Virus record (IMG/VR): IMGVR_UViG_2778261223_000007
Location: 12,132 to 76,131 of that record
Length of the DNA: 64,000 nucleotides
Source: a virus
Taxonomy: Duplodnaviria; Heunggongvirae; Uroviricota; Caudoviricetes
Reading direction: 5' to 3' (one strand)
Shown: piece after piece, positions 1 to 64,000 of the stretch
Numbering within the stretch: the stretch's first letter is position 1
Layout: each line of letters opens with the position of its first letter
Notes under the pieces: generated by a model
Told to the model about the DNA's origin: nothing
The model's database searches: none
Seen by the model: only the letters and a program-made list of their open reading frames with translations
Program-made: the position numbers and the translations under genes

Positions 1-1
1 T

Positions 2-1948
2 AAGGATACATTTTTATCCACTGACGAAAACACAAAACAAGTAAAAAAAGCTGTTGAAGACGGCACCAAAAAAACTGTCGATGCGATTCATTCTTTAGGT
101 GAGCAGCTACAAGGCGGGCGTGATGGTGAAGATGGTGTTGGTGAGCACGGGTATACTTCCCCGGCTGAATTTAATGCCCCTACCAGCAACACCATTGCAG
201 CGGATCTGAATATTGGTGGCAGCAACGCCAAAAACCGCAATTACCGGAATAATAATCTCGGCAACCTTGTTTTCGCTAATCAGGAAGGGGCGACGCTGGA
301 AGCACCAAATGCAAAAGGTGAACAACGTTTTGCGCGATTTAACACGCCTGAAGAAGGGATCAGGGCGCTGGCAAACCAGGTGTCAAGCTATTACAACGGC
401 ACCAGCGCCGCTGCTGGGTATCAGAAGCTACAGACGGTATCCAGTATTATTTCCAAATGGGCACCCCCAAAGGAGAACAATACTAATCAATATATTGATA
501 ACGTCAGCAAATATCTTGGCGTCTCGCCTAATGAAAAAATAGACGTCAGCAACCCAGAGGTTATGACGCAATTAGTTCGTGCAATAGCGACGAAAGAAGG
601 TGGAAACCCGGCGGTTAACAATGAGTTCATAAAGAATGCTCTTGGGGCATTTAACACAAATACTGGTCGATGGGAGGGACAATTCTCTGACGAAACATTG
701 GCGCGGATTAATAAAATTCAGAAAGAAAATGGTGGTCAGCTAATTGCCCGCGATTCGCAATATAGTGTTGGTCGCAAGATAAAATATGTTAATGGAAAAT
801 CTCCAGCTCAACCAGTTTTGAATGCCGTTCCGACAGCAACACAACAGCCAATTGAGGTTGCACAACATGCCCAGGCAGTCAAAAAGCCACAAAAAACAGG
901 CAATCAATCGCAACCGATTAATCCAGAGAACGTTGATGTTAATACTGGCTCTCCATCAAGTCTGCTTGAGAGATTAATCGCTATAAATGACAGCGGGGTA
1001 GGTAATTTATTTGGAGGTGCGGCTACCAGCCTTGCTGGTACAAGCCTTGGCCTGATTAAGGATTTTGCGTCGGCGACTTCGTTTGGTTCTATATCTTCGC
1101 TTTCCGAAAAAGCGAAAGGAATGGATCAGGCTCTTACTGAAAAGATATCCAGCTTAACCGGTAAATCTTTTGGATTTCAAAAAGCAAGCCAGGTAACTGA
1201 TATAAGAGACGCTTTACAAAAAAGACCAAAAGCTGAACGCGATATGCCTTCAGTGGATCTTCTTTCCGGTGTTTCTTCGGCAAGTGAGAGTGAAAAAATC
1301 CCTGTAAACTCAAGGGGGATTCCAGTTTATGACAATGGATACAAGGTAATTGATGGTGAAGATAAGGGGGTGCTTGGCTCTTTGTTTGACTCGTCATTAA
1401 CAGGTCTGAAACGTATTAGCTCTGCTGTGTTACCTGCAATTGGCGATAACGTTTCACGACTTATTGGTGGGGTAGATGGCACTGGCATTGTTAATGATTT
1501 GGTTTATCAGGCTACTGGGCAGAACTCAACAATTGCTAGGGCTATTAGCCCGCTTACCAGGAGCGCCGGTAGTTGGCTGAATAATGGTATTCAACAAACC
1601 GCAGATAGCATTAGAGGTATATCAAACGAAGCCAATAATGCCATATTTGGCTCTGCGTCAGCCGTGCAAGAACCTTTTCTTGCTATGCCACCACAGCTTC
1701 CTACTGTAACAGATCTCGCACGAAGCGGAATAAGACAACCATTAACTACTGACACTATAAATAACGATCCTGCTATGTTGAAGGCGCTGGATAACATCTG
1801 CTCTATCCTGAACGATCTTCTGAATGTGAACAAGAACAATACAAAAGGCGATCCGGATAAGGTTGTCAAAACATCGCAGCCGCAACCGCGACCACGTGCT
1901 AGCACAACTATTAATGACCCGTCGCTGGATGCTCTGCTTGAGGATTAA
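2..1948 (+). CDS. tail/baseplate-associated structural protein, C-terminal part (5' end lies outside window); possibly tape-measure or Sit-like injection protein
   Basis: Frame 2 is open from the window edge to the stop at 1946-1948; sits directly upstream of baseplate-like genes; Ser/Thr/Gly/Asn-rich. Function inferred from position only. Confidence 0.45.
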   Translation, partial: KDTFLSTDENTKQVKKAVEDGTKKTVDAIHSLGEQLQGGRDGEDGVGEHGYTSPAEFNAPTSNTIAADLNIGGSNAKNRNYRNNNLGNLVFANQEGATLEAPNAKGEQRFARFNTPEEGIRALANQVSSYYNGTSAAAGYQKLQTVSSIISKWAPPKENNTNQYIDNVSKYLGVSPNEKIDVSNPEVMTQLVRAIATKEGGNPAVNNEFIKNALGAFNTNTGRWEGQFSDETLARINKIQKENGGQLIARDSQYSVGRKIKYVNGKSPAQPVLNAVPTATQQPIEVAQHAQAVKKPQKTGNQSQPINPENVDVNTGSPSSLLERLIAINDSGVGNLFGGAATSLAGTSLGLIKDFASATSFGSISSLSEKAKGMDQALTEKISSLTGKSFGFQKASQVTDIRDALQKRPKAERDMPSVDLLSGVSSASESEKIPVNSRGIPVYDNGYKVIDGEDKGVLGSLFDSSLTGLKRISSAVLPAIGDNVSRLIGGVDGTGIVNDLVYQATGQNSTIARAISPLTRSAGSWLNNGIQQTADSIRGISNEANNAIFGSASAVQEPFLAMPPQLPTVTDLARSGIRQPLTTDTINNDPAMLKALDNICSILNDLLNVNKNNTKGDPDKVVKTSQPQPRPRASTTINDPSLDALLED

Positions 1949-1953
1949 TAAAG

Positions 1954-2328
1954 ATGCTTTATGAAATAGACGCAAGACTTCAAACGAATGAGAGCGGTGT
2001 CATTATTGCAGAAGGAAGTTCCGCAGCATGGATGGCCCGACTTGACGAGTGGCTACGAACCCCTGAAGGGAGTGTTTATGGTTTACCCTCTTGGGGGAAT
2101 CCAATGGAAGAATTTAAGCATGAACCATTCGGCTCTGAAACTTCGCACATAGTTGAAGTGGCTATTGAAGGGAGAATGATGAAAAAACTACGACAAGACT
2201 TGCCAGGTTTGGATGTGCAGGGGATTCGTTGCACATCAATTTCTGAAGATTCTTTATTAATTAGTTTTTATGCGAAAGGTGGGAGCATGGATATTGTTAT
2301 GCAGAAATCAAGTGGGGTGGGCGCGTGA
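1954..2328 (+). CDS. baseplate wedge protein (gp25/W-like)
   Basis: 124 aa, tightly packed in tail operon; segment EWLRTPEGSVYGLPSWGNPMEEFKHEP resembles gp25/GPW-type baseplate proteins (from memory). Confidence 0.4.
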   Translation: MLYEIDARLQTNESGVIIAEGSSAAWMARLDEWLRTPEGSVYGLPSWGNPMEEFKHEPFGSETSHIVEVAIEGRMMKKLRQDLPGLDVQGIRCTSISEDSLLISFYAKGGSMDIVMQKSSGVGA

Positions 2329-3755
2329 CGATTACAGAATTACTGGACAAATTTAACGCCAAGTTAAATGAAAACACATGGTGGTCACGATTTGTAAATA
2401 GTCAGTTTGTGCAGATGCACGCTATATTCGGATCACAGCTTATTTATATTGCCCGTACATTTGCAAGCCGCGGCCTCACTGAGGGACTTATTTCAACGGC
2501 TACGCGCCGCTCAAGTATTTTAGCGGTTGCTGAAGACCGTAGCTACGTAGGGCGATTTGTTAGTGCTTCATACGGAACAACGTCTATAACCAATAAAACT
2601 GATCGGGATATTACGTTACCAGCCGGGGCTGAATTGCTTGCCAATGACCAAACACCTTTGGCAATTATTAACAGTGTTGTAATTCCTGCTGGAGGAACTG
2701 TTTCTGGCGTAGAAACTAAACAGCATGAAGCTGTTAGCGTTACATTTGATATTGAGAAGGAAACTTTATTTCTGACATTGTTGCTTTCCAGAGAATTAAC
2801 AAAAGAAGTCTCTAGCCTGGATGTTTATGTTATTACAGATGGCGTAGAAGAAAAATGGACATATAACCCATTATTTAGAATGTCCAGAGACAAGAGTAAG
2901 CACTATTCATTGGCATATAAACCTACAGAACAACTTGGAGTCAAGTTTGGTGATGGTTCTATGGGTATGATGCCTCCAGCAGGCTGTCAGGTTCGAATCG
3001 ATGTTATGGCTAGCCTTGGCGACTATACTTTGGCTGAAGGACAAAAGTTAGAACCGGCTGGAAATATCGCTCAATATGTGGAGTCACTAGAGTTTAAAAC
3101 TGATTCGATCATTACCGGTGGTAGTGGTATGGAAACTACAGAAGAAACTCGAAATCGTGCTCAGTATTATGTTGCATACGATGAACAAGTGGTATGGGGC
3201 GGTGATTATCGCCAATTCATTCAGAATGTTGTTCATGGAACTTCATGGTTGAACGTTTGGGGCGAAGCGTTGCAAGAGAAAATAACTGGGTTTGACGTTC
3301 GAAACATCAACAAGATTTTCTTTTGCGGACATAAGCCAGGTGTAAGCCAGGCTCAGCTAAAATCAGAAATACTGAAAGCTCTAGAGAATGTTCCAAATGA
3401 GTTGAACAAGCGGTTTGAGTATGTAGATACAAATGAACAACCATTTACTATAATATTTACAGGTATTGCACGTAAAAATGTTCTGATAGACGACGCTCAA
3501 AATGCTATTAAAGCAGCGTTGGAAGAAAATTTTGGTCGTGATTCGTCATCATTCAGTTTATTACTACAGAGTGATGATGATTCTCAGCAATGTTATGCAC
3601 AGGTAAAAGTTAAAGATATTTGGCGAGTAATAGAGTCGCTGGATATGTTTCTCTCTTATGACATAACAATACAAAATATGAAAGATGCAGTTTACTTTAA
3701 TGACTTCATTTATCTTGACGTGAAATCTTCAACGTTCAGCATTTCTTACCCGTAA
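2325..3755 (+). CDS. baseplate J-like protein
   Basis: 476 aa, GTG start overlapping upstream stop (translational coupling); W-J-I-fibre gene order typical of myovirus baseplate modules. Confidence 0.4.
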   Translation: MTITELLDKFNAKLNENTWWSRFVNSQFVQMHAIFGSQLIYIARTFASRGLTEGLISTATRRSSILAVAEDRSYVGRFVSASYGTTSITNKTDRDITLPAGAELLANDQTPLAIINSVVIPAGGTVSGVETKQHEAVSVTFDIEKETLFLTLLLSRELTKEVSSLDVYVITDGVEEKWTYNPLFRMSRDKSKHYSLAYKPTEQLGVKFGDGSMGMMPPAGCQVRIDVMASLGDYTLAEGQKLEPAGNIAQYVESLEFKTDSIITGGSGMETTEETRNRAQYYVAYDEQVVWGGDYRQFIQNVVHGTSWLNVWGEALQEKITGFDVRNINKIFFCGHKPGVSQAQLKSEILKALENVPNELNKRFEYVDTNEQPFTIIFTGIARKNVLIDDAQNAIKAALEENFGRDSSSFSLLLQSDDDSQQCYAQVKVKDIWRVIESLDMFLSYDITIQNMKDAVYFNDFIYLDVKSSTFSISYP

Positions 3756-3765
3756 TGAGGTTAGC

Positions 3766-4611
3766 ATGAAAGATAATTGGCTTAAGGAACGATTAACTAA
3801 AGTAAAACAGGATTCACATCTCTGGAGTGCATTTATAGACGCTTTACAGGATGTCTGGAATGAGGCAGTAGAACCAATATTAACAAGAATAAGTAACAGA
3901 AAATCCTTCTTCACTATGGACAGTGAGGACATGGATGCCCGCATTGCTGAATACGGGCGTTTTTTCGTTATCACTGAAAAAGATAAGGCTCGTAGGCCAA
4001 TGCTGCTGGCACAACGTTTAGATGAAGTGCACTTTAAAGGCACTATCTTGCCAATTGAGCAGACATTCTGGCGTGAATTCGGTTGTATTCCTGTTAGTTG
4101 GGAACCGCTGTATGCACCTGTAAATATAGAAAAACACCCCTATGGTTCATATTTTGCGACCGAAATAGAAATACCTACGGCACAGGCTCAATTCGGTGAG
4201 TTCTTCCTGACATCAAGGGGGCTGGTCGTTGTTGATCAGAACAAGCTATATCGCTCATATGGAGAGCAGGATAAAGAAGCCGCTGTACAGAAATTGTTAT
4301 CTGACTTCGAAACAGTAATAGCCCCTTTATTGCCATTGCATATTGTTTTTGATGGCGTCTCGTTTCGGCTTAGTGCTGTATTCCCTGAAGTGGCAGAAAT
4401 ACTAAATTGCTTGTCTACGGATGTTTCGGTAATTGAAGGTGTTTATGTTACTGAGAGTATGGCTGATATGCTATCCCGTAGTGATACCTCCTGCCAGGTA
4501 GACAATATTTCTCTTAACGCCATACCGAACCGAACGGCAGAAAAGCAATTACATCTTGATGTAACCCCACTCGATGCGTGGCCTTTGGATTACCACCTTC
4601 AACCTGTTTAA
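3766..4611 (+). CDS. baseplate/tail protein (I-like)
   Basis: 281 aa ORF with ATG start, between J-like gene and fibre genes; hairpin follows the stop. Confidence 0.35.
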   Translation: MKDNWLKERLTKVKQDSHLWSAFIDALQDVWNEAVEPILTRISNRKSFFTMDSEDMDARIAEYGRFFVITEKDKARRPMLLAQRLDEVHFKGTILPIEQTFWREFGCIPVSWEPLYAPVNIEKHPYGSYFATEIEIPTAQAQFGEFFLTSRGLVVVDQNKLYRSYGEQDKEAAVQKLLSDFETVIAPLLPLHIVFDGVSFRLSAVFPEVAEILNCLSTDVSVIEGVYVTESMADMLSRSDTSCQVDNISLNAIPNRTAEKQLHLDVTPLDAWPLDYHLQPV

Positions 4612-4705
4612 TAATTCCTCCCCCGCATTTGGGGGAAGAACAACGGAAATCACAAACTGAGCATACTCTCCTTTGGTTCATTGCTTATGAAGGAGCTATG
4701 TTCGT

Positions 4706-5152
4706 ATGGCTGAAAATTTAAAGGCAAGAGATGGTAACCGCCTGTATAAGGCACAATTGCTTTCCTACTATTATTCACGCCGCGCTGAGTCGGCGATCGG
4801 CAAAGGTGCGCGTTTTGTTATCTCTAAGGCGTATTGGTGCAAATCTAGTCTGGTAACTGCTAATGGTGCAGGAGGCTGGAATATAGCGGACATTCCACTC
4901 GATTTTAAATTGAGTGACGCTCAACAGTTTGCTGTGTCCGATCTGATATTGTCCAGCGTGGATGGGATTATCACTATCAATGCAGCCTTCCCACAAGAAA
5001 GAATGCCGGATAACACGCCTTACGATTTTAACACGCTTGTGCTTGTTGATGCTGAGGAACGGGCTTTTGGTGTGCTTTGCACCCAGCAAGATACCCTCTA
5101 TAAAGGTAAACGTTACAGTATTCTCATGACAATCGAGCAAGTTGAGGGTTGA
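4706..5152 (+). CDS. tail-fibre-associated protein (P1 R-like position)
   Basis: 148 aa, stop overlaps start of tail-fibre gene (ATGA-type coupling). Confidence 0.35.
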   Translation: MAENLKARDGNRLYKAQLLSYYYSRRAESAIGKGARFVISKAYWCKSSLVTANGAGGWNIADIPLDFKLSDAQQFAVSDLILSSVDGIITINAAFPQERMPDNTPYDFNTLVLVDAEERAFGVLCTQQDTLYKGKRYSILMTIEQVEG

Positions 5153-8100
5153 TTATGGGGGCTGATAAAACGAACAACATAATGACACTATCCTCTGGTG
5201 TCTCACAGCCTTTGCTTGCTGATGTTCAATATTTCGAACTCTATAGTAGTTCGGCTCTTAACAGAAAACTTAAAAATATTGTTTTGCCTGGCTTTTACTG
5301 TGGATTTGAACCAGTTCCCGGCACAGGGTTGAGTGTTCGTATAACTTCTGAAAACTCAGAAGGTAAAGGGGCTGCTTCAGTAGATGTAAATAATGTTCAG
5401 ATATCCGTTCAGCAAATAGAAGATGTGACTGTCTCGGTAAAGGCTGGGGCTACCAACATTATTGTGCTGGAAGCCAATTTTGAACATGGTGTAAAAACGA
5501 CACAGGTAGATAGCGCATCTTCTGTCAGTGCTGCAAGAATTTACGCGCGTACGGACAATACTATTGGGCAGAATCAAATTGAATTATGTCGAGTTATCGT
5601 GCCTAACGGCGCAACGGCTGTGACTAAAGAAATGATTGTGCTTAAATACCGGGTTAACCGTGCTGTTGGTGTCGAATTCTCTAATGAAATAAGCAGTACA
5701 GAAGAAAGAAAAGCGGCTACACCTCTGGCTGTCAAAACTCTCCATGATTTGGTTGATACAAAAGCTCCGCTCGATAGTCCGCATCTGTCAGGTACGCCGA
5801 CTTCGCCGACACCTGAACCCGGTACAAACAACACACAGATCGCAAATGCGGCCTTTGTCTATGCTGCTATAAATGCGCTTATCAATGGTGCTCCGGGAAC
5901 GATGGACACGCTGAAAGAAATAGCGGCTGCGATCAATAACGACCCGAATTTCAGCACAACTATCAACAATGCCCTGGCTCTTAAAGCTCCTTTGGCAAGC
6001 CCGGCGTTCACAGGTACGCCGACAGCACCTACGGCCTCACAAGGCACAAATAGCACGCAGATTGCAAATACAGCCTTTGTTAAGGCAGCTATAACGGCAC
6101 TTATCAACGGTGCGCCTGGCACACTGGATACGCTGAAAGAAATAGCGGCTGCGATCAATAACGACCCGAATTTCAGCACAACTATCAACAATGCCCTGGC
6201 TCTCAAAGCGCCTTTGGCAAGCCCTGCATTAACGGGTGTCCCTACTGCGCCGACCGCCGCACAGGGCACAAATAATACGCAGATTGCTACGACCGCTTAT
6301 GTAAGAGCTGCCATATCCGCATTGGTTGGTTCATCACCAGAAGCTCTTGATACCCTGAATGAGCTTGCCGCAGCACTTGGCAATGACCCGAACTTTGCGA
6401 CAACAATGACAAATGCGCTGGCAGGCAAACAGCCTCTGGATGCAACTTTAACCGCGCTCGCTGGCCTTGCGACTGGTGCAAACAAACTGCCTTATTTCAC
6501 CGGTAAGGATACGGTAGCGCAGACTGATTTAACGTCAGTCGGTCGCGATATTCTGGCTAAAACAAGCACACTGGCCGTTATCCAATACCTTGGTTTAAGA
6601 GAACTCGGTACCAGTGGTGAAAAGATCCCCCTGTTGAGTACGGCTAACACATGGAGTGCGCGCCAGACTTTCAATGGCGGGATCACCGGGGCGCTGACAG
6701 GGAACGCCGACACCGCGACGAAATTGAAAACAGCCATAAACATTAATGGCGTCAGGTTCGATGGTTCGGCTGACATTAATATCAATACTCTGGTATCGCG
6801 TGGTCGCGTAACGGCTCTGGGGGCGAATGCACAGGGGACATCCGGGATTCAGCTGTATGAGGCATACAACAATGGCTATCCTTCCCCCTATGGCAATGTG
6901 CTTCACCTTAAAGGTGCCACCGCTGCTGGCGAAGGTGAATTATTCATTGGCTGGAGTGGCTCGAGCGGTGACCATGCGCCCGTACATATCCGTTCGCGGC
7001 GTGATACTGATTCTGCCAACTGGTCTGAATGGGCACAGGTCTATACGTCAAAAGATTCAGTTCCCGGCGTTAATGCCAAAGGGAATCAGGATACCTCTGG
7101 TAATGCGGCTACAGCGACCAAATTGCAGACGGCGTGTACTATCAACGGTGTCTCGTTTGATGGTTCTAAAAACATTGAGCTAACGGCGGAAGATTTAAAT
7201 CTTGAGCAAACCGTAGAATTAGCCGCAGGAGCATTGCAGAAAAACCAGAACGGTGCAGATATTCCGAATAAAGATAAATTCATACAAAACACAGGGGCCT
7301 GTCGTGCATTTAGCGGTCAGACTGATATCGATGGTTCACAAGGTGAATGGTCGACAGTTGCATTTATCTCGTGGCTGGAGAATAACGGAGCTTTCCGACA
7401 TCCATACTGGATGTGTAAAGGGTCATGGTCCTATGCCAGAAACAGGGTTATTACGGATACCGGTTGTGGAAATATCTGCCTTGCCGGAGCCGTGATTGAG
7501 GTTATGGGAACCCGCGGCGCAATGACCATACGCGTTACCACGCCGAGCACGTCCAGCGGTGGCGGAATCACTAACGCTCAATTCACTTATATTAATCATG
7601 GTGATGCTTACGCTCCTGGCTGGCGACGAGACTACAACACGAAAAACCAGCAGCCTGCATTTGCTTTAGGGCAAACAGGACGCAGGGTCGCAAATGATAA
7701 AGCTGTTGGCTGGAACTGGAATAGCGGCGTTTATGATGCAGATATCAGTGGCGCATCGACATTAATCCTCCACTTTAATATGAATGCGGGGAGTTGCCCT
7801 GCTGTACAGTTCCGCGTGAATTACAGAAATGGCGGTATCTTTTATCGTTCAGCGCGTGATGGTTATGGCTTTGAAGCTAACTGGTCAGAGTTTTACACCA
7901 CAACACGCAAACCCTCTGCGGGAGATGTTGGTGCATATACGCAGGCAGAATGTAACTCAAGGTTTATTACAGGTATTCGCCTTGGCGGTCTGTCATCTGT
8001 TAAGACATGGAATGGTCCTGGCTGGTCTGACAGGTCAGGTTATGTCGTTACTGGTTCAGTTAACGGAAACCGTGATGAATTAATTGATACAACTCAGGCA

Positions 8101-8154
8101 AGGCCAATTCAGTATTGCATTAATGGAACGTGGTATAACGCGGGGAGTATTTAA
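5149..8154 (+). CDS. tail fibre protein S (constant part 5149..6590 plus variable part Sv in current orientation)
   Basis: 1001 aa; three tandem 74-aa repeats (NNDPNFSTTINNALALKAPLASP...) typical of phage fibres; the cix crossover site lies inside the gene at 6578..6603; followed by tail-fibre assembly gene. Confidence 0.85.
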   Translation: MIMGADKTNNIMTLSSGVSQPLLADVQYFELYSSSALNRKLKNIVLPGFYCGFEPVPGTGLSVRITSENSEGKGAASVDVNNVQISVQQIEDVTVSVKAGATNIIVLEANFEHGVKTTQVDSASSVSAARIYARTDNTIGQNQIELCRVIVPNGATAVTKEMIVLKYRVNRAVGVEFSNEISSTEERKAATPLAVKTLHDLVDTKAPLDSPHLSGTPTSPTPEPGTNNTQIANAAFVYAAINALINGAPGTMDTLKEIAAAINNDPNFSTTINNALALKAPLASPAFTGTPTAPTASQGTNSTQIANTAFVKAAITALINGAPGTLDTLKEIAAAINNDPNFSTTINNALALKAPLASPALTGVPTAPTAAQGTNNTQIATTAYVRAAISALVGSSPEALDTLNELAAALGNDPNFATTMTNALAGKQPLDATLTALAGLATGANKLPYFTGKDTVAQTDLTSVGRDILAKTSTLAVIQYLGLRELGTSGEKIPLLSTANTWSARQTFNGGITGALTGNADTATKLKTAININGVRFDGSADININTLVSRGRVTALGANAQGTSGIQLYEAYNNGYPSPYGNVLHLKGATAAGEGELFIGWSGSSGDHAPVHIRSRRDTDSANWSEWAQVYTSKDSVPGVNAKGNQDTSGNAATATKLQTACTINGVSFDGSKNIELTAEDLNLEQTVELAAGALQKNQNGADIPNKDKFIQNTGACRAFSGQTDIDGSQGEWSTVAFISWLENNGAFRHPYWMCKGSWSYARNRVITDTGCGNICLAGAVIEVMGTRGAMTIRVTTPSTSSGGGITNAQFTYINHGDAYAPGWRRDYNTKNQQPAFALGQTGRRVANDKAVGWNWNSGVYDADISGASTLILHFNMNAGSCPAVQFRVNYRNGGIFYRSARDGYGFEANWSEFYTTTRKPSAGDVGAYTQAECNSRFITGIRLGGLSSVKTWNGPGWSDRSGYVVTGSVNGNRDELIDTTQARPIQYCINGTWYNAGSI
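5761..6426 (+). repeat. three tandem copies of a 222-bp (74-codon) unit inside tail fibre gene S
   Basis: Copies start at 5761, 5983 and 6205; copies 1 and 2 share long identical nucleotide stretches, copy 3 is diverged. Confidence 0.85.
6578..6603. other. cix-like crossover site (left): TTATCCAATACC-TT-GGTTTAAGAGAA
   Basis: 26-bp site of Gin/Hin/Cin type inside the fibre gene at the constant/variable junction; core dinucleotide TT matches the right site in inverted orientation. Confidence 0.7.
6592..6767. repeat. inverted repeat, left arm (~176 bp) at the inner side of cixL
   Basis: Reverse complement of 10679..10854 with only a few mismatches; encodes the shared first ~60 residues of Sv and Sv'. 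Confidence 0.8.
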
Positions 8155-8156
8155 TT

Positions 8157-8690
8157 ATGATGCACTTAAAAAATATTACTGCTGGCAACCCTAAAACAAA
8201 AGAGCAATACCAGCTAACAAAGCAATTTAACATCAAATGGCTTTATTCAGATGATGGAAAAAACTGGTATGAGGAACAAAAGAATTTCCAGCCAGACACT
8301 TTGAAAATGGTCTATGACCATAACGGCGTTATTATTTGTATTGAAAAGGATGTTTCAGCAATTAATCCGGAAGGCGCAAGCGTCGTTGAATTACCTGATA
8401 TTACAGCAAATCGCCGGGCTGATATTTCGGGTAAATGGATGTTCAAAGATGGCGTAGTGATAAAGCGAACTTATACCGAGGAGGAACAGAGGCAGCAGGC
8501 AGAGAATGAAAAGCAAAGCCTGTTGCAACTTGTCAGGGATAAAACCCAGCTATGGGACTCACAGCTACGGCTGGGTATCATTTCCGACGAGAATAAACAA
8601 AAATTAACCGAGTGGATGCTCTATGCGCAGAAGGTCGAATCCACAGACACCTCCAGCCTGCCAGTAACGTTTCCAGAACAACCAGAATGA
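8157..8690 (+). CDS. tail fibre assembly protein U
   Basis: 177 aa; N-terminus [22 protein letters not shown] is the classic Tfa/U-type start; immediately after the fibre gene. Confidence 0.8.
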   Translation: MMHLKNITAGNPKTKEQYQLTKQFNIKWLYSDDGKNWYEEQKNFQPDTLKMVYDHNGVIICIEKDVSAINPEGASVVELPDITANRRADISGKWMFKDGVVIKRTYTEEEQRQQAENEKQSLLQLVRDKTQLWDSQLRLGIISDENKQKLTEWMLYAQKVESTDTSSLPVTFPEQPE

Positions 8691-8694
8691 AACA

Positions 8695-8720
8695 AGGCCC
8701 GCTATCGGGCCTTAATTTTT
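8695..8720. terminator. bidirectional rho-independent terminator between convergent U and U'
   Basis: Hairpin AGGCCCG-CTAT-CGGGCCT followed by TAATTTTT. Confidence 0.6.
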
Positions 8721-9249
8721 ATTCAGGCTTTTGTGGCCATTCAGGATTTGCCGTATCCACACGGCTGACCAGAACACTATAGCGTTCCCATGACTCCAGT
8801 CGTGCGCGTTCCTCATCCGTCGCCATATTCAGCCTGACAGCGCGTTCCAGTGGCTGAATAACGTTTTCTGCTTCGGAAAGTAACGCGGCCTTTTGTGATT
8901 CGGCCTGTTGTTGTTGCTCGTCTGCCGTATAAATCCGTTTAACCACAGCTCCGTCCTTAAACATCCACTTCCCTGAATCATCGGCACGACGATTGGCTGT
9001 TATATCTGGAATCTCAACGACGCTAAAGCCTTCGGGATTAAGCGTTGAGGCATCTTTGGTTATGGCAACAATAATATTATTTTCGTCGTATACAATCTTT
9101 ATGGTGTCGTCCTGAAAGTTATTTACTTCTTCATACCAGTTTTTACCGTCTTCGGACCATAACCAGATAACATCAAAATTCTTTGTTAGCTGATATTGTT
9201 CTTTCGTTTTAGGATTTCCAGACTTAATATTTTTTAAATGCTGCATCAT
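8719..9249 (-). CDS. alternative tail fibre assembly protein U'
   Basis: 176 aa paralog of U on the opposite strand ([25 protein letters not shown]...), convergent with U inside the invertible segment. Confidence 0.8.
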
Positions 9250-10854
9250 TTACACCTGTGCGACGTTATACCATGTGCCATTGATGTATTTTTGTATTGG
9301 CCTGAAGATGGCTTCATCATCGCCATCTACTTCACCAATGATTCTTAATCCGGTAATTGCGTGTCCGGCTTTTTCATAACGACCACCACGCGCCATCAAT
9401 TGAACAACACGTGTGCCAAGTCGGACATCTCTCACATAGCGTGAGTCAAAATTGCCATAATTGCCGGGAATAACTTGCGCACCACAAAGCCAGTTACCGT
9501 TATTATCCATGTACGCCTGACCATCGGTGCCATTGGCTGTCCTTGAGTTATTAATCATGTAGATGCCAAATTGCTTGTTCCCCAGTCCACCTATCATGAA
9601 CTTTCGGTCGGCGTGATTCTGGCGAAGTAACGCCTGAGCGCTATCAGTGTTAACTATATTTTTCCCAAAGATAGCGTTGTTATCGCGCATCTGAATCCAC
9701 ATACCATTACTGCTGTTAATAGCAAAACGGTCTGAAAGTGTCTCCCCTGAAACATTAAGACCACGTCCCATCGAAACAGCGCCAGTAGCGTTATTAATCC
9801 ATAATGGCCTTAATCCGTTATAAGTCCCCATGTTGTCACCGGAGTTTGTCAACATGAAGTATGTATTTGAACCATCATTACGAATAAAGAATCCGTAATT
9901 ACCATAAGCAATACGTAGGCCGTTTGCTGATTTTGATATGACTTCGCCATTTACAATGGCATTGACAAGAACATACAAAGCATCCCATTTAAGATTCATC
10001 AGGTCTTTTGTTGTGGTACTTTGTTTGCTTCTCCATTTGAAATATTCATTGCCGTTGTCGCCTGTCTCAAACCACATGTATGAATCAGTATCGCTGTCGG
10101 CATCATTTTTAAAACCAATCTTCGCCCAGTCAGTATTCCGAATCCAGGCAAGGATTGAGTCGTTTTCAAAAGTAAGTCCACCGGACAAGGTATCGCCTGT
10201 CTTTTGAACCGCGTTATCAGCCTTGTTTACCGTTTCCTGTAGATTTAAATCTTCCGCCGTTAGCTCAATATTTTTAGAACCGTCAAACGAGACGCCGTTG
10301 ATAGTACATGCTATCTGCAATTTGGTCGCTGTAGCCGCATTACCAGAGGTGTCCTGATTCCCTTTAGCATTGACGCCGGGAACTGAATCTTTTGACGTAT
10401 AGATCTGTGCCCACTCGGACCATGCCGCAGCAGTGCTATCTCTTTTGGATCGAATGAAAGCAGGTGCATGAGCGCCATTTGTGCCACTCCAGCCAATGAA
10501 TAACTCACCTTCGCCAGCAGCGGTGGCACCTTTAAGGTGAAGCACATTGCCATAGGGGGAAGGGTAGCCATTGTTGTATGCCTCATACATCTGCAATCCA
10601 GTAGCAGCACCTTGCGTTGTACCGGTAAGCGCAGTAACGCGTCCTCTAGACGTAATTGTTGGTATCGAAATGTTCGTAGAACCATCGAACCTGACGCCAT
10701 TAATGTTTATGGCTGTTTTTAATTTCGTCGCGGTATCGGCGTTCCCTGTCAGCGCCCCGGTGATCCCGCCGTTGAAAGTCTGGCGTGCACTCCACGTGTT
10801 AGCCGTGCTCAACAGGGGGATCTTTTCACCGCTGGTACCGAGTTCTCTTAAACC
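9250..10854 (-). CDS. alternative tail fibre variable cassette Sv' (expressed only after inversion, no own promoter)
   Basis: Minus-strand frame is open from cixR to 9250; its first ~60 codons are identical to residues following the crossover point in S (STANTWSARQTFNGGITGALTGNADTATKLK...). Confidence 0.75.
   Translation of the reverse strand, partial: GLRELGTSGEKIPLLSTANTWSARQTFNGGITGALTGNADTATKLKTAININGVRFDGSTNISIPTITSRGRVTALTGTTQGAATGLQMYEAYNNGYPSPYGNVLHLKGATAAGEGELFIGWSGTNGAHAPAFIRSKRDSTAAAWSEWAQIYTSKDSVPGVNAKGNQDTSGNAATATKLQIACTINGVSFDGSKNIELTAEDLNLQETVNKADNAVQKTGDTLSGGLTFENDSILAWIRNTDWAKIGFKNDADSDTDSYMWFETGDNGNEYFKWRSKQSTTTKDLMNLKWDALYVLVNAIVNGEVISKSANGLRIAYGNYGFFIRNDGSNTYFMLTNSGDNMGTYNGLRPLWINNATGAVSMGRGLNVSGETLSDRFAINSSNGMWIQMRDNNAIFGKNIVNTDSAQALLRQNHADRKFMIGGLGNKQFGIYMINNSRTANGTDGQAYMDNNGNWLCGAQVIPGNYGNFDSRYVRDVRLGTRVVQLMARGGRYEKAGHAITGLRIIGEVDGDDEAIFRPIQKYINGTWYNVAQV
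10679..10854. repeat. inverted repeat, right arm (~176 bp)
   Basis: See left arm. Confidence 0.8.
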
Positions 10855-10868
10855 AAGGTTTAGGATTG
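10843..10868. other. cix-like crossover site (right): TTCTCTTAAACC-AA-GGTTTAGGATTG
   Basis: Inverted copy of the left site next to the 3' end of cin; resembles hix/gix consensus. Confidence 0.7.
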
Positions 10869-11420
10869 AAATGATGATGCCGGAAACTTCTTATAAAGCG
10901 TGGAAACAGCCACATCATAGATGATTGCAACCTGCTTACGAGGGATGCCCTTCTCCAGCAATCGCCGCATTTGCTGCCATGTTTCTTCTTGGTATTTAGG
11001 CCGACGCCCACCTATACGACCTTCTGCGCGAGCTGCATCAAGTCCAGCGCGTGTACGTTCAATGATAAGCTCACGTTCCATTTCTGCCAGCGCACCCATT
11101 ACGTGAAAGAAAAAGCGCCCCATTGGTGTACTGGTGTCGATGGAGTCAGTGAGACTCCGGAAGTTAATGCCTCTGTCACGCAGCTCTTCCACCAGCACAA
11201 CCAAGTGACGCATGCTGCGCCCAAGGCGATCTAACTTCCATACGACCAGGGTGTCACCTCTGGAAAGAATACGCAGAACCTTTTTTAACCCTGGGCGTTC
11301 AGCCTTTTTGCCGCTCGCCTTATCCTCAAAAATTAGCTCACATCCTGCGCTTTCAAGGGCGTTTCGTTGTAAAGCGGTGTTTTGGTCATTAGTTGATACG
11401 CGAATGTATCCAATAAGCAT
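10860..11420 (-). CDS. cin: serine DNA invertase (Cin/Gin/Hin/Pin family)
   Basis: 186 aa; MLIGYIRVSTNDQNT...VVWKLDRLGRSMRHL...SIDTSTPMGRFFFHVMGALAEMERELIIERT is near-identical in pattern to Pin/Cin invertases; adjacent to cixR. Confidence 0.9.
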   Translation of the reverse strand: MLIGYIRVSTNDQNTALQRNALESAGCELIFEDKASGKKAERPGLKKVLRILSRGDTLVVWKLDRLGRSMRHLVVLVEELRDRGINFRSLTDSIDTSTPMGRFFFHVMGALAEMERELIIERTRAGLDAARAEGRIGGRRPKYQEETWQQMRRLLEKGIPRKQVAIIYDVAVSTLYKKFPASSFQS

Positions 11421-11525
11421 ATGTCCCCCCTTGTATGTTAAGGGGGGAGATTCTAGAAGATGTCCTGTAAGGAAATAACAAACTGACTAAGTTAGTGGCG
11501 CATTAGATGTTATTTCTGGAGGGGT

Positions 11526-11852
11526 ATGTTTGCAGATTATGAAAATCTGGCTGTAGTAGTCATAACATCCCTACTAAGTGGAACCGGCGTATTCCTTCTC
11601 GGAGTTAGAGACGGGCGCATTTCTGCGTCCCTGCTCAATCTTGCGAGTGAATTGTTTACTGCGGTAACAGCCGGGCTTGCGGGGTATGGGGTGGCGGTTA
11701 GCCAAGAATGGCCTGAAGGTATCATTTTCTGCGTTGTTCTGATTGCCAGTAACAACGGTAGTGAAATTTTACAGGGCTTGAAGTCCAGAGCTAGTAACGT
11801 CTTGAATCTCTTAAGCGTAATAGCGAATGGGGGAAAAGGTGGAGAGAAATAA
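11526..11852 (+). CDS. small membrane protein, holin-like (P1 LydA-like by position and size)
   Basis: 108 aa with hydrophobic segments; first gene of the darA-like operon. Confidence 0.4.
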   Translation: MFADYENLAVVVITSLLSGTGVFLLGVRDGRISASLLNLASELFTAVTAGLAGYGVAVSQEWPEGIIFCVVLIASNNGSEILQGLKSRASNVLNLLSVIANGGKGGEK

Positions 11853-12298
11853 TGGGTAACTTTGGAAATTATTTCATTTTTATCATGGCATTTGTTGCCA
11901 TCATTGACCGTTTCATTTTTCGTCGCAAGAGTGTTGAGATTTTGAGTATTGGTGACGCTGTAGTGAAAGAATCCGCTATAGCATTTCCTGTTTCGCTACG
12001 TGTTAAGCGAAGCTGGGTGAGCAATGCTCAAATCGAATATTGGTTGCAAGACCTGAAAAATCCATCTGTGGTTATTTCAGGGAAAACGCGACCAGTTGAC
12101 GCCTCAAAACGCGGTGAGAGAGAAGAGTATTTGCTCATCGATACGAAATATCTTGAGCCAACGAAGTGGGATCTGAAAGTCACATTGACTAACGGTAACT
12201 GCCGACTGAATCCGCTTTATCGCATTTTCCCTATCAATGACTGCATAGAGCGCCAATTTACGATCGAAAAGCGTGAAGGAGACTGGGATGTCAAATAA
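11852..12298 (+). CDS. membrane-anchored protein (P1 LydB-like by position and size)
   Basis: 148 aa, N-terminal hydrophobic helix; start overlaps upstream stop. Confidence 0.35.
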   Translation: MGNFGNYFIFIMAFVAIIDRFIFRRKSVEILSIGDAVVKESAIAFPVSLRVKRSWVSNAQIEYWLQDLKNPSVVISGKTRPVDASKRGEREEYLLIDTKYLEPTKWDLKVTLTNGNCRLNPLYRIFPINDCIERQFTIEKREGDWDVK

Positions 12299-12908
12299 AA
12301 ATAATTATGTTCTTCTTAATTATGATGAGTTAAACGAAAAGGGGCTGTCAAAACTCGTCAAAGAAATCAGCAAAGGTGGTTACAAGATAGCGAGGGTGAT
12401 CCCTGCAAGTAATGGCAGGAAGAAAGATGGGATCATGACGCGCACGTTTACCCTTATTGGTATTGATGAACAGACAATGGAAGTTCAGGTTAACGATACC
12501 GGTGATATATCTGGGATCAAACTGAATGGTAAAACAGTACCGTTCAAGCCAGTAAAAACAATGTCGGCTTTGGGGCAATCTCTTGCGGCTTTATTTAATC
12601 GTGGAGCAACTTCTTTCCAGAAGTCACTAGCTCGAAAACTTGCTCGTGCAGCAAAAAATATTGATGACGGAAATAAGAAGCGGCAGGGAGTTAAATCTAA
12701 CGCTCAGAAATTAGCTGAAGCGAAAGAATCACGTGATGCACTCCGTGAAGATATCGCTAATGCTAACGACAAACTGTCTAAACTCCAGAGCAAGTCAGAC
12801 AAAGTAATGCAAGATACGGGTAATGTTAAAGCTGCCTTGTCTCAGGAAGTAGCTAAGACACGTGCTCTTAAAGAAGAAATCGCGCGCCTGGAGGATGAGC
12901 ATGATTAA
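12273..12908 (+). CDS. hypothetical coiled-coil protein in darA-like operon
   Basis: 211 aa, Lys/Ala-rich coiled-coil C-terminus; operon context only. Confidence 0.35.
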   Translation: MKETGMSNKNNYVLLNYDELNEKGLSKLVKEISKGGYKIARVIPASNGRKKDGIMTRTFTLIGIDEQTMEVQVNDTGDISGIKLNGKTVPFKPVKTMSALGQSLAALFNRGATSFQKSLARKLARAAKNIDDGNKKRQGVKSNAQKLAEAKESRDALREDIANANDKLSKLQSKSDKVMQDTGNVKAALSQEVAKTRALKEEIARLEDEHD

Positions 12909-14838
12909 CAATCCTTTACGAATTAATATTCAGTCTACTTTTGCTGATACGATCCCCGGCTATATGCCAAGTCGCTGGTCTTCAGAAGAATTAAGCGAAG
13001 ATGACCTGATTTTTGAGGCGGCGACCTTAGAAGATATTGAGCTTGCCTATATGGGCAATGAAATTCTGGTTGTGTCTGACGAAGCTATGTTTGAGTCCAT
13101 AACTACAACCAGAATTCGGTTAGCTCAAACAATGCGAGCTTTCGTCCGTGCGCTGAATCGTGGCCTGAATGGTACGAATATTATGGCAGGGACTGATGAA
13201 GCTGGGACCGATGAAAATGGACGTAATTGTATTGGTGGTGCGATTATCGGTCGTGTACGTCGGGTAGCTAATATCCCCGTTTTGACCGCGCAGATACCGC
13301 TTACTGACGGGCAGAGTACAAGCATAATTTTCCACTCTCCAACAGCTGACGGGGCAAAAATAAAGAGTAACGACGAGCTTGTTGCATTTCAGTTTTTACT
13401 TAATAAGCGTAACGTAACTCACGTTGTCGCCCCGATTGGTGGGAGAGATGTTTCTTTAAACCAGGTATGCCAGGCGCTATCTAATTTGATTGAGCGTAAC
13501 AGCGAAAAATTTAAGAAAGCAAAAGAGCGCCAGGACAAAATGAAGGCAGATATTGAGAGTTATCTCAATGAAGCAGATAAACTGGCAGAAGAACGGTCAA
13601 TAATGATTGATCAGGTGGAAGTTGCGCAACGAGGGCTGACTGAAAAGCGTGCTGCTCTTACGGAGATGCAAAAAAAACTTGATTCCCAGAAAGCCATCAA
13701 CGAGGAATTACAAGCAAAACGCGATAAATTGTTGTCTGCTAAAGGTGAAAAAACGAAAGAACGAGCGTTTAGTGACCAGCTGCGACATGTAAAACATAAT
13801 CTTGCCATTGACGGAAAAACAGTGCTGGATAATGGCGCTGAAGTTAATTATGTCACGTCCGGCAGTGATAATTTCGTTACGATAGTAGCACCTGAAGGTA
13901 AATTCAGTATTGATGCCAGTGCTGTCAAAGGAGGCAGTTTGGCAGATGCTGCAACCAAATTACTTAAAGCCTACCGAGAGCATAACGCAGATAAATATAA
14001 AGTTGATGTGTTACCAGGCCAGCAGGAAGACCCCGAACCACCACAGACAGACCCCGAGACGAACCCAGTATCACAACCAGAGAGCCAGGATGTAGGTAAA
14101 TACCACTATGCACTTCAATCTCGCCCGGCTGGTGTTGGTGCTGTGCCGGATGGAAATAAAGCCGTGCTTGATCGTCCTGACCAGGCTGATCAGTATTACG
14201 AATATGCTCGTCACGGTATCATTACGTATGACCGTAAACTGACAGATGAAGAAGTCAGCCAGTACGAGTTGCTCTATCTTCCTGATGAAGATGAGCTGAA
14301 AGATTTTGCAGGCCAATTGGTTGTGTCCAGCATGTCGAAACATATTGATGGCTATGTAGACCTGTTTGGCAGTGACCTGAAAACATTCAAGGCGCAAGTG
14401 AAAATTCTTTTCCGCAAAGCGTTTCCAAACGTGGCGTATCCACTTGGTGATGGGGAGAACCTTTTCATTATGGACGTATATAACGCCCTTCAAAATCATT
14501 CAAACGAAGTAACGCCAGAGCCTGAATTAGCACCTGTAGTTGAGCCAGAATCACACCCACAAACAGCACCAGAGCAACAGCCAACGCCGGAAGACGCTGA
14601 AGAAGCGGCAACTGAAGCTGATCAGGAAGCAGATAAAGCGTTGGAGTACCTTAAATCCGTCCCGGTGCAGTTTACATCTCGCGATCTGACGGTAATCAGT
14701 GCCGAACTTGACCATGTGCAGGAAGCTGCAAACGCTCTTATCAGTGCTGGTCGATACGACGAGAACGAATCAACGGTTGGCGCAGCAGTTGACTACCTGA
14801 TCAACATTCTGGCTGAAATTCAGCAGGGAGGTGCTTAA
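12901..14838 (+). CDS. darA: DarA-like head-associated antirestriction protein (candidate)
   Basis: ~646 aa from the ATG at 12901 (GGAGG 7 nt upstream); size and operon position match P1 DarA as I recall; Pro/Glu-rich linkers. Homology not verified. Confidence 0.4.
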   Translation: MINNPLRINIQSTFADTIPGYMPSRWSSEELSEDDLIFEAATLEDIELAYMGNEILVVSDEAMFESITTTRIRLAQTMRAFVRALNRGLNGTNIMAGTDEAGTDENGRNCIGGAIIGRVRRVANIPVLTAQIPLTDGQSTSIIFHSPTADGAKIKSNDELVAFQFLLNKRNVTHVVAPIGGRDVSLNQVCQALSNLIERNSEKFKKAKERQDKMKADIESYLNEADKLAEERSIMIDQVEVAQRGLTEKRAALTEMQKKLDSQKAINEELQAKRDKLLSAKGEKTKERAFSDQLRHVKHNLAIDGKTVLDNGAEVNYVTSGSDNFVTIVAPEGKFSIDASAVKGGSLADAATKLLKAYREHNADKYKVDVLPGQQEDPEPPQTDPETNPVSQPESQDVGKYHYALQSRPAGVGAVPDGNKAVLDRPDQADQYYEYARHGIITYDRKLTDEEVSQYELLYLPDEDELKDFAGQLVVSSMSKHIDGYVDLFGSDLKTFKAQVKILFRKAFPNVAYPLGDGENLFIMDVYNALQNHSNEVTPEPELAPVVEPESHPQTAPEQQPTPEDAEEAATEADQEADKALEYLKSVPVQFTSRDLTVISAELDHVQEAANALISAGRYDENESTVGAAVDYLINILAEIQQGGA

Positions 14839-15212
14839 TGACTATCTCTGTTTTAGACCGTCTGAAATTGGGTAAAGAGCTATCAGATTTAATGCAGGCG
14901 CAGAAAACCGCGCCAGTATTACAACGCGTCGCCATTGGTAAGCAGATTGTCGATCTGATGCTTAAACTGGGGTTGGGTACTGCCGCTCAACCGATGTCGG
15001 AACCGCAACCACAACCACAGTCTGATCCTGTTGCAGATGAAGTTCCTAAGATAGTGACTGACTTCCTGGGCGGCGTGTTCACAAAGTCCACACAAATGGA
15101 ATTTATTGATGCGCTGCGTGGGATCTCAAACTATGTTGGTGAGTTCCTTACGTTGGAGCAGGCTAAAGAGCAGACCATAAGCTGGGTGAAAGCCAACGGT
15201 TATGCCGGGTAA
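14838..15212 (+). CDS. hypothetical protein (DdrA-like position)
   Basis: 124 aa, ATG overlaps upstream stop; hairpin after stop. Confidence 0.35.
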   Translation: MTISVLDRLKLGKELSDLMQAQKTAPVLQRVAIGKQIVDLMLKLGLGTAAQPMSEPQPQPQSDPVADEVPKIVTDFLGGVFTKSTQMEFIDALRGISNYVGEFLTLEQAKEQTISWVKANGYAG

Positions 15213-15294
15213 TCAAAAGGGGGTGAAATGCCCCTTTCACTTCTCTGTTCTCACATAAATCACACTCTTTTTACACTCACAGCTTTCTCTATAG

Positions 15295-16671
15295 TTGGAG
15301 TGTATTTTGAACAAATCAGTTACTTCTGCGCTTTCCGAGGCCGCAGATATTAACAGCGTCATTGCTCTGGTTTCTTCATTAGAGAGGAAAGAAACACGCC
15401 TGGGGCGAAGTAGCTACGTAGTCACCAGCAAAGGTGCAGAGGTAAAGACGGCTTTTAAGGTCGTTGATGCCAGCAGTCTGATCATTTCGAACAACCTTGA
15501 CGGTACGATTAACCCGGCCTTCCCGGAAGAACTCCAACCACGAGATCGTACCCGGCTATCCAGCAAACTCCAGGTTAACCGTATTGCCTCCGATTTACGC
15601 CCGGCACAATTAACGGATTCCGGTATGAGCAGCCACGGAGCGCCGATAGTTGGTCCGGACAACGTTGTTGAATCCGGCAACGGAAGGAGTATGGGTATCT
15701 GGCGTGCCTATGAGCAAGGACAGGCGGATGAGTATCGCCAGTACCTGATCGACCATGCGAAAGAGTTTGGTCTGAATCCTGACGAAATTTCGCAAATGTC
15801 TATGCCCGTACTGGTGCGAGAAAGACTCACAGATGTAGACCGCGCTCAATTTGCCCGCGATTCAAACATTAGCGATCTGCAAGAGATGGCAGCAAGTGAA
15901 AAAGCGTATGCGGATGCGCAATTTCTCACTGAGAGCGTCATGGCGCTATTTAATCCTTCAGATGATGGAAATCTGCTGGCGCGGTCCAATGATGCGTTTA
16001 TTCGTGCGTTTTTGCGCGAAATTGGCGATACAGCGACGGCAGGCTTGCTTACTGCCGATGGGCGTCCCACGAAACAGCTTATCGATCGCATCCAGAATGC
16101 AATTTTTGCCAAAGCGTACAAGGATGAAAGGCTTGTTCGGCTGGTGTCGGAAGAGCCAGATCCGGAAATGCGTAATATCCTGATCGCATTAAATACGGCA
16201 GCCAGCGATTTTGCGCAAATGCAGTCGCTGTCTGGCGATGTTCACCATGACACGGTAACCGGACTGGTAGACGGTATAGAGCAATTGAATGGTCTGGATA
16301 AACAGGCTATTGCAGCGCTACAGGAAGCAATTAACCTTGTTCGTGAAGCAAAAGATAACGGTCAGGCAGTAGAAGAGGTGATCGCACAGCGTGGATTGTT
16401 TGGAGATAGCACTCCGGAAGCAGAAGCGCTTGCTCTGTTTATTGTTGCCAACAACCGAAGCGCTAAGCGAATGGGGGCCGCTTTCAAGAAACTGGCGCAA
16501 AAAATTAACGATGAACTTATTCACCAACAACAAGCGTTAGGCGATATGTTCGGCGGCGGAGATGTCGATCTGCGTAGCATTTTATCTGCCGTTTCTGATG
16601 AAATTGAGACTGAGTTTGGCGAAGGTAAAGGGTTAATTTTTTCTATGTTTGAGCCAACCTCTGTTGGGTAA
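15295..16671 (+). CDS. hypothetical protein (DdrB-like position); start uncertain (TTG)
   Basis: 458 aa open frame; no ATG near the 5' end. Confidence 0.35.
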   Translation: MECILNKSVTSALSEAADINSVIALVSSLERKETRLGRSSYVVTSKGAEVKTAFKVVDASSLIISNNLDGTINPAFPEELQPRDRTRLSSKLQVNRIASDLRPAQLTDSGMSSHGAPIVGPDNVVESGNGRSMGIWRAYEQGQADEYRQYLIDHAKEFGLNPDEISQMSMPVLVRERLTDVDRAQFARDSNISDLQEMAASEKAYADAQFLTESVMALFNPSDDGNLLARSNDAFIRAFLREIGDTATAGLLTADGRPTKQLIDRIQNAIFAKAYKDERLVRLVSEEPDPEMRNILIALNTAASDFAQMQSLSGDVHHDTVTGLVDGIEQLNGLDKQAIAALQEAINLVREAKDNGQAVEEVIAQRGLFGDSTPEAEALALFIVANNRSAKRMGAAFKKLAQKINDELIHQQQALGDMFGGGDVDLRSILSAVSDEIETEFGEGKGLIFSMFEPTSVG

Positions 16672-16796
16672 CATCAATGTAACTTAATGCTCTTTCTGTG
16701 CGTTCATCACATATCTGAAGATGGGCGCATAATTCATTTTTGTTCCTGTTTAATAATATGTAAACTAGCTGAAAATATAATGAATGAGGATAACCG

Positions 16797-17354
16797 ATGT
16801 CATCATTTACAGATTTGGTTTCAGCTCTTGCATGGCCATTGGTGTTTGTGTGGTTTGTTAATAAGTATGGGGTTGATATTAAGGAGTTAATAGTACGTCT
16901 GAGTAGATTCAAGATTGGAGTAGCTGAAGCTGAGTTTAATGCGGGACTAACCGCAGCAGAAGTATTAGCAACAGATGCATCAGTTGGGAATAGAAATATT
17001 AACAATGGTAATAATAACTCTGAATATATAAATAAAATCGCACAATTAGAGAGAATTGCTGATTTTTCACCTAGAGCTGCTATTATGGAGTCATGGTTGA
17101 TGGTAGAGGAGGCTGCCGGGCGCTCTGGTTTTATACAGGGAGGGTTAAAGCCGAAACGGAATCCAGAACTATTCATTGACTGGTTGATTCAAGAAGGAAA
17201 ACTTGAAGATTCCGCTGCTTTGCTGTTAAAACGGCTTCGCTCGCTAAGAAATGAAGCCGCGCACTTTCTGGATTTTGAAATCACCAGAAATGAAGCTGAA
17301 CGCTATATAAGACTTGCAGCGAAGGTTTCACAACTTATTGTTGATCCAGATTAG
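16797..17354 (+). CDS. membrane-anchored protein with C-terminal HEPN-like Rx4H motif (candidate toxin/abortive-infection protein)
   Basis: 185 aa; N-terminal hydrophobic helix LVSALAWPLVFVWFV; C-terminal LRSLRNEAAHF fits Rx4-6H; lies in a visibly AT-rich island. Confidence 0.45.
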   Translation: MSSFTDLVSALAWPLVFVWFVNKYGVDIKELIVRLSRFKIGVAEAEFNAGLTAAEVLATDASVGNRNINNGNNNSEYINKIAQLERIADFSPRAAIMESWLMVEEAAGRSGFIQGGLKPKRNPELFIDWLIQEGKLEDSAALLLKRLRSLRNEAAHFLDFEITRNEAERYIRLAAKVSQLIVDPD

Positions 17355-17398
17355 TTTTACTTACTTAGCTTTGATAATTTATAACATGGAGTATAGTT

Positions 17399-17731
17399 AT
17401 GAGAAATATAATCCTGGTTTGTGCTTTATTAGCTTCTGCATCAGTTTGTGCTGCGCCCTATAAGATAAAAATCCCTTCTGATCCAAAAGCTACTTATACA
17501 GTGCTGGATATTGGTCGTGAAGGTGAATATAAAACTATCATTACAAAAAGGGAAGGCCCATCTGGGACAGCATATTCGAAGAGAATATATAATTGCATGA
17601 CAAATGAAGTGAAGTATCTTGGTTCTGGGGAGACGCTTGAACAGATGAAAAATTCAAAACCTGATCCCAAAATGGGGGGGATTGTAAGTGGTTCCATCGC
17701 TGACTATGTGGGCAGGGAAGCGTGTAAGTAA
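17399..17731 (+). CDS. small secreted/periplasmic protein
   Basis: 110 aa with signal peptide MRNIILVCALLASASVCAAP; AT-rich island, downstream of the HEPN-like gene. Confidence 0.45.
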   Translation: MRNIILVCALLASASVCAAPYKIKIPSDPKATYTVLDIGREGEYKTIITKREGPSGTAYSKRIYNCMTNEVKYLGSGETLEQMKNSKPDPKMGGIVSGSIADYVGREACK

Positions 17732-17815
17732 TCATTAACAGCACCAATAAAACTCTCCTATCAAATCACATACTGATTATGCTGCCGCAAAACTGGAAAC
17801 AATTTGCGGTGATTC

Positions 17816-19498
17816 ATGGCAACGAAAGACAAAAACAAAGGCTTTCTGTCAGCATTGAAGAAAGCCTTCAACGGTGGTGATGTTACGCCCGCCGATCCGG
17901 TCGTTTTTACGAGCGGGCATAGTGTCGTTGCTCGTTCCGGCCTGTCTGCTTTACGTCCAGGTATACTGGGGAGCAACAGCGATGGCATGACGAGTGCAGC
18001 AGATTCAATTTCTTTATCCGCTGAACTGCCCGGCGAGCGCCTGCAAAAGTACAACATCCTGGAAACGATGGCTAAAAGCCCGACTATCTCGACGGCTTTA
18101 AACATTCACATTGCACATGCGCTTGCGCCTTCAAAAAAAACCGGACAAGCATTCATCCTTTCGCCAAAGGATGGTTCCGATGCTGAGGCAGTAAGTAGAT
18201 GTGAAGAGTTAACCGCTGATTTGGGGGCGATGATTAATGACGGACTTCCTTCATGGGCCATGATTATGGCTATCTTTGGGGTGTCTTATGTCCGACCTTA
18301 TGCTGAACAGGGCAGGGGGATAACAGGCATTGAGTCCAGTTATTACACTCTGCCACACTTCGTCCAGGAGTTTTATCGTGGTAGCCAGCTGGTAGGTTTC
18401 AGTGGTGATTACATTCTGGATACGCATAGTTTGCGCAGAGTAATAACCGAACCGTGGAATCTGGTTTCCATGAAAAATCCCTATTGGACGCCACAGCATA
18501 AAGTTATTCCGGTTAGCTACGGCACAAAAGGGTACTCACTGTTAAGTGATCAGGCTGATAAGCCGTTAATGGAGACGCAGAATTACGGAACTTCATTCCT
18601 GGAATACAGCTATGAACCTTACCTTAATTTATGTGCTTCGCTCGCCGCGCTGAAATCAACGCGAAATAATGCAGCCAAAATTGACCGCCTGATTGCTCTT
18701 ACGACGAACACACTGGACCCGGTTAATGCGGCGAACTATACGCGTGGCGTCAGCCAGGCATTGAAGCGTCATAGTGACCTGGTGGCGCAAAGGTCGATTA
18801 ATGCCAACGCTATTCCGACTGTGCTTAACCATCTGATACCTGTTATGGGAGACGGGAAGAACGGCATCACCATTGATACGCAATCCATACCCGCAGATAT
18901 CAGTGGTATCGAAGACGTTATGTTTCACCTCCGGCAGCTTGCTGCAAGCCTCGGCATTGACGCAACAATGCTTGGCTGGGCTGATCAGATGAGCGGAGGG
19001 CTTGGAGAAGGCGGCTGGCAGCAAACTGCTATCCAGGCTGCATTGCGTGCGAACTGGATCAGACAGGCCGCCCAGCGAACTATTTATCGGCTTCTGGACA
19101 TTCACCTCGCTTATAAATACGGCAAGGTTTACACCGAAACAAACCGCCCTTATGACGTGCAATTCAACTCAATGAACACTGCTATCCAGGAAGAGGAAAA
19201 CCGAGAACTGGATGCACGCGCCAACTTTGTTGCTGTCATCTCCCAAATTATGGACCAGATCCAGAACAACCCGAAACTGGCTGGTAGCGACGCGTTTATG
19301 CGTTATCTGTTCACTGAGCAGTTGCACATCGACGATGACACTCTCAACACCATGATCAAAGAGTTTAAGGCGAATGAATCAGAGCAAAACAACGAGCATG
19401 GTATGTACGAATCCGCGCCGTTGTCGTCCGGTGACGATCCGGAAAACTGGACGCCAGAACAGTTAATAAACTTTGCAAAATTTGTGATGAGCAATTAA
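17816..19498 (+). CDS. phage structural protein, possibly portal (P1 Prt-like by size)
   Basis: 560 aa ORF followed 14 bp later by a 332-aa ORF; assignment by size and arrangement only. Confidence 0.3.
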   Translation: MATKDKNKGFLSALKKAFNGGDVTPADPVVFTSGHSVVARSGLSALRPGILGSNSDGMTSAADSISLSAELPGERLQKYNILETMAKSPTISTALNIHIAHALAPSKKTGQAFILSPKDGSDAEAVSRCEELTADLGAMINDGLPSWAMIMAIFGVSYVRPYAEQGRGITGIESSYYTLPHFVQEFYRGSQLVGFSGDYILDTHSLRRVITEPWNLVSMKNPYWTPQHKVIPVSYGTKGYSLLSDQADKPLMETQNYGTSFLEYSYEPYLNLCASLAALKSTRNNAAKIDRLIALTTNTLDPVNAANYTRGVSQALKRHSDLVAQRSINANAIPTVLNHLIPVMGDGKNGITIDTQSIPADISGIEDVMFHLRQLAASLGIDATMLGWADQMSGGLGEGGWQQTAIQAALRANWIRQAAQRTIYRLLDIHLAYKYGKVYTETNRPYDVQFNSMNTAIQEEENRELDARANFVAVISQIMDQIQNNPKLAGSDAFMRYLFTEQLHIDDDTLNTMIKEFKANESEQNNEHGMYESAPLSSGDDPENWTPEQLINFAKFVMSN

Positions 19499-19511
19499 CC
19501 GGAGGGAAATA

Positions 19512-20510
19512 ATGCAATCACTGAATACTGTTACGGATCGCTTCTCCCTGGTAGAGAAAATCCGCAAACACACACCGCAGAACAACCGAAATTACGTCAT
19601 TCAGTCGGTACGAGACACATTCAACTCGCCAGAAACAAAAGAGCGTATCGCGCTGGGTGAGATGTATGGTTATTACGGTCATGGTCGCCGGGCGATGCAC
19701 TATAACAAAACGAAAAGCCTGAACTTGCCGGAAGTCTCTGTTGTGATGGTAGATGGGAAGCCTGTTGTATTGGAGAACGTGCCGTCAAACAGGACTATCG
19801 ACATTTCGATTGACGACAACGGCATTGTTACGCATACGCAGGAAATACTGGATACAGACACCGGGCGTATTGTTCAGGGCATGATTAATTCTGGTGCTGG
19901 TGGTTGGTCGTGGGCTACATCTGGTCCAGATTCATCGGTATCCCTGGTAAAGTCTTTCCACGGCTTTGATTACGTAACTGTGCCTAACTATATCAGCCTC
20001 GACAAGAAAAGCCTGATGCTTGAATCAGCAGAAGAGCGCGATGCGGCTATTCATGCAGCACTTATCGAACAAGGTTTTACCGATAACGCTGCTACGGATC
20101 TGGTTCACCACTTTTCAGCAATGAAAAATCAGCAAGCCATGCTCGAATCTGCACATCGTGAAGCCCTGGAATCAGAATTGATGCTCCTTGAAGTGGAAAA
20201 CATACAGCTTCGAGATAAGCTGCGCGCTCAAACAGCGATGATGGAAAGCCAGGGGGAAAATGCAAAGCAATGCCGCCGGATTTTGCGTGACGCTATCCAG
20301 GAAATGCCTGTTTTTATCAGCGCAGAACAGCGCCGGGCGCTTTGCCGTATGCAGTCTGAAGATGATGCCCGCATAGTGGCTGCGATGCTTGAATCTCTTG
20401 GGGCAAATGCTACTTATGGCTTACCGGTATCAGGCAAGAAAGAACCAGAGTTATCACCGAAGGAGAACAAAAACACCACCCCGTTACTCTTCGTTTCTAG
20501 AAGGGGGTGA
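19512..20510 (+). CDS. phage protein, possibly prohead protease/scaffold (P1 Pro-like by size)
   Basis: 332 aa; coiled-coil C-terminal half; RBS GGAGGG upstream. Confidence 0.3.
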   Translation: MQSLNTVTDRFSLVEKIRKHTPQNNRNYVIQSVRDTFNSPETKERIALGEMYGYYGHGRRAMHYNKTKSLNLPEVSVVMVDGKPVVLENVPSNRTIDISIDDNGIVTHTQEILDTDTGRIVQGMINSGAGGWSWATSGPDSSVSLVKSFHGFDYVTVPNYISLDKKSLMLESAEERDAAIHAALIEQGFTDNAATDLVHHFSAMKNQQAMLESAHREALESELMLLEVENIQLRDKLRAQTAMMESQGENAKQCRRILRDAIQEMPVFISAEQRRALCRMQSEDDARIVAAMLESLGANATYGLPVSGKKEPELSPKENKNTTPLLFVSRRG

Positions 20511-20522
20511 TTGCCTTGTTAA

Positions 20523-20539
20523 GTTAAATTTCTAACATA
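20523..20539 (+). promoter_or_regulatory. operator-like motif GTTAAATTTCTAACATA
   Basis: Member of the dispersed TTTCTAACA motif family; upstream of RepL-like gene. Confidence 0.5.
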
Positions 20540-20624
20540 GTGTATTTATATACACTGTTGATCCTGGTGGATGGGATCGAGTAGGATCGCGGTCACTGCT
20601 CCGGTAGCGACTGCCAAAAAAGCA

Positions 20625-20648
20625 AAAGCCGCTGAGAAGCGGCTTTTT
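20625..20648 (+). terminator. rho-independent terminator
   Basis: Hairpin AAAGCCGCT-GAGA-AGCGGCTTT followed by a T-run. Confidence 0.6.
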
Positions 20649-20710
20649 GGGTGTATAAATCCACTGCCATAGATTTATACGGTAGATAGATTTTTTCACG
20701 GAACTATCTG

Positions 20711-21673
20711 GTGAGTATTTTAAATTCAGTTTCAGTAACTTTCAACACTTCTGAGTATAAAAACAACACTGAATACCACAAAAAAATCAAAGGTCATCAG
20801 TTGAGTTTTTTTGCTCGTCATAGCGGTCTTCTTTCCCCTTCACATAGCGCCATTATTGCCGAGTTCGCCAACCTGGCAGGGTCTACCGATGAATACATGA
20901 TCCGTCGCTCATATGCTGATATGTCCGAGATTACAGGACGCAGTATTTCTACTGTGCGCCGGGCATTTGCTGAAGCGACGAAGTGCGGAATGCTTGTTAA
21001 GCAACATCAGGTAGCGAATAACAATGCCCAGGTGTGTAACGTATATCGGTTTACGACACAATTTCTCCACTTCATTCATGTAGCAATGGAGATAGGGGGT
21101 AAGCAGGGCATCAAATTTGCCAACGCCACAAAACTGGTTAAGCAGTTGATTTCAAAGGTTCGTTATTTTTTTGAAACTGGGAACCCCCTGTTCAAATTGA
21201 ACAAGTCCCCCCATGTTCAAAATGAACAGCCAATAGAAAATAAGAGTCACTCTATAGCCAAAAGAAGAGAAAGATCATACGCGGTTCAGCCAAAGGCTTC
21301 ACCAGCAGATAGTTCTCAAACGGATAACGGTGTACTGGATAAAAAACCAGTAATCAGGGAAGAACATACCAACCACTGCCTGGCGGCGGCAAAAGCGAGA
21401 GCTGCAAAGCGTCGTTCAGACGAGGGGCACGCAAAACGGCAGGCTCTGTATCGTACCGCTGAAAAGCTGGCAAAAAAATTTGCATGGATACGTAGTGCCG
21501 CTACCGCAGTGAATAAGCCTAAACAATCCAATGCCCTGGATTTCTCAATGGATTATTCTGGCTCCCAGGGGTGTGCAACCATTGGTGAAGCCTTTGACCT
21601 GATGAAACAGCGTGGCTATCGGTCTGAATTTGACCGGGAGGATTGGTCAATCCCTGCGGGATTTAGGGGATGA
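20711..21673 (+). CDS. putative replication initiator with winged-HTH (RepL-like)
   Basis: 320 aa, GTG start; HTH-like segment YADMSEITGRSISTVRRAFAEATKCGMLV; operator-like motif upstream at 20523..20539. Confidence 0.35.
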   Translation: MSILNSVSVTFNTSEYKNNTEYHKKIKGHQLSFFARHSGLLSPSHSAIIAEFANLAGSTDEYMIRRSYADMSEITGRSISTVRRAFAEATKCGMLVKQHQVANNNAQVCNVYRFTTQFLHFIHVAMEIGGKQGIKFANATKLVKQLISKVRYFFETGNPLFKLNKSPHVQNEQPIENKSHSIAKRRERSYAVQPKASPADSSQTDNGVLDKKPVIREEHTNHCLAAAKARAAKRRSDEGHAKRQALYRTAEKLAKKFAWIRSAATAVNKPKQSNALDFSMDYSGSQGCATIGEAFDLMKQRGYRSEFDREDWSIPAGFRG

Positions 21674-21725
21674 CCTGTGTGTCTACAAAGCATCCCAATG
21701 ATCGGAAAATGCCCGCTCGATGATT

Positions 21726-21744
21726 TATGTTAGAAAATTAATTT
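21726..21744 (-). promoter_or_regulatory. operator-like motif (rc AAATTAATTTTCTAACATA)
   Basis: Motif family member; upstream of immI-like module 1 promoter. Confidence 0.5.
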
Positions 21745-21811
21745 GCTGTTTCTAAATCGGAATGTATGATCTGCATCATCGACTGAAGTCATCCATTGCT
21801 GAAATTTTTAG

Positions 21812-21840
21812 TTGATCTTCCATGTTTTCAGGCTTATATT
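21812..21840 (+). promoter_or_regulatory. sigma70-like promoter (-35 TTGATC, 17-bp spacer, -10 TATATT) for immI-like module 1
   Basis: Seen directly; start site would fall just upstream of the first antisense target repeat. Confidence 0.4.
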
Positions 21841-21996
21841 CATGCCGTCGTAGCAAATTCTGCGACCAGGTTTGACAGCCTGAATGTTAGTGCGGACAAC
21901 CGCAGATTTCCGATATTGCGGTATTTTTGTGTCCGTAAACCGCGTTACGCCCGAATTATGGTGGGGCGTGATGGGGAGGCTTCGGCCTGCTGGTTT

Positions 21997-22016
21997 CACT
22001 AACGCCAGTCTGTCAA
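21997..22016 (+). ncRNA. candidate c4-like antisense RNA core (CACTAAC-N6-CTGTCAA)
   Basis: Complementary to two repeats TTGACAG...GTTAGTG at 21871..21892 and 22039..22075, the second overlapping the RBS of the icd-like ORF. Exact RNA ends unknown. Confidence 0.35.
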
Positions 22017-22086
22017 CCCTGTCACGTCCTGCCACCTGTTTGACAGCGGGTAGCAGGTTGTTAAACCTGTTAGTGAGGCCGTAACT

Positions 22087-22311
22087 ATGGTTAATGCCAA
22101 TCCTTGCTCACGTCCAGAATTCATCTGGCGTTTCCACTCCCTGCAAAAACACTGCGATCACTTCGCAATTGCCGCAACCGAAAAAGAAGCCCGTTCTCTG
22201 ATCCCTGATCAGCATGGTGTTCTTACTGGTCGTTTCTCTACTTCCCCACAACCAAACACTAATCCCTGGTATCGCAATATTACCAATCCCGGCATTGCGG
22301 AGGCACACTGA
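22087..22311 (+). CDS. Icd-like small protein (immI-like module 1)
   Basis: 74 aa; stop overlaps the antirepressor start (TGATG); paralog at 58280..58495 shares the EFIWRF...QKH...AATE.EARS...VEAH pattern. Confidence 0.5.
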   Translation: MVNANPCSRPEFIWRFHSLQKHCDHFAIAATEKEARSLIPDQHGVLTGRFSTSPQPNTNPWYRNITNPGIAEAH

Positions 22312-23018
22312 TGGATATCTGCATTCTTGAAAAGCCATCAATGACCAGCATTGAGATCGCGGAGCTGGTGGGAAAACGTCATGACAATGTGAAGCGTACC
22401 ATTGAAACATTAGCCGAATCCGGCGTTATTGTTCGTCCTCAAATTGAGGATGAACCAAAAATAGATGTAATGGGGCGTTCTCGATTAATTCAGGTGTTCC
22501 GATTTAGCGACGAGCAAGGCAAACGAGACAGCATCATTGTAGTCGCACAGCTTTGTCCTGAGTTTACTGCCCGGCTGGTGGACCGCTGGCGCGAACTGGA
22601 AGAACAAGTACGCCAGCCGTTGACCGAAATAGAGATGATCGCCGCAATGGCTGCAAATGCAGTTCAGCAGCAAAAGCGGCTTCATGCTGTTGAGTCAAAG
22701 GTTAGCCAGGTCGCTGAAACCGTCGAGCAAATCAAGAAGGGCAATATGCCAGATGGCTACATTGGCTACCGCCAGCTGGCGGCGAAATGTGGCCTGACCG
22801 AAGCCAAATGCCGTAACCTGGTTAACGCTTACCGGATTCCCACCGATACACATGAGTTTTTAACTCCAGAGGGGGTATTGTCGCGTCGTTCCATCGTGGC
22901 CTTATCTCCCTTCATGAATGCTTTTAACCGGATGATGTCGGAGGCTGAACACCGAGGAAAACGCTGGTATCACCCCAAAATGGGGCAATTCCAGGTGATC
23001 GGTTGGGGAGGTGAGTGA
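22311..23018 (+). CDS. antirepressor, Rha-family N-terminal domain
   Basis: 235 aa; MTSIEIAELVGKRHDNVKRTIE matches the phage Rha regulatory-protein signature; paralog of 58495..59421. Confidence 0.6.
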   Translation: MDICILEKPSMTSIEIAELVGKRHDNVKRTIETLAESGVIVRPQIEDEPKIDVMGRSRLIQVFRFSDEQGKRDSIIVVAQLCPEFTARLVDRWRELEEQVRQPLTEIEMIAAMAANAVQQQKRLHAVESKVSQVAETVEQIKKGNMPDGYIGYRQLAAKCGLTEAKCRNLVNAYRIPTDTHEFLTPEGVLSRRSIVALSPFMNAFNRMMSEAEHRGKRWYHPKMGQFQVIGWGGE

Positions 23019-23215
23019 TGGACATCATGCAGGCGGTAAAAAAAATCAGGGAAGGACAGGCTGAAGTGTGCCGCCGTAAAGCATGGAGTGTTGGTGTATG
23101 GGCCTGGCCTGATAATTACTCTACTACCGGATGGTTTTGTATTAATGGACTCCAGATCCGGGAAGTTGATTTATCGACGGCTGATATAGTCGGTAATGAT
23201 TGGATCGTGACTTGA
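23015..23215 (+). CDS. small DUF2829-like protein (split-off C-terminal domain of antirepressor)
   Basis: 66 aa, GTG start overlapping upstream stop; aligns with the C-terminus of the fused paralog at 58495..59421; ends DLSTADIVGNDWIVT. Confidence 0.45.
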   Translation: MMDIMQAVKKIREGQAEVCRRKAWSVGVWAWPDNYSTTGWFCINGLQIREVDLSTADIVGNDWIVT

Positions 23216-23223
23216 AGCGTGAT

Positions 23224-23248
23224 GCCCCGGCCTGGCCGGGGCTTTTTT
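23224..23248. terminator. terminator hairpin between convergent genes
   Basis: CCCCGGCC-TGG-CCGGGG followed by CTTTTTTC; a near-identical hairpin occurs after the paralogous antirepressor at 59434..59455. Confidence 0.55.
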
Positions 23249-23733
23249 CATGCCTCATTAGTTGAGGTTGCTGCGTCTCCGACTGGTAACAGAGCGGTAT
23301 TGCGTGGTTCGCCAGCAGGCCAGCGATAGCCAGACACTCTTGATGTTGGGAATGCGCGAATATTAACCGCATCCCCCTGGTTCCCACCCAGGACAAGCAG
23401 ATCGCCATTGGCGCGGCGTCCGACAACGAAGCCTACGTGCCCACCGCCTACACGGGTAAATACAACGATACATCCGTATGCCGGTGTATCTAATTTCTCG
23501 CCCCAATCCAGATAGGATTTTGCCGACTCAAATCTTGTTGAGCGGATGCCTACACGTTCCAGCATTGCACCGACAAATGCTGCGCACCACGGCGTTTCAT
23601 CGTCTTTAATTCCGCCGCGCTTGATGTCGCGCCAGAACTGAACGATTTCAGGGTTGTGTTTAGCGCCTTTTATTTCAGTCAGGCCAATGTGCTTACGGGC
23701 TTCAATTAGCCAGCGAGGTTCAATGTTTGCCAT
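23248..23733 (-). CDS. NlpC/P60-CHAP-like amidase family protein (TIGR02594-like)
   Basis: 161 aa; conserved Cys (TPWCAAFV) and His (GGGHVGFV) arrangement typical of this family (from memory). Confidence 0.5.
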   Translation of the reverse strand: MANIEPRWLIEARKHIGLTEIKGAKHNPEIVQFWRDIKRGGIKDDETPWCAAFVGAMLERVGIRSTRFESAKSYLDWGEKLDTPAYGCIVVFTRVGGGHVGFVVGRRANGDLLVLGGNQGDAVNIRAFPTSRVSGYRWPAGEPRNTALLPVGDAATSTNEA

Positions 23734-23884
23734 ATTTTTCTCCCGGTCATGGGTTAATAAGTAGGCAAACTATGGGGAGTATGTGATTTTGACGGTAGTA
23801 TCGTCCCCCTGAAAATAACATTCTCCATACCCTCTCAACCGTACCGCATAGCGGAATTTTTTACGGTTTAGAGGGGGAAATCCT

Positions 23885-26800
23885 TTGGACAAACTACTTC
23901 ATTCAATCAGTGAAGCCTCCAGCTTAGGCGAACTGATTGAAATTGTTAGTCGGTTGCATAAATTACGTGCTGTTGCGACCTTTGGCGTCAGGAAAGCCGA
24001 TGGCGTCAGTATTCAGAAAACACGCCGGGCAGCAAATAATGCCGCAGTAAATCTTCTTAATTCCCTTCCGCCCGGCTTCGATGGGGCGAAATTAACTGAC
24101 GAACAACGTCAGATTCTTGCCGGGTATACCGGTGAAGGCGGCCTGACAGATGGTGAGGGCAGCCAATACGAATACTACACGCCACAGTTTATGGCTGAAG
24201 GTATATGGGATCTGTTTGCTGACTACGGTATTGATGGCGGGCACGTACTGGAACCATCAGCGGGCACAGGTATTTTCCAGGAGACAAAACGGCAGGGCAT
24301 GATAATGACCAGCGCGGAACTGTCTCCGATTTCTGGTCGAATAAACCAGCTTTTGCACCCGGAAGACGATGTGAATATCGGGGCGTTTGAGGCGCTGGCG
24401 GCGAAAGATGCAATGTATGACCACGCTGTTGGTAACGTACCGTTTGGTGAAGGGCGTTCCGGCGTTGCCGGGCTTGATCCGGCATATGCAAACGAGAAGA
24501 ACGTTGGCAATTACTTTGTGCTGCGCACGATCGACAAGGTTAAGCCTGGTGGGCTTATCGTATTGGTGGTGCCAAATGGCATGACCGATGGTACGAAATA
24601 TAAAAAATTGCGCGATAAAGTCAGCCGTAAAGCGGAATTTTTGGGCGCACATCGTATGCCTTCCGGTACGTTCAGCGAATCCGGTACAGATACCGTGGTG
24701 GACGTATGGGTATTGCGTAAACACCCGGAAACCTTCCTGGAGATGATCCCCGACACGGATGATTCAACACTCAAATCGGCAAACGTCCTTTGGGATACCT
24801 TCCTCAAAGGAAAATGGTTTACAACCGAAGGGAAGCGATTTGTTTACGGCGACATGGAACGTGCCAGCTTCCGCAATACCCTGGTGGTGAAAAAAGACGG
24901 TCGTGTATCCAATGAGTCGATGAAAACCGCGCTATCTCGTCGCTTTGATAGTCGCATCAATTGGGATTTGCTCGGCGTAACTACTCAGGCATGGCAGGGC
25001 GCGAAAGTGGGCGATAAACGCCTTGTAGGCGGTATCTGGCATGAGTTTGATGGTCTGAAATGGGTTAAGGACACGACAACCAAATCCTCCGCGCTTGATG
25101 TAAGTCGATATGGTGTTTCGACGTTTGGCGATCTGCAGATCGCGTTCCAGTCAACAAACGGGATTCTGGCTTTGTCATGGGACCAGATATCGGCGATCGC
25201 GTCCGACTATCCATCGGTTGTCAGTGATGAAGTGGCAGCAATGATTCGCTTTGCTGGCAAGCAGCGAGAAAAAGATAGAGAGCGCGTTATGCGCGGTGCG
25301 CTGATAGGGCAGTTGATCAACAAGGCACTTGATTTGCGTAACCTGGGGGTGAACGTTGATGACAAACTGGCAGATGCATCCCGCCTGGCGGCAGCAGAAG
25401 TTGCGAAGTATGGACCACCACACGCCATTAAGCTGAATGGGCTTGCTGAAGCTGGCGCTAAAAACTGGATGACGTTCACTGGCAATGTGAAACAGGATGG
25501 TTCCACTTCTGACCTTCTGGCAGGGCGACTTGATGTAACGGATGGTGCTGCCGGTATTGACTTTACACGTCCTGAACAAGTGATAGCACATCTTTTCAGT
25601 GATGTAGCCCTTAATCCTATAACGCTGGGAGACTTTCGTGAGGCGTTTGCTGGTGAACTGCCAGAGGACGACGACGCGGCCCTTGAATACCTGGCGAAAT
25701 TTGATGATATCGCTATTGATGGGTATGGCTGTCTGCTGCCGATGGACCGCGCCACCAGCGGCGATGTTGCAACCAAAACAGCACTGCTGGTGGGCTGGCG
25801 TGATGCGTCAACAGGTGAGCAGAAAGCGAACTTTGAGCGTCAGTTGGCGAAAATCGAAGAGAAACGCATTTTCACGCCACTAAATAAAGTCACCGTTAAT
25901 CTGAATGCCCGCTGGCTGGATCGCCGCTTGATAAAAGAGTTCTTGGCAGAGCAGGGCTATGACGAGTTTAAGTACACTGAACCTGATCTGAAGGTCGTCG
26001 ATGGCATTCTGGTATCTCCGGACGATTACGAAGGTAAGGACGGGGTATTTACCGGCTATCAGCTACGAACCGTAAACGGCAAAAACGGGAATGAGTTCAA
26101 GAAGGCCAACAATAAAGACGGCTTCCTGAACCAGTTAGAAAACTACCTGAACGGTGTTAAACCGCGTGGGCAGAACGCTAACGAGTACCTGGATAAAATT
26201 GCTCAACTGGAAGTTAGCTTTAACGACTGGTTACGCACCCACCCGCAGGCGGATCAGATAGCCCGTGACTATAACGACGCATTCAATGGTTTCATTCCGT
26301 TCACACATTCTGACGCACCGCTTGGCCTGGAAGGGATTAGTGGAAAGCGCATTCCTCTGACTTATCAGAATGAAGAAGTTCGGCGCTTGTCAGAAGATGG
26401 GCGTGGCATCATGGGATTTGGTACCGGGCTGGGTAAAACCACGACCGCGCTTGCGCTTGAGGCGTATAACTTCGAAACAGGTCGCACTAAACGCACGTGT
26501 ATTGTTGTTCCGAAGGCGGTTTATCAGAACTGGTATCACGAGGCACAGAGTTTCTACAGTGCTGATGCCTTCGCCAATATGATGTTTATCGGTTTGGATG
26601 AAGTTCGTGATGACAGCGGAAATATTCTGACCGCGCCGGTGCTTGATGAAAATGGCGAACCACGCCTCGACAGTAACGGGCAGCCTCTTACCAGAAATGT
26701 TGTGAAAGAGTCCTCCAGCGCCGTTATCGTTCAGCGTATGAACATGATCCCGTCGTCAAATTGGCGAACGGTCATCATGACAAAAGAACAATTCGCGTCT

Positions 26801-29800
26801 ATCCCGCTACGAGAAAAAACCATCGAGGAGAACTCACAGCAAGCTGTCTTTAATGCTGTGGAAATGGGGCGTCTTGACCTGGCGTCCGGTAAACACCGTG
26901 ATGCGCAGAAGAAGAACAAGATTAAGGATCAGGCCGCGAATACCGGTACAACGAAGAAGCAAAATATCCCGTACTTTGAGGATATGAACTTCGATAGCGT
27001 GATTGCCGACGAGGGGCATAACTACCGCAACTCCTTTAATGCCGGGCGTGAAGCGGGACAACTGGCATATTTGCCTAACCCGGCAGTATCCAAGATGGCC
27101 CGCGACATGGCTGTAAAAGCTGCGTACATGATGAAACGCAACAACGGGCGTGGTGTAGTCATGCTGACGGCAACACCGCTGGTGAACAGTCCGATTGATG
27201 CCTTCAACATGCTGTCTACTGTCATTCCGCAGGAAGAGTGGATGCGTATGGGCATCATTACGCCTGATGATTTCGTTCGTGTGTTTGGCAAAACAGCCAC
27301 AGTTCAGGTCCAGAAAATTTCCGGGGAAGTGGAAGAGAAGCAGGGGCTGGTGGGCTTCCAGAACCTTGACGGCCTGCGTGGTATTTTCCATCGTTGGGCC
27401 ACTCTGAAGACTGCTGCAGATGTCGGAGCGACGGTTAAAATTCCCGACATCATCGAGAACACCTTGCAGATCCCGATGACAGGGGAGCAGGAGACTGCTT
27501 ATGAAGAGCTTCGTAAGCGTGCTCAGGAGTTAAGTCGCAATGATGAGCTGACAGTCGATGAAAACGGGCATATCACTAACGACAAACCGGATGATTTCAT
27601 CTTCTCCATCATCCGTGACATGGATAAGGTTGCTATAGACCCGGATCTGTATGCCAGTGCGATTACATTCCAGTTCCCCGTTGAGCTTGCAGACCAGGTA
27701 AAAGCTATTGCTGATGCCTTGCCAAAAGTAGCTGGCGGTAAAGTGGCAGATGATGTTGATGAGGCCGAGGAAGACGGCGCTGGCGGGCTGGTCAGTACGC
27801 GTACCAGCAAGGTAGTGAAGACCGCTTTTAGTGAACATCCGACGCATGTTGAAATACGTGCCAGCATTGAACTGGAAGCTGAAATACTGAAGGCCATTGC
27901 GGCTGCCGGCATTGATATGCAGCAGGTATCGCACCCCATCCCGCCGAAGTATGCCGCGCTGATCGAAAATCTTCGTGAAGGTCTGAAGAACGGTAAGCAG
28001 ATCGTCTTTATTGATGAAAAAGCCCAGCACCAGAAGCTGCGCCGTATTATCGCCAGTGCACTGCAAATGCCGGAGCAGGAGATTGGCATTATCAATGCGA
28101 CGACAGTTAGCCAGGCTGGTGGCATCAAACTGAAGAAGGTGAATAAGCCGACCGAACCTACTCCAAACAAAAACGGTGAATACAAAGAAGGGGCATGGGA
28201 AACCTACTACAGCAAACTTGCCCAATATGAGGATTATCTCTCCGCTAAAAATGATGCTGGCCTTGAGGGCATGGAAGGTATTGCCGCCGACTATAACGAA
28301 GGTCGCACGCGCATCATAATCTGTAACAAGAAGGCTGAAGTAGGTATTAACCTGCACATCGGGACAACCGATATCCACCACCTGACACTACCCTGGACAC
28401 CAGCCAGTATCGACCAACGAAATGGGCGCGGTGCGCGCGTAGGTTCACCGCAAGAAAAGGTCAATGTTCACTACTATTGTGGCAAAGGCACATTCGATGA
28501 CTTCCGTCTGGATACGCTTAAACGTAAGAAAGACTGGATCAAGATGGTGATGACCTCCGACATGTCAGAGATCGCCAATGGTGATGCGGATGATGCTGAT
28601 GAACGCGCCATTATGCTGGCGGCAAACCCGGAAGAACGCCGCGCAATCATGGCTCGCCAGGCGCAAGAGCGTGAAGAACGTCTGAAACTGAAAGCACAGC
28701 GCGAGGCCAACAATGCTCTCGATATCTACCTGAAAGCGGCAAACGCCGCCGGAAAAGATATCGGCATGATGGAGACAGAACTGAAAAGCGCGATGGAACA
28801 GATAGAGTATTACCAGCGAAATCTTGACGACCTGATAAAAGCGGGTACGAACAGGAATGGGCAAAAATACGCGCTTGAGCAGTTGAGTAGCTACAGAAAA
28901 CGTGCGCGGGTGCTGCGGTTTGCGATCACCAGGGCAAAAGACGCGGATACCATAATGAAACGCTCTCGTGGTGATGTGGAGCGCGCTATTAAGTCTGGTG
29001 TGCTGGATATCAGTATCGATGTTATTCAGAACCCACAGGAATATATGCGCACTGACAAGAATATCCTGTTGCATAAAGGTAGTTATTACCGTGCAGTCAT
29101 TGATGATCGCGAAACAACAGCGATTGTCCGGGTGGAAAAAATTGACGGTGAAAAAGCACAATACCTCTGCCGTATCGCCTGGCTGGATAGAGCAAGTCGT
29201 TACGCTCGAGCACCGGGGTCAATCGTTACATTGCCGTTTGACTCTGTGATTGAAGCGGTAACTTTTGAAGAGGGGGTAGCTGAATCGCGCGCAACGGCTG
29301 CGCGAGGTGTTCAGTGCCACCAGCTATCAACAATACTTACTCGCGATCAGTTCTATGATGCTATTCGCAATGGGGTAATGAATGTTATTGCTGGTAAACC
29401 TGGTAATGCATGGGGCGGTGGGTCAGCTATTAAATACTGGGCATATCGCACAGATGATGGTCAGATCGCGCTGTCATCGGCCTATGATGGCGTGATAGGC
29501 CAAAAAATCGGGCGAGCATCGGATATAGCACCTGAGCGATGGATATATCCTGATGGCAACGACGAGGCGCTGAAGCGTGAAGTGGCAAAAATACAAGCCA
29601 GTGATAACCCGCTGAATATCGTGGACGGCGAGGGATTCCTCCAGGCATTGTATGGGTATGATTACATCCAGGGAATGCAGGCATGGGGCGCACAGGCAAC
29701 GATGGATGATGTTGCCCAGGAGTTCGAAAACTGGATGGCTGGGCGTGGTCTGTCAGGTCGTTCGCTTAATAAAGTCACTTCTGAAGATATTCTTAGCTTG

Positions 29801-30721
29801 TTCCGCAAACCGTCCGGAGAAGGTCTGGAATCATTCTGGAGGACCGTGCTGGCATACCGTTTATTCCAGGGCAGGATGAAAGCCTTTAGCAATATCGATG
29901 ATATTGAACGGATGTTTAATCAGGTCAAGATCGCGAAAATTAAGGCGAAGATCGAAAAAACACGTTCTGCGCTGGTGGCCTGGCGCGATGCATTGTTTGA
30001 GCAATATAAATCACTCAGTGATGCAGATGGATGGGCGGCATTGGAACAGCTGGCGAATAATGGGGTAGATGGAGCGAAACTCGCCATTGTTCAGGCTGAT
30101 AACCCCCTGGAATCACCGGCAGCACAGTGGATTAAGGTGGGGGCTGTCATCAATGCATTTGATGAAAAACACATTAGTAAGGACGATTTTGCTGATGCTG
30201 TTTCTGTTAATCGCCTGGTAGAAATGGCTACCCGCCGCGCCCGTGAGTTGAAAGACGGCGACTATGTGAATGAGTTGCCGGATACGCTCAAATCGGCAAC
30301 GTGGCAGGACTATGTATCGCTGAAAAACGGCGGGGCCACTGAATCAGAGATCGCGGAAAGGCTTGAGCAGGCTGAAAGCAAAAGAGAAGAGCAGGCGGCA
30401 GTGGCTGAAGCCAGAGCTGATGAAGCGGCGAATGATGACTATATCATTGTGGTTAATGATAAGCCGATTCGCGCTAAGGCGCGTGTTCGCGGGCGCTGGT
30501 GGAGCGTCAGCGAGGACGTTGGCGCGGTTTATCTCATTGCCGACCAACCAGGTTCCTCGACAATACGGAACGCCAAAGACGCGATTAAGAAGATTGGCGG
30601 GCGTTTCTGGAATTTTGAAGCAAACCCGGTTGCTGATGTGAACTTTGACCGTCCTGCATGGATGGTATCTACGCGTTACTCGGTAGATGAACTGCGTAAA
30701 ATAATCGCCGATGCGGCCTAA
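23885..30721 (+). CDS. darB: DarB-like antirestriction protein: N6-adenine methyltransferase-like N-terminal domain plus SF2 helicase-like domain
   Basis: 2278 aa, TTG start with GAGGGGG RBS; MTase-like NVPFGEG motif; helicase Walker A GFGTGLGKTT, DEGHNYRN box, motif VI QRNGRGARVG; size matches P1 DarB. Confidence 0.8.
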   Translation: MDKLLHSISEASSLGELIEIVSRLHKLRAVATFGVRKADGVSIQKTRRAANNAAVNLLNSLPPGFDGAKLTDEQRQILAGYTGEGGLTDGEGSQYEYYTPQFMAEGIWDLFADYGIDGGHVLEPSAGTGIFQETKRQGMIMTSAELSPISGRINQLLHPEDDVNIGAFEALAAKDAMYDHAVGNVPFGEGRSGVAGLDPAYANEKNVGNYFVLRTIDKVKPGGLIVLVVPNGMTDGTKYKKLRDKVSRKAEFLGAHRMPSGTFSESGTDTVVDVWVLRKHPETFLEMIPDTDDSTLKSANVLWDTFLKGKWFTTEGKRFVYGDMERASFRNTLVVKKDGRVSNESMKTALSRRFDSRINWDLLGVTTQAWQGAKVGDKRLVGGIWHEFDGLKWVKDTTTKSSALDVSRYGVSTFGDLQIAFQSTNGILALSWDQISAIASDYPSVVSDEVAAMIRFAGKQREKDRERVMRGALIGQLINKALDLRNLGVNVDDKLADASRLAAAEVAKYGPPHAIKLNGLAEAGAKNWMTFTGNVKQDGSTSDLLAGRLDVTDGAAGIDFTRPEQVIAHLFSDVALNPITLGDFREAFAGELPEDDDAALEYLAKFDDIAIDGYGCLLPMDRATSGDVATKTALLVGWRDASTGEQKANFERQLAKIEEKRIFTPLNKVTVNLNARWLDRRLIKEFLAEQGYDEFKYTEPDLKVVDGILVSPDDYEGKDGVFTGYQLRTVNGKNGNEFKKANNKDGFLNQLENYLNGVKPRGQNANEYLDKIAQLEVSFNDWLRTHPQADQIARDYNDAFNGFIPFTHSDAPLGLEGISGKRIPLTYQNEEVRRLSEDGRGIMGFGTGLGKTTTALALEAYNFETGRTKRTCIVVPKAVYQNWYHEAQSFYSADAFANMMFIGLDEVRDDSGNILTAPVLDENGEPRLDSNGQPLTRNVVKESSSAVIVQRMNMIPSSNWRTVIMTKEQFASIPLREKTIEENSQQAVFNAVEMGRLDLASGKHRDAQKKNKIKDQAANTGTTKKQNIPYFEDMNFDSVIADEGHNYRNSFNAGREAGQLAYLPNPAVSKMARDMAVKAAYMMKRNNGRGVVMLTATPLVNSPIDAFNMLSTVIPQEEWMRMGIITPDDFVRVFGKTATVQVQKISGEVEEKQGLVGFQNLDGLRGIFHRWATLKTAADVGATVKIPDIIENTLQIPMTGEQETAYEELRKRAQELSRNDELTVDENGHITNDKPDDFIFSIIRDMDKVAIDPDLYASAITFQFPVELADQVKAIADALPKVAGGKVADDVDEAEEDGAGGLVSTRTSKVVKTAFSEHPTHVEIRASIELEAEILKAIAAAGIDMQQVSHPIPPKYAALIENLREGLKNGKQIVFIDEKAQHQKLRRIIASALQMPEQEIGIINATTVSQAGGIKLKKVNKPTEPTPNKNGEYKEGAWETYYSKLAQYEDYLSAKNDAGLEGMEGIAADYNEGRTRIIICNKKAEVGINLHIGTTDIHHLTLPWTPASIDQRNGRGARVGSPQEKVNVHYYCGKGTFDDFRLDTLKRKKDWIKMVMTSDMSEIANGDADDADERAIMLAANPEERRAIMARQAQEREERLKLKAQREANNALDIYLKAANAAGKDIGMMETELKSAMEQIEYYQRNLDDLIKAGTNRNGQKYALEQLSSYRKRARVLRFAITRAKDADTIMKRSRGDVERAIKSGVLDISIDVIQNPQEYMRTDKNILLHKGSYYRAVIDDRETTAIVRVEKIDGEKAQYLCRIAWLDRASRYARAPGSIVTLPFDSVIEAVTFEEGVAESRATAARGVQCHQLSTILTRDQFYDAIRNGVMNVIAGKPGNAWGGGSAIKYWAYRTDDGQIALSSAYDGVIGQKIGRASDIAPERWIYPDGNDEALKREVAKIQASDNPLNIVDGEGFLQALYGYDYIQGMQAWGAQATMDDVAQEFENWMAGRGLSGRSLNKVTSEDILSLFRKPSGEGLESFWRTVLAYRLFQGRMKAFSNIDDIERMFNQVKIAKIKAKIEKTRSALVAWRDALFEQYKSLSDADGWAALEQLANNGVDGAKLAIVQADNPLESPAAQWIKVGAVINAFDEKHISKDDFADAVSVNRLVEMATRRARELKDGDYVNELPDTLKSATWQDYVSLKNGGATESEIAERLEQAESKREEQAAVAEARADEAANDDYIIVVNDKPIRAKARVRGRWWSVSEDVGAVYLIADQPGSSTIRNAKDAIKKIGGRFWNFEANPVADVNFDRPAWMVSTRYSVDELRKIIADAA

Positions 30722-30757
30722 CAGATAAGGAGCGGCCCCAACTGGGGCCGAATTTGA

Positions 30758-31192
30758 ATGACGACATTAATTGACACTGTAAAACCGACGGAATCCTACC
30801 TTGAGGACATTTTGCCGCAGGCGCTCAATGGCAGGAGTGAAGAGGCGTTTCTGGATGCATATCTGAATGGCATGGTGGAAAGGCTGAAACGAGATCCACA
30901 GCTTTATCACCTTTATGGGCCGTGGTGGCCTGCGCTTAAAACGTTATTGCTGGAGCGCGGCGACATATCATTTGGACAAGTGGTAGATAGTGATGTGGCA
31001 GAGATCTACAAAATGAGTCGCCCGGCGCTTACGGTTTTGGCTGGGCATCTGTATTCGAGCGATCGCCTGGAAAATGACGCGGTATACAATCCTGTTCATG
31101 CTCTGGAAGTCGCACCTTATGCCGATGATACAGAGCCATACGTGTACACAAGTTACGACGAGTCTATAGAGAAATATCGAATTATGGGGTAG
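30758..31192 (+). CDS. hypothetical protein
   Basis: 144 aa ORF, ATG start 37 bp after darB. Confidence 0.45.
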   Translation: MTTLIDTVKPTESYLEDILPQALNGRSEEAFLDAYLNGMVERLKRDPQLYHLYGPWWPALKTLLLERGDISFGQVVDSDVAEIYKMSRPALTVLAGHLYSSDRLENDAVYNPVHALEVAPYADDTEPYVYTSYDESIEKYRIMG

Positions 31193-31194
31193 CC

Positions 31195-31455
31195 ATGCGA
31201 AAGAATCGTAGGTTTACGGTCGAAGACCTAAAGGAATATTCCATATCGAAGGGGTATATCCTTGAGTTCCACCGATACAAGAAGGTTTTTACGCTGCGAA
31301 AAGCAGAAAACCCTGCGAACTGGAGCTGGATATACTTTCCTCACACCGATGATAAGTTGGTAGAACTTGTTGATGATTTAACCTATGAAGGTTGGTTGAT
31401 CGCAATCGACAAGACAATCAAAGAATTATCCGAACAGGATAAAATAACCCTTTAA
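31195..31455 (+). CDS. hypothetical protein
   Basis: 86 aa ORF closely following upstream gene. Confidence 0.4.
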   Translation: MRKNRRFTVEDLKEYSISKGYILEFHRYKKVFTLRKAENPANWSWIYFPHTDDKLVELVDDLTYEGWLIAIDKTIKELSEQDKITL

Positions 31456-31777
31456 AAATAACAGGTTGGGTAAATGCCATGCGATTTACCCTCCTTGTTG
31501 ATTAAGGTCGCTCTTTACTCTAAAAGCAAATCCGACCTGTTGCATATAGACCATCCTTGAGTAGTATCTCTCTTGTTTTACAAATCTAACGTTGTTGTTA
31601 TTATTTCGCATATTTACTATCAATTGGTGTGTTAGAAAAATAGCGCGAAAGAGAAGGCGTCGCAGTGAATATTCTGAAACATCCCCACATGCCGCAGCTC
31701 TTAGAGAACTGGAGAAAAACCCAGATCTAATCAAAAGGAACCATGAGCATTACGAGCAGGTTCGCGTCCTGGACTGG

Positions 31778-32086
31778 ATGTATCGCAATATGCGTTATGT
31801 GTATGAGCATACTCACGCCACTCCAAACGGTGGCCTGCGAGGCATAAGGACGGCAATAAAAATGGTGGCAGAGGGCCAAAAGAAGGGATATCCCGATCTT
31901 TCTATAGACCTTGCTTGTGGGGGATACCACGGAATGCGCATTGAGATGAAACATGGGAGAAATCGCCTGACTCCCGAACAACTCGTCTGGATGACTCGCC
32001 TCACAGAAGCCGGTTACTACTGCTTTGAGGCGCGCAGTGCCGCTGAAGCCATAAAAGCTATCACGGAGTATGTTTGTCTTGATTAA
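31778..32086 (+). CDS. VRR-NUC domain nuclease (PD-(D/E)xK); N-terminus uncertain, frame open upstream to 31592
   Basis: GYPDLSIDLACGGYHGMRIEMKHGRNRLTPEQLVWM matches the VRR-NUC core (PDL...E.K...Q..W). Confidence 0.55.
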   Translation: MYRNMRYVYEHTHATPNGGLRGIRTAIKMVAEGQKKGYPDLSIDLACGGYHGMRIEMKHGRNRLTPEQLVWMTRLTEAGYYCFEARSAAEAIKAITEYVCLD

Positions 32087-32100
32087 ACGGAGAAATCGTT

Positions 32101-32301
32101 TTGCGTTTACATAACGTGGCAGAACTTATCCCTGCAGGAACTAATGCTATCGCTCGTCGTCGCTCATGGCAGCAGGCTCTATGTATTGAGATCTCGAAAC
32201 GTATCAATGGAAGTTTTGAAGCTCGCAATATTGTTACTGGCGATAAGGTTCACATAACCCCGGAAAGTGCAAGCGCTGATGATTGGGAGTTTGTACATTG
32301 A
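32101..32301 (+). CDS. small protein with DUF2829-like C-terminal motif
   Basis: 66 aa; AIARRRSW ... SASADDWEFVH resembles the R..W / D.W pattern of the other DUF2829-like ORFs; non-ATG start. Confidence 0.3.
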   Translation: MRLHNVAELIPAGTNAIARRRSWQQALCIEISKRINGSFEARNIVTGDKVHITPESASADDWEFVH

Positions 32302-32597
32302 GCAAAAAATATTATGTGAGTCTGGCGTTCGCTGACGATGCGGGGAGGACGCGGAGTATCACGTTGAGCACACCGGTTCAGGCTGTGACAGCGCCGTTAA
32401 TCCGTGAAGCTCTCAGAGAGCTGGAATTGGGTGAAAACTCGGCACTGTTGTCGGTTAGTTGGTTAGGGAAAATGTCAGAGAAACAATACGTGGATGGAGT
32501 TACCCCAATAACAGTAATGAGGCTACTTTCATTGCTGCAATGGGCCATCGTACCTGTATTTATCGCGTATCTTATTTATCAGGCTGCAACACAGTAA
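32283..32597 (+). CDS. tail-anchored membrane protein, hypothetical
   Basis: 104 aa; C-terminal hydrophobic helix LLSLLQWAIVPVFIAYLIY; rho-independent terminator follows. Confidence 0.4.
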   Translation: MGVCTLSKKYYVSLAFADDAGRTRSITLSTPVQAVTAPLIREALRELELGENSALLSVSWLGKMSEKQYVDGVTPITVMRLLSLLQWAIVPVFIAYLIYQAATQ

Positions 32598-32604
32598 TTG
32601 CATA

Positions 32605-32632
32605 AAAACCCGCCAATTAGCGGGTTTTTTGT
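32605..32632 (+). terminator. rho-independent terminator
   Basis: AAAACCCGC-CAATTA-GCGGGTTTT followed by a T-run. Confidence 0.65.
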
Positions 32633-32670
32633 TTATTGCATCTTCCGATACCGTCATCAAACTAATAAAA

Positions 32671-32689
32671 TATGTTAGAAAACTAATTT
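32671..32689 (-). promoter_or_regulatory. operator-like motif (rc AAATTAGTTTTCTAACATA)
   Basis: Motif family member; 20 bp upstream of the 32711 gene. Confidence 0.5.
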
Positions 32690-32710
32690 AACAAAGTGAC
32701 GGGAACAGCA

Positions 32711-33919
32711 ATGAGTCAACACACTGATACTTCTAATCTGGAAATTATCTCGACAGCAATTGAAACGCTGCGCACACAAATCGCTCTTATACAGAAACGG
32801 AATCCTGGTGATGACCTGTCAAAGCGACTGCACGAGAGTGTCATTGCCACTACAGATAACCTGGTGGCGGAAATCAACAAGCTGCTTGATGATGGGGCAG
32901 TTGATTACAATAAGCTGGTGGATCAGTTTGAGGAATACCAACAAGCCGTTAATGATGGCTTGATCCGTTTTTCACAAGTCACAGGCGTATCAGCGACAGT
33001 TGAAAGCCTGGGTGATGCAGTTAATCAATTTGCCACGAATATGCGTAATGAGATCGGCAATCTGGAAGCGCGTCTTGAACAGGCAAATACACTGCGTAAA
33101 TCTGCTGAAGCCGATTTGAACCGTTACAAAAAAGACTATCCGCCCACCCTGACAAAGCGGCTGGATGTTGCGGAGAAGGATAACCGCACGCTGAAAAGAG
33201 AGCGCCGGGAACTAAAAGAGCGTTTAACCAAGCTCAATCAGCAATGCATTGATTATCAAGGCGAAGGCGTCACACTGCGTAAAAAGTTGGCTACAGCGCA
33301 GAGCATTATCGAAACATTAAAGCGAGAGTGCTCACAGCTTGGTCACGATCTGAACCGTGCTTGTGGCATGGGACAAAGACCAGAGACATTTCCACTTATG
33401 TATGACGGAAGGGATGCCATTGCCTACATCCATGAGTATCCGCACGGCCTGGTTGCGGAAACTGGGCAGCGTGGCGAAGCACTGCTGACGGCTAATTACC
33501 ATCAACAAATCAGAACCAATCGCCTGTTAACGATGGATGTGATCCCATCGGTATGGGGAACGCCGCTTTACTATCGCCTGCCGGGCTTCGAAAAGGACTG
33601 GAATACCGACATAGACGAATGTCTCGCAGATAAAATTATGGCGTACCTGGAGACGGATTTTCCGCGCTTATATCGCCGGATTATGGACTCAAAGGATGCG
33701 CCAATCGATGAATTAAAAATGCGTCCGGAGACGCTGGAGGCAATCAAGCAGACGGAGTTTGATACTGTATTCAGTGTGGCCTGCATTCCAAGCTGTTTCC
33801 ATGAAAGCATTCCGTTCATGCAAGGAGATCGTCGTCAGGAAATCATTGACGCTTGCCGGGTATGGGCGAACGAATGGGATAAGAAGAATGGGGGTGTAGA
33901 AGATCTTTACGGGAAGTAA
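32711..33919 (+). CDS. hypothetical coiled-coil protein, bracketed by operator-like motifs
   Basis: ~403 aa from the ATG at 32711 (frame opens at GTG 32696); operator-like motifs at 32671..32689 and 33919..33938. Confidence 0.5.
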   Translation: MSQHTDTSNLEIISTAIETLRTQIALIQKRNPGDDLSKRLHESVIATTDNLVAEINKLLDDGAVDYNKLVDQFEEYQQAVNDGLIRFSQVTGVSATVESLGDAVNQFATNMRNEIGNLEARLEQANTLRKSAEADLNRYKKDYPPTLTKRLDVAEKDNRTLKRERRELKERLTKLNQQCIDYQGEGVTLRKKLATAQSIIETLKRECSQLGHDLNRACGMGQRPETFPLMYDGRDAIAYIHEYPHGLVAETGQRGEALLTANYHQQIRTNRLLTMDVIPSVWGTPLYYRLPGFEKDWNTDIDECLADKIMAYLETDFPRLYRRIMDSKDAPIDELKMRPETLEAIKQTEFDTVFSVACIPSCFHESIPFMQGDRRQEIIDACRVWANEWDKKNGGVEDLYGK

Positions 33920-33938
33920 TGTGTTAGAAATCTAAAAT
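33919..33938 (-). promoter_or_regulatory. operator-like motif (rc ATTTTAGATTTCTAACACAT)
   Basis: Motif family member; at the stop of the 32711..33919 gene. Confidence 0.45.
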
Positions 33939-35153
33939 CACAATTCGAATGTGTTGATTGTGAAGGTAACTTAACATAGAATTTTCCTTGCTGGTGGGCG
34001 GTACCCACGTTTCGCTTGCTGGGCTTGATAGTCACTTATTGGTTATTGTTCGCCCACCAGCATTTAACAAATTAAAGCGTTAGAAAAGTATAGTAACGCA
34101 AGAGCACGCTTTGGCACTGTGCAGGCAAAAGTTCAGCAGGTTTAGTGCGGAAAGTGGTTTCAGAGAGAGCACTTTGCGGAGTAAACGACAATACATGTTG
34201 AGCCACGGAAGGTCTTTTTAAGGTGTTCATTGATGATGGTCCGGCAGAGAGTAACGGTACATGCTGCATCTAATCATCAATGCACATCTTCAACATTAAG
34301 GAGGCATAGGGATTTTTGTGGCGGTTACCTTTTGCCCTGAGTCTCCTTAATGTTGCAGTAATGCACCTATGCGGATGTGGCCTTGCATTGTGTCTTGAAA
34401 GAATGGGGTAAGGCCGGGGATATCCCCAGGGGGAGGCACTCCCGCTGCAACGAACAGCCACAGACGGCAGTCGAGTGATGGGAACGTGAAAAGACTTTAA
34501 ACCTCGTTATGGCTGGCGTGGCAAACGCGACAACCGAGACAGAGCGGTGACGGGCGGAGAGAGTGCCGCATCAAGAAAGAAGCCGACTTGTGATCCCTTT
34601 CAGCGGGCATTTGAAAGTGAATCCAACTCAGGCAGTCGGCTTCTTTCTTGTGTGAGATGTAGCGTATTTGCCCATCTTCGGGTGGGCTTTTTTAGGGTTT
34701 TCGTCATGGTTAGCGACTTTGCGGCGGTTTAGAAACCGACCATTAAAGTAAATGCAAACGATGATCTGATGATGGTAGCGGCCTAAGAAGCCAGACGCCA
34801 CGGGGTATGAGTCGTCCCCCGTCAAAAAATCGACCGCAGAGTGTCCCCGTCTGTGTATTAGGGAACGGGGAGGCATAACAGGCAAGGGCGCTGGTGTGAT
34901 TAACCAGATGAATGAGAAGGGTCAGGTCTTTCTGGTCAGCGCCCTTACCTGTTACGTCCCTCCCGCGTAACAGCCATTGCTTAATGGCATCCTGGGGGAA
35001 TTTCTTGTAACGGGTATATCCCGTCATGCTGAAGGCGCTAATCACGCTGGAAGCCAGGGTTGTGCATCCCCTGTTACCGAATTGCAGCCAGGGCGCGGTG
35101 CGCCGAAAAGCATACGGAGGTGGAAGCCCTCGCCGGAGACGTACCCGGCAAGT

Positions 35154-35229
35154 GATGGTGTAGCTCAGCGGTTAGAGCGGTTGACTGTTAATCAACGGGT
35201 CGATGGTTCAAATCCATCCACCATCGCCA
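35154..35229 (+). tRNA. tRNA-Asn (anticodon GTT)
   Basis: 76 nt; acceptor stem GATGGTG/CACCATC, anticodon loop CTGTTAA, T-loop TTCAAAT, 3' CCA encoded. Confidence 0.85.
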
Positions 35230-35231
35230 AT

Positions 35232-35307
35232 GCCGGTTTAGCTCAGTTGGTAGAGCGCCTGCCTTGTAAGCAGGATGTCAGCGGTTCGAGTCCGTTAATC
35301 GGCACCA
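35232..35307 (+). tRNA. tRNA-Thr (anticodon TGT)
   Basis: 76 nt; GCCGGTTTAGCTCAGTTGGTAGAGC..., anticodon loop CTTGTAA, T-loop TTCGAGT, 3' CCA. Confidence 0.85.
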
Positions 35308-35308
35308 G

Positions 35309-35395
35309 CACAACAGGTAAGGGTATTTTGCGACGTCGGAGATCGCCGAGCTTGGCAGAGGGTTCGAATCCCTACGAAGTACCCTTACCGTTGTG
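35309..35395 (+). ncRNA. tRNA-like element: T-arm consensus (GGTTCGAATCC) inside an extended 16-bp hairpin
   Basis: Arms CACAACAGGTAAGGGTA and TACCCTTACCGTTGTG are reverse complements; cannot be folded into a canonical cloverleaf by eye. Confidence 0.3.
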
Positions 35396-35772
35396 ATGAA
35401 GTGCAGCTCTTTGAAGCAACCAGAAGATAAGCATCTGGCTTCACAACATAAACCGCAGGAACGACCAATAAACGGTAGTCCGTACGGAGAACACCCCGTT
35501 GAGGAAGAGGCCTGGCCGGAACCGTAACCGGCACTACAACGTTGAGAACACTGGCGTAACGGGGTCATATCCCAATCTACGAATAAATGTTGCGTTGCAG
35601 CGTGACAACCAGTGTTCTCAACGTTGTGGTGGATTCGCAGGCTGATGCGATAGCTTTCTTGGATGTTAGGGAAATGCGGCCGCAAATCTTCCCTTTCGCG
35701 AGCGGTGATCGTCCGTAGTCCTAATTGGCTGCACCGTATGCCGGAGATTCAGTACCGGCCACCACAACGGCC

Positions 35773-35859
35773 GGAGAGTAGGGCGCATGGTGCTCAAGCG
35801 GTCTTGAAAACCGTCCCATTGCGCAAGCGATGATGGTTCGATTCCATTACTCTCCGCCA
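35773..35859 (+). tRNA. type II tRNA, Ser-like (anticodon TGA), possibly degenerate D-arm
   Basis: 87 nt; acceptor GGAGAGT/ACTCTCC + G + CCA; anticodon arm GCGGTCTTGAAAACCGT resembles E. coli serT; long variable arm; T-loop TTCGATT. Confidence 0.5.
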
Positions 35860-36126
35860 GCGCAACGTTAAGAGTATTTGGCTAATTAAGCGAATGCCGG
35901 AAGCAGAACCGGATCACCAAATGCGTACAGGCGTCATCGCCGCCCAGCCAGCCAAGTGCTCTTACCATTGCGGTGAATGCGGCTAAGCGCACGCGGAACA
36001 GTTAAAACAATCCTCCTTAGTGGTTAAGTCAAAAATCCCGGCGTTAATTGTTAACTGGTTAACGTCACCTGGAGGCACCAGGCACCGCAACCTAATAAAT
36101 ACGTCATGTTTATTGAGGGATAACCA

Positions 36127-36561
36127 ATGTTCGGTAAATTTTTCGGTAAGAAAGTCGCTTCAGCAAAAGTAGAGCTGAAAAGGGTTGAGAATCGCGATCT
36201 GATGGAGGCCATTATCGGTGGCTGTTTGTTGGTGTCTGCCGCAGATGGTGAAATCGAAAAGGAAGAAACAGCGAAACTTGATCAGCTTGTCCGCTCTAAT
36301 CCTCGCTTAAGTCATTTTGGCAACGAAATTACCGCAACAATCACCCGTTTTACTGAGCAACTGGAAGCTGGTTTCCGTGTTGGTCGCATGAATATCCTTC
36401 GCGAAATTGAAGATATCAAAAATGATCCAAAAGAAGCGGAAGAAGTATTCGTTAACATGCTGACGATTGCAGAAGCGGACGGTGAAATCGAGCCAGCAGA
36501 ACACAAAGTACTGGAAGAAGTAGGCCGTCGTTTGGGCCTTCGTGTGGAAGATTATCTGTAA
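36127..36561 (+). CDS. tciA: TerB-like protein (tellurite-resistance/colicin-immunity family, P1 TciA-like)
   Basis: 144 aa; two repeats of the (A/E)ADGEIE motif (SAADGEIEKEE ... AEADGEIEPAE) typical of TerB; embedded among the tRNAs as in P1. Confidence 0.7.
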   Translation: MFGKFFGKKVASAKVELKRVENRDLMEAIIGGCLLVSAADGEIEKEETAKLDQLVRSNPRLSHFGNEITATITRFTEQLEAGFRVGRMNILREIEDIKNDPKEAEEVFVNMLTIAEADGEIEPAEHKVLEEVGRRLGLRVEDYL

Positions 36562-36725
36562 TGATTGGCAAGGCGCGTATTGCGTGCGCCATTGGTTTTC
36601 TCGTTTTGTCCGTGCTGGTGGATTTCACCAGCAAAGTGATGTCGGTGTTGGCTGATGGGGCACTGGTTTCAGTAGCTGTGGTATTGCTATTGCCGATTAT
36701 TAAAGCTGCGTTCAGGAACTCATGA
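36561..36725 (+). CDS. small hydrophobic protein (TciB-like position)
   Basis: 54 aa, ATG overlaps tciA stop; two predicted transmembrane stretches. Not in ORF track (below 60 aa). Confidence 0.35.
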   Translation: MIGKARIACAIGFLVLSVLVDFTSKVMSVLADGALVSVAVVLLLPIIKAAFRNS

Positions 36726-36835
36726 TGGATTTTTGGACGTATATTGATAAGAACCCTGGATGGTCTTTGCTATTTCTGCTTGTGATCGTATACGGAGTAG
36801 AACAAGTAGCGAAGAATCTCAGGCGTCGAAAATAA
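36722..36835 (+). CDS. small hydrophobic protein (TciC-like position)
   Basis: 37 aa, overlaps upstream stop; MMDFWTYIDKNPGWSLLFLLVIVYGVEQVAKNLRRRK. Confidence 0.3.
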   Translation: MMDFWTYIDKNPGWSLLFLLVIVYGVEQVAKNLRRRK

Positions 36836-36844
36836 AAACTAATT

Positions 36845-36920
36845 GGCCCCTTAGCTCAGTGGTTAGAGCTGGCGACTCATAATCGCACGGTCACCGGTTC
36901 AAGTCCGGTAGGGGCCACCA
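36845..36920 (+). tRNA. tRNA-Ile2 (anticodon CAT, lysidine type) or tRNA-Met
   Basis: 76 nt, near-identical to E. coli ileX over most of its length (GGCCCCTTAGCTCAGTGGTTAGAGC.GGCGACTCATAATCGC...GGTTCAAGTCC...GGGGCCACCA). Confidence 0.85.
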
Positions 36921-37374
36921 TATTTGGTTGTAACACGGCGTCTGGCACATGCGTCGTTAGCGGTCTGGTGACGTTAAAGGGGTTACCTTTTCCCCTAGCT
37001 CAGGCAACAAACCAGGTAGCCGGAATGTGCAAGCCCCGTTCATATCGTCGGACCGAGGATTCACCATCCTGGCGATTCGGTGTGACAGCCGGAAGAGCAC
37101 GGCGCACAACAGGAAAAGGCGTTTAATTAGCGTGAGCGCCGTTTCCGTTGTGGTAATTGCGGCTATGCGCTCGTGACGAAGCCATTTTCATTCACTACGT
37201 TCTGATAAGTGACGTCGCCAGGAGTGGCTAACCTGGCAGGTGGAGGCACCACCGCCACAACTCCTTTCAATTCATCATATAGCCGCTCAGGCTGTACCCC
37301 TTAATTAATACGAAGTTACGACATCACTACCGGCACTTCCGGGGGATAGTCGCGCGTGTAAAAAAGGAGACGTT

Positions 37375-37950
37375 ATGTTAATGGCGAACGATAACGCATA
37401 TGCAGAAGAAGATCTCATTTTGAGTGACTTCATAGGGAAGCGTGAACGCTGGACCCAAAAGCGAGAGGAACTTTACGCCTCATTAGTTCGCAAAGGCGTC
37501 AATATCGAAACCGCACAGAGCGGCGATATGACAGTGGTAAGCGTTGGATTGCACGGTGTAAGCGTGTCAGCAATCAATCATGAGCCATACGTTGCGTTAT
37601 CCGAGTCAATGGTAAGGTTAGTTAAGTTCCTGAAGTACACAGAAGCGAATAATGTAATCATTGGCAAAAAGAATATCCCTTTTTCCTCGGCTTTTTACTG
37701 GATGATGAAAGGGCTTGATGCCCGGCGGACATCATGGCCTAAAGGGAGCTATATATCGATGTTCCGTGGCAGCATTGGCAGCAAAGAAAAGCTCTTCGAA
37801 TTCTTGCCGGAAGAGGCATTCGATATTGTGGAAGGGTGCGATGTGATGGTGATGCCTCGCCTGGTAATGATGAATGGTGATTTACAGGCGCAGACAGACT
37901 GGTTTGCAACTGGTGTGGATATTATCGCGACTGACTGGGAGGCTTTCTGA
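37375..37950 (+). CDS. hypothetical protein with DUF2829-like C-terminal domain
   Basis: 191 aa, AAGGAG RBS; C-terminal AFYWMMKGLDARRTSWPKG ... DWFATGVDIIATDWEAF parallels the DUF2829-like ORF at 45597. Confidence 0.45.
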   Translation: MLMANDNAYAEEDLILSDFIGKRERWTQKREELYASLVRKGVNIETAQSGDMTVVSVGLHGVSVSAINHEPYVALSESMVRLVKFLKYTEANNVIIGKKNIPFSSAFYWMMKGLDARRTSWPKGSYISMFRGSIGSKEKLFEFLPEEAFDIVEGCDVMVMPRLVMMNGDLQAQTDWFATGVDIIATDWEAF

Positions 37951-38342
37951 TGTACGGGACTACCAAATTAAGCACTCAACAGGCCACCAATATTGAGTGG
38001 TCTATCGCTAACTGTAAGATCGTGTCATGCAATGCCACGCGTACTGATGTGGGCCATAAAAGCACTATAACAGGCTATCTAGTAATGACCACCAGGGGGA
38101 TGAGGGTTAGATTTCGTTGGAAAGCAGAGCAAGTAACGCCATTCAGAGAGCCATCAATGCCGCTGCAGGTTGAGCAGGATTATCTATGTTTACCAGAAAT
38201 AGATGGCGGAATGCTGGTGGAGTCTGATGGTAGTAAGGCTGATTTTGAAGCCAATTTGAAGCTGGCACAGGCCGTAATCAATAGTTATCGCGGACAGTGG
38301 ATCGCAAAAGTGAAACATGTTGTTCGTTTGTCTCGCTGGTAG
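37950..38342 (+). CDS. hypothetical protein
   Basis: 130 aa, ATG overlaps upstream stop. Confidence 0.4.
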   Translation: MYGTTKLSTQQATNIEWSIANCKIVSCNATRTDVGHKSTITGYLVMTTRGMRVRFRWKAEQVTPFREPSMPLQVEQDYLCLPEIDGGMLVESDGSKADFEANLKLAQAVINSYRGQWIAKVKHVVRLSRW

Positions 38343-38357
38343 TATTAGATATTTGGT

Positions 38358-38374
38358 ATTAATTTTCTAATACA
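38358..38374 (+). promoter_or_regulatory. operator-like variant ATTAATTTTCTAATACA
   Basis: Weaker variant of the motif, upstream of the Lpa-like gene. Confidence 0.3.
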
Positions 38375-38450
38375 ATCATCTTTTTGCCAGTCTATACAGT
38401 TTTAACATTCTCATTATCATCCCCTCGGTCATTTCCTGCCCGGGGGATTA

Positions 38451-38843
38451 ATGGAACAAATCAGCAGCGCAGAAATTGCGGATATCATGATCAGGGCTGA
38501 CTGCTATCTGACAGTCACTGAAATTACCACTCTCGCCAAAGAAAAATACCCTCATCTCCATGTTTCACGAGTAAGTGTAACTAACATCATTCGTCATTTT
38601 GTTCGTTCAAGCAGGGCAATCTGTGAGCTTGATGATCGTGTGTATCCACGAAAATACTGGTTGCATGGCCTGAACGGATATCAGTTCAAGGTGCGTGGGC
38701 GAACCCCGGAATACGGCAGTTTACTGGTTAAAAACTGTAGCAGGAAATCAGTCGAACAGGCGCGAAAAGAGCAACGAGAGCTGGTGGACATGGCGAATAA
38801 GCTGTGGAATGCCGCCGTTAAAAAGCGTGGTGTTGCTTTATGA
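38451..38843 (+). CDS. putative late-promoter activator (Lpa-like by position upstream of pacA)
   Basis: 130 aa; operator-like variant motif at 38358..38374 upstream; position only. Confidence 0.35.
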   Translation: MEQISSAEIADIMIRADCYLTVTEITTLAKEKYPHLHVSRVSVTNIIRHFVRSSRAICELDDRVYPRKYWLHGLNGYQFKVRGRTPEYGSLLVKNCSRKSVEQARKEQRELVDMANKLWNAAVKKRGVAL

Positions 38844-40204
38844 GTCTGGTTAATTGGGAGGAGCACCGCGCCCGCTTTATGGCGTTGCGTGAAGAAAAAG
38901 GGATCACTGTAAAGGAATACTGTGAGGAGCATGGCCTTAGCTTCAATACAGCCAGAAAGCATCTCAATATGAAAAAAAATGAGGTGCGGTCGCAGGTAAA
39001 GACAACAAAAAAAAGCACCAAATCACCTGAAAAAAAACGGGCGGGAAGAGCAACAAAAAAGCTGGAAGAGGGTGCAGAAAAAACAAAATTTACAGAAATT
39101 GACAATTCGCAGGGCGCAGGTTCTTTCCGAAGTATGCCGAGAAAGAAAACTTCGGATCATGAAAATAATTCAAATAATAACAATGAGATAAAAGAATCCG
39201 TCAGGAGATCATTGCGCGAAAAAATGGCGAAAATGATCCCCGAAGAAGATAAAAGCGCCCCAAAAATTGAGGGATCTTCTGCAATGATCCCTGACGGTGC
39301 TGTGCAGCGTGCCACATTGCCAACTACGAATGTGGCTCGCGATATGATGAAGAACGGCGCAGAAGAACACCTGCGGTTAGCAATTCAAATGGCGCAAGAG
39401 CGCGCACTTCAGTATCAAAGCATTGTTGATCAGGAGGCCGAACGTCTACAGGCGGAAATAGACGCCTTGGGCGATAAAGAGCCAGAAGGAATGCACCCTG
39501 GGCAGCGCCTTCTCGGTCTAATCAGTGACGCGGCCTACTACATGAATGATTTTATCAGTAGGTTGGCAGCTATATATCAGTCCGAACAAAAGCTGCGACA
39601 GGGGGATGAAAAGCTTCGTCAGAGCGCTCGCCAGCAAGCATTCAAAGAGGCTGAGGCCAGAGAAAAACTCGAATTAGCACGCCTACAGGCCGAACAGCGT
39701 GGCAAAGAGATTGAATATCGCATTGGCGCTGACGCACGCGCAGCCAGAGTTATCGCCGCCGCTATACGTATGCGTGAGCGCGAGGAACTGGATGATATCG
39801 GTGTTGCTGAATACATCGAGCGCCAGGGTGTCAGCGTCCCGGCTATCCTCGCGGCGCGCGCGGCGAAAGCTATCACTCTTCTCGAACCACCTGTTTCTGA
39901 CGTCAATGATGTTGATGATGAACAGCTGGACAAAGAGGCAAGGGAGTTTGCAACGCTTCAGGCTAACCATCCGCAATGGCTGGCAGAGCGCCGGGCGGAT
40001 GTGGCAACCATTGTTGAAGAATTGGGGTGCGGAGATTACGACCGCAATGGCGAGCGTAAAGCAGGAGAATTCGAGGCCAACGACGAAGAGCTGGATATTG
40101 ACCCTTCGGCAACGGCTGAAATTTACGGTGATTATGATGCATCTGATGCAGGGTATGACGCCGGAGATGATGATATCGCGATAGAACCGCCGGAGGATGA
40201 TTAA
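38840..40204 (+). CDS. pacA: terminase small subunit / pac-recognition protein (PacA-like)
   Basis: 454 aa; N-terminal HTH-like segment, highly acidic C-terminus; immediately upstream of and coupled to the large terminase gene. Confidence 0.55.
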   Translation: MSLVNWEEHRARFMALREEKGITVKEYCEEHGLSFNTARKHLNMKKNEVRSQVKTTKKSTKSPEKKRAGRATKKLEEGAEKTKFTEIDNSQGAGSFRSMPRKKTSDHENNSNNNNEIKESVRRSLREKMAKMIPEEDKSAPKIEGSSAMIPDGAVQRATLPTTNVARDMMKNGAEEHLRLAIQMAQERALQYQSIVDQEAERLQAEIDALGDKEPEGMHPGQRLLGLISDAAYYMNDFISRLAAIYQSEQKLRQGDEKLRQSARQQAFKEAEAREKLELARLQAEQRGKEIEYRIGADARAARVIAAAIRMREREELDDIGVAEYIERQGVSVPAILAARAAKAITLLEPPVSDVNDVDDEQLDKEAREFATLQANHPQWLAERRADVATIVEELGCGDYDRNGERKAGEFEANDEELDIDPSATAEIYGDYDASDAGYDAGDDDIAIEPPEDD

Positions 40205-41712
40205 TGGCTGGAGGGCGCAAGATTAAATGCGTCACCAGCGATCCACGCTGGCGCGATATGGTAATCAAATACCGCTACAACTTTACCCAAGCTGTTGTCG
40301 ATATTTTTGGGATGTTCCCCTCCCACCAGCAGCAGCAGATCATTCAGTCCGTGCAGGAAACGGGGAGTAGGACGACCGTCACGTCCGGACACGGAACGGG
40401 GAAGTCGTCCCTTACCGCGATGTTGCTGTTGATTTTCATGATCCTGTTCCCCGATGCCCGTGTCATCATTGTTGCTAACAAGATAGGCCAGGTAAAAACA
40501 GGCGTATTCAAATACGTTAAACAGTATTGGGCGAATGCAGTTAAGCGTCATGGGTGGTTGCAGACCTATTTTGTCCTCTCTGACACCATGTTTTATGAGC
40601 GCTCCCGTAAGGGGATTTGGGAAGTTCTCTGCAAAGGTTATCGACTCGGCAACGAAGAAGCGCTGGCGGGGGAACACGCGGCACATTTGCTTCTAATTCT
40701 GGATGAAGCATCTGGTATATCTGATAAGGCGATCGGCGTAATGACCGGTGCTCTTACTGAAGAAGATAACCGGATGTTGATGCTATCCCAGCCAACAAGG
40801 CCAAGTGGTTATTTCTACGATTCGCACCATTCTCAAGCAAAAACCCCAGACAACCCGAAAGGGATCTGGACAGCAATTGTTCTTAACTCGGAAGAATCAC
40901 CGTTCGTCACACCACAATTCATCAAGCAGAAGCTTCTGGAATATGGCGGGCGCGATTCTATTGAGTACATGGTCAAGGTGCTTGGTCAGTTCCCACGAGA
41001 AATTAACGGCTATTTGCTTGGTCGTGATGAATGCGATCGCGCTGCTCGCCGCAAGGTGTTGTTGGAGAAAAACTGGGGATGGGTGGCAACGGCTGACGTT
41101 GGTAATGGGCGAGATAAGTCGGTCCTCAACATCTGCAAGGTATCAGGTCACAGGGATAAGCGGCGCGTTGTTAACTTTAAGGTAATGGAGATGCCTGGCA
41201 CTATGGACCCATTGGCCTTTGCTGACTTCATATATAACGAATGTACGCCGGAAAAATACCCGAATATAACAATCGCGGTTGATGCTGATGGTTTTGGTTC
41301 TGATACGTGTGCGCAGTTGGTGCGTCGTGGTGCGAACCCGGTACGTATTCGGTGGGGAAAACCCATGTTTGCGAACAAAGACAGGGAGCGATTTGTTAAT
41401 CAGCGTGCCTACGCAAATATTATGGCGCGTGATGCCATAAAGTCAGGGCGTATGCGGATAGACAGTGACCCTAAAACGGCAGAGCAAGCGTCAAAAATCC
41501 CCTTTTTACTGAATGAAGAAGGGAAAATGGCGATGATGCGCAAAGAGCACATGCGGCAAAAGCTAAACATCAAATCGCCTGACCGATGGGATACCTACTG
41601 CTTCACTATGCTGGTGGACTATGTGCCTGCTAATGAAGATATTGGTGCCGAAATGGCAACTTTCCGAGATCAGGTTCTGGCGGATATCGAAATGCCGGAT
41701 CTGGATATATAA
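40204..41712 (+). CDS. pacB: terminase large subunit (PacB-like)
   Basis: 502 aa; Walker A TSGHGTGKSS, Walker B-like LLLILDEASGI, nuclease-domain acidic residues; overlaps pacA stop. Confidence 0.75.
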   Translation: MAGGRKIKCVTSDPRWRDMVIKYRYNFTQAVVDIFGMFPSHQQQQIIQSVQETGSRTTVTSGHGTGKSSLTAMLLLIFMILFPDARVIIVANKIGQVKTGVFKYVKQYWANAVKRHGWLQTYFVLSDTMFYERSRKGIWEVLCKGYRLGNEEALAGEHAAHLLLILDEASGISDKAIGVMTGALTEEDNRMLMLSQPTRPSGYFYDSHHSQAKTPDNPKGIWTAIVLNSEESPFVTPQFIKQKLLEYGGRDSIEYMVKVLGQFPREINGYLLGRDECDRAARRKVLLEKNWGWVATADVGNGRDKSVLNICKVSGHRDKRRVVNFKVMEMPGTMDPLAFADFIYNECTPEKYPNITIAVDADGFGSDTCAQLVRRGANPVRIRWGKPMFANKDRERFVNQRAYANIMARDAIKSGRMRIDSDPKTAEQASKIPFLLNEEGKMAMMRKEHMRQKLNIKSPDRWDTYCFTMLVDYVPANEDIGAEMATFRDQVLADIEMPDLDI

Positions 41713-41739
41713 AGCCCCGCGATGCGGGGCCGGTTGTGA

Positions 41740-42777
41740 TTACCAGAGCTTCGCGGCGTACTGCGTTTGGGGGAATGTGTATCCGTAACGTTCTTCGATT
41801 GCTTTGCCGTATTTTTTACGAGCTTCATTCAGTTTAATGCCGGTCAGGTCGTCTCCAGAGGCCATCATTACGTCTAACAATTCCAGATCCATTTTATCCA
41901 GCCTTGCCATTGCTTCACGTGATGTACGTATCTTACGCTCAATGATATGGCGAATAGCCGGATCGGCATCCTCCAGCATCTTAGCGGATTTCTGCTTAAG
42001 GCTTTCATTGCGAATATCGATGTTCCTTAAGATGTACGACTTCGCAACGTAGCTTGGCTGGTGTTTTTCCAGGTCACGAACACGATATAAGTTAAAATCG
42101 CCGAGAAGGCTGCAAGGTACCGATTCGACGCCAGAATAAATTGTAATGCTCCGGCGTTCACCAACATTATTGACAACGGGGATCGTTGTCTTCGGTTGTC
42201 TTGCGAAAACCAATGCGCCATGTGCGCCAACTCTAAAGCGAGAAAGGGCATTGCTGCCTTCGATGTTTGTTGTCAGCACAACATCTGTATATGCCTCTTT
42301 ACGCGCCCGGTAGATCTCGCCTTCAGGCTCAGCTTCAAAGAAGCGCTGTTCTTCTTCAAGAGCACCTACGATTTGAGAAAAAACCCTATTTTTCAGGCTT
42401 TTCTTTATGATTTTGTCGTATTTTTTTAGCAATTGTTCACGTGTAAATGTACGTGTTGTTGTAGCGCTTTGCACAACGACATGCGTGCTTTGATTGGTGT
42501 CCTCAATGATGAATGGGATCGGAGAATATACAGACTCAACAATGTTCGACGCTTTGCCGTCGGCATCGCGGCACATGTCAACGAAGGCTTTCCATTCAGC
42601 AAGACATTTTTCAGCTTCTTCTAATATGTTTTGGTCATGCGTTAATGCAACATGGCGGAATTCCTCGCCAGCATAACTGGTATCATGGAAAACAGAGTTT
42701 GCGACCACCAGCTCTTTCCACCGTTCAGCGGTTTGCAGGAACCGTTTGTACTCTTTCTCGATCGACTTCTTACTCAT
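41740..42777 (-). CDS. hypothetical protein at the immC-equivalent position (candidate repressor or immunity function)
   Basis: 345 aa, convergent with pacB; operator-like motif 42790..42807 overlaps its start region; no recognisable similarity to P1 C1 by eye. Confidence 0.5.
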   Translation of the reverse strand: MSKKSIEKEYKRFLQTAERWKELVVANSVFHDTSYAGEEFRHVALTHDQNILEEAEKCLAEWKAFVDMCRDADGKASNIVESVYSPIPFIIEDTNQSTHVVVQSATTTRTFTREQLLKKYDKIIKKSLKNRVFSQIVGALEEEQRFFEAEPEGEIYRARKEAYTDVVLTTNIEGSNALSRFRVGAHGALVFARQPKTTIPVVNNVGERRSITIYSGVESVPCSLLGDFNLYRVRDLEKHQPSYVAKSYILRNIDIRNESLKQKSAKMLEDADPAIRHIIERKIRTSREAMARLDKMDLELLDVMMASGDDLTGIKLNEARKKYGKAIEERYGYTFPQTQYAAKLW

Positions 42778-42789
42778 TATTCCTACTCG

Positions 42790-42807
42790 ATTTAGTTTTC
42801 TAACATA
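42790..42807 (+). promoter_or_regulatory. operator-like motif ATTTAGTTTTCTAACATA
   Basis: Motif family member; overlaps the start region of the minus-strand gene 41740..42777. Confidence 0.5.
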
Positions 42808-42987
42808 AAATTACTATGACAAATTTATGTCGAATAACAGAGTGAGTAAAGGATCGAACTGTGATTTTTTGTCATCAATTTTAGAAAACCAACCGTAGAA
42901 ACCACACTTCGCTAATTAAAGACCATGAAGGCAACGTGTTACTGGTCATCATCAATCTATGATGGATTAAAAAAAATCGGCATTTTA

Positions 42988-43019
42988 TAACTTTAAATAA
43001 TTGGCATTATTTAAAGTTA
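42988..43019. other. rox-type recombination site (32 bp: 14-bp inverted arms, 4-bp spacer TGGC)
   Basis: TAACTTTAAATAAT-TGGC-ATTATTTAAAGTTA is the reverse complement of the rox site as I recall it; 14/14 arm complementarity; 150 bp upstream of the Cre-family gene. Confidence 0.8.
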
Positions 43020-43028
43020 GGCTATAAT
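43001..43028 (+). promoter_or_regulatory. sigma70-like promoter overlapping rox (-35 TTGGCA, 16-bp spacer, -10 TATAAT)
   Basis: Seen directly; oriented toward the recombinase gene. Confidence 0.4.
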
Positions 43029-43171
43029 CATGTGTAGATGAACAGTATTGACATCACTGAAAATACGTGCATCCAATCAAAGGCTTGTATTTTGAAAATT
43101 AACTTATAGCTACCCTGTCATTTTTATATTTTTCGCGTAGCTTCATCTGTATATAGAGGTGAAATGGTTTC

Positions 43172-44200
43172 ATGAGTGAATTAATTATCTCTGGCAGTTC
43201 CGGTGGTTTTCTGCGCAACATTGGCAAAGAGTACCAGGAAGCCGCAGAAAACTTTATGCGGTTCATGAATGATCAGGGTGCTTATGCGCCGAATACTCTG
43301 CGCGACCTCCGGTTGGTGTTTCATTCCTGGGCGCGCTGGTGTCACGCTCGCCAGCTTGCCTGGTTTCCGATCTCACCAGAAATGGCCCGCGAGTATTTTC
43401 TTCAGTTGCATGATGCCGATCTGGCTTCGACCACCATTGATAAGCACTACGCCATGCTTAACATGCTGCTTTCTCATTGTGGCCTTCCGCCACTTTCGGA
43501 TGATAAAAGTGTTTCTCTGGCTATGCGGCGTATCCGGCGCGAAGCGGCAACGGAAAAAGGCGAACGAACAGGCCAGGCTATACCGCTGCGATGGGACGAC
43601 CTGAAACTGCTCGACGTCCTGTTGTCCAGGTCAGAACGGCTGGTGGACCTGCGCAACCGGGCTTTTCTCTTTGTTGCATACAATACGCTGATGCGTATGT
43701 CGGAAATCTCGCGTATTCGTGTAGGAGATCTGGACCAAACAGGTGACACTGTCACGCTACATATTTCACACACGAAGACAATAACGACCGCCGCCGGGCT
43801 TGATAAGGTGCTTTCCCGTCGCACTACTGCTGTGCTGAATGACTGGCTGGATGTTTCCGGGCTTCGTGAACATCCTGACGCGGTGCTGTTCCCGCCGATA
43901 CACCGTAGCAATAAGGCCAGGATTACGACAACGCCCCTTACTGCACCTGCAATGGAGAAAATATTCAGCGACGCCTGGGTGTTGCTGAATAAAAGGGATG
44001 CCACGCCAAACAAAGGGAGATACCGGACGTGGACCGGGCATAGTGCTCGTGTCGGGGCCGCTATCGATATGGCTGAAAAGCAGGTGTCTATGGTGGAGAT
44101 TATGCAGGAAGGAACCTGGAAGAAACCGGAAACACTTATGCGGTATCTGCGCCGTGGCGGTGTGTCTGTGGGGGCTAATAGCCGCTTGATGGATTCATAA
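43172..44200 (+). CDS. dre: Cre-family tyrosine recombinase (Dre-like)
   Basis: 342 aa; blocks SWARWCHARQLAWFP, AMLNMLLSHCGLPPLSDDKSVSLAMRRIRRE, WTGHSARVGAAIDMA...MRYLR align with Cre (catalytic R, H-x-x-R, Y); cognate rox site upstream. Confidence 0.9.
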   Translation: MSELIISGSSGGFLRNIGKEYQEAAENFMRFMNDQGAYAPNTLRDLRLVFHSWARWCHARQLAWFPISPEMAREYFLQLHDADLASTTIDKHYAMLNMLLSHCGLPPLSDDKSVSLAMRRIRREAATEKGERTGQAIPLRWDDLKLLDVLLSRSERLVDLRNRAFLFVAYNTLMRMSEISRIRVGDLDQTGDTVTLHISHTKTITTAAGLDKVLSRRTTAVLNDWLDVSGLREHPDAVLFPPIHRSNKARITTTPLTAPAMEKIFSDAWVLLNKRDATPNKGRYRTWTGHSARVGAAIDMAEKQVSMVEIMQEGTWKKPETLMRYLRRGGVSVGANSRLMDS

Positions 44201-44218
44201 ATTAAATTTCTAACACAT
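44201..44218 (+). promoter_or_regulatory. operator-like motif ATTAAATTTCTAACACAT
   Basis: Motif family member; immediately after the recombinase stop. Confidence 0.5.
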
Positions 44219-44261
44219 CTTTTTAGATTGATATCTTTGCTGTAAAGTACCCTCGCCTATT

Positions 44262-44618
44262 TTGGAGGGTGCTTTGCAGAGTCAAATCACGGAATCAAGA
44301 CGCTTCACGGTGGATGGTTACACCGTAACCTTCGCCGCTGGTGTTAAGAACAGTCATGCTGTCGTTGTATTCGGCATCATGACCGGGCTTGAGGCCGTCC
44401 CTGTGTTTACCCTCGAAAAAAACTGGCGAAATCTGGAGGAAGCAGAAAGCTACGTCCGGAAAGTAACCATCATTGCCGCCGAAAAACTCCTGGCCCACTA
44501 TCAGGAAAATTATCGCACTATGGTCGAGAAGATTAATCTCGCTTTCACTCGCCCCACTACCGGCTTTATTGCACCGGATACTAATGCAGGTCGATATCCG
44601 GCAAGGGGGCGTCGGTGA
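44262..44618 (+). CDS. hypothetical protein (TTG start)
   Basis: 118 aa; operator-like motif 44201..44218 directly upstream. Confidence 0.35.
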   Translation: MEGALQSQITESRRFTVDGYTVTFAAGVKNSHAVVVFGIMTGLEAVPVFTLEKNWRNLEEAESYVRKVTIIAAEKLLAHYQENYRTMVEKINLAFTRPTTGFIAPDTNAGRYPARGRR

Positions 44619-45091
44619 AAACTTATTACCCATCTCTGAATTGTTACCCGTCTTCCTATCCAGGATTGTCCGGGAAGCTGTTAGCTCTATTAGCTAAAGC
44701 ACCTACGGAATGGTTTAAGCCAGTCGTTATCAATCCACACTTCCTGGATTACGGATCTGTTCGCACTCGTAACGAACTCAAAAACCTACTGGCGCATGGA
44801 TTCATTCGACACCGTGCCGGTAAAGGCTATCAGTTATCGATTGCGCCAGAAGAGGCCGTGCGGCTATTCGCATATCGTGACAGCCAGACAAAAGCTCGGG
44901 TAATAGCTCAAATACTTCATAACGGCAGCACCTATGCCCGCCAGTTTGGCGGCGACACGTCGCAGTTCTTGCGGGCGGTGCGATCGCTGGAGGAGCAAGG
45001 AGTTATTGAAAGTTCCTGTCTTCCTGTTCCAACCGTTCCACATATCAAACGTCGGGTTTACACCTTCACGCAGAGAGCTAAAAAACAATGA
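44615..45091 (+). CDS. hypothetical protein, possible winged-helix
   Basis: 158 aa; overlaps neighbours by 4 nt on both sides. Confidence 0.4.
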   Translation: MKTYYPSLNCYPSSYPGLSGKLLALLAKAPTEWFKPVVINPHFLDYGSVRTRNELKNLLAHGFIRHRAGKGYQLSIAPEEAVRLFAYRDSQTKARVIAQILHNGSTYARQFGGDTSQFLRAVRSLEEQGVIESSCLPVPTVPHIKRRVYTFTQRAKKQ

Positions 45092-45582
45092 TTTACGTAA
45101 AAGTGAAACGCCTACATCCGGCAGCAAAACTTCCAGCTTATGCCACCTCCGGATCGGCGGCGATGGATTTTGAGGCTGTTGAAATAAAACCATGTGTCGA
45201 TAGCAATGGTGCAATTTCCTCAAGCTGGTGGGTGTACACCGGATTGGCTATGGAGATCCCGCCCGGCTGGTGTCTGAAACTCTATCCGCGATCCGGATTG
45301 GGCTGCAAAAAACATACTCGCCTGGCTAACTGCGTAGGAATTATCGACTCCGATTATCGCGGCGAAATCATGGCAAAACTGATTACTGATCCCGGCGGGG
45401 AAGGCGTTTGTCTCAAGCCTGGAATGGCTGTCATGCAAGGAATTTTTGAGCGTGTTGAACAAGTCTCACTAGTCGAGGTTGAGGAACTCAACGAAACGGA
45501 ACGTGGTGATGGTGGCTTTGGTAGCACATCGGAAGGCCACTTTGAAATTAAGCGTTCACCGCTTCAGTACGAAAAGTTATAA
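45088..45582 (+). CDS. dut: dUTP diphosphatase (dUTPase)
   Basis: 164 aa; motifs YATSGSAAMD, PRSGLG, GIIDSDYRGE, RGDGGFGSTS match the trimeric dUTPase motifs. Confidence 0.8.
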   Translation: MIYVKVKRLHPAAKLPAYATSGSAAMDFEAVEIKPCVDSNGAISSSWWVYTGLAMEIPPGWCLKLYPRSGLGCKKHTRLANCVGIIDSDYRGEIMAKLITDPGGEGVCLKPGMAVMQGIFERVEQVSLVEVEELNETERGDGGFGSTSEGHFEIKRSPLQYEKL

Positions 45583-45596
45583 GCAGAGAAAAGACT

Positions 45597-46037
45597 ATGA
45601 ATAACATGGCAACGAAAGAGCTTTTTAAGTTCCTTCCAAAATACAAAGCTCACAAAAAAAATGGAACCACGGTCATCATTACGGATGACAACGGCGTGAT
45701 GATTAATCTTACCGGGAGCGTAACTATTTCTGCTGGTGGCATCACCACCCAGCAAGAAGAAATCGACCTTGAAGCAGCCGACTTTTCTGACGCGCTGATG
45801 TGGCTGAAGGATGGCAAGAAAGTTGCTCGACGCGGGTGGAACGGCGAAAACCAATTCTGCTGGCTGGTTCCTGAAGGACAGTACCCGGCACGAATGGAAG
45901 CCATTAAGGGATATTTCCCCGGCGACCTCGTTCCGTATGGTGCTTATTTCGCCTTAAAAAATGCACAAGGTGTAGTTGTTCCGTGGGTTCCTTCTGTAGG
46001 CGACTTACTGGCATGTGACTGGTTTGTGGTGGAGTGA
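45597..46037 (+). CDS. DUF2829-like protein (Tad2-family fold candidate)
   Basis: 146 aa; ALMWLKDGKKVARRGWNGENQF ... PWVPSVGDLLACDWFVVE fits the DUF2829 pattern as I recall it. Confidence 0.5.
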   Translation: MNNMATKELFKFLPKYKAHKKNGTTVIITDDNGVMINLTGSVTISAGGITTQQEEIDLEAADFSDALMWLKDGKKVARRGWNGENQFCWLVPEGQYPARMEAIKGYFPGDLVPYGAYFALKNAQGVVVPWVPSVGDLLACDWFVVE

Positions 46038-46043
46038 TTTAAC

Positions 46044-46820
46044 GTGGAAAATACTAAAGCAATTCAATACCGCTTGCGTAATGGCCTGCTGGTGGCTGTT
46101 AACGCCGACATGTCACTGCCGTTTGACACGATTGAACGCACTATCATGACATATCTCGGCTTTAATGAAGAACTGAATGAAGAGCATGGCGTAGCTATAT
46201 GGAGCGATGCAGAAAGCGGCGTTCATCGTTACATCACCGCCAGGGGCAAAGACTACTCTCTGGAAGAACTGTTTACCCTTGCACAGTCTTTCGAATGTGT
46301 AGCATTAGACATGTTTAATGATCCTGCTATAGCGCAACGACTTATACGCGAGCTTGGGCTATCCGTTACACCAATTATCTTTAAGAATGGCAGCCTGACT
46401 GGCACATGGCGCGTAGAACGCATCTCAAACTACCTTCCATATAACCGACAGTTAAATGGAGTAATCTCCGGCGTTAATCAGCCCGTAGCGTGTGAAAATG
46501 TAAACCTGGTTGTCGCTGTTTTGGCAACCGCATGTCGTGTTATCGGTTTGGCTAAACAGGCATTTATTCATTTCCCAAATGGTGCAGAAGGTAGCGCAGA
46601 GATTATCGCGTGTGATTTCGAATTTACCTGGATGCTACGCGAATATCTGGACCAAACAGTATTCCGTGCCGAAGAACTGGATATGTATATCACGTCAACG
46701 ATTCCAGACGATGTGCGAGCAGAAGCAATCGCTACAGCCAGGGCGAAATGCCGTGCGGCGATTGCAGAACGGGCCAAAGAAGAACAGTCCAATGATACAG
46801 CGGCAGAAGAGGTGGAATAA
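46044..46820 (+). CDS. hypothetical protein
   Basis: 258 aa, GTG start; terminator hairpin after stop. Confidence 0.45.
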   Translation: MENTKAIQYRLRNGLLVAVNADMSLPFDTIERTIMTYLGFNEELNEEHGVAIWSDAESGVHRYITARGKDYSLEELFTLAQSFECVALDMFNDPAIAQRLIRELGLSVTPIIFKNGSLTGTWRVERISNYLPYNRQLNGVISGVNQPVACENVNLVVAVLATACRVIGLAKQAFIHFPNGAEGSAEIIACDFEFTWMLREYLDQTVFRAEELDMYITSTIPDDVRAEAIATARAKCRAAIAERAKEEQSNDTAAEEVE

Positions 46821-46824
46821 CAAA

Positions 46825-46854
46825 AAGCCCGCTTGGTATGGCGGGCTTCTTTTC
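46825..46854. terminator. terminator hairpin between convergent genes
   Basis: AAGCCCGC-TTGGTATG-GCGGGCTT followed by CTTTTC. Confidence 0.55.
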
Positions 46855-47049
46855 AAATACTGGAAGCACTTTGTCTGCTACCAAGCATTCTCTGTTTAAG
46901 CACAACCATTTCCTGACGGCATAACACAGCAATAGCGGTCCTGGCACCAATTTGCTTACCAACCAGGTATTGCTTTACCTCGCGGCGACTCACGCCATCA
47001 AGAAGCATCTTTAACGCTTCACGGGACAACTTGTTGTATTTACGTGCCA
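46853..47049 (-). CDS. small HTH-like protein downstream of doc (post-doc position)
   Basis: 65 aa from the ATG 6 nt after the doc stop; MARKYNKLSREALKMLLDGVSRREVKQYLVG. Confidence 0.35.
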
Positions 47050-47054
47050 TTAAT

Positions 47055-47435
47055 CTACTCCGCAGAACCATACAATCTACGTAACGTGTCGGCGACAGAA
47101 GATACAGATATCTCGCCAGTCGCAGCGCCTACAGTAAGGTCTGCCAGTTCAGGTGAATCAAATACCTGAACCCCGTTACGGCGTAGAAATAGCAGCGCAC
47201 TGTTTAGCGCGGTACGCTTATTGGCATCATTGAATATATGCCCTCTCGCTGTAGCCACCAGGTAGGTGGCGGAGACTTCGAAAAGGTCGCTGATCTCTTC
47301 GTAGGCAACTCTGGCCTGAACTCTCCCGATAATGGCCTCTGCCCTACCCGGATCTGACATTCCCGGCAGGCCACCGTAGCGGCTTATATTCGCATCATGA
47401 AGCGCAATAAGTTCTTCCGGTGATATATGCCTCAT
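47055..47435 (-). CDS. doc: Doc toxin (Fic/Doc family)
   Basis: 126 aa; sequence matches P1 Doc as I recall it ([25 protein letters not shown]...). Confidence 0.9.
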
Positions 47436-47656
47436 TATCGGTTAACCAGTTCCTTGTTGGTGGAGTCCAGGGTGTCAAACAGGGATGCAAATTCGGCATC
47501 CAGCGCCGCTTTTTTGTAGGCTTCAAAAGTAGCCTTGCTAACAATTACTGCTGGCTCACGGCCTCTGCGGGTGATTTCAACCTCTTCCCCGGCTTCAACA
47601 TTGTTGAGCACTTCAGAAAGGTTGCCGCGCGCGGTACGGAAGTTAATGGATTGCAT
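47435..47656 (-). CDS. phd: Phd antitoxin
   Basis: 73 aa from [17 protein letters not shown]...; stop overlaps doc start; matches P1 Phd as I recall it. Confidence 0.9.
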
Positions 47657-47764
47657 AAACACCTCGTGTGCTCGTTATGTGTACGCAATTATAGGTTTTA
47701 ATGATGCTGAATACCACTTCTTGGTGCCTTAAATCCTCGAGATGCAGTCTTGCAATTGCTGGGA

Positions 47765-48187
47765 TTAAGCAGAATAAGTGGTTGGAATTCTGAGCAGTAA
47801 TCCAATCTTGGCTATGTGCTCATATGGCAGCTCTCCGGTTTTACCGTCATGTATCGAGGCTATCAGATTCAATTCTTGCGCCGCTTTACGAATTTCAGTT
47901 TCTGATGGAACAAGGCGAAAACCGATGTGTAACATTTTGATATAGAAAGGTAATAGTTCGTACTTCACCCGTAACTGTGCTGCCGCATCTTTCAAATCAT
48001 GGATGATTTCTTGTTTTAAGTCAGAGCGGGGATTCGATAGCTTTGCTTGGTTAGACAATAACAGATGCGATATTTCCCCCAACTGTTCCTTGAATGAAAT
48101 GTAAGACTCAACCCCCTTGATGATGAGTCGACCTAGGACAAAAACGCTTACTCCAGTGACAACAGTGACAAAAGCAGACGAACTCAT
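47765..48187 (-). CDS. membrane-anchored hypothetical protein
   Basis: 140 aa, N-terminal hydrophobic helix. Confidence 0.4.
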   Translation of the reverse strand: MSSSAFVTVVTGVSVFVLGRLIIKGVESYISFKEQLGEISHLLLSNQAKLSNPRSDLKQEIIHDLKDAAAQLRVKYELLPFYIKMLHIGFRLVPSETEIRKAAQELNLIASIHDGKTGELPYEHIAKIGLLLRIPTTYSA

Positions 48188-48321
48188 TCGCGTACCTAAA
48201 AAGAGAATTATAACCTCATCTTATCTTCAAGTGAGTAACCGCGTCTAATGGGAGGAATCATTTAAATGGCCAGGGCGATATAGATCCAGTCATGCCTCTC
48301 TATGGTTTCTCTGAAAACAAA

Positions 48322-48711
48322 TCATATAGCAGGACTATCATCAAATTCACCGCCCCTGGCGTCATTGATAATGTGGGTGATCACACCAAAAACAGCATTA
48401 CTACCCGTGTAACCATCGTCATCTACTGGTAACGCCTCTTTCTTCCCGGTGCTTAAATCCTCCAGGTGCTGGCGCGGATACTTCCGGTATCTTTTTACGC
48501 GATATTCCCCCTCCATAGCGCATATAAGCAGTGAGCCATCAACCGGAGTAAGTGAGGAATCAACCACCAGCAAAGCACCCTGCAATATTCCCTCACGGTG
48601 ATGGCTATCAGCTGCCCGCATGAAGTAGGTTGCTGATGGATGTCTAATTAGTTGCTGATCAAGAGAAATTCGGCTTTCAACATAATCCGCCGCAGGAGAA
48701 GGGAAGCCCAT
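48322..48711 (-). CDS. humD: UmuD'-like S24 peptidase-family protein (HumD-like)
   Basis: 129 aa; GFPSPAADYVE ... GILQGALLVVD ... KRYRK pattern of UmuD/LexA C-terminal domain; LexA box 19 bp upstream. Confidence 0.75.
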   Translation of the reverse strand: MGFPSPAADYVESRISLDQQLIRHPSATYFMRAADSHHREGILQGALLVVDSSLTPVDGSLLICAMEGEYRVKRYRKYPRQHLEDLSTGKKEALPVDDDGYTGSNAVFGVITHIINDARGGEFDDSPAI

Positions 48712-48729
48712 AGCGTTTTACCTCAATGA

Positions 48730-48749
48730 TACTGTTTATTCATACAGTA
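48730..48749. promoter_or_regulatory. LexA (SOS) box TACTGTTTATTCATACAGTA
   Basis: Perfect CTGT-N8-ACAG palindrome between divergent genes humD (minus) and 48902..49252 (plus). Confidence 0.7.
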
Positions 48750-48901
48750 TACATTGAAAAGGCATAGTTTGTGAAAGCGGGGTTTGTAAGCAACGCCGCT
48801 GGCGGCAAGGTCTACGTTCACCTTGTCTCGCTCTTCCTGGCTTTTAGCTGCTATATTTCGATCTGACACAAGAAACCTCCAGGAGTTAGTGGATCAGGCA
48901 C

Positions 48902-49252
48902 ATGCACAATAACGTTCTCAATGTTAGCCGTTCAATTCAGACAATCAGAGACTGCACCAGTGTGGTGGCATCAATCCCATTGCGAAACAGCATAGACGAA
49001 CTGCAAATTCGTGTATTGAATCTGAATCAGGCTAATAAGCAATTGCGCTTTATTTTGACGCTGAAAAGTGAAACAGAGGGGATAAAGCACAGCGTAAAAG
49101 TGTTTTCTGAGGCCATTCTGCTTAATGGGAAGCTCCGGCATCTAGTAAGGCCAGAACGTCAATATCCTGACGTCCTGGCGCGTGAAAAAGACCTTCTTTC
49201 TGAAGTTCAGGATAGGGTGATCGATTTCGTCAAATGCTATCCCCTGCATTGA
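48902..49252 (+). CDS. hypothetical protein, divergent from humD (likely SOS-regulated)
   Basis: 116 aa, ATG start; shares the LexA box region. Confidence 0.4.
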   Translation: MHNNVLNVSRSIQTIRDCTSVVASIPLRNSIDELQIRVLNLNQANKQLRFILTLKSETEGIKHSVKVFSEAILLNGKLRHLVRPERQYPDVLAREKDLLSEVQDRVIDFVKCYPLH

Positions 49253-49358
49253 GGGCAGGTGTTCCCTTCCGCAAAGTAGGGAAAACTGCTATCAAGTTCA
49301 TCACACCATCTGCGATGGTCGTAGCACCAAAACGCCTCCCACGGTGCACGGAAATACT

Positions 49359-49511
49359 TCATCCACCAGGACACTCGATCAGGTATATCTGCTGGTGGCA
49401 GTTCTTCTGGCAATAATTTGCCTGATAATCCCGCGACAGCATTTTTTTGAGGCTCGCGTTCTCTTTTTCAAGCTCATCTACGCGCACCTGTAATTCAGCT
49501 TTCGTTGGCAT
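49359..49511 (-). CDS. small coiled-coil protein (candidate)
   Basis: 50 aa from ATG with GAGG RBS; overlaps 3' end of upstream gene by 17 nt. Confidence 0.25.
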   Translation of the reverse strand: MPTKAELQVRVDELEKENASLKKMLSRDYQANYCQKNCHQQIYLIECPGG

Positions 49512-50577
49512 GGTCCGCCTCATGCTTTTCAGCCACCAGCGGCAATAAAGCCCTGGCCATCTTATGAACCAATAGTGCATCAATAATGCCAAGCGTATGC
49601 CCCGGCTTAATGTTTAATGCCGCCTCAAGGTGACACCTTTCCAAGCCACTTTTCTCGGCTTGTTTATGATGATCTGGTGTAATAACGTCGCCCAAAACAC
49701 GGCTAATTCTTTCTCGTAATTGCTGGGTGCCCGCACTCTTGATCGCTGTATCGTGGAGACGGTTAACCAGTTCGCGATAAACATGCGGCTTAATTCGGAT
49801 ACGTTCACCGGTGACGCCCTTTCCTGGCGCTGGCACCGAACTATCCGGAATATCCGGATAGTTGCCAGCCAGTCTACGCAAAACGGCCTTAACAGCCTCA
49901 ATACGGTCATCATCGCAATTTTCCAGCGTATCTATGCGATCGAGCATGATGATGGCGTTATCAATATCAGGATTGCCGGTCCACTCATTACCGCGATTGG
50001 ATTCGGCAGCCTGGTTGCCGCGTACTGGTTGATTATCGGCTTTACCCAGTCTGTCGTTGCTGCATGAATGCCCTTCCAGCCAGGCCAATGCTTGTCGCAT
50101 GAAATACGCAATATGTTTGCCGTGGTAATCGTCTTCATCGATGTGAAAAGCGATACTGCGGATGTATTCAATTGCGTTTTCAATGGCCTCCGGCGTTATC
50201 GGCGCTGACATATTTTGATTTTGGAGTGCCAAGACGCGGCTGGCATCCTCAACACCTTTAACGGCATCTGCGCAGTAGTTATAGCGATTGCATTCCACTA
50301 ACTTCTGCTTGAGATTTTCAATTGCTTGCGCGACATCAGCCTGCAATTCCCGAACTGGCGGAGTAGCATATAACGGCACCCACTTTGGTGCTTTATCCCC
50401 GACCGAACGCTGATACCAGTCACCCGGTTTGTATTCATAAAACTCACCAACAGGCTCTGCTTCCAGCGATGCCAGCGCAATTTCATAAGCACGGCGCTCA
50501 ATATTGTCTCGAACGTCCAGACTGCCTATGCGCTCTTTGATTTCTTTAATCAGTTCTTTGTCGGTTAAAACGGTCAT
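49495..50577 (-). CDS. hypothetical protein
   Basis: 360 aa, ATG with GAGG RBS. Confidence 0.5.
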   Translation of the reverse strand: MTVLTDKELIKEIKERIGSLDVRDNIERRAYEIALASLEAEPVGEFYEYKPGDWYQRSVGDKAPKWVPLYATPPVRELQADVAQAIENLKQKLVECNRYNYCADAVKGVEDASRVLALQNQNMSAPITPEAIENAIEYIRSIAFHIDEDDYHGKHIAYFMRQALAWLEGHSCSNDRLGKADNQPVRGNQAAESNRGNEWTGNPDIDNAIIMLDRIDTLENCDDDRIEAVKAVLRRLAGNYPDIPDSSVPAPGKGVTGERIRIKPHVYRELVNRLHDTAIKSAGTQQLRERISRVLGDVITPDHHKQAEKSGLERCHLEAALNIKPGHTLGIIDALLVHKMARALLPLVAEKHEADHANES

Positions 50578-50587
50578 AATTTATGCC

Positions 50588-50824
50588 TCAGTTGTAGCCA
50601 ATCGGATTAACAGCAACAAGAACGCCGTCGGCGAATAAGTCTTTAATGAGGTGTTCGCTCGGCTTGCCTTTTTCGTACTCTTCAATAAGGTAAGTGTCGC
50701 CATTTTCATTGATATAAACAGGAAGGATGGAGCCGTTGATAAAGTAGGTTCCGTTATTGTCGAGGATTTTTGCCTCGGCGATTTGTTTTTTGGTAAAACT
50801 CTCTTCTTTTGTCAAAGTTGCCAT
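50588..50824 (-). CDS. hypothetical small protein (frame stays open upstream to 51043)
   Basis: 78 aa from the ATG preceded by AAGGA; MATLTKEESFTKKQIAEAKILDNNG... Confidence 0.4.
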   Translation of the reverse strand: MATLTKEESFTKKQIAEAKILDNNGTYFINGSILPVYINENGDTYLIEEYEKGKPSEHLIKDLFADGVLVAVNPIGYN

Positions 50825-51044
50825 ATCAGTTTCCTTGTATGGGTTAATTTTATTGTGTAGTGCCCCGAATGGTTTACACACTATATCGATATACAGGTCA
50901 ACTAACGGTTCAAATGCTTTCCCCACTAGAACAGTCACTAATATTGAGGATATCGGTATCAGCAGCACGATAAACAGAATGAGAAACAAGAGTTCTATAG
51001 CCCTGCTTCTTCGCGGATATTCTTTTCTGAATAATGTCGGCACA

Positions 51045-51260
51045 TCACTCTCCTTTGTTGATCCTCAAAATTTTATGACCTGGCGCAAAAGCACGCGTTT
51101 TGTCGGCGCTTATTCGCCAGCCATCCTTACGCGCCTCTTTTGCACAGCCAGCCCATGACGTACCGATATACTCACCGAAGTCTGGCGTTTGATATTTACC
51201 ATTTGTACACTGGCGACAATCACAGTAGAGATGCATGGTGTAACTTGCGGCAATAGCCAT
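51045..51260 (-). CDS. small Cys-rich (zinc-binding-like) protein
   Basis: 72 aa from ATG with AAGGAG RBS; YCDCRQC ... GC cysteine cluster. Confidence 0.4.
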   Translation of the reverse strand: MAIAASYTMHLYCDCRQCTNGKYQTPDFGEYIGTSWAGCAKEARKDGWRISADKTRAFAPGHKILRINKGE

Positions 51261-51439
51261 ATCAGTCTCCTTTAGTGCGCAGGTGGTTTTTCCAGCGGTT
51301 TTGCGCCGCGCTGCCCTTATCTCGGACTCCCTCTCTGGCAATTCCAGAAAATGAAAACAACACCACACGACGATTGCTAACTCTCAACCACTGGCTGGGA
51401 TAGCAAAGTCTGTATACACGGGAGATAAGCATCTTAGCT

Positions 51440-52087
51440 TTACGGTTTTTCATCGTTTTGCTCTCCTGCGTCTCCTTTGATGCAAATGCCAGCGACGCGT
51501 GGCACATTAACTTCCACGATGCGCACTGTTGGTTTGTACATCTCAATCGCTGTCAGCCAGTCAGCGCCAGTCATGCGCTTTTCTGCATCGCCATTAGTCC
51601 ACTTAACCGGTACACCAATAGCCTTCATCGCGATTTCTATTTCCCCGGCGATGGCGCTTTTTCCGCAACCAGTAAAACCAGAAACAACGACAAGAACTTC
51701 ACCTTTGGCTGGTTTTATTTCCCGTGCTTCCAGTTCTGCTATGCGCTTTTCTGATGCTTCAAGTAACGCCTGCTTATCGCGTAGCGCTTCTTCCAGTTCA
51801 GCAACATGGCATTCACTATCAATAAGGTTGTTCTCTGCTGCTTCCAGCTCAACACGCAGCTTCCCTACCGTTAGCGCAATATCCTCGTTCTCCTGATCGC
51901 GGCTTTTGATGTATTGCAGGTTTCTTTCCCGTTCATCCAACAATGCCAGCGCGATATCTGGCGAAAAGTGCTTCATAAAATCGTTAAGCGCATTAATTCG
52001 CTGATCGAAAGGCATTACAGGTGCTTCACCAGCAATTTTTGTTTTTTCAGCGATTTCACGAAGCTTTTGATAATCAATCTTGCTCAC
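51440..52087 (-). CDS. Ead/Ea22-like coiled-coil prophage protein
   Basis: 215 aa; central coiled coil and C-terminal SGFTGCGKSAIAGEIEIAMKAIG block resemble the Ea22/Ead family of lambdoid prophages (from memory). Confidence 0.45.
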   Translation of the reverse strand: MSKIDYQKLREIAEKTKIAGEAPVMPFDQRINALNDFMKHFSPDIALALLDERERNLQYIKSRDQENEDIALTVGKLRVELEAAENNLIDSECHVAELEEALRDKQALLEASEKRIAELEAREIKPAKGEVLVVVSGFTGCGKSAIAGEIEIAMKAIGVPVKWTNGDAEKRMTGADWLTAIEMYKPTVRIVEVNVPRVAGICIKGDAGEQNDEKP

Positions 52088-52373
52088 TGGTTGCCTCCGC
52101 TTCCCACGTTTTCAGACTTTCACCACAGAATGGGCAAAATGAAACTCGAATAGGCGATTTAGAAAATTCACCAGACCGCAGCATGATCAGGTCCTGTGAA
52201 TGAATTAATTCATGGTTATAGACTTTGTATTTCAGCAGGCCTTTTCGCGTCGTGTATTCAGCATCCTGCTCCAGAGATTGTGCCAGCGCCGCGCACGGTT
52301 CTATTTTTCTGCCATTAATCAAACAAGTGGAGATTCTGCACTTTGCAGCTCCGTCACCGTTACCTTGACTCAT
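52074..52373 (-). CDS. small zinc-ribbon-like protein
   Basis: 99 aa; CRISTC and CPFCGE cysteine pairs. Confidence 0.35.
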   Translation of the reverse strand: MSQGNGDGAAKCRISTCLINGRKIEPCAALAQSLEQDAEYTTRKGLLKYKVYNHELIHSQDLIMLRSGEFSKSPIRVSFCPFCGESLKTWEAEATSEQD

Positions 52374-52386
52374 TGCGTTGTTCCCA

Positions 52387-53382
52387 TCAGTTATTAAACG
52401 TGATCACTCCGCGCTCGATGGCGAAGTCGAAAAGCTGGTTAGCGGCTACATAAAGTCGTATGCCATGTGCTTTTTCCCATGCCCGGACATCGTTTTCTGC
52501 GCTTCTGGCGCAGTCATCGCAAAGAGGAACAGCCCAGCGGTCGTGTTCGTTTAACGAGCGGACGCGGTACATGAACGGGTGGTTAACTTTGCCACCGCAT
52601 CCGATGCACGGACGAGAAACCACAAACCGGAGATAAGCTGGGCTTTTACCGAGGACCACTTTTGGTCGGCGCATATAAAGCAGGCCGGAATCCTCATCTA
52701 CAGACAGGTTGACGATCTGCTCTGCGGTTATGTCCACCAGCTCGCGGGTACTGTGCTCCCAAGTGATATCTGATTCTTTCAGCGTACCGGTAGGGATTTC
52801 AGTTTTTGGCTGACAAAATGCAATGCGACCGGCTTCATCTGGCAGCTCATCTTTCAGATTCCGGCGAATGGCCCAAAAAGTGAGTTCAACCATGCTCAGA
52901 TCGCGTTCTGGCGGTAGTTTTAACTCGCTCGCAGCCCAGTTCATAACCCAGTTGGCGCGATTCAGGGATAACTGGTCGTCCAGCTTGCTGTACCCCTTCA
53001 TCATGTATTCCGCATCATGCTTCCAGCACAGGCGAACGGCAGAGCCGTTATAGAAATGAGTGGTTAGCTGGTGGCTACAATCGCGCTTATCGTGCGCCTG
53101 GCAATCGTGGATATTGGAACTTACCCAATGAACAAGCGAATCTTCACCGCCTAACGCGTTAAATACGCGCTCGCTTTGAAAAAACGGTTTCAGAGACTGG
53201 TTGGCAACCAGCGAATAATTCAGATCCACTACGCCATCTGGCGTGTTTTCAGCCTGTTCACGCGGAAGTGGGGAGATAATGAAACGGCGACCTGCGCCAA
53301 TGTAGTTACTGGTGGGCTTGTCTACCGGAAAGACAGCCACACCAGCTCCGTTTACGAAATGAGGTGTGATTATTGCACTCAT
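52387..53382 (-). CDS. DUF968-like prophage protein with C-terminal Cys cluster
   Basis: 331 aa; C-terminal PCIGCGG...HP...R...WAVPLCDDCAR motif; first gene downstream of a paired operator-like motif at 53422..53454. Confidence 0.45.
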   Translation of the reverse strand: MSAIITPHFVNGAGVAVFPVDKPTSNYIGAGRRFIISPLPREQAENTPDGVVDLNYSLVANQSLKPFFQSERVFNALGGEDSLVHWVSSNIHDCQAHDKRDCSHQLTTHFYNGSAVRLCWKHDAEYMMKGYSKLDDQLSLNRANWVMNWAASELKLPPERDLSMVELTFWAIRRNLKDELPDEAGRIAFCQPKTEIPTGTLKESDITWEHSTRELVDITAEQIVNLSVDEDSGLLYMRRPKVVLGKSPAYLRFVVSRPCIGCGGKVNHPFMYRVRSLNEHDRWAVPLCDDCARSAENDVRAWEKAHGIRLYVAANQLFDFAIERGVITFNN

Positions 53383-53421
53383 AATGTATACCGACTCTGT
53401 TTTGTTCCGAGCGGTAAAATA

Positions 53422-53454
53422 ATGTGTTAGAAAACTAAAATCAATGTTCTAACG
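53422..53454 (-). promoter_or_regulatory. paired operator-like motifs in inverted orientation (GTTAGAA ... TTCTAAC, 14 bp apart)
   Basis: Full motif at 53422..53441 plus inverted partial copy at 53444..53454; upstream of the minus-strand operon starting at 53382. Confidence 0.5.
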
Positions 53455-53480
53455 TAATTTTGAGTGCGTAAATGATTTGA

Positions 53481-54173
53481 TCAGACTTTAAGCTGCCCTC
53501 CCTTCACCTGCATTAGCGTCAGATTTCCGCAAAAAACCGCGCCCGTGTCTATGTAGTGCTGATTCCAGTATGCTTTTGGTCTTCGTACCGGTGTGTGCCC
53601 AAAGATAAAGCGATCTGCGCCTGTGATTTCTCCACCAATGCCATCTATCGAATCACCGACGCGACTGCGCGACCAGACAACATCAAAAAGCGACACATCC
53701 TTACCGAACTGGTACTCTCCACCTGGATAGTCGGCATGGGCTATAACGATAGTTTCATGCCCGGTGTTCAACTCAATGATATATGGCAGACGCTTTACCA
53801 GCTCCACCAGCGCCCAGGCTAATATTTCCTGATCAGTGTCCAGCATGAAGAACCATTGTCCGCCATTCATTAGCCAGTTATTCACGTTGCCATCAGGACT
53901 TAACGCATCAAGCATCAACCGCTCATGGTTCCCCATTACTGCCCTGAACCAGGGCATCTGCAATAGTTCCAGACATTCGACATTTTCAGTACCGCGATCG
54001 ATAAGGTCGCCAACAGATATCAGTAAATCCTGCGCCGGGTCAAAATCCACACGATGGAGTTCGGACATCAGTCTGGTGTAGCAACCATGCAGATCACCAA
54101 CAACCCATATGTTTCTGTAGCCAGAACCATCAATACGGCTATATAAATTCACTTCATGCATAGTCTGGATCAT
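53481..54173 (-). CDS. Ser/Thr protein phosphatase (calcineurin-like metallophosphoesterase, lambda PPase-like)
   Basis: Motifs GDLHGC, GDLIDRG, GNHE; start set at MIQTMHEV (GGAGAAGG RBS), which overlaps the upstream gene stop. Confidence 0.65.
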
Positions 54174-54481
54174 GCGGCAACCTTCTCCCGCAGCCAGATA
54201 CAAACTGGACCATCTTCAGTGTCATGAATAGAGCCAACAAACCAGCCTTCACCCTCTGGTCGCTCCGGTTCCCAGGCGGCAATATCGGGACCAGCTGCGT
54301 CCAGATCAAAATCATCTTCATCCATACTGCGAATAGTCCACTGAAGATTATTTTCCTTCATCCAGGCGTCAAATTCCTCAGTGGAAATATATTCACGACC
54401 TGCGCAAAACTTCTCATACTCCGGATGTGTCCAGCAGCCATATTCATCACGTTCTACCGGCATTTCTTTAATGATGCTCAC
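54170..54481 (-). CDS. hypothetical acidic protein
   Basis: 103 aa, operon context. Confidence 0.4.
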
Positions 54482-54702
54482 TCTTCATCCTCCAAGTCGG
54501 CAACGGCCTCCATCACATCAGAACCGCGAATAACCGCAAAAGCACGGCAGGCCATTTCAAACACCTGTTGTTCTTGCGGATGCGGTGACTCCCAATACTT
54601 AAAACCAGGTCGATGCTCGTAACCCATCATGGAATAAAAATCGCCAGCAAGTTCAATCGCGGCATCAACAAGTTCGCGATTTGTCATCGTCTGTTCTGTC
54701 AT
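54478..54702 (-). CDS. hypothetical protein
   Basis: 74 aa, overlaps neighbours in operon. Confidence 0.35.
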   Translation of the reverse strand: MTEQTMTNRELVDAAIELAGDFYSMMGYEHRPGFKYWESPHPQEQQVFEMACRAFAVIRGSDVMEAVADLEDEE

Positions 54703-54973
54703 TTGGTTTCTCCTGTCTGAACATCACTATCATCAGGTCGCCTTTTATCGCTATTCTGGCTGTTGTGCCTGGTTCAATGCGGCTAAGTTCAAATGCGTCA
54801 TAGAACGCTTCTAATGCCTTCTGGCGTAGTTCCTGTTTGCGCCGTTTTTTCCACTCTTTTAGGAAAATGGAACCCAGCCATCGCCAGGTACGGGACATGA
54901 TGTAAAGCCAACCGAGAAGTGCCAGACCGGTATTTAGGGCCGTATCGATCGTTATCGTGGTGTCGATATTCAC
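54665..54973 (-). CDS. membrane protein, hypothetical
   Basis: 102 aa; hydrophobic helix LALLGWLYIM. Confidence 0.35.
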   Translation of the reverse strand: MNIDTTITIDTALNTGLALLGWLYIMSRTWRWLGSIFLKEWKKRRKQELRQKALEAFYDAFELSRIEPGTTARIAIKGDLMIVMFRQEKPNDRTDDDKSRTC

Positions 54974-55251
54974 TGTGGTGGCTCCTGCTTTTCTGCCTTT
55001 AATACCATGCGAGAACCATCATCCAGCTCCCAATTAATTTCACCGCCTTCAGCCATGACTAGATGCCAAACGAGTTGTGCGGCCTCGTTGGTTACATCAC
55101 GACCGCGATCATTGCCGACACGACGTTTTGTTCCATCCCCTAAGTCACGCATTTTTGCCAACACGATGGTTTTTGATAGCGGTGAAAAACCAAGCTGTAG
55201 TCGTGCGGTATTACTCACTGTTTGCCTCCTTTGCGAAGCTGTTCCGCCCAT
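54970..55251 (-). CDS. hypothetical protein (start uncertain)
   Basis: 93 aa open frame; no clear RBS. Confidence 0.25.
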   Translation of the reverse strand: MGGTASQRRQTVSNTARLQLGFSPLSKTIVLAKMRDLGDGTKRRVGNDRGRDVTNEAAQLVWHLVMAEGGEINWELDDGSRMVLKAEKQEPPQ

Positions 55252-55703
55252 TCTTCAAGGGATTTCTCCGCATATTCACCGGACAGGCCATCAATCGGGT
55301 GCGGTTCATTAGCCAACTCTTCTTTCGCTGACAGAATCATGCGCGTAACGTCGAAAACTTCACGTAAAGACTTATTGATAAATCCGTGGTTGAAAGCAGC
55401 AGCAAGACGGCTTGCGGTATAGTTAATCCCCTCGTTGCGAGCCGCCGCACGAATTTCAGCCAGAAAAGCATCGGTGGCTGGAGTTTCGCTGTGGTGCAGG
55501 GCATCGTTGATAATCATTGCAGCAACTCCGGCCTGACCTGCATCCGTGACCGACACATGCTCAAGAGTTACAGCCATTGCATGTTTCAGCCCAGCATTCT
55601 CCGCCGCCAGCGCAGCACACGCTTTCTCAAGTCGGGAAATTTCCGTTACATACTCAGCGTTACGCTCTGCCAGTTGTGCGGGCGTTAAACCTTCAGACTT
55701 CAT
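55215..55703 (-). CDS. hypothetical protein
   Basis: 162 aa. Confidence 0.4.
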   Translation of the reverse strand: MKSEGLTPAQLAERNAEYVTEISRLEKACAALAAENAGLKHAMAVTLEHVSVTDAGQAGVAAMIINDALHHSETPATDAFLAEIRAAARNEGINYTASRLAAAFNHGFINKSLREVFDVTRMILSAKEELANEPHPIDGLSGEYAEKSLEEWAEQLRKGGKQ

Positions 55704-56010
55704 ACACTCTCCTTTCGAAATAAACGTACTGATTAATCATGCCTAGGGGCATTTCGAGTTTTTCCGCGATCTCACGGCGGGGAACACCACACCGATGAAG
55801 CTGCCGTGCCAGTTCTATATCGCCCTGCCGGTATTTGGCTGACGGGTGAAAGTCTCCTTTCAGAATCATGCAGATCCGCAGTTGCCGCGCTTTGGTTCTG
55901 ACAGCACTACCGGTACGCCCGATCAGCCTCCCAATACTCTCGACTGTCATAGTCCCGGCGCACTGGCGGAGTATCATGATTTCTGCCCTTCCCCATCCCC
56001 GCCAGCTCAC
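55693..56010 (-). CDS. putative HTH DNA-binding protein
   Basis: 105 aa; two HTH-like stretches (ESIGRLIGRTGSAVRTKARQL; RREIAEKLEMPLGMINQYV). Confidence 0.35.
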   Translation of the reverse strand: MSWRGWGRAEIMILRQCAGTMTVESIGRLIGRTGSAVRTKARQLRICMILKGDFHPSAKYRQGDIELARQLHRCGVPRREIAEKLEMPLGMINQYVYFERRVYEV

Positions 56011-56618
56011 GCAGAACTCCTTCTAACCAAAAGCACGCCATCTTCAGAAACAACGTTGCAGGACTTCAGGTAATTCATTGCCTCTTTCGGTAATGGATTC
56101 TTTGGATCGGCGTTTGCCAGGGATTTCGATAACCTCATGATAAATTTGATCATTACCTTCTGGCGGAGCTTGTGCTCATGAGATAAAGACAGGTAATAGG
56201 AAATGGTATGGGCTAAACGCTCACGAAGCTGTTCTGTGCCGTGATATACAGCAGCGATATCACACAGTGCATTGACCAGTTCCCGGTAAATATGCGGAGC
56301 AACCTGGCATTCAATGTTGGTTGGTGACTCATAAATTACAGTCAGCCCCAGCTTTTCAGCCAGCGCGTGCTCTGCACGAGCACCAATCGATTCCTCCCAT
56401 CGATTGAGCAAGTAGATCGCATCAGCAGAACGCACCATTGCCAGGCAAATATCCATGTATTCACTCTGACAAAGGCCACCAGGTAACACAGCTGGATTCA
56501 GAACGATATGCCCTTCAGCCATCAGCTCGCTCGCTTTCGCATTAAACGCAGCACGGTTGTAATCTGGATAACCAGTCATCGGCCCCGCGATGTAAATTTT
56601 CAAAACACGTTTCACCAT
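56007..56618 (-). CDS. DUF4406-like protein (nucleoside 2-deoxyribosyltransferase-like fold)
   Basis: IYIAGPMTGYPDYN motif; start set at MVKR, which overlaps (TGATG) the stop of the upstream small ORF. Confidence 0.45.
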   Translation of the reverse strand: MVKRVLKIYIAGPMTGYPDYNRAAFNAKASELMAEGHIVLNPAVLPGGLCQSEYMDICLAMVRSADAIYLLNRWEESIGARAEHALAEKLGLTVIYESPTNIECQVAPHIYRELVNALCDIAAVYHGTEQLRERLAHTISYYLSLSHEHKLRQKVMIKFIMRLSKSLANADPKNPLPKEAMNYLKSCNVVSEDGVLLVRRSSA

Positions 56619-56773
56619 CAAAATTTCCCCAAAATCGTGACGCAAAACATAAGCACTGCGAAAAGCTCAATACCAAGCTCAAGTAGCGCCAACGCCCCGA
56701 AAAACAACACATAGAACAGGCCAATCTCATTCACAGATGGCTGGTGGATCGCACTTAAAGCTATAAGCATCAT
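56618..56773 (-). CDS. small hydrophobic protein
   Basis: 51 aa, GGAGG RBS, coupled to downstream gene; not in ORF track (below 60 aa). Confidence 0.35.
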   Translation of the reverse strand: MMLIALSAIHQPSVNEIGLFYVLFFGALALLELGIELFAVLMFCVTILGKF

Positions 56774-56810
56774 GTCCTCCAAACAGTTATCAGGAATGAT
56801 ATTAATGTTT

Positions 56811-56829
56811 TGTGTTAGAAAATCAATTT
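56811..56829 (-). promoter_or_regulatory. operator-like motif (rc AAATTGATTTTCTAACACA)
   Basis: Motif family member; in the divergent region between 56773 (minus) and ref (plus). Confidence 0.5.
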
Positions 56830-56890
56830 TGAATATCTAATCATTTTGATCAATCATAGAAAAATCGCTGAAAAGTAAGAGGCAGCCATC

Positions 56891-57469
56891 ATGCAGAAAC
56901 AGAGCTATTGGGAGAAACAGAGACAAAAAGCCATGCAAAAATTGGCTGACCCAGCCTGGCGAGAGGAACAAAGGGCAAAGTGCCTTCAACAAGCTCAACG
57001 CCAGCAGCAGCGAGCGAGAGAAAAAGCCGCATCGCCTGAATATCGGCAAAAGAAAATTGAAAAAGCAAAGCAATATGAACAGCGGAGAAAAGATAAAGCT
57101 GTATCCGCTCCGTCCAAAAAAACACGCACGTCACGCGGCCTGAAAGGCAGATCACTCACAGCCGATGAACGCCGGATACAGACCGCTATCGGTGCTCTCC
57201 CCTGCATTGCCTGCCATATTCACGGGCAACATAGCCCAGTGGTATCCCTGCACCATATCTTCGGGAGAACGGCAGAGAACGCGCATAAATATGTCCTCCC
57301 TTTGTGTAAATGGCACCACCAGTACGCAGCGCCAGCCGAGGTCCGAGAACAATATCCCTGGCTGGTCCCTGTTCATGCTGACGGAAAAATAGGCGGAAAA
57401 GCAGATTTCATGCGGCACAATGCCGATGAAATGACGTTGTATCAGATGGCGATTGAATTGATAAATTAG
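56891..57469 (+). CDS. ref: HNH endonuclease, Ref-like (recombination enhancement function)
   Basis: 192 aa; basic N-terminus, then ALPCIACHIHG...SLHHIFGRT...LPLCKWHHQ HNH core and the AAPAEVREQYPWLVPVHADG block that I recall from P1 Ref; flanked by operator-like motifs. Confidence 0.7.
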   Translation: MQKQSYWEKQRQKAMQKLADPAWREEQRAKCLQQAQRQQQRAREKAASPEYRQKKIEKAKQYEQRRKDKAVSAPSKKTRTSRGLKGRSLTADERRIQTAIGALPCIACHIHGQHSPVVSLHHIFGRTAENAHKYVLPLCKWHHQYAAPAEVREQYPWLVPVHADGKIGGKADFMRHNADEMTLYQMAIELIN

Positions 57470-57480
57470 TTTTCTAACAT
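57463..57480 (+). promoter_or_regulatory. operator-like motif AAATTAGTTTTCTAACAT
   Basis: Motif family member; overlaps the ref stop. Confidence 0.5.
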
Positions 57481-57800
57481 TTTAAGTTGAATTGTAAATT
57501 TCTCCGATGTACATTCACTACCGATTGGCACACCGGTCAACTTTTTGAGACAAACTGTTTAGTTTTTCGTATTATTGCCGCCGCTATACCTATGGCGGTG
57601 CAATATAGGTGGCTGAAAAGCCCCCGTTGACTCACGGTGTTCCAGCCTTTATTGCGCCGCCACCAGACCGTGGAACAGTCGATGGCGGCTCCGAAAGCAA
57701 GGAGTCACTACACTATGAACAGCTACTGTCTTTTCCCATCACTCGTTGTCCGCCACTCACGCGATAATCTGCATTCTTTACTCGCGCTGGGGGTGTCAAA

Positions 57801-57968
57801 ATGACCGTTCGTTACCTCAACTTTCAAATCCAGAACATCACTGGCGGTTGCTATGACTGGTTTGTCACTCTCGGAAAAGAAGTGATCACCGGGAAGCTGG
57901 ATGAAGTGAAAACTAAAGCAATGGCCTACGCCTGCAAGCAAGCCCGGAAGAAATCCGCCAAAGCATAA
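57801..57968 (+). CDS. small ORF (candidate)
   Basis: 55 aa, GGGGG RBS; followed by terminator at 58073..58094. Confidence 0.25.
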   Translation: MTVRYLNFQIQNITGGCYDWFVTLGKEVITGKLDEVKTKAMAYACKQARKKSAKA

Positions 57969-58072
57969 AATACTGACTGTTGCGCCCTGGCATTATCGTG
58001 GGGTATATTTCTACGGCACCTTAGAAAAACGGGTGCCGGGATTGGAACCCCGGATAATGTCAAAGGCGACAC

Positions 58073-58094
58073 AGACGCCGAAAGCGTCTTTTTT
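58073..58094 (+). terminator. rho-independent terminator
   Basis: GACGC-CGAAA-GCGTC followed by TTTTTT. Confidence 0.6.
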
Positions 58095-58139
58095 GTGTCA
58101 TGCCATCGCACAGCCATACGTAGCGTTTAGCTCAGAGAT

Positions 58140-58270
58140 CAATGGTAGTGCTGGCTGGGCTGCCGAAAGGCAGGCCGGTTCCCTTTGACGCCGGTAGTTC
58201 CAACCCAGTCAGTGCTACCGCCATTGAGATTGGAACCTCACGCGGTAGCTCCTTAACTTAGTCAAAGGAG
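58140..58270 (+). ncRNA. candidate c4-like antisense RNA region of immI-like module 2
   Basis: CCTTTGAC at 58182..58189 is complementary to GTCAAAGG at 58261..58268, which overlaps the AAGGAGG RBS of the icd-like ORF; further pairs GTTCCAA/TTGGAAC and GGTAGTGCTG/CAGTGCTACC (with G-U pairs). Confidence 0.25.
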
Positions 58271-58279
58271 GCTGCCAAT

Positions 58280-58495
58280 ATGGCTACTATCCCTACCCCA
58301 ACTCATTCTGAATTTATCTGGCGTTTCTATTCCTGCCAAAAACACCTGTATATCTGCGTCATGGCTGCTACCGAAGCAGAGGCGCGCTCATACCTTCCCG
58401 AAGAACCCTGCATTTTTGCTGCTCGCTTCACTCTTGATGCGATGGAGATCCTCAATTACTGGAATCTGCCGATGAACTGCGTGGAGGCGCACTGA
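58280..58495 (+). CDS. Icd-like small protein (immI-like module 2)
   Basis: 71 aa paralog of 22087..22311; AAGGAGG RBS; stop overlaps antirepressor start. Confidence 0.5.
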   Translation: MATIPTPTHSEFIWRFYSCQKHLYICVMAATEAEARSYLPEEPCIFAARFTLDAMEILNYWNLPMNCVEAH

Positions 58496-59421
58496 TGAAT
58501 CTGTCCATCTCTCAAAAAGCGACAATGACCAGCATTGAGATCGCGGAACTGGTAGGTAAGCGCCCTGATAACGTTAAACGCACCATTGAACACCTGGCGG
58601 AACGGGGCGTAATATCTTTTCCTCAAATTGAGGAAAAGCCCACCGCAGGCCGCCCGGCGAGCTATTACGTCTTTGAAGGCGAACAAGGCAAGCGTGACAG
58701 TATCATTGTCGTCGCACAGCTTTCTCCCGAATTTACCGCCCGGCTGGTGGACCGCTGGCGCGAACTGGAGAATGCCCGGGTACAGTTAAAATCAAAAGCC
58801 GAAATCCTGGCTGAAATGGCGCAAATGCATCTTGAGCATGAACGCCGGATCAACGCCGTTAATGCCCAGGTAGCCGAAGTATCGGCACAAGTGTCCAAAG
58901 TCGCTGAAACCGTCGAGCAAATCAAGAAAGGCAATATTCCGGAAGGCTACATTGGCTACCGCCAGCTGGCGGCGAAATGTGGCCTGACTGAAGCCAAATG
59001 CCGAAACCTGGTTAACGCTTACCGGATTCCCACCGATACGCATGAGTTTTTAACTCCCGATGGTTTGCTTGCGCAACGCTCCATTGTGGCCCTGGCCCCC
59101 TTCCGGAAAGCCTTTAAGCAGGTGATGTCGGAGGCAGAACCACGCAATAAACGCTGGTATCATCCAAAGATGGGGATGTTTCAGGCAATCCACCATCCTG
59201 TGCCTGAAAGTCCAAAGGCAAACCTGTCGTTGCATACCGCCAGAGAGAGGATTAAAACAGGCTATGCAATCGTATGCCGTCGAGCATCCTGGCCTGAAGG
59301 TGTATGGGTGTGGCCCGAAGGTGGATCACGAAAGCACTGGCGCACTATCCGGGATGGGAAAATCCATGCGATTGATTTAGCTCCAGAGGATGTTGTTGCT
59401 ACGGACTGGATTGTTAGTTAA
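58495..59421 (+). CDS. antirepressor: Rha-family N-terminal domain fused to DUF2829-like C-terminal domain
   Basis: 308 aa; N-terminus MTSIEIAELVGKRPDNVKRTIE; C-terminus YAIVCRRASW...DLAPEDVVATDWIVS corresponds to the separate ORF 23015..23215 of module 1. Confidence 0.6.
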   Translation: MNLSISQKATMTSIEIAELVGKRPDNVKRTIEHLAERGVISFPQIEEKPTAGRPASYYVFEGEQGKRDSIIVVAQLSPEFTARLVDRWRELENARVQLKSKAEILAEMAQMHLEHERRINAVNAQVAEVSAQVSKVAETVEQIKKGNIPEGYIGYRQLAAKCGLTEAKCRNLVNAYRIPTDTHEFLTPDGLLAQRSIVALAPFRKAFKQVMSEAEPRNKRWYHPKMGMFQAIHHPVPESPKANLSLHTARERIKTGYAIVCRRASWPEGVWVWPEGGSRKHWRTIRDGKIHAIDLAPEDVVATDWIVS

Positions 59422-59480
59422 TTACTGTTGCCCCGGCCTGTCCGGGGCTTTAACTACTAAATAACCGGATTCTCCGCACG

Positions 59481-59765
59481 ATGAAGAAAATAGATTTCAC
59501 TTACTCTGCTGCCACAATCCAGCGACGTTTCAGTCTCATAAGGGAAGTGGAACTATCAAAAAACTGCTATCAAATTCTACTGGATGAAGAGTTTTCACTG
59601 ATGGTTATAGCAGAAAAATTGGCTATGCCGAATGACCGGCACAAGGTCATAGCCAGCCTGGATCTGGTGACAAACAGATACTGGGAATACGAGGAACTAC
59701 TTGAAGTTGGCTTGATACGCGAGATGATAGAACAGGCTGTTCCCCTCCACTTACAGCAACCATAA
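59481..59765 (+). CDS. hypothetical protein
   Basis: 94 aa. Confidence 0.35.
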   Translation: MKKIDFTYSAATIQRRFSLIREVELSKNCYQILLDEEFSLMVIAEKLAMPNDRHKVIASLDLVTNRYWEYEELLEVGLIREMIEQAVPLHLQQP

Positions 59766-59901
59766 TTGAAAGATCTTAACGATAGTCTGCCACGAATAGT
59801 TACTTCCACTGCCTAAAGTTATTTAATTGCATTACAAAGTGTAAATTAGTAACATTAGAATCTCACACAGCACTATAACTATATGTTTTTTATGTAAAAG
59901 G

Positions 59902-60261
59902 ATGATAATCGTGGCTACTAAAATTAAACTTGAAAACCCTCAAACTGGCGAATCAATCACCGGTTTTTATGGTTTTTCCTGGACTACATTCTTGTTTGGT
60001 GCTTTTCCAGCTTTGTTCAGGAAAGACTTTATAACTTTTATTGGGGTATTTGTAGTGATGCTGATACTGGCATTCCTCACAGCCGGAATTGGCCCGTGGA
60101 TTGCCTCATTTATCTGGGCGTTCATGTATAATAAATATTTCACCGTAAATAAGATAAAACAAGGCTTCATTTTTGCTGGTTCTCACACAGAAAATGAGTT
60201 GGCTGCTAGCAAGCTAGGATTGTCATTAAATCAAAACAACTGCAAAACTATTACCGAGTAA
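59902..60261 (+). CDS. small inner-membrane protein (candidate superinfection-exclusion-type moron)
   Basis: 119 aa with 2-3 hydrophobic helices; AT-rich surroundings. Confidence 0.4.
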   Translation: MIIVATKIKLENPQTGESITGFYGFSWTTFLFGAFPALFRKDFITFIGVFVVMLILAFLTAGIGPWIASFIWAFMYNKYFTVNKIKQGFIFAGSHTENELAASKLGLSLNQNNCKTITE

Positions 60262-60300
60262 AGCCAAAAAGCAGGCTTAATAGTAAGCCTGCTATGTCAA

Positions 60301-61134
60301 TCACGAATCTCTCTGACAATTCAGAAACATAAACGCCCGCTTGTCTGTTAAATCCGTAACATAATACTCTCTCATGCCTGTAGGTTTTATTCTACGAGCA
60401 TATACAAACTTATGAACTGGTTGTTTTTCCCCATAACTTACATCAGTCCTAAATTCATCAACCACGCTACCATCTTTTTCAGTTTCCTTTCTCACTAGCT
60501 GATTTTCTAATACAGGCTTTGATTCGTCCATGCCACTAAAAGCATCCTGACCTGTGCTGTTGCCTCGGTTTCCGCGTGGCAAATCCCATGAAAAATAAGT
60601 GCCATAGTCAGTAATCACACGATCCCATGTTCCGGAATCCCCCATATAGTTAGAACGCTCCCCCTTGTAAGTTACAGCCACCTTACAGGCATACGTTTCA
60701 CCATTATTTTTTTTATCATGTCCAGCCATGCTTGCAGGAGTTGCAGGGGAATTATGAATAGATGCGCTTACATCATCTTGCGTTAATTTCTCAACTGGAG
60801 CAAATTCATATATGGGTGTGCCGAGGCTATTTAAATATAACTTATATCTAACCCTAAGCGCACTTCCATCTGAGAATTCATACGTTCCCAGGCATTGGAG
60901 CTTATTGTTTTCTCTTATCTCATTGATCTGATTATAAGCATCAATTACAGAGATTGCTTCCTGCTCGTCCTTCAGCAGTTCATTATAATCATCGATTAAC
61001 ATCTGCCTAGTTTTAGGGGAATTGCAGTCAATTTTGCTAAAATCATAAGCAAAGGTGAGTGTGGGAACAAAAAGAGCAACAACAGTAGCTAGTATTGTTG
61101 AGGAAAATCTTTTTCCATTTTTTATAAAAAACAT
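60301..61134 (-). CDS. secreted protein / putative lipoprotein, hypothetical
   Basis: 277 aa from ATG with GGAG RBS; signal-peptide-like N-terminus; AT-rich gene. Confidence 0.4.
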   Translation of the reverse strand: MFFIKNGKRFSSTILATVVALFVPTLTFAYDFSKIDCNSPKTRQMLIDDYNELLKDEQEAISVIDAYNQINEIRENNKLQCLGTYEFSDGSALRVRYKLYLNSLGTPIYEFAPVEKLTQDDVSASIHNSPATPASMAGHDKKNNGETYACKVAVTYKGERSNYMGDSGTWDRVITDYGTYFSWDLPRGNRGNSTGQDAFSGMDESKPVLENQLVRKETEKDGSVVDEFRTDVSYGEKQPVHKFVYARRIKPTGMREYYVTDLTDKRAFMFLNCQRDS

Positions 61135-61427
61135 TTCATTAACTCCATACCTTACCATCTTAGCCGCGAGCGCGGTCCCTAAAACCATTAACTTCACTGC
61201 ACCGTCCTTCATGCAATCAAAATGACTTTTATGTTATAAAAATAATCAGCCAAATCAACATGATTTAGGCCAAATTTCTGTCAAAAAATAAAATCCACAA
61301 AAAGTGGTTGACACTATTTTGGAAATCACAAACTGCACATAATCCATCGCGCTAACGGCTCCCGTTGAAGGTTCTTTTGACGATTAACTTTCAGCCGAAG
61401 CGCGGTAGGGAGTCATAACGCCAAAGC

Positions 61428-61452
61428 AGGCCGCCATGTGCGGCCTTTTTTT
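61428..61452 (+). terminator. rho-independent terminator
   Basis: AGGCCGC-CATGT-GCGGCCT followed by TTTTTTT; no plus-strand CDS directly upstream. Confidence 0.55.
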
Positions 61453-61479
61453 GTATCCGTCATCCGTGGAGGAAGGACA

Positions 61480-62133
61480 ATGGAAAAGATCGCAATATTC
61501 AGCCTGACCACCAGCAAGCCTCAAATGCTCACTGCAATACTGAAAGACGGTGCTCTCATTATTAACGAAGTAAAACCCCTTCCCGCGTCAGCATTGGAGC
61601 AAAAGCAAAAAATTCCTCCAGCTATAGCAGCCCTGCGGAAAAGCAAATTTAAGGTACTGGTAGACGAAATTACGCCAACGATCTCCGCTGGCACCGGAGC
61701 AAGCCAGGTGACTCTCAAGACCCGTCATGCCGATGGCAGAGCAGCAATCATCGTCGGGATGGAAAGATACAGAGAGTTAAAACTCCAGAAGCTATTATCC
61801 CTGCCGCAAAATAACAAAGGTGCTTTCGAAATCCCTGACTCCATCGTTGACACCGAATACAACGGTAACGGAGAAGAAGTCTACCGGGTGAACTGGCAGG
61901 ATATCAGGCCGGAGCATATTTTGATGATCCTGTGTTGCTACGCGACCGTATACCACAATGTTGCCAGTGCGGATTACGTAGAGCAGATGACCGGTACAGT
62001 CGAGAAAGAGCAAAAAACAGGCATACTCGCTTCGTTCCTGTCCATTATTGGGCATGAAAAAGTTAAAGCAGGCACCTCCCAGCCAAAGTCACTGACTGGG
62101 AAAGAAGTTGATGAAGATACCGTGATACTTTGA
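61480..62133 (+). CDS. hypothetical protein
   Basis: 217 aa from ATG with GGAGGAAGG RBS; the longer frame from 61438 would begin inside a terminator hairpin. Confidence 0.45.
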   Translation: MEKIAIFSLTTSKPQMLTAILKDGALIINEVKPLPASALEQKQKIPPAIAALRKSKFKVLVDEITPTISAGTGASQVTLKTRHADGRAAIIVGMERYRELKLQKLLSLPQNNKGAFEIPDSIVDTEYNGNGEEVYRVNWQDIRPEHILMILCCYATVYHNVASADYVEQMTGTVEKEQKTGILASFLSIIGHEKVKAGTSQPKSLTGKEVDEDTVIL

Positions 62134-62461
62134 TCACATTAGTAGCTTTGTTAACTCCCTCAATACCAGGTAGAAGAGTAACAAAAATATTGACGCCAGT
62201 ATTTGCGTGGTCAATGAAGCGTTCATAAACAGATCAATTAGCATTAATAATTCGAAGATAACATCCATGTCATTCACTCCGTTTAATTTTTAATCTAATG
62301 CCAGCAAATGAAGCTGGCCCCCGCATAAAGATTAATGAAAGTCACTTGTCACCAGTGAGGGGATTTATGAACCACATCCCCCTGAACTGGTGGCCTGTCT
62401 GTTTCTCGCATTTCACACCCTGCATACAGTTTCCCCCAGGTTATGACTGAGAGGCTTTGTT

Positions 62462-62791
62462 ATGGGCTATAGCAGACTCGACGATAGGTACATTGAAGAC
62501 GATATTTTTCGTGCGCTGTTTCACCAGGAAATGATTAAGCGGGTATCGGAGTATCACTCTGATAATTTCCAGTACACGATAAAGATTGATGAAGTATATC
62601 GTTCAGACCTTGCAGCCTACCGGGCGTATGGCAATGCAGATTTGCGCTGGGTATTCCGGGTGCTGGTGGGCCATGAGTCAGAAATGGAAGAAATGCCCGC
62701 CGGGACCACGTTAACTCTTCCTGATGTGGCATGGCTGAGGAACAAGATCCGTGATTACGCGAGCGCGGAACCGGAGATAGAAAATGCCTGA
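62462..62791 (+). CDS. hypothetical protein
   Basis: 109 aa; overlaps downstream gene start. Confidence 0.4.
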   Translation: MGYSRLDDRYIEDDIFRALFHQEMIKRVSEYHSDNFQYTIKIDEVYRSDLAAYRAYGNADLRWVFRVLVGHESEMEEMPAGTTLTLPDVAWLRNKIRDYASAEPEIENA

Positions 62792-63926
62792 TTTCCTGAA
62801 AAACCAGGACGGGCGCTATATCACTGACGGCCTGTCCTCTAAGGACTTCACGCGTTTATTCGACCTTATCAGGAAAGAACAAACCCGTAAGCGCCGACAA
62901 GCTCACCGGACGCTGACGCCAGGTAGACTGAGGAACAAATCCGCCGAAGATATTCTCAAGTTAGGGAAGAAAAAAGGCGGCACGTTCTTCACGCGAGACG
63001 ACCTGAAAGGTTTCGAAAAGCTACGGAGTAAAACACGCGAAAAATATGACAGCAAGACGGCTGGCATCACATACGCCCAGCTGGTGGCATCCAGCCAGGC
63101 AATCGATATTAAGCGTGCAAATAACGCCGTGGATGACGGATCTGGTATCAAAAGAGCTACACCCGTATCTCTTCGCCACAACGTGATTAATATCCGCGTA
63201 GAAGCATCGAATATATCCGTCCACCAGCACCATATCGTCCGGATACGCTTTGAAGAATGGGATCAGATGGTCGATGACATCGCAGAAGACGATAAATCAG
63301 CTCTGAAAATCACTAAATCACTGTGCGCCGGGCGGGTGTCTTTCGATTGTGACTGTGGTCGTCATCAATACTGGTATCGTTACATCGCTACTGCGGGTAA
63401 CTTTGCCCTGGCCCCGCCAAAAGAATACGCCTATCCAAAAGTTCGTAACCCTAAGCTACAAGGCGTCGCCTGTAAACACGTGATCCACTCAATGACGCGG
63501 TTACAGTCCGCCAGTTGGCAAATGAGTATTGCTCGTGCGTTACAAAAGGCTGCAACGCAAATTGCATTTGGTGACGATCGCCGCCGTACAACCAAACACT
63601 TCTCAAAAGAAGACGAGAGGGAGTTTAATCGCAATCGCAACAGTAAAACAAACGTTGACGCTGCCAAGCGCGAATGGAGGCTCTATCAGAAGCGCCAGGC
63701 AGCTTTAAGTACAAAACTGGCAAAGGACAACGGCAAGATCGACAAGCTACGTGACCAATTGACCAGGGCCAGAAAGTTGTCAGACGCACAGAAAAAACGG
63801 GCGGCTGCAAAAGAAGCGGCCTTGCAACGAGAGAAACAGAAAAACAAGGAGCTTCAGCAACGCCTTGCCGATCAGTTCGCACTGAAGAAGCAGGCGTTCA
63901 TTGATGCGCTTGTCATGGCAGGATGA
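62784..63926 (+). CDS. hypothetical protein with basic coiled-coil C-terminus
   Basis: 380 aa. Confidence 0.45.
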   Translation: MPDFLKNQDGRYITDGLSSKDFTRLFDLIRKEQTRKRRQAHRTLTPGRLRNKSAEDILKLGKKKGGTFFTRDDLKGFEKLRSKTREKYDSKTAGITYAQLVASSQAIDIKRANNAVDDGSGIKRATPVSLRHNVINIRVEASNISVHQHHIVRIRFEEWDQMVDDIAEDDKSALKITKSLCAGRVSFDCDCGRHQYWYRYIATAGNFALAPPKEYAYPKVRNPKLQGVACKHVIHSMTRLQSASWQMSIARALQKAATQIAFGDDRRRTTKHFSKEDEREFNRNRNSKTNVDAAKREWRLYQKRQAALSTKLAKDNGKIDKLRDQLTRARKLSDAQKKRAAAKEAALQREKQKNKELQQRLADQFALKKQAFIDALVMAG

Positions 63927-64000
63927 ACCGCCCCGGAAATCCTGGAGACTAAACTCCCTGAGAAAGAGGTAAACAGGATGACTAAAAATACTCGTTTTTC

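Follow-up and report, generated by a model that had tools for sequence, protein, structure and literature searches.

Tail-fibre genes and the two cassettes

The locus lies in a stretch of viral DNA of 64,000 nucleotides, referred to below as the window, and begins with a homologue of the tail-fibre attachment and assembly gene R (4706..5152, plus strand). This ORF, which gave no Pfam match, corresponds to D6_36, annotated in phage D6 as 'similar to P1 gene R'; the R-S-U late operon opens with it, outside the invertible segment. The S gene comes next as an ORF of 999 aa on the same strand (5155..8154), and its ATG at 5155 aligns with the start of D6 S. The constant N-terminal part of S, Sc (5155..6590, plus strand), contains a Phage_fiber_2 repeat and ends at the crossover point.

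A tandem repeat with a unit of 222 bp was detected by TRF within Sc (5824-6287; 2.1 copies, 84% matches), and the comparison with D6 S revealed one extra unit, equivalent to 74 aa, in the window. This is a copy-number variation in the fibre shaft, and comparable 222-bp elements, named b1 and b2, are annotated in P1.

Beyond the crossover point, Sc is continued in frame by the expressed variable part (6591..8154, plus strand), which is Sv by position and a homologue of S' of P1, D6 and Mu. It shares 99.7% DNA identity with D6 S', and this end of the fibre matches the structure of the Mu tail fibre S' (PDB 8ju3, E=1.4e-193). The gene behind it, U by position (8157..8690, plus strand), encodes the expressed tail-fibre assembly chaperone (Caudo_TAP, E=6e-37), with identities of 99.4% to D6 U', 95.5% to P1 U' and 58% to P1 U. 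On the opposite strand, the silent cassette consists of a second chaperone gene, U' by position (8719..9249, minus strand; Caudo_TAP, E=2e-37), whose product shows an identity of 100% with D6 U and of 95.5% with P1 U, and of the second variable fibre part, Sv' by position (9250..10855, minus strand). The latter is a homologue of S of P1, D6 and Mu, has a Gp34_trimer domain, and matches the structure of the Mu tail fibre S (PDB 5yvq, E=5.6e-195); it carries no start codon, and its reading frame is not that of cin. The two Caudo_TAP chaperones are 57% identical to one another.

The initial annotation had described a 4.27-kb segment carrying Sv-U and, inverted, U'-Sv', and precisely this gene order was found, with 4265 bp from one crossover point to the other, measured between the cores. 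It had also stated that the current orientation expresses Sv/U, which is right for the positions of the genes but not for their type, as the identity of the chaperone to D6 U' and the match of the fibre to 8ju3 place the expressed cassette, by homology, in the S'/U' type. The silent cassette would likewise be of the S/U type, and the names Sv and U are positional only. Being the homologue of Sv'/U' of P1 and D6, the expressed cassette would put the element, again by homology, in the state named C(-) in P1, whereas the P1 reference record is in the C(+) state. Sc forms an open fusion with either variable part, of 999 aa as the sequence stands and of 1013 aa after inversion in silico, and the 1013-aa S equals D6 S plus the 74 aa.

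Where U and U' converge, a bidirectional hairpin terminator is predicted at 8693..8714, with a GC-rich stem and T runs on both strands. The match of this region to phage D108 (query 2132-5142, equal to window positions 7231-10241) includes annotated 'Terminator' features.

With respect to transcription of the operon, the late-promoter box that P1 has of its own, AAGTTACTT-N4-TANNNT, was absent upstream of R and of lydA in the window, and its count over the whole window was at chance level. Because this box is missing upstream of R, the promoter of S can be placed only tentatively, at a candidate 16-mer (4645-4660). The 16-mer, GGAAAT[C/A]ACAAACTG[A/C], occurs three times in the window against a chance mean of 0.17, always on the plus strand: at 4645-4660 upstream of the R-S-U operon, at 11471-11486 upstream of the holin gene that resembles lydA, and at 61321-61336, about 160 nt upstream of a mat homologue. 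All three sites are found also in D6, and in the P1 record the late promoters LPs and LPdar are annotated at places corresponding to the 16-mers of R and lydA. The 16-mer may be a D6-type late-promoter (Lpa) box.

Crossover sites, Cin invertase and repeat arms

The segment is delimited by two cix sites in inverted orientation, each of 12+2+12 bp with half-sites around a 2-bp core. The Sc-proximal site (6578..6603) reads TTATCCAATACC-TT-GGTTTAAGAGAA, with its core TT at 6590-6591, and is identical to P1 cixR in 26 of 26 positions. The cin-proximal site (10843..10868) reads TTCTCTTAAACC-AA-GGTTTAGGATTG, with its core AA at 10855-10856, is identical to P1 cixL in all 26 positions as well, and overlaps the stop codon of cin. 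Both sites, with their central TT/AA, are thus exactly where the initial annotation had put them. Searches with an exact and a degenerate pattern, with a chance expectation of ~0.01, returned no cix-like site other than these two in the 64 kb, where further sites would have pointed to multiple inversions as in the Min system of p15B.

The gene for the serine DNA invertase, cin (10860..11420, minus strand), is located directly outside the right cix site and encodes a protein of 186 aa with a Resolvase domain (PF00239, E=5e-51) and an HTH_7 domain (PF02796, E=3e-18). The gene carries no lesion, the N-terminal serine motif (MLIGYIRVST...) is intact, the active-site Ser of such invertases being located near residue 9-10, and the product is identical to D6 Cin in 186 of 186 residues and to P1 Cin in 182 of 186 (97.8%). 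Within the 5' part of cin, a homologue of the sis enhancer (11331..11402, minus strand) agrees with the P1 enhancer (31678-31749) in 68 of 72 positions and occupies the corresponding place within the gene, and by analogy with P1 we infer that it would act as the recombinational enhancer.

Just inside the cores lie the arms of a mosaic inverted repeat, the left one at 6592..7203 and the right one at 10240..10854. Inverted repeats of 176 bp had been reported in the initial annotation; these are present, as the 176 bp inward from each end show 96% identity between the arms, with 7 mismatches, but they form just the outermost block of a mosaic repeat of ~610 bp that reaches about 7203 on the left and 10240 on the right. 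In the left arm, conserved blocks (6850-6965 and 7011-7203) alternate with diverged ones (6768-6849 and 6966-7010). Each of the 7 mismatches falls on a third codon position and is synonymous, so that the protein is the same in both orientations over the ~59 residues that follow the junction, and to that extent the earlier claim that both orientations encode the same junction residues was borne out. The arms are mosaic in D6 too, whereas those of P1 are 100% identical over ~550 bp and those of a P1-like plasmid of E. fergusonii over ~400 bp.

Orientation of the segment and position of the breakpoints

When the window was compared with D6, the segment and its two flanks matched opposite D6 strands, the segment running the other way round than in the GenBank record of D6. 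After inversion of the window at the cores, a single HSP (6011-43003) aligned it colinearly with D6. As the identity between the window and D6 is ~99% and not 100%, this flip is deduced from two related elements and not from a single clone; moreover, when repeats of 0.6 kb enclose a segment, assemblers may orient it arbitrarily. The initial annotation had called for both orientations to be found, and in silico they were: in addition to the opposite states of the window and D6, junction probes picked out 59 PLSDB plasmids with the junction as it stands in the window and 37 with its inverted form.

The difference in orientation could still be an old event or an assembly choice, in an element whose parts look intact and in which inversion has ceased. 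The divergence of the arms in the D6 lineage, when set against P1 arms without a single difference, fits such a loss, since it points to little recent homogenisation between the arms. However, recombination by Cin requires only the cix sites and the enhancer, without long repeats, as is established for P1 and Mu, and here cin is free of lesions and its product is the same as that of D6, the two cix sites have the very sequences that function in P1, and conservation extends to the enhancer. Furthermore, opposite orientations are already seen between the window and D6 at an overall identity of ~99%. A loss of inversion is therefore regarded as very improbable, and an active switch is preferred.

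The positions of the exchanges could be followed through the few bases that distinguish the arms and the outer half-sites. Between the window and D6, all 7 arm-specific differences, the nearest of them 24 nt from the cix centre, travelled with the segment, so that a comparison of the left arm with D6 gives 1 mismatch for the cin-side arm versus 7 for the Sc-side arm. In contrast, the differences in the outer half-sites of cix, at 6584, 6586, 10860 and 10862, remained with the flanks. The exchanges therefore fall within 6587-6614 and 10832-10859, two intervals of 28 bp each that are centred on the cix cores.

As a further pair, two plasmids of E. fergusonii (AP028829 and AP028849, 122,823 bp each) with cix sequences as in the window were compared over a stretch of 11 kb, which gave 2266 mismatches between the records as deposited and 0 after in-silico inversion of one of them at the cix cores. 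This pair proves inversion, but it was rejected as proof of crossover at cix, because the identity of its arms over ~400 bp makes an exchange at cix indistinguishable from one elsewhere in the repeat.

Alternatively, the flip might be the work of RecA-dependent homologous recombination, with the inverted repeats of ~0.6 kb as its substrates, and not of Cin at cix. This would be compatible with the existence of such long repeats and with the E. fergusonii pair, but exchanges would then be expected anywhere along ~600 bp, whereas between the window and D6 they are confined to the cix-centred intervals, with the arm differences moved and the half-site differences left in place, and this explanation is accordingly given the least credence. 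The confinement of both breakpoints indicates instead that the flip between the window and D6 was a site-specific inversion, and the comparison serves as a clean in-silico demonstration of inversion breakpoints at the cix cores.

The junction between Sc and cix is present also in IMG/VR contigs of other P1-like elements, with various cassettes. In the P1-like IMG/VR loci L007, L012, L017, L018, L024 and L025, the stored stretch stops no more than ~130 bp past this junction, which could be due to breaks of short-read assemblies at the inverted repeats or to mixed orientations.

A probable host-range switch of the P1 family

The DNA identity to the D6 genome is ~99% in a whole-window alignment that covers nearly all of the 64 kb, and judging from this the window is a D6-like, P1-family plasmid prophage. 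Within it, the region 6578-10868 most probably represents an intact Cin/C-segment host-range switch (probability of about 0.96 in our estimate). All the features by which a Din-family invertase switch and the tail-fibre cassette system of P1 and Mu can be recognised in a sequence were found, and no sequence speaking against this reading was noted. The initial annotation of a complete Cin-type switch is upheld, as no component is missing or damaged, and the records of D6 and P1 label the segment likewise. The identification is thus correct and the switch already known, with nothing novel in it; switches of the P1 type operated by Cin have been textbook biology since the 1980s.

The invertible tail-fibre segment of D6 was reportedly described by Gilcrease and Casjens in 2018. 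In the D6 record (MF356679), cixL, cixR, S, U, U', S' and a DNA invertase are labelled in the corresponding segment, and the parts common to the annotations of D6 and P1 are cin, cixL, S', U', U, S, cixR, Sc and R. From cixL (32139-32158) to cixR (36404-36423), the D6 segment is 99.7% identical to that of the window, with 12 differences in 4287 bp. Both elements have identical Cin proteins, the mosaic inverted repeat and the gene set S/U/U'/S', and in the switch region they differ only in the orientation of the segment, in the 12 base changes within it and in the extra 222-bp unit of Sc. Complete E. coli genomes and the plasmids of PLSDB offered a closest match to the region of ~93-95% identity, and the one match to a GTDB representative was a different P1-like element.

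The likeness to the C segment of P1 extends to the architecture, the identical cix sites, Cin, the enhancer and the DNA of the segment (~91% identity). Unlike the window, P1 has repeat arms without mosaicism, as described above, and features of P1 also include lydC between cin and lydA. The central ~3 kb of the segment (7231-10241) is 92-93% identical to the S-U-U'-S' region of the G segment of Mu and D108, in agreement with the matches of the two fibre tips to the Mu S and S' structures. However, the invertase in the window is Cin, whereas Mu has Gin, which acts at gix sites, with inverted repeats of 34 bp only and a different constant part of S.

The R-S-U operon runs into the segment from the left, because Sc lies outside it, and Cin is encoded directly beyond its right end. 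By analogy with P1, Mu and the Gin and Hin systems, the switch would operate as follows. Dimers of Cin at the two cix sites, together with host Fis at the enhancer in cin, would assemble into an invertasome, in which cleavage at the central 2-bp core followed by strand rotation would invert the 4265 bp between 6591 and 10855. Each inversion would join Sc in frame to one of the two C-terminal fibre parts, with the matching chaperone gene behind it, and the bidirectional terminator between U and U' would stop transcription in either orientation. In the present state, the tip expressed is the one like Mu S', and the S/U-type cassette is silent.

A general description of the P1 system is available (PMC6906374). 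The S form of P1 is reported to bind E. coli K-12 LPS at its outer core, and the S' form is associated with O-antigen binding and with adsorption to Shigella flexneri and to E. coli O3 (PMC10999674 and PMC13172314, with the work cited there). By the same analogy, the two fibre forms of the present element would differ in adsorption and host range. For annotation, the element can be labelled as a D6-like plasmid prophage with the Cin switch intact and at present in the S'/U' state, and this state is relevant to predicting the hosts to which its virions would adsorb.

A tentative and rather doubtful proposal is that the arms of the D6 lineage, unlike those of P1, are no longer kept identical, as suggested by the 7 synonymous changes in the first 176 bp and by two later blocks that diverged with indels, so that an inversion, for which Cin needs cix and not long repeats, would swap ~150 residues of a partly different shaft together with the receptor-binding tip. 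In this proposal, the S' (O-antigen-type) state and the extra 74-aa shaft repeat could be signs of an adaptation to some host unlike K-12.

Outside the switch region, a stretch of ~470 bp (54975-55446) has no alignment to D6, in which the counterpart measures ~1.17 kb (78013-79187); this looks like a small difference in gene content between the two elements.

Follow-up and report, generated by a model that had tools for sequence, protein, structure and literature searches.

The tail-fibre gene S of a D6-like phage-plasmid carries three head-to-tail units of 222 nucleotides in its constant part. We conclude, with a probability of about 0.85, that these units are copies of a 74-residue fibre-shaft module that is varied by unequal in-frame recombination, and that the length of the shaft would vary with copy number. 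The repeat is not a new element. It is the b-repeat already annotated in phage P1, present here as a three-copy allele, such that its recognition from sequence alone was correct but not novel. Likewise, no new mechanism is involved: a modular fibre protein is changed by ordinary recombination between its repeats. A search of the accessible literature on the tail fibres of P1 and D6 returned nothing on copy-number polymorphism of the b-repeats, and the copy-number census and junction analysis reported here may therefore be a small addition to that literature, not a discovery.

The repeat array and its setting in gene S

The term ‘window’ is used here for the whole stretch of DNA that was analysed, which is 64,000 nucleotides long. 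Over 88% of its first 25 kb, it shares 98% identity with phage D6, which identifies the source as a D6-like phage-plasmid. An open reading frame (ORF) at 5149..8154 on the plus strand encodes a tail-fibre protein of 1001 codons when read from its mechanical start, TTG 5149. The gene S start is likely to be ATG 5155, because a GAGGG ribosome-binding site precedes this ATG and because the same start (MGADK) is annotated in D6. The relevant features are as follows.

5155..8154, plus strand: tail-fibre gene S, 999 aa from ATG 5155 (ORF list and translation; matches to PHROG tail-fibre families)
~5155-6591, plus strand: Sc, the constant part of S
5674..5769, plus strand: single Phage_fiber_2 (PF03406) motif, ORF aa 176-207, E 2.4e-7, directly before the array
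5761..5982, plus strand: unit 1, 74 aa, D6 unit-1 type, 99.5% identical to D6 unit 1, HMM score 144
5983..6204, plus strand: unit 2, 74 aa, the extra middle unit; 5' end partly b2-like, the rest P1 b1-like
6205..6426, plus strand: unit 3, 74 aa, terminal, P1 b2 / D6 unit-2 type
5908..5981, plus strand: 74-nt identical tract, same as 6130-6203 (exact-match scan)
6130..6203, plus strand: partner of the 74-nt tract, same as 5908-5981 (exact-match scan)
6581..6600 (approximate), plus strand: cixR, right boundary of the invertible C-segment (inverted-repeat arms, sequence read, D6 colinearity)
~6592-8154, plus strand: expressed Sv, the variable part of S
8157..8690, plus strand: tail-fibre assembly protein U (PF02413, E 6e-37)
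8719..9249, minus strand: alternative assembly protein U' (PF02413, E 2e-37)
9250..10812, minus strand: alternative variable part Sv' (ORF; Gp34_trimer domain; 99.8% identical to D6, inverted)
10846..10865 (approximate), minus strand: cixL (inverted-repeat arms and sequence read)
10860..11420, minus strand: cin invertase gene, 186 aa (ORF list; position as in the P1, D6 and RCS47 annotations)

All three units lie in frame 0 of the ORF and encode 74 residues each, in agreement with the head-to-tail arrangement first described by the sequence-only reading. Placement of the repeats in the constant part of the fibre gene likewise holds, as the end of unit 3, at 6426, is 154 nt upstream of cixR. 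The inverted-repeat arms of the C-segment span 6580-6777 and 10669-10866, and the repeats fall outside the cix-bounded segment, so they are not inverted by Cin. A link between the repeats and the Cin/cix system was nevertheless considered, given that GenBank record M81956 also labels the P1 element b2 as ‘cixR’. This link was rejected, as cixR is annotated 150 nt downstream of that position in the P1 genome record, and the label on b2 is an annotation slip. The PF03406 motif just upstream of the array corresponds to a different repeated element of P1, termed ‘a’ (annotated as a0/a1 in M81956).

When the units are compared in register, units 1 and 2 are identical at 79.7% of DNA positions (82% of protein positions), units 2 and 3 at 66.2% (70%), and units 1 and 3 at 58.1% (62%). 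Neighbouring 222-nt blocks taken in the same register yield values at chance level (27-32% DNA, 4-12% protein). The divergence of unit 3 causes automated repeat finders to miss part of the array: TRF reports 2.1 copies (5824-6287) and a second program reports two. The third unit is instead shown by the in-register comparison and by a hidden Markov model (HMM). Differences between units 1 and 2 are dominated by third codon positions (10/6/29 for the first, second and third positions, respectively), which indicates purifying selection on the protein encoded by the unit.

Copies 1 and 2 had also been described as near-identical at the DNA level. This description is accurate for their last 74 nt, which are identical, but not for the whole unit (79.7%) or for its first 146 nt (~69%). 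Within the array of the window, no other substrate for unequal homologous recombination is as long as this 74-nt tract. RecA-dependent recombination in Escherichia coli requires a minimum of roughly 25-30 nt of identity, a length that the tract exceeds. Site 5973, which lies within it, agrees with unit 2 and not with D6. Recent conversion within the array was considered as the source of this identity, but was given little weight because the 3' segment is near-identical in D6 unit 1 and in P1 b1 and is thus conserved across lineages.

Copy number and recombination among relatives

An HMM built from the three units of the window was used to scan the ORFs of 164 loci drawn from GTDB genomes, IMG/VR and phage records. 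Comparison of copy number among related phages had been proposed as a check on the initial interpretation, and its outcome rules out invariance: close relatives carry 1, 2, 3 or 4 units. The counts below are from samples, derived mostly from BLAST span differences, with few records verified unit by unit.

P1- or D6-type arrays (34, window included): 1 unit, 2; 2 units, 25; 3 units, 6; 4 units, 1
Plasmid records (60 rows taken at even spacing from 405 matching records; span differences): 2 units, 39; 3 units, 11; 4 units, 1
E. coli RefSeq records (60 of 399): 2 units, ~46; 3 units, 5-6
Best 120 protein clusters: 1 unit, 3; 2 units, 86; 3 units, 31

Three further rows of the plasmid sample have a diverged first unit, and the one that was checked carries two units. 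The array is present in 391 of 5426 E. coli RefSeq genomes. Two copies is the commonest state and is that of P1, P7 and D6; for P7, as for RCS47, two units are implied by matches that fall 219 nt short of the query span. Three copies occur in roughly 10-20% of close relatives, including the window and phage phi456. Four units were verified directly in the complete plasmid CP057742.1 (pRHB16-C11_5), which encodes an intact, annotated fibre of 1045 aa. Units 2 and 3 of this plasmid are distinguished by 3 nt, and their amino acids are identical to those of unit 2 in the window.

The proposal that the repeats permit in-frame expansion and contraction by recombination is borne out by three kinds of evidence, all of it from comparisons between genomes: hybrid units, a near-isogenic pair that differs by a one-unit indel, and near-identical middle units in four-copy arrays. 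The clearest hybrid is the one-copy allele of E. coli SCPM-O-B-8794 (L006), in which nt 1-47 of P1 b1 are fused to nt 48-222 of b2, with the crossover located within 5 nt of identity. The middle unit of phi456 is of the reciprocal class, with ~80 nt of b2 type followed by a remainder of b1 type. Alignment of phi456 with the two-copy contig L115 reveals one 222-nt gap and 1 mismatch, and any position of the gap within 45 nt of identity fits equally well. In the four-copy array L105, a single nucleotide distinguishes unit 2 from unit 3. Finally, unit 1 of L108 carries the sequence of its own unit 2 from nt 98 onwards, including a private variant, and thus contains a conversion tract.

These observations show that out-of-register homologous recombination between units adds or removes whole modules while leaving the reading frame intact, as is expected from a unit length that is a multiple of three and from identical tracts of 45-74 nt. 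At least one event used ~5 nt of microhomology alone, which points to slippage or illegitimate recombination. Some copy-number differences may have been acquired differently, by import of a whole allele from another phage and not by change in situ.

The window itself carries a patch of imported sequence. Its array is flanked by sequences 100% identical to D6 over 1200 nt upstream and ~250 nt downstream, and the array differs from that of D6 by one 222-nt gap and 12 mismatches, at 5973, 5994, 6000, 6237-6276 (eight sites) and 6381. The placement of the gap and these substitutions delimits a replaced region running from the 3' end of unit 1 into the 5' part of the last unit. Thus, the window is essentially D6 with a patch of ~5973-6276 (possibly extending to 6381) from a three-copy allele that brought in the extra middle unit. 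Simple in-situ duplication of the D6 array was rejected as an explanation, as nt 60-146 of unit 2 resemble b1 and not D6 unit 1. Unit 2 shares 96-98% identity with its counterparts in the middle of the L086, L108 and L105 arrays, and its type is also shared with CP057742.1. Unit 3 is 99.5% identical to unit 3 of L086, 97.7% to unit 3 of phi456 and 94.6% to unit 2 of D6. The exact donor of the patch was not found among the arrays compared, the best candidates being 96-99.5% identical per unit. Opportunities for exchange do exist, since strain ETEC1706 harbours a three-copy D6-like plasmid together with a two-copy P1-like plasmid. Three-copy arrays arose more than once, judging from the difference in type between the middle units of the window and phi456.

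Several features of the window array would also be expected if the triplication were ancient and fixed, with copy-number differences arising exclusively when phages swap whole S alleles. Unit 3 is old, being 58-66% identical to units 1 and 2, and the 96-98% identity of the unit 2 type across several arrays implies that the three-copy state here was inherited or transferred and not newly made. An imported patch separates the window from D6, and the co-residence of D6-like and P1-like plasmids in one strain provides a setting for such swaps. However, swapping of whole alleles does not account for breakpoints inside units in L006 and in the middle unit of phi456, for the near-isogenic phi456 and L115 alleles that differ by exactly one unit and 1 mismatch, or for adjacent units of four-copy arrays that differ by only 1-3 nt. 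Together these three observations require recombination between units, and we judge an exclusive role for swapping to be improbable; the junction analysis largely refutes it. Still less credible is the possibility that copy-number differences are artefacts, created when repeats are collapsed or expanded in short-read assemblies. Many S proteins in the databases are indeed partial because their contigs are interrupted close to the invertible segment, and the IMG/VR contigs are of mixed sources. Against this explanation, the units differ by 20-40% in DNA sequence and are readily distinguished, and arrays of two, three and four copies with intact ORFs occur in complete circular plasmids and isolated phages (D6, P1, phi456, CP057742.1). 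We therefore regard assembly error as a negligible contributor.

Unequal recombination between units might alternatively serve as a programmed, high-frequency switch of fibre length within populations, in the manner of a contingency locus that complements Cin inversion. The changes are in-frame, units 1 and 2 share 74 nt of perfect identity, and the array adjoins a known system of programmed variation. However, the array has no dedicated recombinase site and no short-repeat tract, the two-copy state is strongly dominant in both the plasmid and E. coli samples, and the substantial divergence of the units argues against frequent homogenizing exchange. Contingency loci also employ short units that shift the reading frame or promoter spacing, whereas the unit here is 222 nt long, a multiple of three, so that every copy-number state keeps the S ORF open. 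A switch of this kind is accordingly very unlikely, and occasional unequal recombination that varies the number of fibre modules remains the preferred reading.

Structure of the module and its distribution

Each unit is composed of two sub-modules. The first is Pro/Thr-rich (APLxSPxxTGxPTAPTxxxGTNxTQIAxTAFV) and the second is helical (AAIxALxxxxPxxLDTLxELAAALxNDPNFxTT). A profile of 19 diverse units was compared with the sequences of structures in the PDB for evidence of structural homology. Positions 2-39 of the unit match residues 131-168 of the phiTE long tail fibre (9CUY/9MJN, E 8e-7) and also the fibre of cyanophage A4 (9K09, E 9e-7). Positions 23-72 match the tail collar fibre gp4 (9D93, E 2e-14) and FibU of phage 80alpha (6V8I, E 8e-6). 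By sequence homology, the two sub-modules thus match the short beta-helix parts and the alpha-helical bundle or coiled-coil parts, respectively, of solved trimeric phage fibres. Shaft segments in which a trimeric beta-helix is combined with an alpha-helical bundle have been described structurally (PMC11972413).

On the basis of these matches, each unit probably forms one segment of a trimeric shaft, consisting of a beta-helix and a helical bundle. The length of the proximal shaft would plausibly depend on copy number, with each unit adding a fixed increment of perhaps a few nanometres. Receptor specificity would remain with the invertible Sv part. An AlphaFold2 (AF2) model of the monomer encoded by 5656-6648, made with a 22-sequence alignment, has a mean pLDDT of 36, too low for the model to be used, and its only consistent feature is that helices follow coil at regular intervals.

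The 74-residue unit corresponds to no Pfam or NCBIfam model; the sole match to the ~42-residue PF03406 profile, at ORF aa 176-207, lies upstream and barely overlaps unit 1. Matches of the unit to Acyl-CoA_ox_N, MtrD and L-lactate oxidase fell below cut-offs and were discarded as consequences of the Ala/Thr-rich composition. Nonetheless, the module is very common. In a library of 1.8 billion proteins, a single unit matches 32,845 cluster representatives (E<=1e-3). Among the best 148 of these matches, proteins contain as many as 9-11 full units, and the longest head-to-tail runs comprise six. The unit is matched by 37 PHROG families, and the module is found in fibres from Enterobacteriaceae, Pseudomonas, alphaproteobacteria and various metagenome-assembled genomes. 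Half-units also stand alone in other fibres.

The proximal shaft of P1- and D6-type fibres tolerates between one and four copies of the module, and this tolerance could be useful for the engineering of P1-based delivery vectors with different fibre lengths, although the practical value is modest. Annotators gain a description of a fibre module that is present in >30,000 protein clusters but lacks a Pfam or NCBIfam model. Moreover, the array offers a clean natural case of unequal recombination for which both reciprocal products are present in databases. A more ambitious proposal is that copy number acts as an adaptive knob, tuning fibre reach or flexibility to the thickness of the O-antigen or capsule while the tip stays the same, and that selection maintains the polymorphism among two, three and four copies. 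We consider this proposal speculative and rather unlikely. If it were true, D6- and P1-like phage-plasmids would possess a second layer of host-range variation that is independent of Cin inversion.

Comparison with known repeat-bearing fibres

The closest known counterpart of the array is the pair of elements in gene S of P1 that are annotated in GenBank M81956 as ‘repeated element b1’ (1783-2004) and ‘b2’ (2005-2226), each 222 bp long and located in Sc; the P1 genome record NC_005856 also annotates b1/b2. Allowing for a 3-nt difference in the stated start of the unit, unit 2 of the window is 89.2% identical to b1, unit 3 is 91.4% identical to b2, and unit 1 is 82% identical to b1. The two arrays share unit length (222 bp, 74 aa), head-to-tail order, reading frame and homologous sequence. 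They also occupy the same site in Sc, ~155-160 nt upstream of cixR, with P1 b2 ending 162 nt before the end of Sc. They differ in copy number, as P1 has two units and the window has three, and in the D6 type of the first unit in the window. In addition, the N-terminal domain in the window is of D6 type and lacks the a0/a1 duplication of P1, which is why the first unit begins at aa 203 and not at aa 252 as in P1.

In D6 (MF356679), the S homologue is orf35, and the operon has the same organization as that of the window (R-S-U / U'-Sv'-cin). D6 carries two units and is missing the counterpart of unit 2, whereas the last unit of the window has 8 clustered substitutions in its 5' part relative to D6. 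The C-segments are 99.8% identical but lie in opposite orientations in the window and the D6 record. Phage phi456 (OR339795) carries three copies of the same module, but with an N-terminus of P1 type and an independent b2/b1 hybrid as its middle unit, and CP057742.1 carries the same module with one copy more than the window.

Among fibres of known structure, those with sequence homology to the two sub-modules (9CUY/9MJN, 9D93, 6V8I) each contain one sub-module or one copy, and none covers the full 74-residue unit or a tandem array. A parallel at the level of whole fibres is offered by the type 1 tail fibres of Pseudomonas syringae tailocins, which are likewise built of repeated modules and are shortened by deletions of whole repeats (PMC12208367). 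In that system, the repeat is a different one, comprising a shaft plus two knobs.

The shaft unit in other records

The two halves of the 74-residue unit (positions ~1-40 and ~25-74) are also found apart and in other orders (loci L021-L084, protein clusters P0121-P0268), in fibres from Pseudomonas, alphaproteobacteria and metagenome-assembled genomes, and a single 6556-aa protein, P0121, carries 11 full units in dispersed positions. Among the best 120 protein clusters (P0001-P0120), database copies of the S-type fibre protein are mostly labelled 'partial' and end soon after the array; the likely cause is that contigs assembled from short reads are interrupted at the invertible segment.

The old record of the P1 R-S region (L001, GenBank M81956) gives the same coordinates, 2005-2226, two labels: 'repeated element b2', a homologue of the unit, and 'crossover site cixR'. 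The latter looks like an annotation slip, because the P1 genome record places cixR ~150 nt downstream of this label.

Relatives on plasmids

Two plasmids coexist in E. coli ETEC1706 (NZ_CP122910.1, NZ_CP122909.1), one D6-like with three units in its array, the other P1-like with two, and such co-residence offers both lineages a way to exchange fibre segments. On another plasmid that is a close relative, NZ_CP121358.1, an IS1203-family element interrupts the tail-fibre gene S, and this plasmid is presumably a defective prophage.

The invertible segment and phage D6

The window includes the invertible segment and, elsewhere, a set of tRNA genes:

6592-10866, invertible C-segment, in the orientation opposite to that of the D6 GenBank record
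35154-36920, + strand, four clustered tRNA genes (Asn-GTT, Thr-TGT, Ser-TGA, Met-CAT)

Inside the two variable fibre parts, Sv and Sv', lies a common 366-nt stretch that is 86% identical in inverted orientation (6850-7215 versus 10228-10593), and the assembly genes U and U' have 351 nt in common at 70% (8153-8503 versus 8900-9250). These common stretches are possible recombination substrates within the segment, outside the cix sites.

Besides the shaft array, gene S has a second, shorter internal repeat, in Sv (6700-6789 and 7099-7188), whose copies, GNADTATKLKTAININGVRFDGSADI and GNAATATKLQTACTINGVSFDGSKNI, are spaced by ~133 residues.

The C-segment of phage D6 is 99.8% identical to that of the window, which is inverted relative to the D6 record; the Sv'/U' of the D6 annotation is therefore the version expressed by the window genome.

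Follow-up and report, generated by a model that had tools for sequence, protein, structure and literature searches.

The window, i.e. the whole 64,000-nucleotide stretch of DNA analysed here, was identified as Escherichia phage D6, a P1-like phage-plasmid that is kept as a low-copy plasmid. Between its ddrB and portal genes lies an AT-rich accessory insert of 1.1 kb, which carries two adjacent, co-oriented genes (orf24 and orf23) separated by 44 bp. The features of this region are (positions of the window, strand, description and basis):

16653..17762, no strand: AT-rich accessory insert (moron island) between ddrB and the portal gene of D6 (GC content, empty-site alignment)
16706..16733, +: weak candidate sigma-70-like promoter upstream of orf24, ATCACA-16-CATAAT (consensus scan, 9/12 matches)
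16797..17354, +: orf24, 185-aa membrane-anchored HEPN (DUF4145-type) protein (ORF)
16803..16859, +: N-terminal transmembrane (TM) helix of orf24, aa 3-21 (Kyte-Doolittle)
16833-16838, +: invariant W13-P14 signature of orf24 (alignment of homologs)
16860..16976, +: conserved juxtamembrane helix of orf24, aa 22-60, with the RLS..K...EAEF motif and invariant F47 (AF2 model, alignment)
16977..17015, +: variable Asn-rich disordered linker of orf24, aa 61-73 (pLDDT, alignment)
17016..17342, +: HEPN helical-bundle domain of orf24, aa 74-182 (predicted fold)
17247..17264, +: predicted catalytic motif of orf24, R151-N-E-A-A-H156, an Rx4H motif of the RNxxxH form (alignment, shuffles)
17399..17731, +: orf23, 110-aa exported protein, phrog_13843, independent prophage moron (ORF)
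17399..17452, +: Sec-type signal peptide of orf23, aa 1-18, predicted cleavage VCA|AP (n-h-c pattern)
17453..17728, +: mature orf23 domain, aa 19-110, beta-sheet and two helices (AF2 model)
17763..17815, +: 53-bp conserved leader of the portal gene, right flank, outside the island (sequence read directly)

A previous sequence-only reading of this DNA had described an AT-rich, horizontally acquired island with two ORFs between a darA-like operon and the structural genes, and this description proved correct. Both ORFs are present exactly at the coordinates given there (185 and 110 aa), and each is preceded by a Shine-Dalgarno sequence (GAGGA at 16786-16790 for orf24 and GGAG at 17388-17391 for orf23). 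The GC profile confirmed the compositional claim: the insert has a GC content of 38.4% vs 47.3% on average for the window (windows of the same size vary with an SD of 3.3%), which is 2.7 SD under the mean and is equally low in 0.5% of the same-size windows. The third codon positions follow the same trend, with GC3 values of 0.31 and 0.32 for orf24 and orf23 vs 0.47 for ddrB and 0.52 for the portal gene. Upstream, a ddrB homolog (PF18763, E 3e-42) closes the lydA-lydB-hdf-darA-ddrA-ddrB block, and downstream the insert is flanked by the portal gene. The breakpoints (after 16652 and before 17763) were set by alignment to the empty site of NZ_CP027309, and therefore the final 6 codons and the stop of the D6 ddrB gene lie on the island side. 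The portal leader to the right of the insert is 100% identical across about 87 island-free plasmids and contains a hairpin, CCGCAAA-N11-TTTGCGG, at 17785-17809.

The presence of the island in related genomes, which the sequence-only reading had suggested checking, turned out to be variable. Of about 118 D6-like plasmids, only some 14-16 carry the insert, the ddrB-portal junction being empty in 93/118, and it was found in 9 of 5426 complete E. coli genomes, plasmid-borne every time. The pSa1423 plasmids, with 91-95% identity to the island, were left out as variants, since their fragmented CDS calls suggest assembly errors. In all island-bearing plasmids orf24 and orf23 are co-inherited at an identity of at least 99.4%. 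Other D6-like plasmids hold different cargo in the same slot, namely (i) a HicA toxin with an adjacent 143-aa ORF, (ii) an XRE-regulator pair and (iii) IS200/IS605, and the ddrB-portal site is therefore a cargo hotspot, which is hereby documented for D6-like phage-plasmids. Such phage-plasmids are frequent in E. coli as well as in Salmonella Typhimurium ST213, an emerging lineage. The insert thus combines what is expected of a moron or cargo: it is present or absent at one set position between genes that are conserved, and its composition is deviant.

A moron as classically defined brings a promoter and a terminator of its own, and such signals for independent expression of the insert were sought by several approaches. 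Sigma-70-like sites are not more frequent in the region than in shuffled sequences (5 vs 3.8 +/- 2.3), and no terminator-like site was found in 16400-18000, so the island is not set apart by a terminator either from the late darA/ddrB genes on its upstream side or from the portal gene on its downstream side. With a weak promoter at chance level and no separating terminator, orf24 may be transcribed mainly late in the D6 lytic cycle. In a search for P1-type late promoters, the palindrome located upstream of lydA (ACTAAGTTAGT) was not significantly represented around the island (8 matches vs 11 expected), and another palindrome, TCCTCAAATTGAGGA, is enriched within the window and absent near the island. 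An Rfam scan of 16300-18100 on both strands revealed no RNA family.

The orf24 product begins with a TM helix, as had been noted from the sequence: its best 19-residue Kyte-Doolittle window covers residues 3-21, with a mean of 1.63 (family mean 1.81), and both W13 and P14 within it are invariant in 37/37 homologs. The 20 residues following the helix contain about 5 K/R (5.1) vs 2.0 D/E, and the N-terminal side has a net charge of -0.65. This positive-inside bias gives a predicted N-out/C-in topology, with the HEPN domain predicted on the cytoplasmic side. In the AF2 model residues 2-60 form a single continuous helix, whose juxtamembrane part may serve in oligomerisation or signal transfer. The linker that follows (pLDDT <50 for residues 64-72) varies in length and sequence among the homologs. 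The remaining part is an all-alpha helical bundle of the HEPN type, as judged by structure comparison of the predicted model, and includes a conserved SPRAAxxExWxxxE block (S91-E104).

The HEPN motif that had been proposed for this ORF required closer inspection. A bare Rx4-6H pattern is uninformative, because it is common among the long ORFs of the window (34/51) and in orf24 shuffles (19%). The motif of orf24 is meaningful for other reasons: the protein has no histidine other than H156, the RNxxxH form arises in just 0.5% of orf24 shuffles, and in 37 homologs with identities as low as 25% R151 never varies and N152 and H156 are each kept in 90% or more of the sequences. The protein has no cysteine. 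The HMM comparison proposed in the sequence-only reading gave a match to Pfam DUF4145 (PF13643) that spans model positions 4-85 of 88 and, with 19.9 bits (E 8e-4), stays below the gathering threshold of 23.1 bits for the D6 protein; for most homologs at 50-59% identity a precomputed PF13643 match is recorded, labelled 'weak' at the examined loci. The RefSeq/NCBI name of orf24 is likewise DUF4145 domain-containing protein. The only NCBIfam match, to the N-terminus of type I HsdR, is local and weak (E 0.036); it is compatible with DUF4145 and adds nothing to it, and a PDB search with the family profile returned only a marginal match to HepS (E 0.2). No model of the PADLOC (2023) library, which includes the E. 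coli PD-T7 systems, matches orf24, orf23, their homologs or the recurrent neighbours. On the basis of fold, motif conservation and family context, orf24 is a genuine HEPN/DUF4145-type protein with an N-terminal membrane anchor.

The D6 protein shares ~58% identity with the nearest relatives encoded in chromosomes, and the homologs occur in diverse genomic contexts. These are: (i) a Cronobacter defence island with a TIR protein, AbiTii and ApeA, (ii) PICI-like satellites, in the accessory slot after the D5 primase, (iii) a Salmonella ICE-like element, beside the integrase, (iv) Vibrio and Photobacterium integrons, as cassettes flanked by attC/VCR-like repeats, at least one of which is about 0.7 kb long and has space for one gene only, and (v) ordinary chromosomal sites (Serratia nrdG-arsP and a metagenomic locus adjoining dcd), which count against a defence role. 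No conserved neighbour was found in 85 loci of the family. The closest enterobacterial homologs are followed by a 175-aa ORF that lacks a signal peptide, matches no family in Pfam or PADLOC and is absent from D6. Having no conserved neighbour and occurring in integron cassettes, orf24 is a stand-alone unit.

The second gene of the insert, orf23, belongs to a family annotated as of unknown function (108 homologs; 689 clusters at 50% identity). Its signal peptide, already seen in the sequence-only reading, was corroborated by a typical Sec sequence, MRNIILVCALLASASVCA|AP, and by the AF2 model (overall pLDDT 91.6), in which confidence is low for residues 1-20 and reaches about 98 from residue 21. 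Among the homologs the signal region is variable and the mature part is conserved, and a few of them have a lipobox (VSAC, MSAC) instead. Two cysteines are invariant, C66 (17594-17596) and C109 (17723-17725), and the protein is probably disulfide-bonded. No Pfam family matches orf23, and a PDB profile search with the family gave a spurious low-complexity match alone. One source names a homolog DUF2511/YebY, and this assignment was rejected, as 0/34 family members match DUF2511 at E values up to 1. Longer proteins with the orf23 domain carry, according to Pfam, envelope-type modules (SH3_3, DUF4124) that give no enzymatic clue. At the level of the predicted fold, orf23 appears similar to the Haemophilus influenzae surface-adhesin protein E (PDB 3zh5), with about 10% sequence identity; protein E is a lipoprotein, whereas orf23 is predicted to be soluble and periplasmic, and an adhesin function has no support for orf23. 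Homologs stand on their own elsewhere: they follow a CI-type repressor in Pseudomonas prophages, separate the tail chaperone gene from the tape-measure gene in enterobacterial prophages, and are also present in Klebsiella phage Kp4856-1. The orf23 product is thus predicted to be a separate exported envelope protein, a moron of the lysogenic-conversion or superinfection-exclusion type with no assignable activity.

The sequence-only reading had joined the two genes into one system with a secreted partner, and this part of it has to be corrected. In such a system, the exported protein would work with the membrane HEPN protein as its partner, as a sensor or as an antitoxin. The close spacing and common orientation of the genes, their equally low GC and their joint inheritance in all island-bearing plasmids would suit such a system. 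However, orf23 is found beside relatives of orf24 in 1 of 92 loci, namely the D6 copy itself, and its homologs stand alone at two or more further prophage positions and in the Klebsiella phage, while orf24 homologs travel in attC-flanked cassettes, at least one of them with room for a single gene. Moreover, the predicted topology would leave ~2-6 residues of orf24 facing the periplasm, and orf23, being exported, would be unable to reach a cytoplasmic HEPN domain. The two-component reading is largely refuted by this distribution, and we regard it as very improbable.

We therefore consider the insert to be horizontally acquired cargo with two functionally independent morons, of which orf24 is most likely a stand-alone, membrane-tethered abortive-infection RNase that probably protects the host from other phages; for both statements taken together, we estimate a probability of roughly 55%. 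The RNase activity, the trigger and the defence phenotype are inferred by analogy, the mechanism being modelled on the characterised single-gene HEPN defences RAZR, HepS, Tha and ApeA. The TM helix with its WP signature would anchor orf24 in the inner membrane, and the juxtamembrane helix and flexible linker would hold the DUF4145-type HEPN domain in the cytoplasm. The protein would be held inactive in the lysogen, with the composite R151/H156 active site assembling only upon oligomerisation; RNases of the HEPN superfamily are metal-independent and use a composite active site made up by a dimer. An infection-linked membrane event, such as the injection of a genome, an inner-membrane protein of the phage or the loss of the membrane potential, could then activate it, and the cleavage of tRNA, rRNA or mRNA would arrest the cell and abort the infection by the competitor. 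Since the periplasmic part of orf24 would comprise just a few residues, any sensing should take place within the membrane or at its inner face.

Other functions of orf24 were weighed against this model. A role in plasmid-level conflict, either as a toxin of the addiction or post-segregational-killing kind or as an anti-plasmid/incompatibility factor like the DUF4145/HEPN protein Ishtar, would mean that orf24 helps D6 persist or exclude competing replicons. The low copy number of D6, the HicA toxin with its adjacent ORF and the XRE-type pair that occupy the same slot elsewhere, the RP4 plasmid loss caused by Ishtar proteins and the homolog in the ICE-like element all point in this direction. 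Nevertheless, we think such a role unlikely: no antitoxin candidate is present (D6 encodes neither an MNT nor a small cytoplasmic partner next to orf24, and no neighbour is conserved across the family), Ishtar differs in architecture (N-terminal HEPN, C-terminal beta-rich domain, no TM helix), and the satellites, defence islands and integron cassettes that harbour homologs suit phage defence at least equally well. Alternatively, orf24 could serve D6 late in its lytic cycle, being transcribed together with darA/ddrB and the portal gene; it might be a membrane-tethered RNase that aids host RNA shut-off, lysis timing or superinfection exclusion in the late phase. The genes on both sides are of the late type and point the same way, and neither a terminator nor a convincing promoter for orf24 was detected, which fits this proposal. 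It is nonetheless quite improbable, as most D6-like phage-plasmids lack orf24 and it is thus dispensable for the lytic cycle; in addition, homologs are common outside phages (integron cassettes, defence islands, chromosomal islets and satellites), and the foreign composition argues for recent cargo and not for a core function.

The structure comparison raises one more alternative. Non-catalytic HEPN-like proteins, MtlR and YggD, are among the top structural matches of orf24, which counts against an RNase, and the HEPN domain might instead be a membrane-tethered, ligand- or protein-binding regulatory module of their kind. The conservation of R151, N152 and H156 across very divergent homologs, with H156 as the only histidine, speaks against a non-nuclease function, as does the dependence of the DUF4145 RNase RAZR on the corresponding residues (PMC13017515), and we give this alternative little weight.

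A broader, still tentative proposal can be made, namely that WP-TM/DUF4145 proteins, including orf24, constitute widespread single-protein immune sensors of membrane-level infection events. The WP TM/juxtamembrane module would detect injection, insertion of a phage membrane protein or depolarisation, and the signal would activate the HEPN RNase directly by dimerisation. Were this true, phage-plasmids, satellites, integron cassettes and defence islands would carry a bacterial counterpart of the Ire1/RNase L logic. Single-gene HEPN defences (RAZR, HepS, Tha and ApeA) are now revealing how bacteria sense phage structural proteins, and the question of membrane-tethered HEPN sensing is directly testable, as D6 is a tractable E. 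coli phage-plasmid with natural island-free relatives as controls.

Among the known systems, RAZR (PD-T7-4), the ring-activated zinc-finger RNase, is a single-gene defence that acts in abortive infection by RNA cleavage; the R and H of its DUF4145-type HEPN domain are required for defence, oligomerisation activates it, and in this soluble protein an N-terminal Cys4 zinc finger senses phage ring proteins (Nature 2026, PMC13017515). It shares the DUF4145-type HEPN effector and the single-gene organisation with orf24, which lacks the zinc finger and has a TM anchor instead. Further DUF4145 defence proteins are BxaP and Ishtar. HepS (Gifsy-1) and Tha (S. aureus prophages) are also prophage-encoded single-gene HEPN defences, but they are soluble, belong to other HEPN families, sense tail proteins and have neither a TM anchor nor a WP domain. 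HEPN-MNT type II toxin-antitoxin systems differ in that their adjacent MNT antitoxin gene is missing by orf24, whose neighbours are ddrB and the exported orf23, with no NTase match. The eukaryotic KEN/HEPN RNases Ire1 and RNase L are active under stimulus-driven dimerisation, and Ire1 is membrane-tethered; this is an analogy only, already drawn for HEPN RNases by Anantharaman et al. (2013), as orf24 lacks both a kinase and a lumenal sensor domain and is homologous to them in the HEPN fold only. The closest likeness is to group 1 of the 'bacterial membrane-associated HEPN domains', WP-TM + DUF4145, which was described purely computationally with V. cholerae gi 153825856 as the exemplar (Anantharaman et al. 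2013, Biol Direct 8:15). orf24 shares with this group the single N-terminal TM helix with the strictly conserved WP, the D6 copy being distinguished by its location on a phage-plasmid and by a score just under the Pfam threshold, and it is a further member of the WP-TM/DUF4145 HEPN kind already predicted in 2013.

Over positions 15200-19600 the sequence matches Escherichia phage D6, a P1-like plasmid prophage, at 99.9% identity. In the RefSeq record of D6, the block lydA-lydB-hdf-darA-ddrA-ddrB lies upstream of two ORFs and the portal (prt) and pro genes lie on the other flank. Both ORFs of the sequence-only reading were found at the coordinates it had given, with good Shine-Dalgarno sequences:

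16653-17762: the island, between ddrB and prt
16797-17354, plus strand: orf24, 185 aa (YP_009914701, "DUF4145 domain-containing protein" in RefSeq)
17399-17731, plus strand: orf23, 110 aa (YP_009914700, hypothetical in RefSeq)

A 177-aa antisense ORF (16643-17176, minus strand) overlaps orf24. It is most likely spurious, since it is annotated in neither D6 record and a conserved protein family is encoded on the plus strand. Downstream, D6 gp106 (19512-20510) is named "tail fiber protein" in RefSeq; this product name is probably an error, as GenBank MF356679 has head processing protease and the RefSeq note itself reads "similar to P1 gene pro".

The AT-richness claimed for the island was confirmed: its GC content is 38.4%, against a window mean of 47.3% (SD 3.3%, same-size windows), and a value this low is seen in just 0.5% of windows of that size. 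The island ORFs have a GC3 of 0.31-0.32, the flanking genes one of 0.47-0.52. Similarly AT-rich stretches (38-40% GC in 1.1-kb windows) occur at ~2551-4540, in baseplate genes (P1 gene 16 and bplA homologs), and at ~59351-61440, in the simB-orf80-pmgF-ant region.

Megablast of the island against PLSDB retrieved it complete, at ≥99.5% identity, from 12 D6-like plasmids of E. coli and Salmonella, and at 91-95% identity from two Salmonella sp. Sa1423 plasmids, pSa1423 (NZ_MK356557/8; loci L003 and L004). The CDS calls of the latter are highly fragmented throughout (one fragment is mis-named "poly(3-hydroxybutyrate) depolymerase"), a pattern typical of uncorrected long-read assemblies that suggests assembly errors. 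In ~87 other plasmids the match was limited to the 53 bp that directly precede the portal gene. Most D6-like plasmids have an empty 64-bp junction, as in NZ_CP027309, where the portal gene starts 64 bp after the ddrB stop codon, and a query across this empty junction was contiguous in 93 of 118 plasmids. By alignment, the breakpoints fall after 16652 and before 17763. The final six codons and stop of D6 ddrB (16653-16671, …EPTSVG*) are therefore island-side sequence; they replace ~13 different C-terminal codons of island-free relatives, and the insertion therefore remodelled the ddrB C-terminus. In D6-like phage-plasmids this ddrB-portal junction is a hotspot for cargo. In three plasmids (L027, NZ_CP034790; L028, CP057742; L029, NZ_CP069647) the alternative cargo comprises a HicA toxin gene next to a 143-aa ORF, a regulator of the XRE family paired with a small ORF, and an IS200/IS605 element (tnpA/tnpB). 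In P1, hxr (an Xre homolog) is listed beside ddrB, with IS1 genes adjoining (PMC10695390). Among 5426 complete E. coli genomes the island was present in 9, plasmid-borne every time, and the Salmonella carriers include D6-like prophages of S. Typhimurium ST213. The proposal of a horizontally acquired moron is thus supported, because the insert is polymorphic across D6-like plasmids and its site holds other cargo elsewhere.

The HEPN assignment of orf24 was also right, on the basis of a HEPN fold, a conserved RNxxxH motif and the family context. The Pfam DUF4145 match of orf24 itself scores 19.9 bits, below the threshold (23.1), but covers nearly the entire model; the motif helix additionally gave a weak HEPN_RiboL-PSP match. 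An Rx4-6H motif has no diagnostic value by itself, being present in 34 of the 51 long ORFs of the window, while the RNxxxH form appeared in 0.5% of orf24 shuffles. A search of 5.8 billion proteins yielded 103 homologs; the nearest outside D6-like elements (~58% identical) are from Serratia, Klebsiella, Salmonella, Cronobacter and Pantoea, and most of these have a Pfam DUF4145 hit. In an alignment of 37 members, with identity down to 25%, W13, P14, F47, S91-P-R-A-A95, E98, W100, E104, R151, A154, F160 and Y170 are invariant, and N152 and H156 (the sole histidine of orf24) are ≥90% conserved. The N-terminal segment, with a Kyte-Doolittle value of 1.63 (family mean 1.81), is hydrophobic enough for the transmembrane helix that had been proposed. 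Given ~5 K/R and 2 D/E in the 20 residues that follow this segment, and a neutral or acidic short N-terminal side, an N-out/C-in topology with a cytoplasmic HEPN domain is predicted. We consider it very probable that orf24 is a membrane-anchored HEPN protein of the WP-TM/DUF4145 group, WP-TM being an N-terminal helix with conserved W13-P14.

orf23 has the Sec-type signal peptide ascribed to it (replaced by a lipobox in a few homologs) and a conserved mature domain of ~90 aa with invariant C66 and C109. No Pfam family was found for it, and the label "DUF2511" given by one source had no HMM support. Its family is large, forming 689 clusters at 50% identity. Where the domain is part of a longer protein, it comes after TM segments or accompanies SH3_3 or DUF4124, which marks it as an extracytoplasmic module. 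Solitary homologs occur in Pseudomonas prophages (downstream of a CI-type repressor), enterobacterial siphovirus prophages (between tail chaperone and tape-measure genes) and Klebsiella phage Kp4856-1. Since the 91 loci outside D6 that encode an orf24 relative all lack orf23, its reading as a "secreted partner" fails, and a single orf24-orf23 system is essentially excluded. The description that suits orf23 best is that of an independent envelope protein of the lysogenic-conversion or exclusion type.

Among 92 loci with orf24 relatives (80 species-representative genomes and 12 viral contigs) no conserved neighbour family was found, the largest neighbour cluster covering 4 of 85 loci. This cluster is a cytoplasmic, helical 175-aa ORF of the closest enterobacterial clade (~58% identical), absent from D6 and directly downstream of orf24 homologs in Pantoea, S. 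arizonae and Serratia (L030:6699-7226, L031:807-1334, L112:6702-7226, L009:6704-7231); it matched neither Pfam nor PADLOC families and could be a clade-specific partner. The homologs reside in a Cronobacter island that also encodes a TIR protein, AbiTii, ApeA and resolvases, in PICI-like satellites (some capsid-forming) of Klebsiella and Raoultella, where they occupy the accessory slot that follows the D5-type primase, beside the integrase of a Salmonella ICE-like element, in small chromosomal islets, and in Vibrio and Photobacterium cassettes between VCR/attC-like repeat arrays (TAACAAA...GCGTTA). In Photobacterium the repeats lie ~0.7 kb apart, leaving space for one gene; integron cassettes are rich in compact, often monogenic anti-phage systems. 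Judging from these contexts, orf24 would work alone, its homologs being located where defence genes live. The K. pneumoniae satellite (L128-L131; int, alpA, D5 primase, ClpP-capsid fusion) appears to be inserted within the head-gene region of a lambdoid prophage, with portal and ClpP fragments on one side and ClpP-capsid, cement and tail genes on the other. In the Salmonella locus L005, a 468-aa gene convergent with the orf24 homolog (6660-8066, minus strand) may encode another HEPN-like protein because of its RNWASAAH (Rx6H) segment; neither Pfam nor PADLOC gave a significant hit for it.

What the analysis shows is an insert that varies among plasmids and, for orf24, a TM helix, a HEPN fold, a conserved RNxxxH motif, a solitary occurrence and a link to mobile elements and defence loci. 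We regard orf24 as a putative defence RNase, with a probability of about 0.55. The protein would be anchored in the inner membrane and expose its HEPN domain to the cytoplasm, and the conserved WP-TM and juxtamembrane helix would control oligomerisation. A composite R/H site would form only on domain pairing, by analogy with RAZR, HepS, Tha and RNase L. An infection-associated membrane event may be the trigger, and RNA cleavage with abortive infection the outcome, to the benefit of the D6 lysogen population. Competing explanations are a role in plasmid conflict or addiction, a HEPN domain that is non-catalytic, and a late lytic function of D6. An argument for the last is the lack of a terminator between orf24 and the late genes; none was found at the island, and the single candidate sigma-70-like site (16706-16733) is weak and not above chance.

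Other candidate regulatory sites were observed nearby and elsewhere in the window. A hairpin (17785-17809, CCGCAAA-N11-TTTGCGG), 6 nt upstream of the portal start codon, lies inside the 53-bp leader, which is 100% conserved in the ~87 island-free plasmids, and may serve prt as a signal for translation or processing. Upstream of lydA (11486-11514), the palindrome ACTAAGTTAGT is followed after 6 bp by TTAGAT, the arrangement that a P1-type Lpa-dependent late promoter should have; a search of the window gave no other significant copies. The palindrome TCCTCAAATTGAGGA has two perfect copies (22436-22450 and 58620-58634) and, with ≤3 mismatches, 8 matches in the window against 2.1 expected, a number reached by no shuffle; D6 may use this palindrome as an operator or regulatory site.

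The architecture of orf24 exactly fits the WP-TM/DUF4145 group of Anantharaman et al. (2013), who placed it computationally among "bacterial membrane-associated HEPN domains", predicted a cytoplasmic HEPN domain and suggested that the WP-TM segment senses cell-surface stimuli and controls RNA degradation. No experimental studies of this group were found in the literature, and no PADLOC model matches orf24 or its homologs. orf24 is a new phage-plasmid-borne member of a group described only computationally; its discovery value is moderate because the DUF4145 label already exists in RefSeq, and its main merit is that it opens the membrane-anchored HEPN class to study in a tractable E. coli system. 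The experimental DUF4145 literature covers other architectures. RAZR/PD-T7-4, an abortive-infection RNase that is switched on by rings of phage portal or Gp77 and needs its R and H residues (PMC13017515), combines DUF4145 with a zinc finger, unlike orf24; BxaP (DUF4145 with HEAT) and the anti-plasmid DUF4145 system Ishtar likewise differ from it in architecture.

Follow-up and report, generated by a model that had tools for sequence, protein, structure and literature searches.

Introduction

Since 1990, antisense regulation by c4 has counted as a textbook case. In P1 the 5′ end of the C4 RNA is cut by RNase P, and transcription of untranslated icd ends early in a Rho-dependent manner. By base-pairing in the vicinity of the ribosome-binding site, C4 prevents the synthesis of ant (PMC12197685), and Icd is needed for the expression of ant (PMC8201110). 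For the D6-like plasmids, a c4–icd–antirepressor region plus a second c4/icd region have been published (PMC6799933).

We are confident that the region from 21812 to 23252 of the 64-kb stretch of viral DNA analyzed here (the window) is a bona fide immI cassette of the P1 type, with the specificity of P1, located on a D6-like plasmid prophage. The cassette is real but ordinary: a c4 switch with a P1-identical RNA is already known, both of its RNA elements are curated Rfam families and, as a discovery, it is of small weight. Its value is in annotation, as the RNA gene is omitted from the GenBank records of D6 and near-identical plasmids, in which only icd and the Rha-family regulator are listed; in the stretch of the D6 record that was examined there is no c4 RNA annotated.

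Results and Discussion

The C4 RNA and its targets

The elements of the cassette and of the region immediately upstream of it are as follows:

21727–21742, plus strand: operator-like 16-mer ATGTTAGAAAATTAAT, a repeated motif with a putative operator function
21812–21840, plus strand: sigma-70 promoter TTGATC-17 nt-TATATT, from a consensus scan; homolog of the P1 promoter P1c4 (formerly P51b)
21847–21886, plus strand: leader with two hairpins, the second of which shows a1 in or near its loop when folded; matches Rfam c4-a1b1
21872–21878, plus strand: a1, TTGACAG, the same as the annotated a1 of P1; complementary to a′ of C4
21886–21892, plus strand: b1, GTTAGTG, the same as the annotated b1 of P1; complementary to b′ of C4
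21900–21928, plus strand: weak terminator-like hairpin (CCGCA/TGCGG stem, 12-nt loop, then TATTTTT), corresponding to the IsrK terminator
21960–22036, plus strand: C4 antisense RNA, 77 nt, 100% identical to the P1 misc_RNA c4 (NC_005856, 48343–48419)
21997–22003, plus strand: b′, CACTAAC, in a hairpin loop of C4
22010–22016, plus strand: a′, CTGTCAA, unpaired in C4
22040–22046, plus strand: a2, TTGACAG, the same as the annotated a2 of P1; in the leader of the icd mRNA, where C4 a′ is predicted to pair
22069–22078, plus strand: b2 with the Shine-Dalgarno sequence, GTTAGTGAGG; the same as the annotated b2 of P1, GTTAGTGA
22087–22311, plus strand: icd-like ORF, 74 aa; NCBIfam phage_ICD_like NF033153 at 40.3 bits (cut-off 25)
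22311–23018, plus strand: Rha-family protein, 235 aa, putative antirepressor; Pfam Phage_pRha at 37.2 bits (cut-off 29.9)
23015–23215, plus strand: 66-aa ORF, the last gene of the operon, overlapping the preceding ORF; PHROG 7385 at 1.8e-49
23224–23252, plus strand: intrinsic terminator, with an 8-bp stem made up entirely of G:C pairs and then a T run, from a terminator scan; closes the operon

An earlier note on this DNA had described the promoter, an upstream repeat TTGACAG-N7-GTTAGTG, a complementary segment CACTAAC-N6-CTGTCAA, a second copy of the repeat with its GTTAGTG half on the ribosome-binding site of icd, and an icd stop overlapping the antirepressor start, and inspection of the sequence located every one of these elements where the note had placed them. 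The note had also recognized the architecture of the P1/P7 c4 antisense system and named a search with the covariance model of the c4 family as a way of checking it; that search bore the architecture out, since Rfam C4 (RF01695) matched over its full length (1–87 of 87) at 21954–22039, with 68.8 bits versus a gathering score of 45. The leader likewise matched Rfam c4-a1b1 (RF03163) over 21834–21886, at 54.4 bits versus a gathering score of 46.7. Taken with the fold of the core, these scores place the ensemble of elements far beyond chance. The assignment to the P1 type rests on direct observations, namely the identity of C4 and its targets to those of P1, the fold, the matches to both RNA families and a strict three-way covariation. 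Across 21827–22198 the window and P1 immI are 93.3% identical, and the two occurrences of TTGACAG on the plus strand of the window are both inside the cassette.

The layout of C4 comprises a long closing stem, a small hairpin, the b′ loop and a single-stranded a′. The spacing between b′ and a′ is 6 nt, that between a1 and b1 is 7 nt, and the b′–a′ pair is the exact reverse complement of both repeat halves. The 77-nt core had a minimum free energy (MFE) of −42.2 kcal/mol (z = −4.7), and both the MFE and the centroid folds had positions 21995–22003 in a loop and 22010–22016 unpaired. When the 250-nt RNA from leader through c4 to the targets was folded in full, its MFE structure had the a1 region paired with the a2–b2 spacer, a pairing on which we did not build because it has no supporting covariation. 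As the mature C4 sequence and at least 60 nt on each side of it are identical or nearly identical to P1, processing of C4 in the manner of P1 is to be expected.

The GTTAGTG of b2 (22069–22075) is followed by AGG and then by the icd ATG at 22087, and b2 together with the Shine-Dalgarno sequence can form 10 bp with the b′ loop region of C4, UUUCACUAAC, thereby covering the icd ribosome-binding site. The predicted energy of this b′ loop–b2 duplex was −15.1 kcal/mol, versus −5.3 kcal/mol for the corresponding target in a second c4 module of the window (module 2, near 58.1 kb), whose recognition sequences differ from those of P1. Overall, the cognate loop–target duplexes ranged from −8.7 to −15.1 kcal/mol, versus −1.2 to −6.4 kcal/mol for the other c4 module.

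Icd and the downstream genes

Over 61 aa, the Icd-like protein and P1 Icd are 61% identical. At the DNA level similarity to P1 stops in the middle of icd, near 22198, the first half of the gene being near-identical and the second half different. When a genome collection with one genome per species was scanned with Icd, one weak and irrelevant match was returned. The icd TGA runs into the ATG with which the following ORF starts at 22311 (ATGA; ..CACTGATGG.., at 22309–22313), an arrangement that would suit translational coupling of icd to the gene downstream.

That gene encodes the 235-aa Rha-family protein, which the earlier note named an antirepressor. Supporting the name are its family and a match to PHROG 63, ‘anti-repressor Ant’, at 6e-47, and orf18 of D6 is annotated as a putative anti-repressor. 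The protein is nonetheless without similarity to P1 Ant1 by BLASTP (E = 0.31) and without detectable similarity to Ant1/2; as it is not homologous to these proteins, we designate its antirepressor role as putative, at the level of annotation. Judging from annotation, it may be the antirepressor of a D6-type C1 repressor. The 66-aa ORF that follows is homologous to the C-terminal end of the 308-aa protein of module 2, with 40% identity to its last 65 residues (244–308).

Promoter and upstream region

The match of the promoter to the consensus is not in itself significant, since there were two such sites in 1.8 kb versus 2.1 expected. Every column of the promoter aligns with that annotated in P1, TTGACC-17-TATAGT, and the consensus scan revealed no further promoter-like site between it and icd. 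It would be expected to give a single transcript that runs from the leader through c4 and icd into the downstream genes.

Upstream of the −35 there is no alignment with P1, and the P1 elements Op51 and P51a are absent. The consensus of the P1 C1 operator, ATTGCTCTAATAAATTT, had no match at ≤3 mismatches in the whole window, and on this basis control of the operon by a C1 of the P1 type was rejected. The place analogous to Op51 is occupied by a different repeated 16-mer (21727–21742; also given as ATGTTAGAAAAYTAAT) that occurs 11 times in the window with ≤3 mismatches versus 1.1 expected, other copies of which are upstream of repL-like and ref-like genes. It adjoins a weak −35-like TTGCTG (21743–21748), with TATGAT at 21765–21770. 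This 16-mer may be the D6-type counterpart of Op51. A 303-aa ORF beside an operator-like site (60304–61212, minus strand) was considered as the C1 repressor and rejected, being SimB-like. The c1 gene was not located within the window and may lie outside it.

Diversity of the recognition elements

Among 36 distinct cassettes, the a1–a′ pairing was kept in all 36 (100%), with double-sided changes at both of its variable positions. The b1–b′ pairing was also kept in 100%, even though six of its seven pairs vary, always on both sides, and the a′–a2 pairing in 100% with compensatory changes; for b′–b2, 99.7% of cells were paired. All eight variable recognition positions change on both sides and at all three copies, whereas in slid controls only 32–50% of cells were paired.

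A scan of viral contigs with a pattern of the C4 scaffold that had six free loop positions identified at least 119 loci, and matching plasmids in PLSDB number ~580. The cassettes with a P1 scaffold have two a alleles (TTGACAG and TTAGCAG) and six b allele cores (GTTAGT, GATTGT, ACTTAC, ACGAAT, GTACAT and ACTTGT), and 11 of the 12 possible a × b combinations were seen. In 91 distinct longer cassettes, all 11 of these combinations were perfectly complementary at the three copies. Per site, the recognition elements are ~14 times more divergent than the rest of the cassette.

The recognition loops constitute a hypervariable 2 × 6 allele set that is common to P1-like and D6-like backbones. We tentatively suggest, while regarding it as the less probable view, that the recognition elements of P1-scaffold c4 systems are a combinatorial immunity barcode, matched at three sites and common to otherwise unrelated P1-like and D6-like backbones. 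Because the elements are in the order a1 b1 .. b′ a′ .. a2 b2, reassortment of a and b needs three crossovers within spacers of 6–22 nt or many coordinated point changes, and this requirement would imply strong diversifying selection together with viable intermediates, L074 being an example of a mismatched cassette. No description of the barcode pattern was found in the searchable literature, the primary papers on P1 and the paper on the D6 genome lying outside this scope. For the study of how RNA–RNA specificities that span several sites diversify, the population-level pattern of these alleles could be a natural source of data.

Proposed mode of action

By analogy with P1, the constitutive promoter at 21812–21840 would produce one RNA containing the a1/b1 leader, c4, a2/b2, icd, the Rha-family gene and the 66-aa ORF, and the 77-nt C4 would be excised from this common transcript. 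C4 would then act in trans, on copies of this transcript made later, with its single-stranded a′ pairing to a2 and its b′ loop pairing to b2 and the Shine-Dalgarno sequence, and these pairings would block translation of icd. The gene downstream, which should depend on icd translation because its start is within the icd stop codon (ATGA), would be silenced together with icd. The antirepressor would as a result be kept off, so that lysogeny would be maintained and superinfection immunity would depend on specificity. We infer the RNA processing, trans action, translational block, coupling and polarity from what is established for P1, and by the same analogy the Rha-family putative antirepressor would be the gene that C4 ultimately controls.

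The leader and alternative explanations

The role of a1/b1 in the leader is annotated as only ‘putative’ in P1. Since a1/b1 covary with C4 as strictly as the targets do, the pairing of C4 with the leader may itself be essential, and its role could be that of a decoy or of a termination switch. Between b1 and c4 is the terminator-like hairpin (21900–21928), which was not called by a simple terminator scan because its loop exceeds 8 nt and which, given that c4 sits downstream of it, is probably leaky.

It is possible, though we consider it unlikely, that, alongside the classical mechanism, a short IsrK-like RNA ending at 21900–21928 is made from the leader, and that a1/b1 in this RNA bind C4 (or the C4 part of long transcripts) and relieve the repression of icd and the antirepressor, as an anti-antisense decoy. 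In keeping with such a role, short IsrK supplied in trans in Gifsy-1 raises translation of orf45 and the coupled anrP >100-fold, and a processed RNA of ~80 nt is found downstream of IsrK (PMC4825925). The isrK covariance model (RF01394) also covers 21847–21928 of the window, terminator included, with E = 7e-8 in a local search, and module 2 has a full IsrK match (62.7 bits at 58016–58094) with a canonical terminator. The score in module 1, the cassette described here, is however under the gathering threshold of the family (43.5 versus 50 bits), the 12-nt loop and interrupted U run mean that the hairpin may not terminate, and a short leader RNA of P1 is undocumented in the literature examined. 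The strict covariation of a1/b1 with a′/b′ would fit both this explanation and the following one.

Somewhat more doubtful is that the pairing of C4 with a1/b1 controls termination in the leader, as the P4 CI RNA does with seqA/seqC, and so autoregulates c4 and the operon. A small hairpin, GCGG-ACAA-CCGC (21892–21903), can form from the end of b1 (G21892) at the expense of the 5′ arm of the terminator-like stem (21900–21904), and C4 binding could therefore switch the fold of the leader. These competing hairpins were seen both in the sequence and in the leader fold, an overlap of similar topology was noted by eye, without folding, in module 2, and the same possibility was raised for STnc1160 by the authors of the IsrK study (PMC4825925). 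The proposal is, however, a purely structural one. The alternative stems show no covariation, because the leader is almost invariant, and in one divergent cassette (L134) the small hairpin itself precedes the U run, so that the sign of the effect would differ.

The earlier note had described the recognition sequences as different from those of P1/P7; for module 1, we consider a c4-like system with such heptamers and a new immunity specificity highly improbable. The architecture is indeed of the c4 type, other specificities exist among relatives, and module 2 has different elements; alignment with the annotated P1 record nevertheless refutes the claim, as the full 77-nt RNA and each of the six elements match P1 base for base. 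In addition, the allele pair of module 1 (a = GA, b = GTTAGT) is already present in 13 of the 91 distinct cassettes and is the third commonest of the 11 combinations. That C4 is a protein (an ORF of 66 aa does exist at 21884–22084, and the old P1 record X15639 has c4 as a CDS, the historical reading) or that the heptamer complementarity is coincidental has next to no likelihood, and both were rejected on the RNA-model score, the stable conserved fold and compensatory changes at three sites that indicate an RNA–RNA interaction, in agreement with the current P1 annotation and literature that define c4 as a 77-nt RNA (PMC12197685).

Comparison with known systems

One parallel is the P4 CI RNA with seqA/seqC, likewise an immunity RNA that is processed from an untranslated transcript and pairs both up- and downstream of itself (summarized in PMC4825925). 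It differs in that it acts by premature transcription termination of replication genes, and it has been likened to C4 by description, not by sequence. The IsrK–orf45–AnrP region of Gifsy-1 shares with the cassette a two-hairpin leader with a terminator, a processed RNA and a small ORF that is AUGA-coupled to an antirepressor-like gene (PMC4825925), but activation there is by a short leader RNA, in contrast to repression by a processed RNA.

P7 immI has the same cassette and scaffold, with 89% identity over 372 nt, and differs in its recognition elements (a = TTAGCAG, b = GATTGTG), which are matched by changes in its C4; following the rules known from P1 and P7, P7 would be heteroimmune to the window element at immI. 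The backbone and gene order of the window (portal, protease, repL, icd, anti-repressor, orf17, hydrolase, darB in D6) recur in phage D6 (MF356679) and in D6-like plasmid prophages, for example pYU39_89, and the whole 1.4-kb module is 92.8% identical. They also have the same Icd and Rha-type putative anti-repressor, with two c4/icd regions per genome (PMC6799933). D6 itself differs in having its own b allele (ACTTACG/CGTAAGT at b1, b′ and b2), its a being TTGACAG. The record NZ_AP018804 is 99.3% identical to the plasmid of the window.

The closest system at the level of the RNA is P1 immI (c4–icd–ant1/ant2), in which the 77-nt C4 and a1, b1, a′, b′, a2 and b2 are all identical to those of the window, the promoter P1c4/P51b is homologous, b2 is on the icd ribosome-binding site, Icd is a homolog, and the icd stop overlaps the next start. 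The differences, which lie outside the RNA cassette, are that the window cassette is without the C1 operator Op51 and P51a, the sequence upstream of its −35 being unrelated; that it controls the Rha-family protein and the 66-aa ORF where P1 controls Ant1/Ant2; and that repL is upstream of the cassette in the window and downstream in P1. We therefore predict that the D6-like prophage and P1 have a common immI specificity despite their different main repressor–operator systems, and that their C4 RNAs should, as a consequence, be interchangeable.

Elements and family assignment of module 1

Module 1, the c4/icd/Rha-type cassette, has a leader copy of two recognition elements (a1/b1), a C4 RNA bearing the elements b' and a', and a target copy (a2/b2) in the icd mRNA leader.

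Elements of module 1. The promoter, the six recognition elements and the icd-like ORF come from sequence reading; a1, b1, a2 and b2 equal misc_binding features of the P1 record.
21812–21840, +, promoter TTGATC-17 nt-TATATT, homolog of P1c4 (former P51b)
21872–21878, +, a1 TTGACAG
21886–21892, +, b1 GTTAGTG
21900–21928, hairpin with U run directly 3' of b1, aligned by the IsrK model as its own terminator
21960–22036, C4 RNA, 77 nt
21997–22003, +, b' CACTAAC
22010–22016, +, a' CTGTCAA
22040–22046, +, a2 TTGACAG
22069–22075, +, b2 GTTAGTG, then AGG, with the ATG at 22087
22087–22311, +, icd-like ORF, 74 codons, its TGA overlapping the next ATG (ATGA)
22311–23018, Rha-family ORF, 235 codons (Pfam Phage_pRha, 37.2 bits; PHROG 63 'anti-repressor Ant', 6e-47)
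23015–23215, 66-aa ORF overlapping the Rha-family gene, last of the operon before the terminator
23224–23252, strong intrinsic terminator, operon end

The whole window was scanned with Rfam at the gathering threshold and then locally at a permissive threshold. The C4 antisense RNA family (RF01695) matched at 21954–22039 with 68.8 bits (threshold 45) and the c4 a1/b1 target family (RF03163) at 21834–21886 with 54.4 bits (46.7), while the local permissive scan gave a sub-threshold IsrK match at 21847–21928 (43.5 vs. 50 bits). The two former matches uphold the P1/P7 c4 architecture claimed in the earlier note, which had proposed the covariance-model search, and the elements listed there (promoter, both repeats, complementary core, b2 on the icd RBS and stop/start overlap) were all present on reading the sequence. 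The b'/a' pair is the exact reverse complement of both repeat halves, and a pattern search of the window's + strand found TTGACAG at a1 and a2 only. The promoter consensus alone occurs at chance level (2 sites in 1.8 kb vs. 2.1 expected); the module 1 promoter aligns with the annotated P1c4 (TTGACC-17-TATAGT in P1). The 77-mer folded as expected, with a long closing stem, a small hairpin, b' in a loop and a' single-stranded (MFE −42.2 kcal/mol, z = −4.7 vs. shuffles).

Covariation and variability of the recognition elements

Related loci were collected via Icd (23 D6-like) and via a pattern that fixed the C4 scaffold and left the loops free (>80); 91 distinct cassettes among them had flanks of 260 nt on the 5' side and 700 nt on the 3' side. 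These carried the a element in two alleles and the b element in six, in 11 combinations, and in every combination a1 = a2 = rc(a') and b1 = b2 = rc(b'). In an alignment of 36 distinct sequences, standard pairs made up 100% of a1-a', b1-b' and a'-a2 and 99.7% of the 10-bp b'-b2/SD helix, all of the variable positions (8/8) changed on both sides, and slid controls paired in 32–50% of cells. In-silico evidence of RNA–RNA interaction does not get stronger than this covariation, which supports the leader copy a1/b1 and the true translational target equally. The C4 stems had almost no informative variation because the sampled relatives share the P1 scaffold by construction.

In the same alignment (loci L004–L149, equivalent to window 21861–22093), the 24 variable recognition positions were 14 times more divergent per site than the 208 others (0.52 vs. 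0.036), a figure to be read with the 34 scaffold positions that the search pattern had fixed. Eleven of the 12 possible combinations were seen, always matched at the three sites, and P1-type and D6-type backbones carry the same specificities. Outside the recognition positions, two loci of unlike specificity (L018 and L106) had 0 differences, and the window cassette and L042, also unlike, had 1. The sole mismatched cassette (L074:4686–4918, on the 4.9-kb contig IMGVR_UViG_2565956613_000015) carries ACGAAT-type b1 and b' with a GTTAGT-type b2; it could be the natural product of one crossover, for which derepression is predicted, or a chimera assembled from two co-resident plasmids.

A second module and the replicon

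A second immI-like module (module 2), a paralog with a specificity of its own, lies at 58016–59421.

Elements of module 2.
58016–58094, IsrK-family leader, 62.7 bits
58042–58048, a1 TTGGAAC
58059–58066, b1 GTCAAAGG
58074–58094, canonical terminator
58138–58225, C4, 77.1 bits
58182–58189, b' CCTTTGAC
58197–58203, a' GTTCCAA
58230–58236, a2
58261–58268, b2, on the SD AAGGAGG
58280–58495, icd-like ORF, 45% identical to module 1 Icd
58495–59421, Rha-type protein, 308 aa, 66% identical to the module 1 protein

Cognate loop–target duplexes (−8.7 to −15.1 kcal/mol) were calculated to be stronger than those to module 2 (−1.2 to −6.4 kcal/mol), which argues that the modules should be orthogonal. The Rha-type gene is split in module 1, where the 235-aa and overlapping 66-aa ORFs (22311–23215) jointly correspond to the single 308-aa protein (58495–59421), the 66-aa ORF being 40% identical to its residues 244–308; D6 has the same split (orf18 and orf17).

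The host replicon belongs among the D6-like plasmid prophages. Over its full 1.4 kb, module 1 shares 92.8% identity with phage D6 and as much as 99.3% with E. coli and Salmonella plasmids of ~92 kb; at least 80% of its length is covered in 110 plasmids. In gene order and sizes, its surroundings agree with D6 (portal, protease, RepL-like, icd, putative anti-repressor and the small ORF next), and the match continues through a peptidoglycan hydrolase on the other strand and a DarB-like gene. Three + strand tRNA genes (35154–35226, 35232–35304 and 36845–36917; Rfam tRNA, 66–75 bits) were identified, and a tRNA region has been described for D6-like plasmids (PMC6799933).

The window has 11 sites of the asymmetric 16-mer ATGTTAGAAAAYTAAT (1.1 expected), five on the + strand (21727–21742, 32672–32687, 53424–53439, 56812–56827 and 61231–61246) and six on the − strand (20523–20538, 38358–38373, 42791–42806, 44201–44216, 53440–53455 and 57465–57480), with 53424–53439(+) and 53440–53455(−) forming an inverted pair. 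Most of the sites are intergenic and precede genes, the repL-like and ref-like ones and the c4 operon among them; the copy at 21727–21742 is just upstream of the module 1 operon. In P1, the repL and ref genes are C1-controlled. The 16-mer is a candidate operator of a D6-type C1 repressor. A 303-aa ORF at 60301–61212 (−), adjoining an operator-like site, was considered as that repressor and rejected: it is 99.7% identical to the D6 'putative superimmunity accessory function protein', and its residues 57–148 are 48% identical to P1 SimB/SimC.

Proposed mechanism

Sequence, fold, family membership and covariation are demonstrated here; the mechanism is proposed by analogy with P1. Papers by Citron, Schuster, Biere and Hartmann are reportedly a further basis for C4 excision, pairing in trans, coupling and Rho polarity in P1. 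A single transcript would start at the promoter, and C4 would be excised from it; in trans, a' would pair with a2, and b' with b2 and the Shine-Dalgarno, blocking icd translation (P1 mechanism: PMC12197685, PMC8201110, PMC8546580). As in P1, the 5' end of C4 would be made by RNase P. The gene after icd, translationally coupled to it, would be silenced together with it, and the untranslated icd RNA would undergo premature Rho-dependent termination. The Rha-family protein, judging from annotation alone, would inactivate the D6-type main repressor.

The P1 record annotates the a1/b1 sites as 'putative', and two non-exclusive additions to this classical model are made plausible by the U-run hairpin after b1, aligned by the IsrK model as a terminator, and by findings in Gifsy-1. 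There, the short IsrK RNA activates in trans the translation of a small ORF and, coupled to it, an antirepressor-like gene; further downstream is a processed RNA of ~80 nt, and a P4 CI-like influence on termination is considered by the authors (PMC4825925). The activation in trans would favor titration of C4 by the leader RNA, and the termination effect C4-dependent control of leader termination; we give each of the two additions a fairly low probability.

Comparison with known systems

The module 1 c4 system is already known, since both RNA families, C4 and c4-a1b1, are curated entries (Weinberg et al. 2010, PMC2864571), its RNA is that of P1, and homologs of c4, icd and an antirepressor, plus a second c4/icd region, have been published for D6-like plasmids (PMC6799933). 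Public collections hold sequences 100% identical over 21812–22100.

The window was aligned with the annotated P1, P7 and D6 records and the annotated sites were extracted. Positions 21827–22198 are 93.3% identical to the P1 immI region (megablast), and the C4 RNA is identical at 77/77 positions. Because C4 and all four sites are those of P1, the 'different recognition sequences' of the earlier note are wrong for module 1; it is P7 (TTAGCAG/GATTGTG) and, in b, D6 (TTGACAG/ACTTACG) that differ. What sets module 1 apart from P1 is found outside the RNA cassette. The stretch 5' of the −35 resembles D6 and gave no alignment with P1, and a P1-type C1 operator had no match anywhere in the 64-kb window. 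Icd is 61% identical to that of P1 overall, its N-terminal half being nearly identical, and the downstream Rha-family protein has no similarity to P1 Ant1/2 (E = 0.31). A mosaic junction lies inside icd at ~22198, where DNA similarity to P1 and P7 stops mid-gene; P1-like and D6-like elements share the whole RNA cassette and the Icd N-terminal half, but not the C-terminal half and downstream sequence. Module 1 thus belongs to immI at the RNA level and departs from it at the protein (Ant1/2) and operator (Op51) levels, and is best described as a P1 c4 cassette grafted onto another antirepressor and another repressor circuit.
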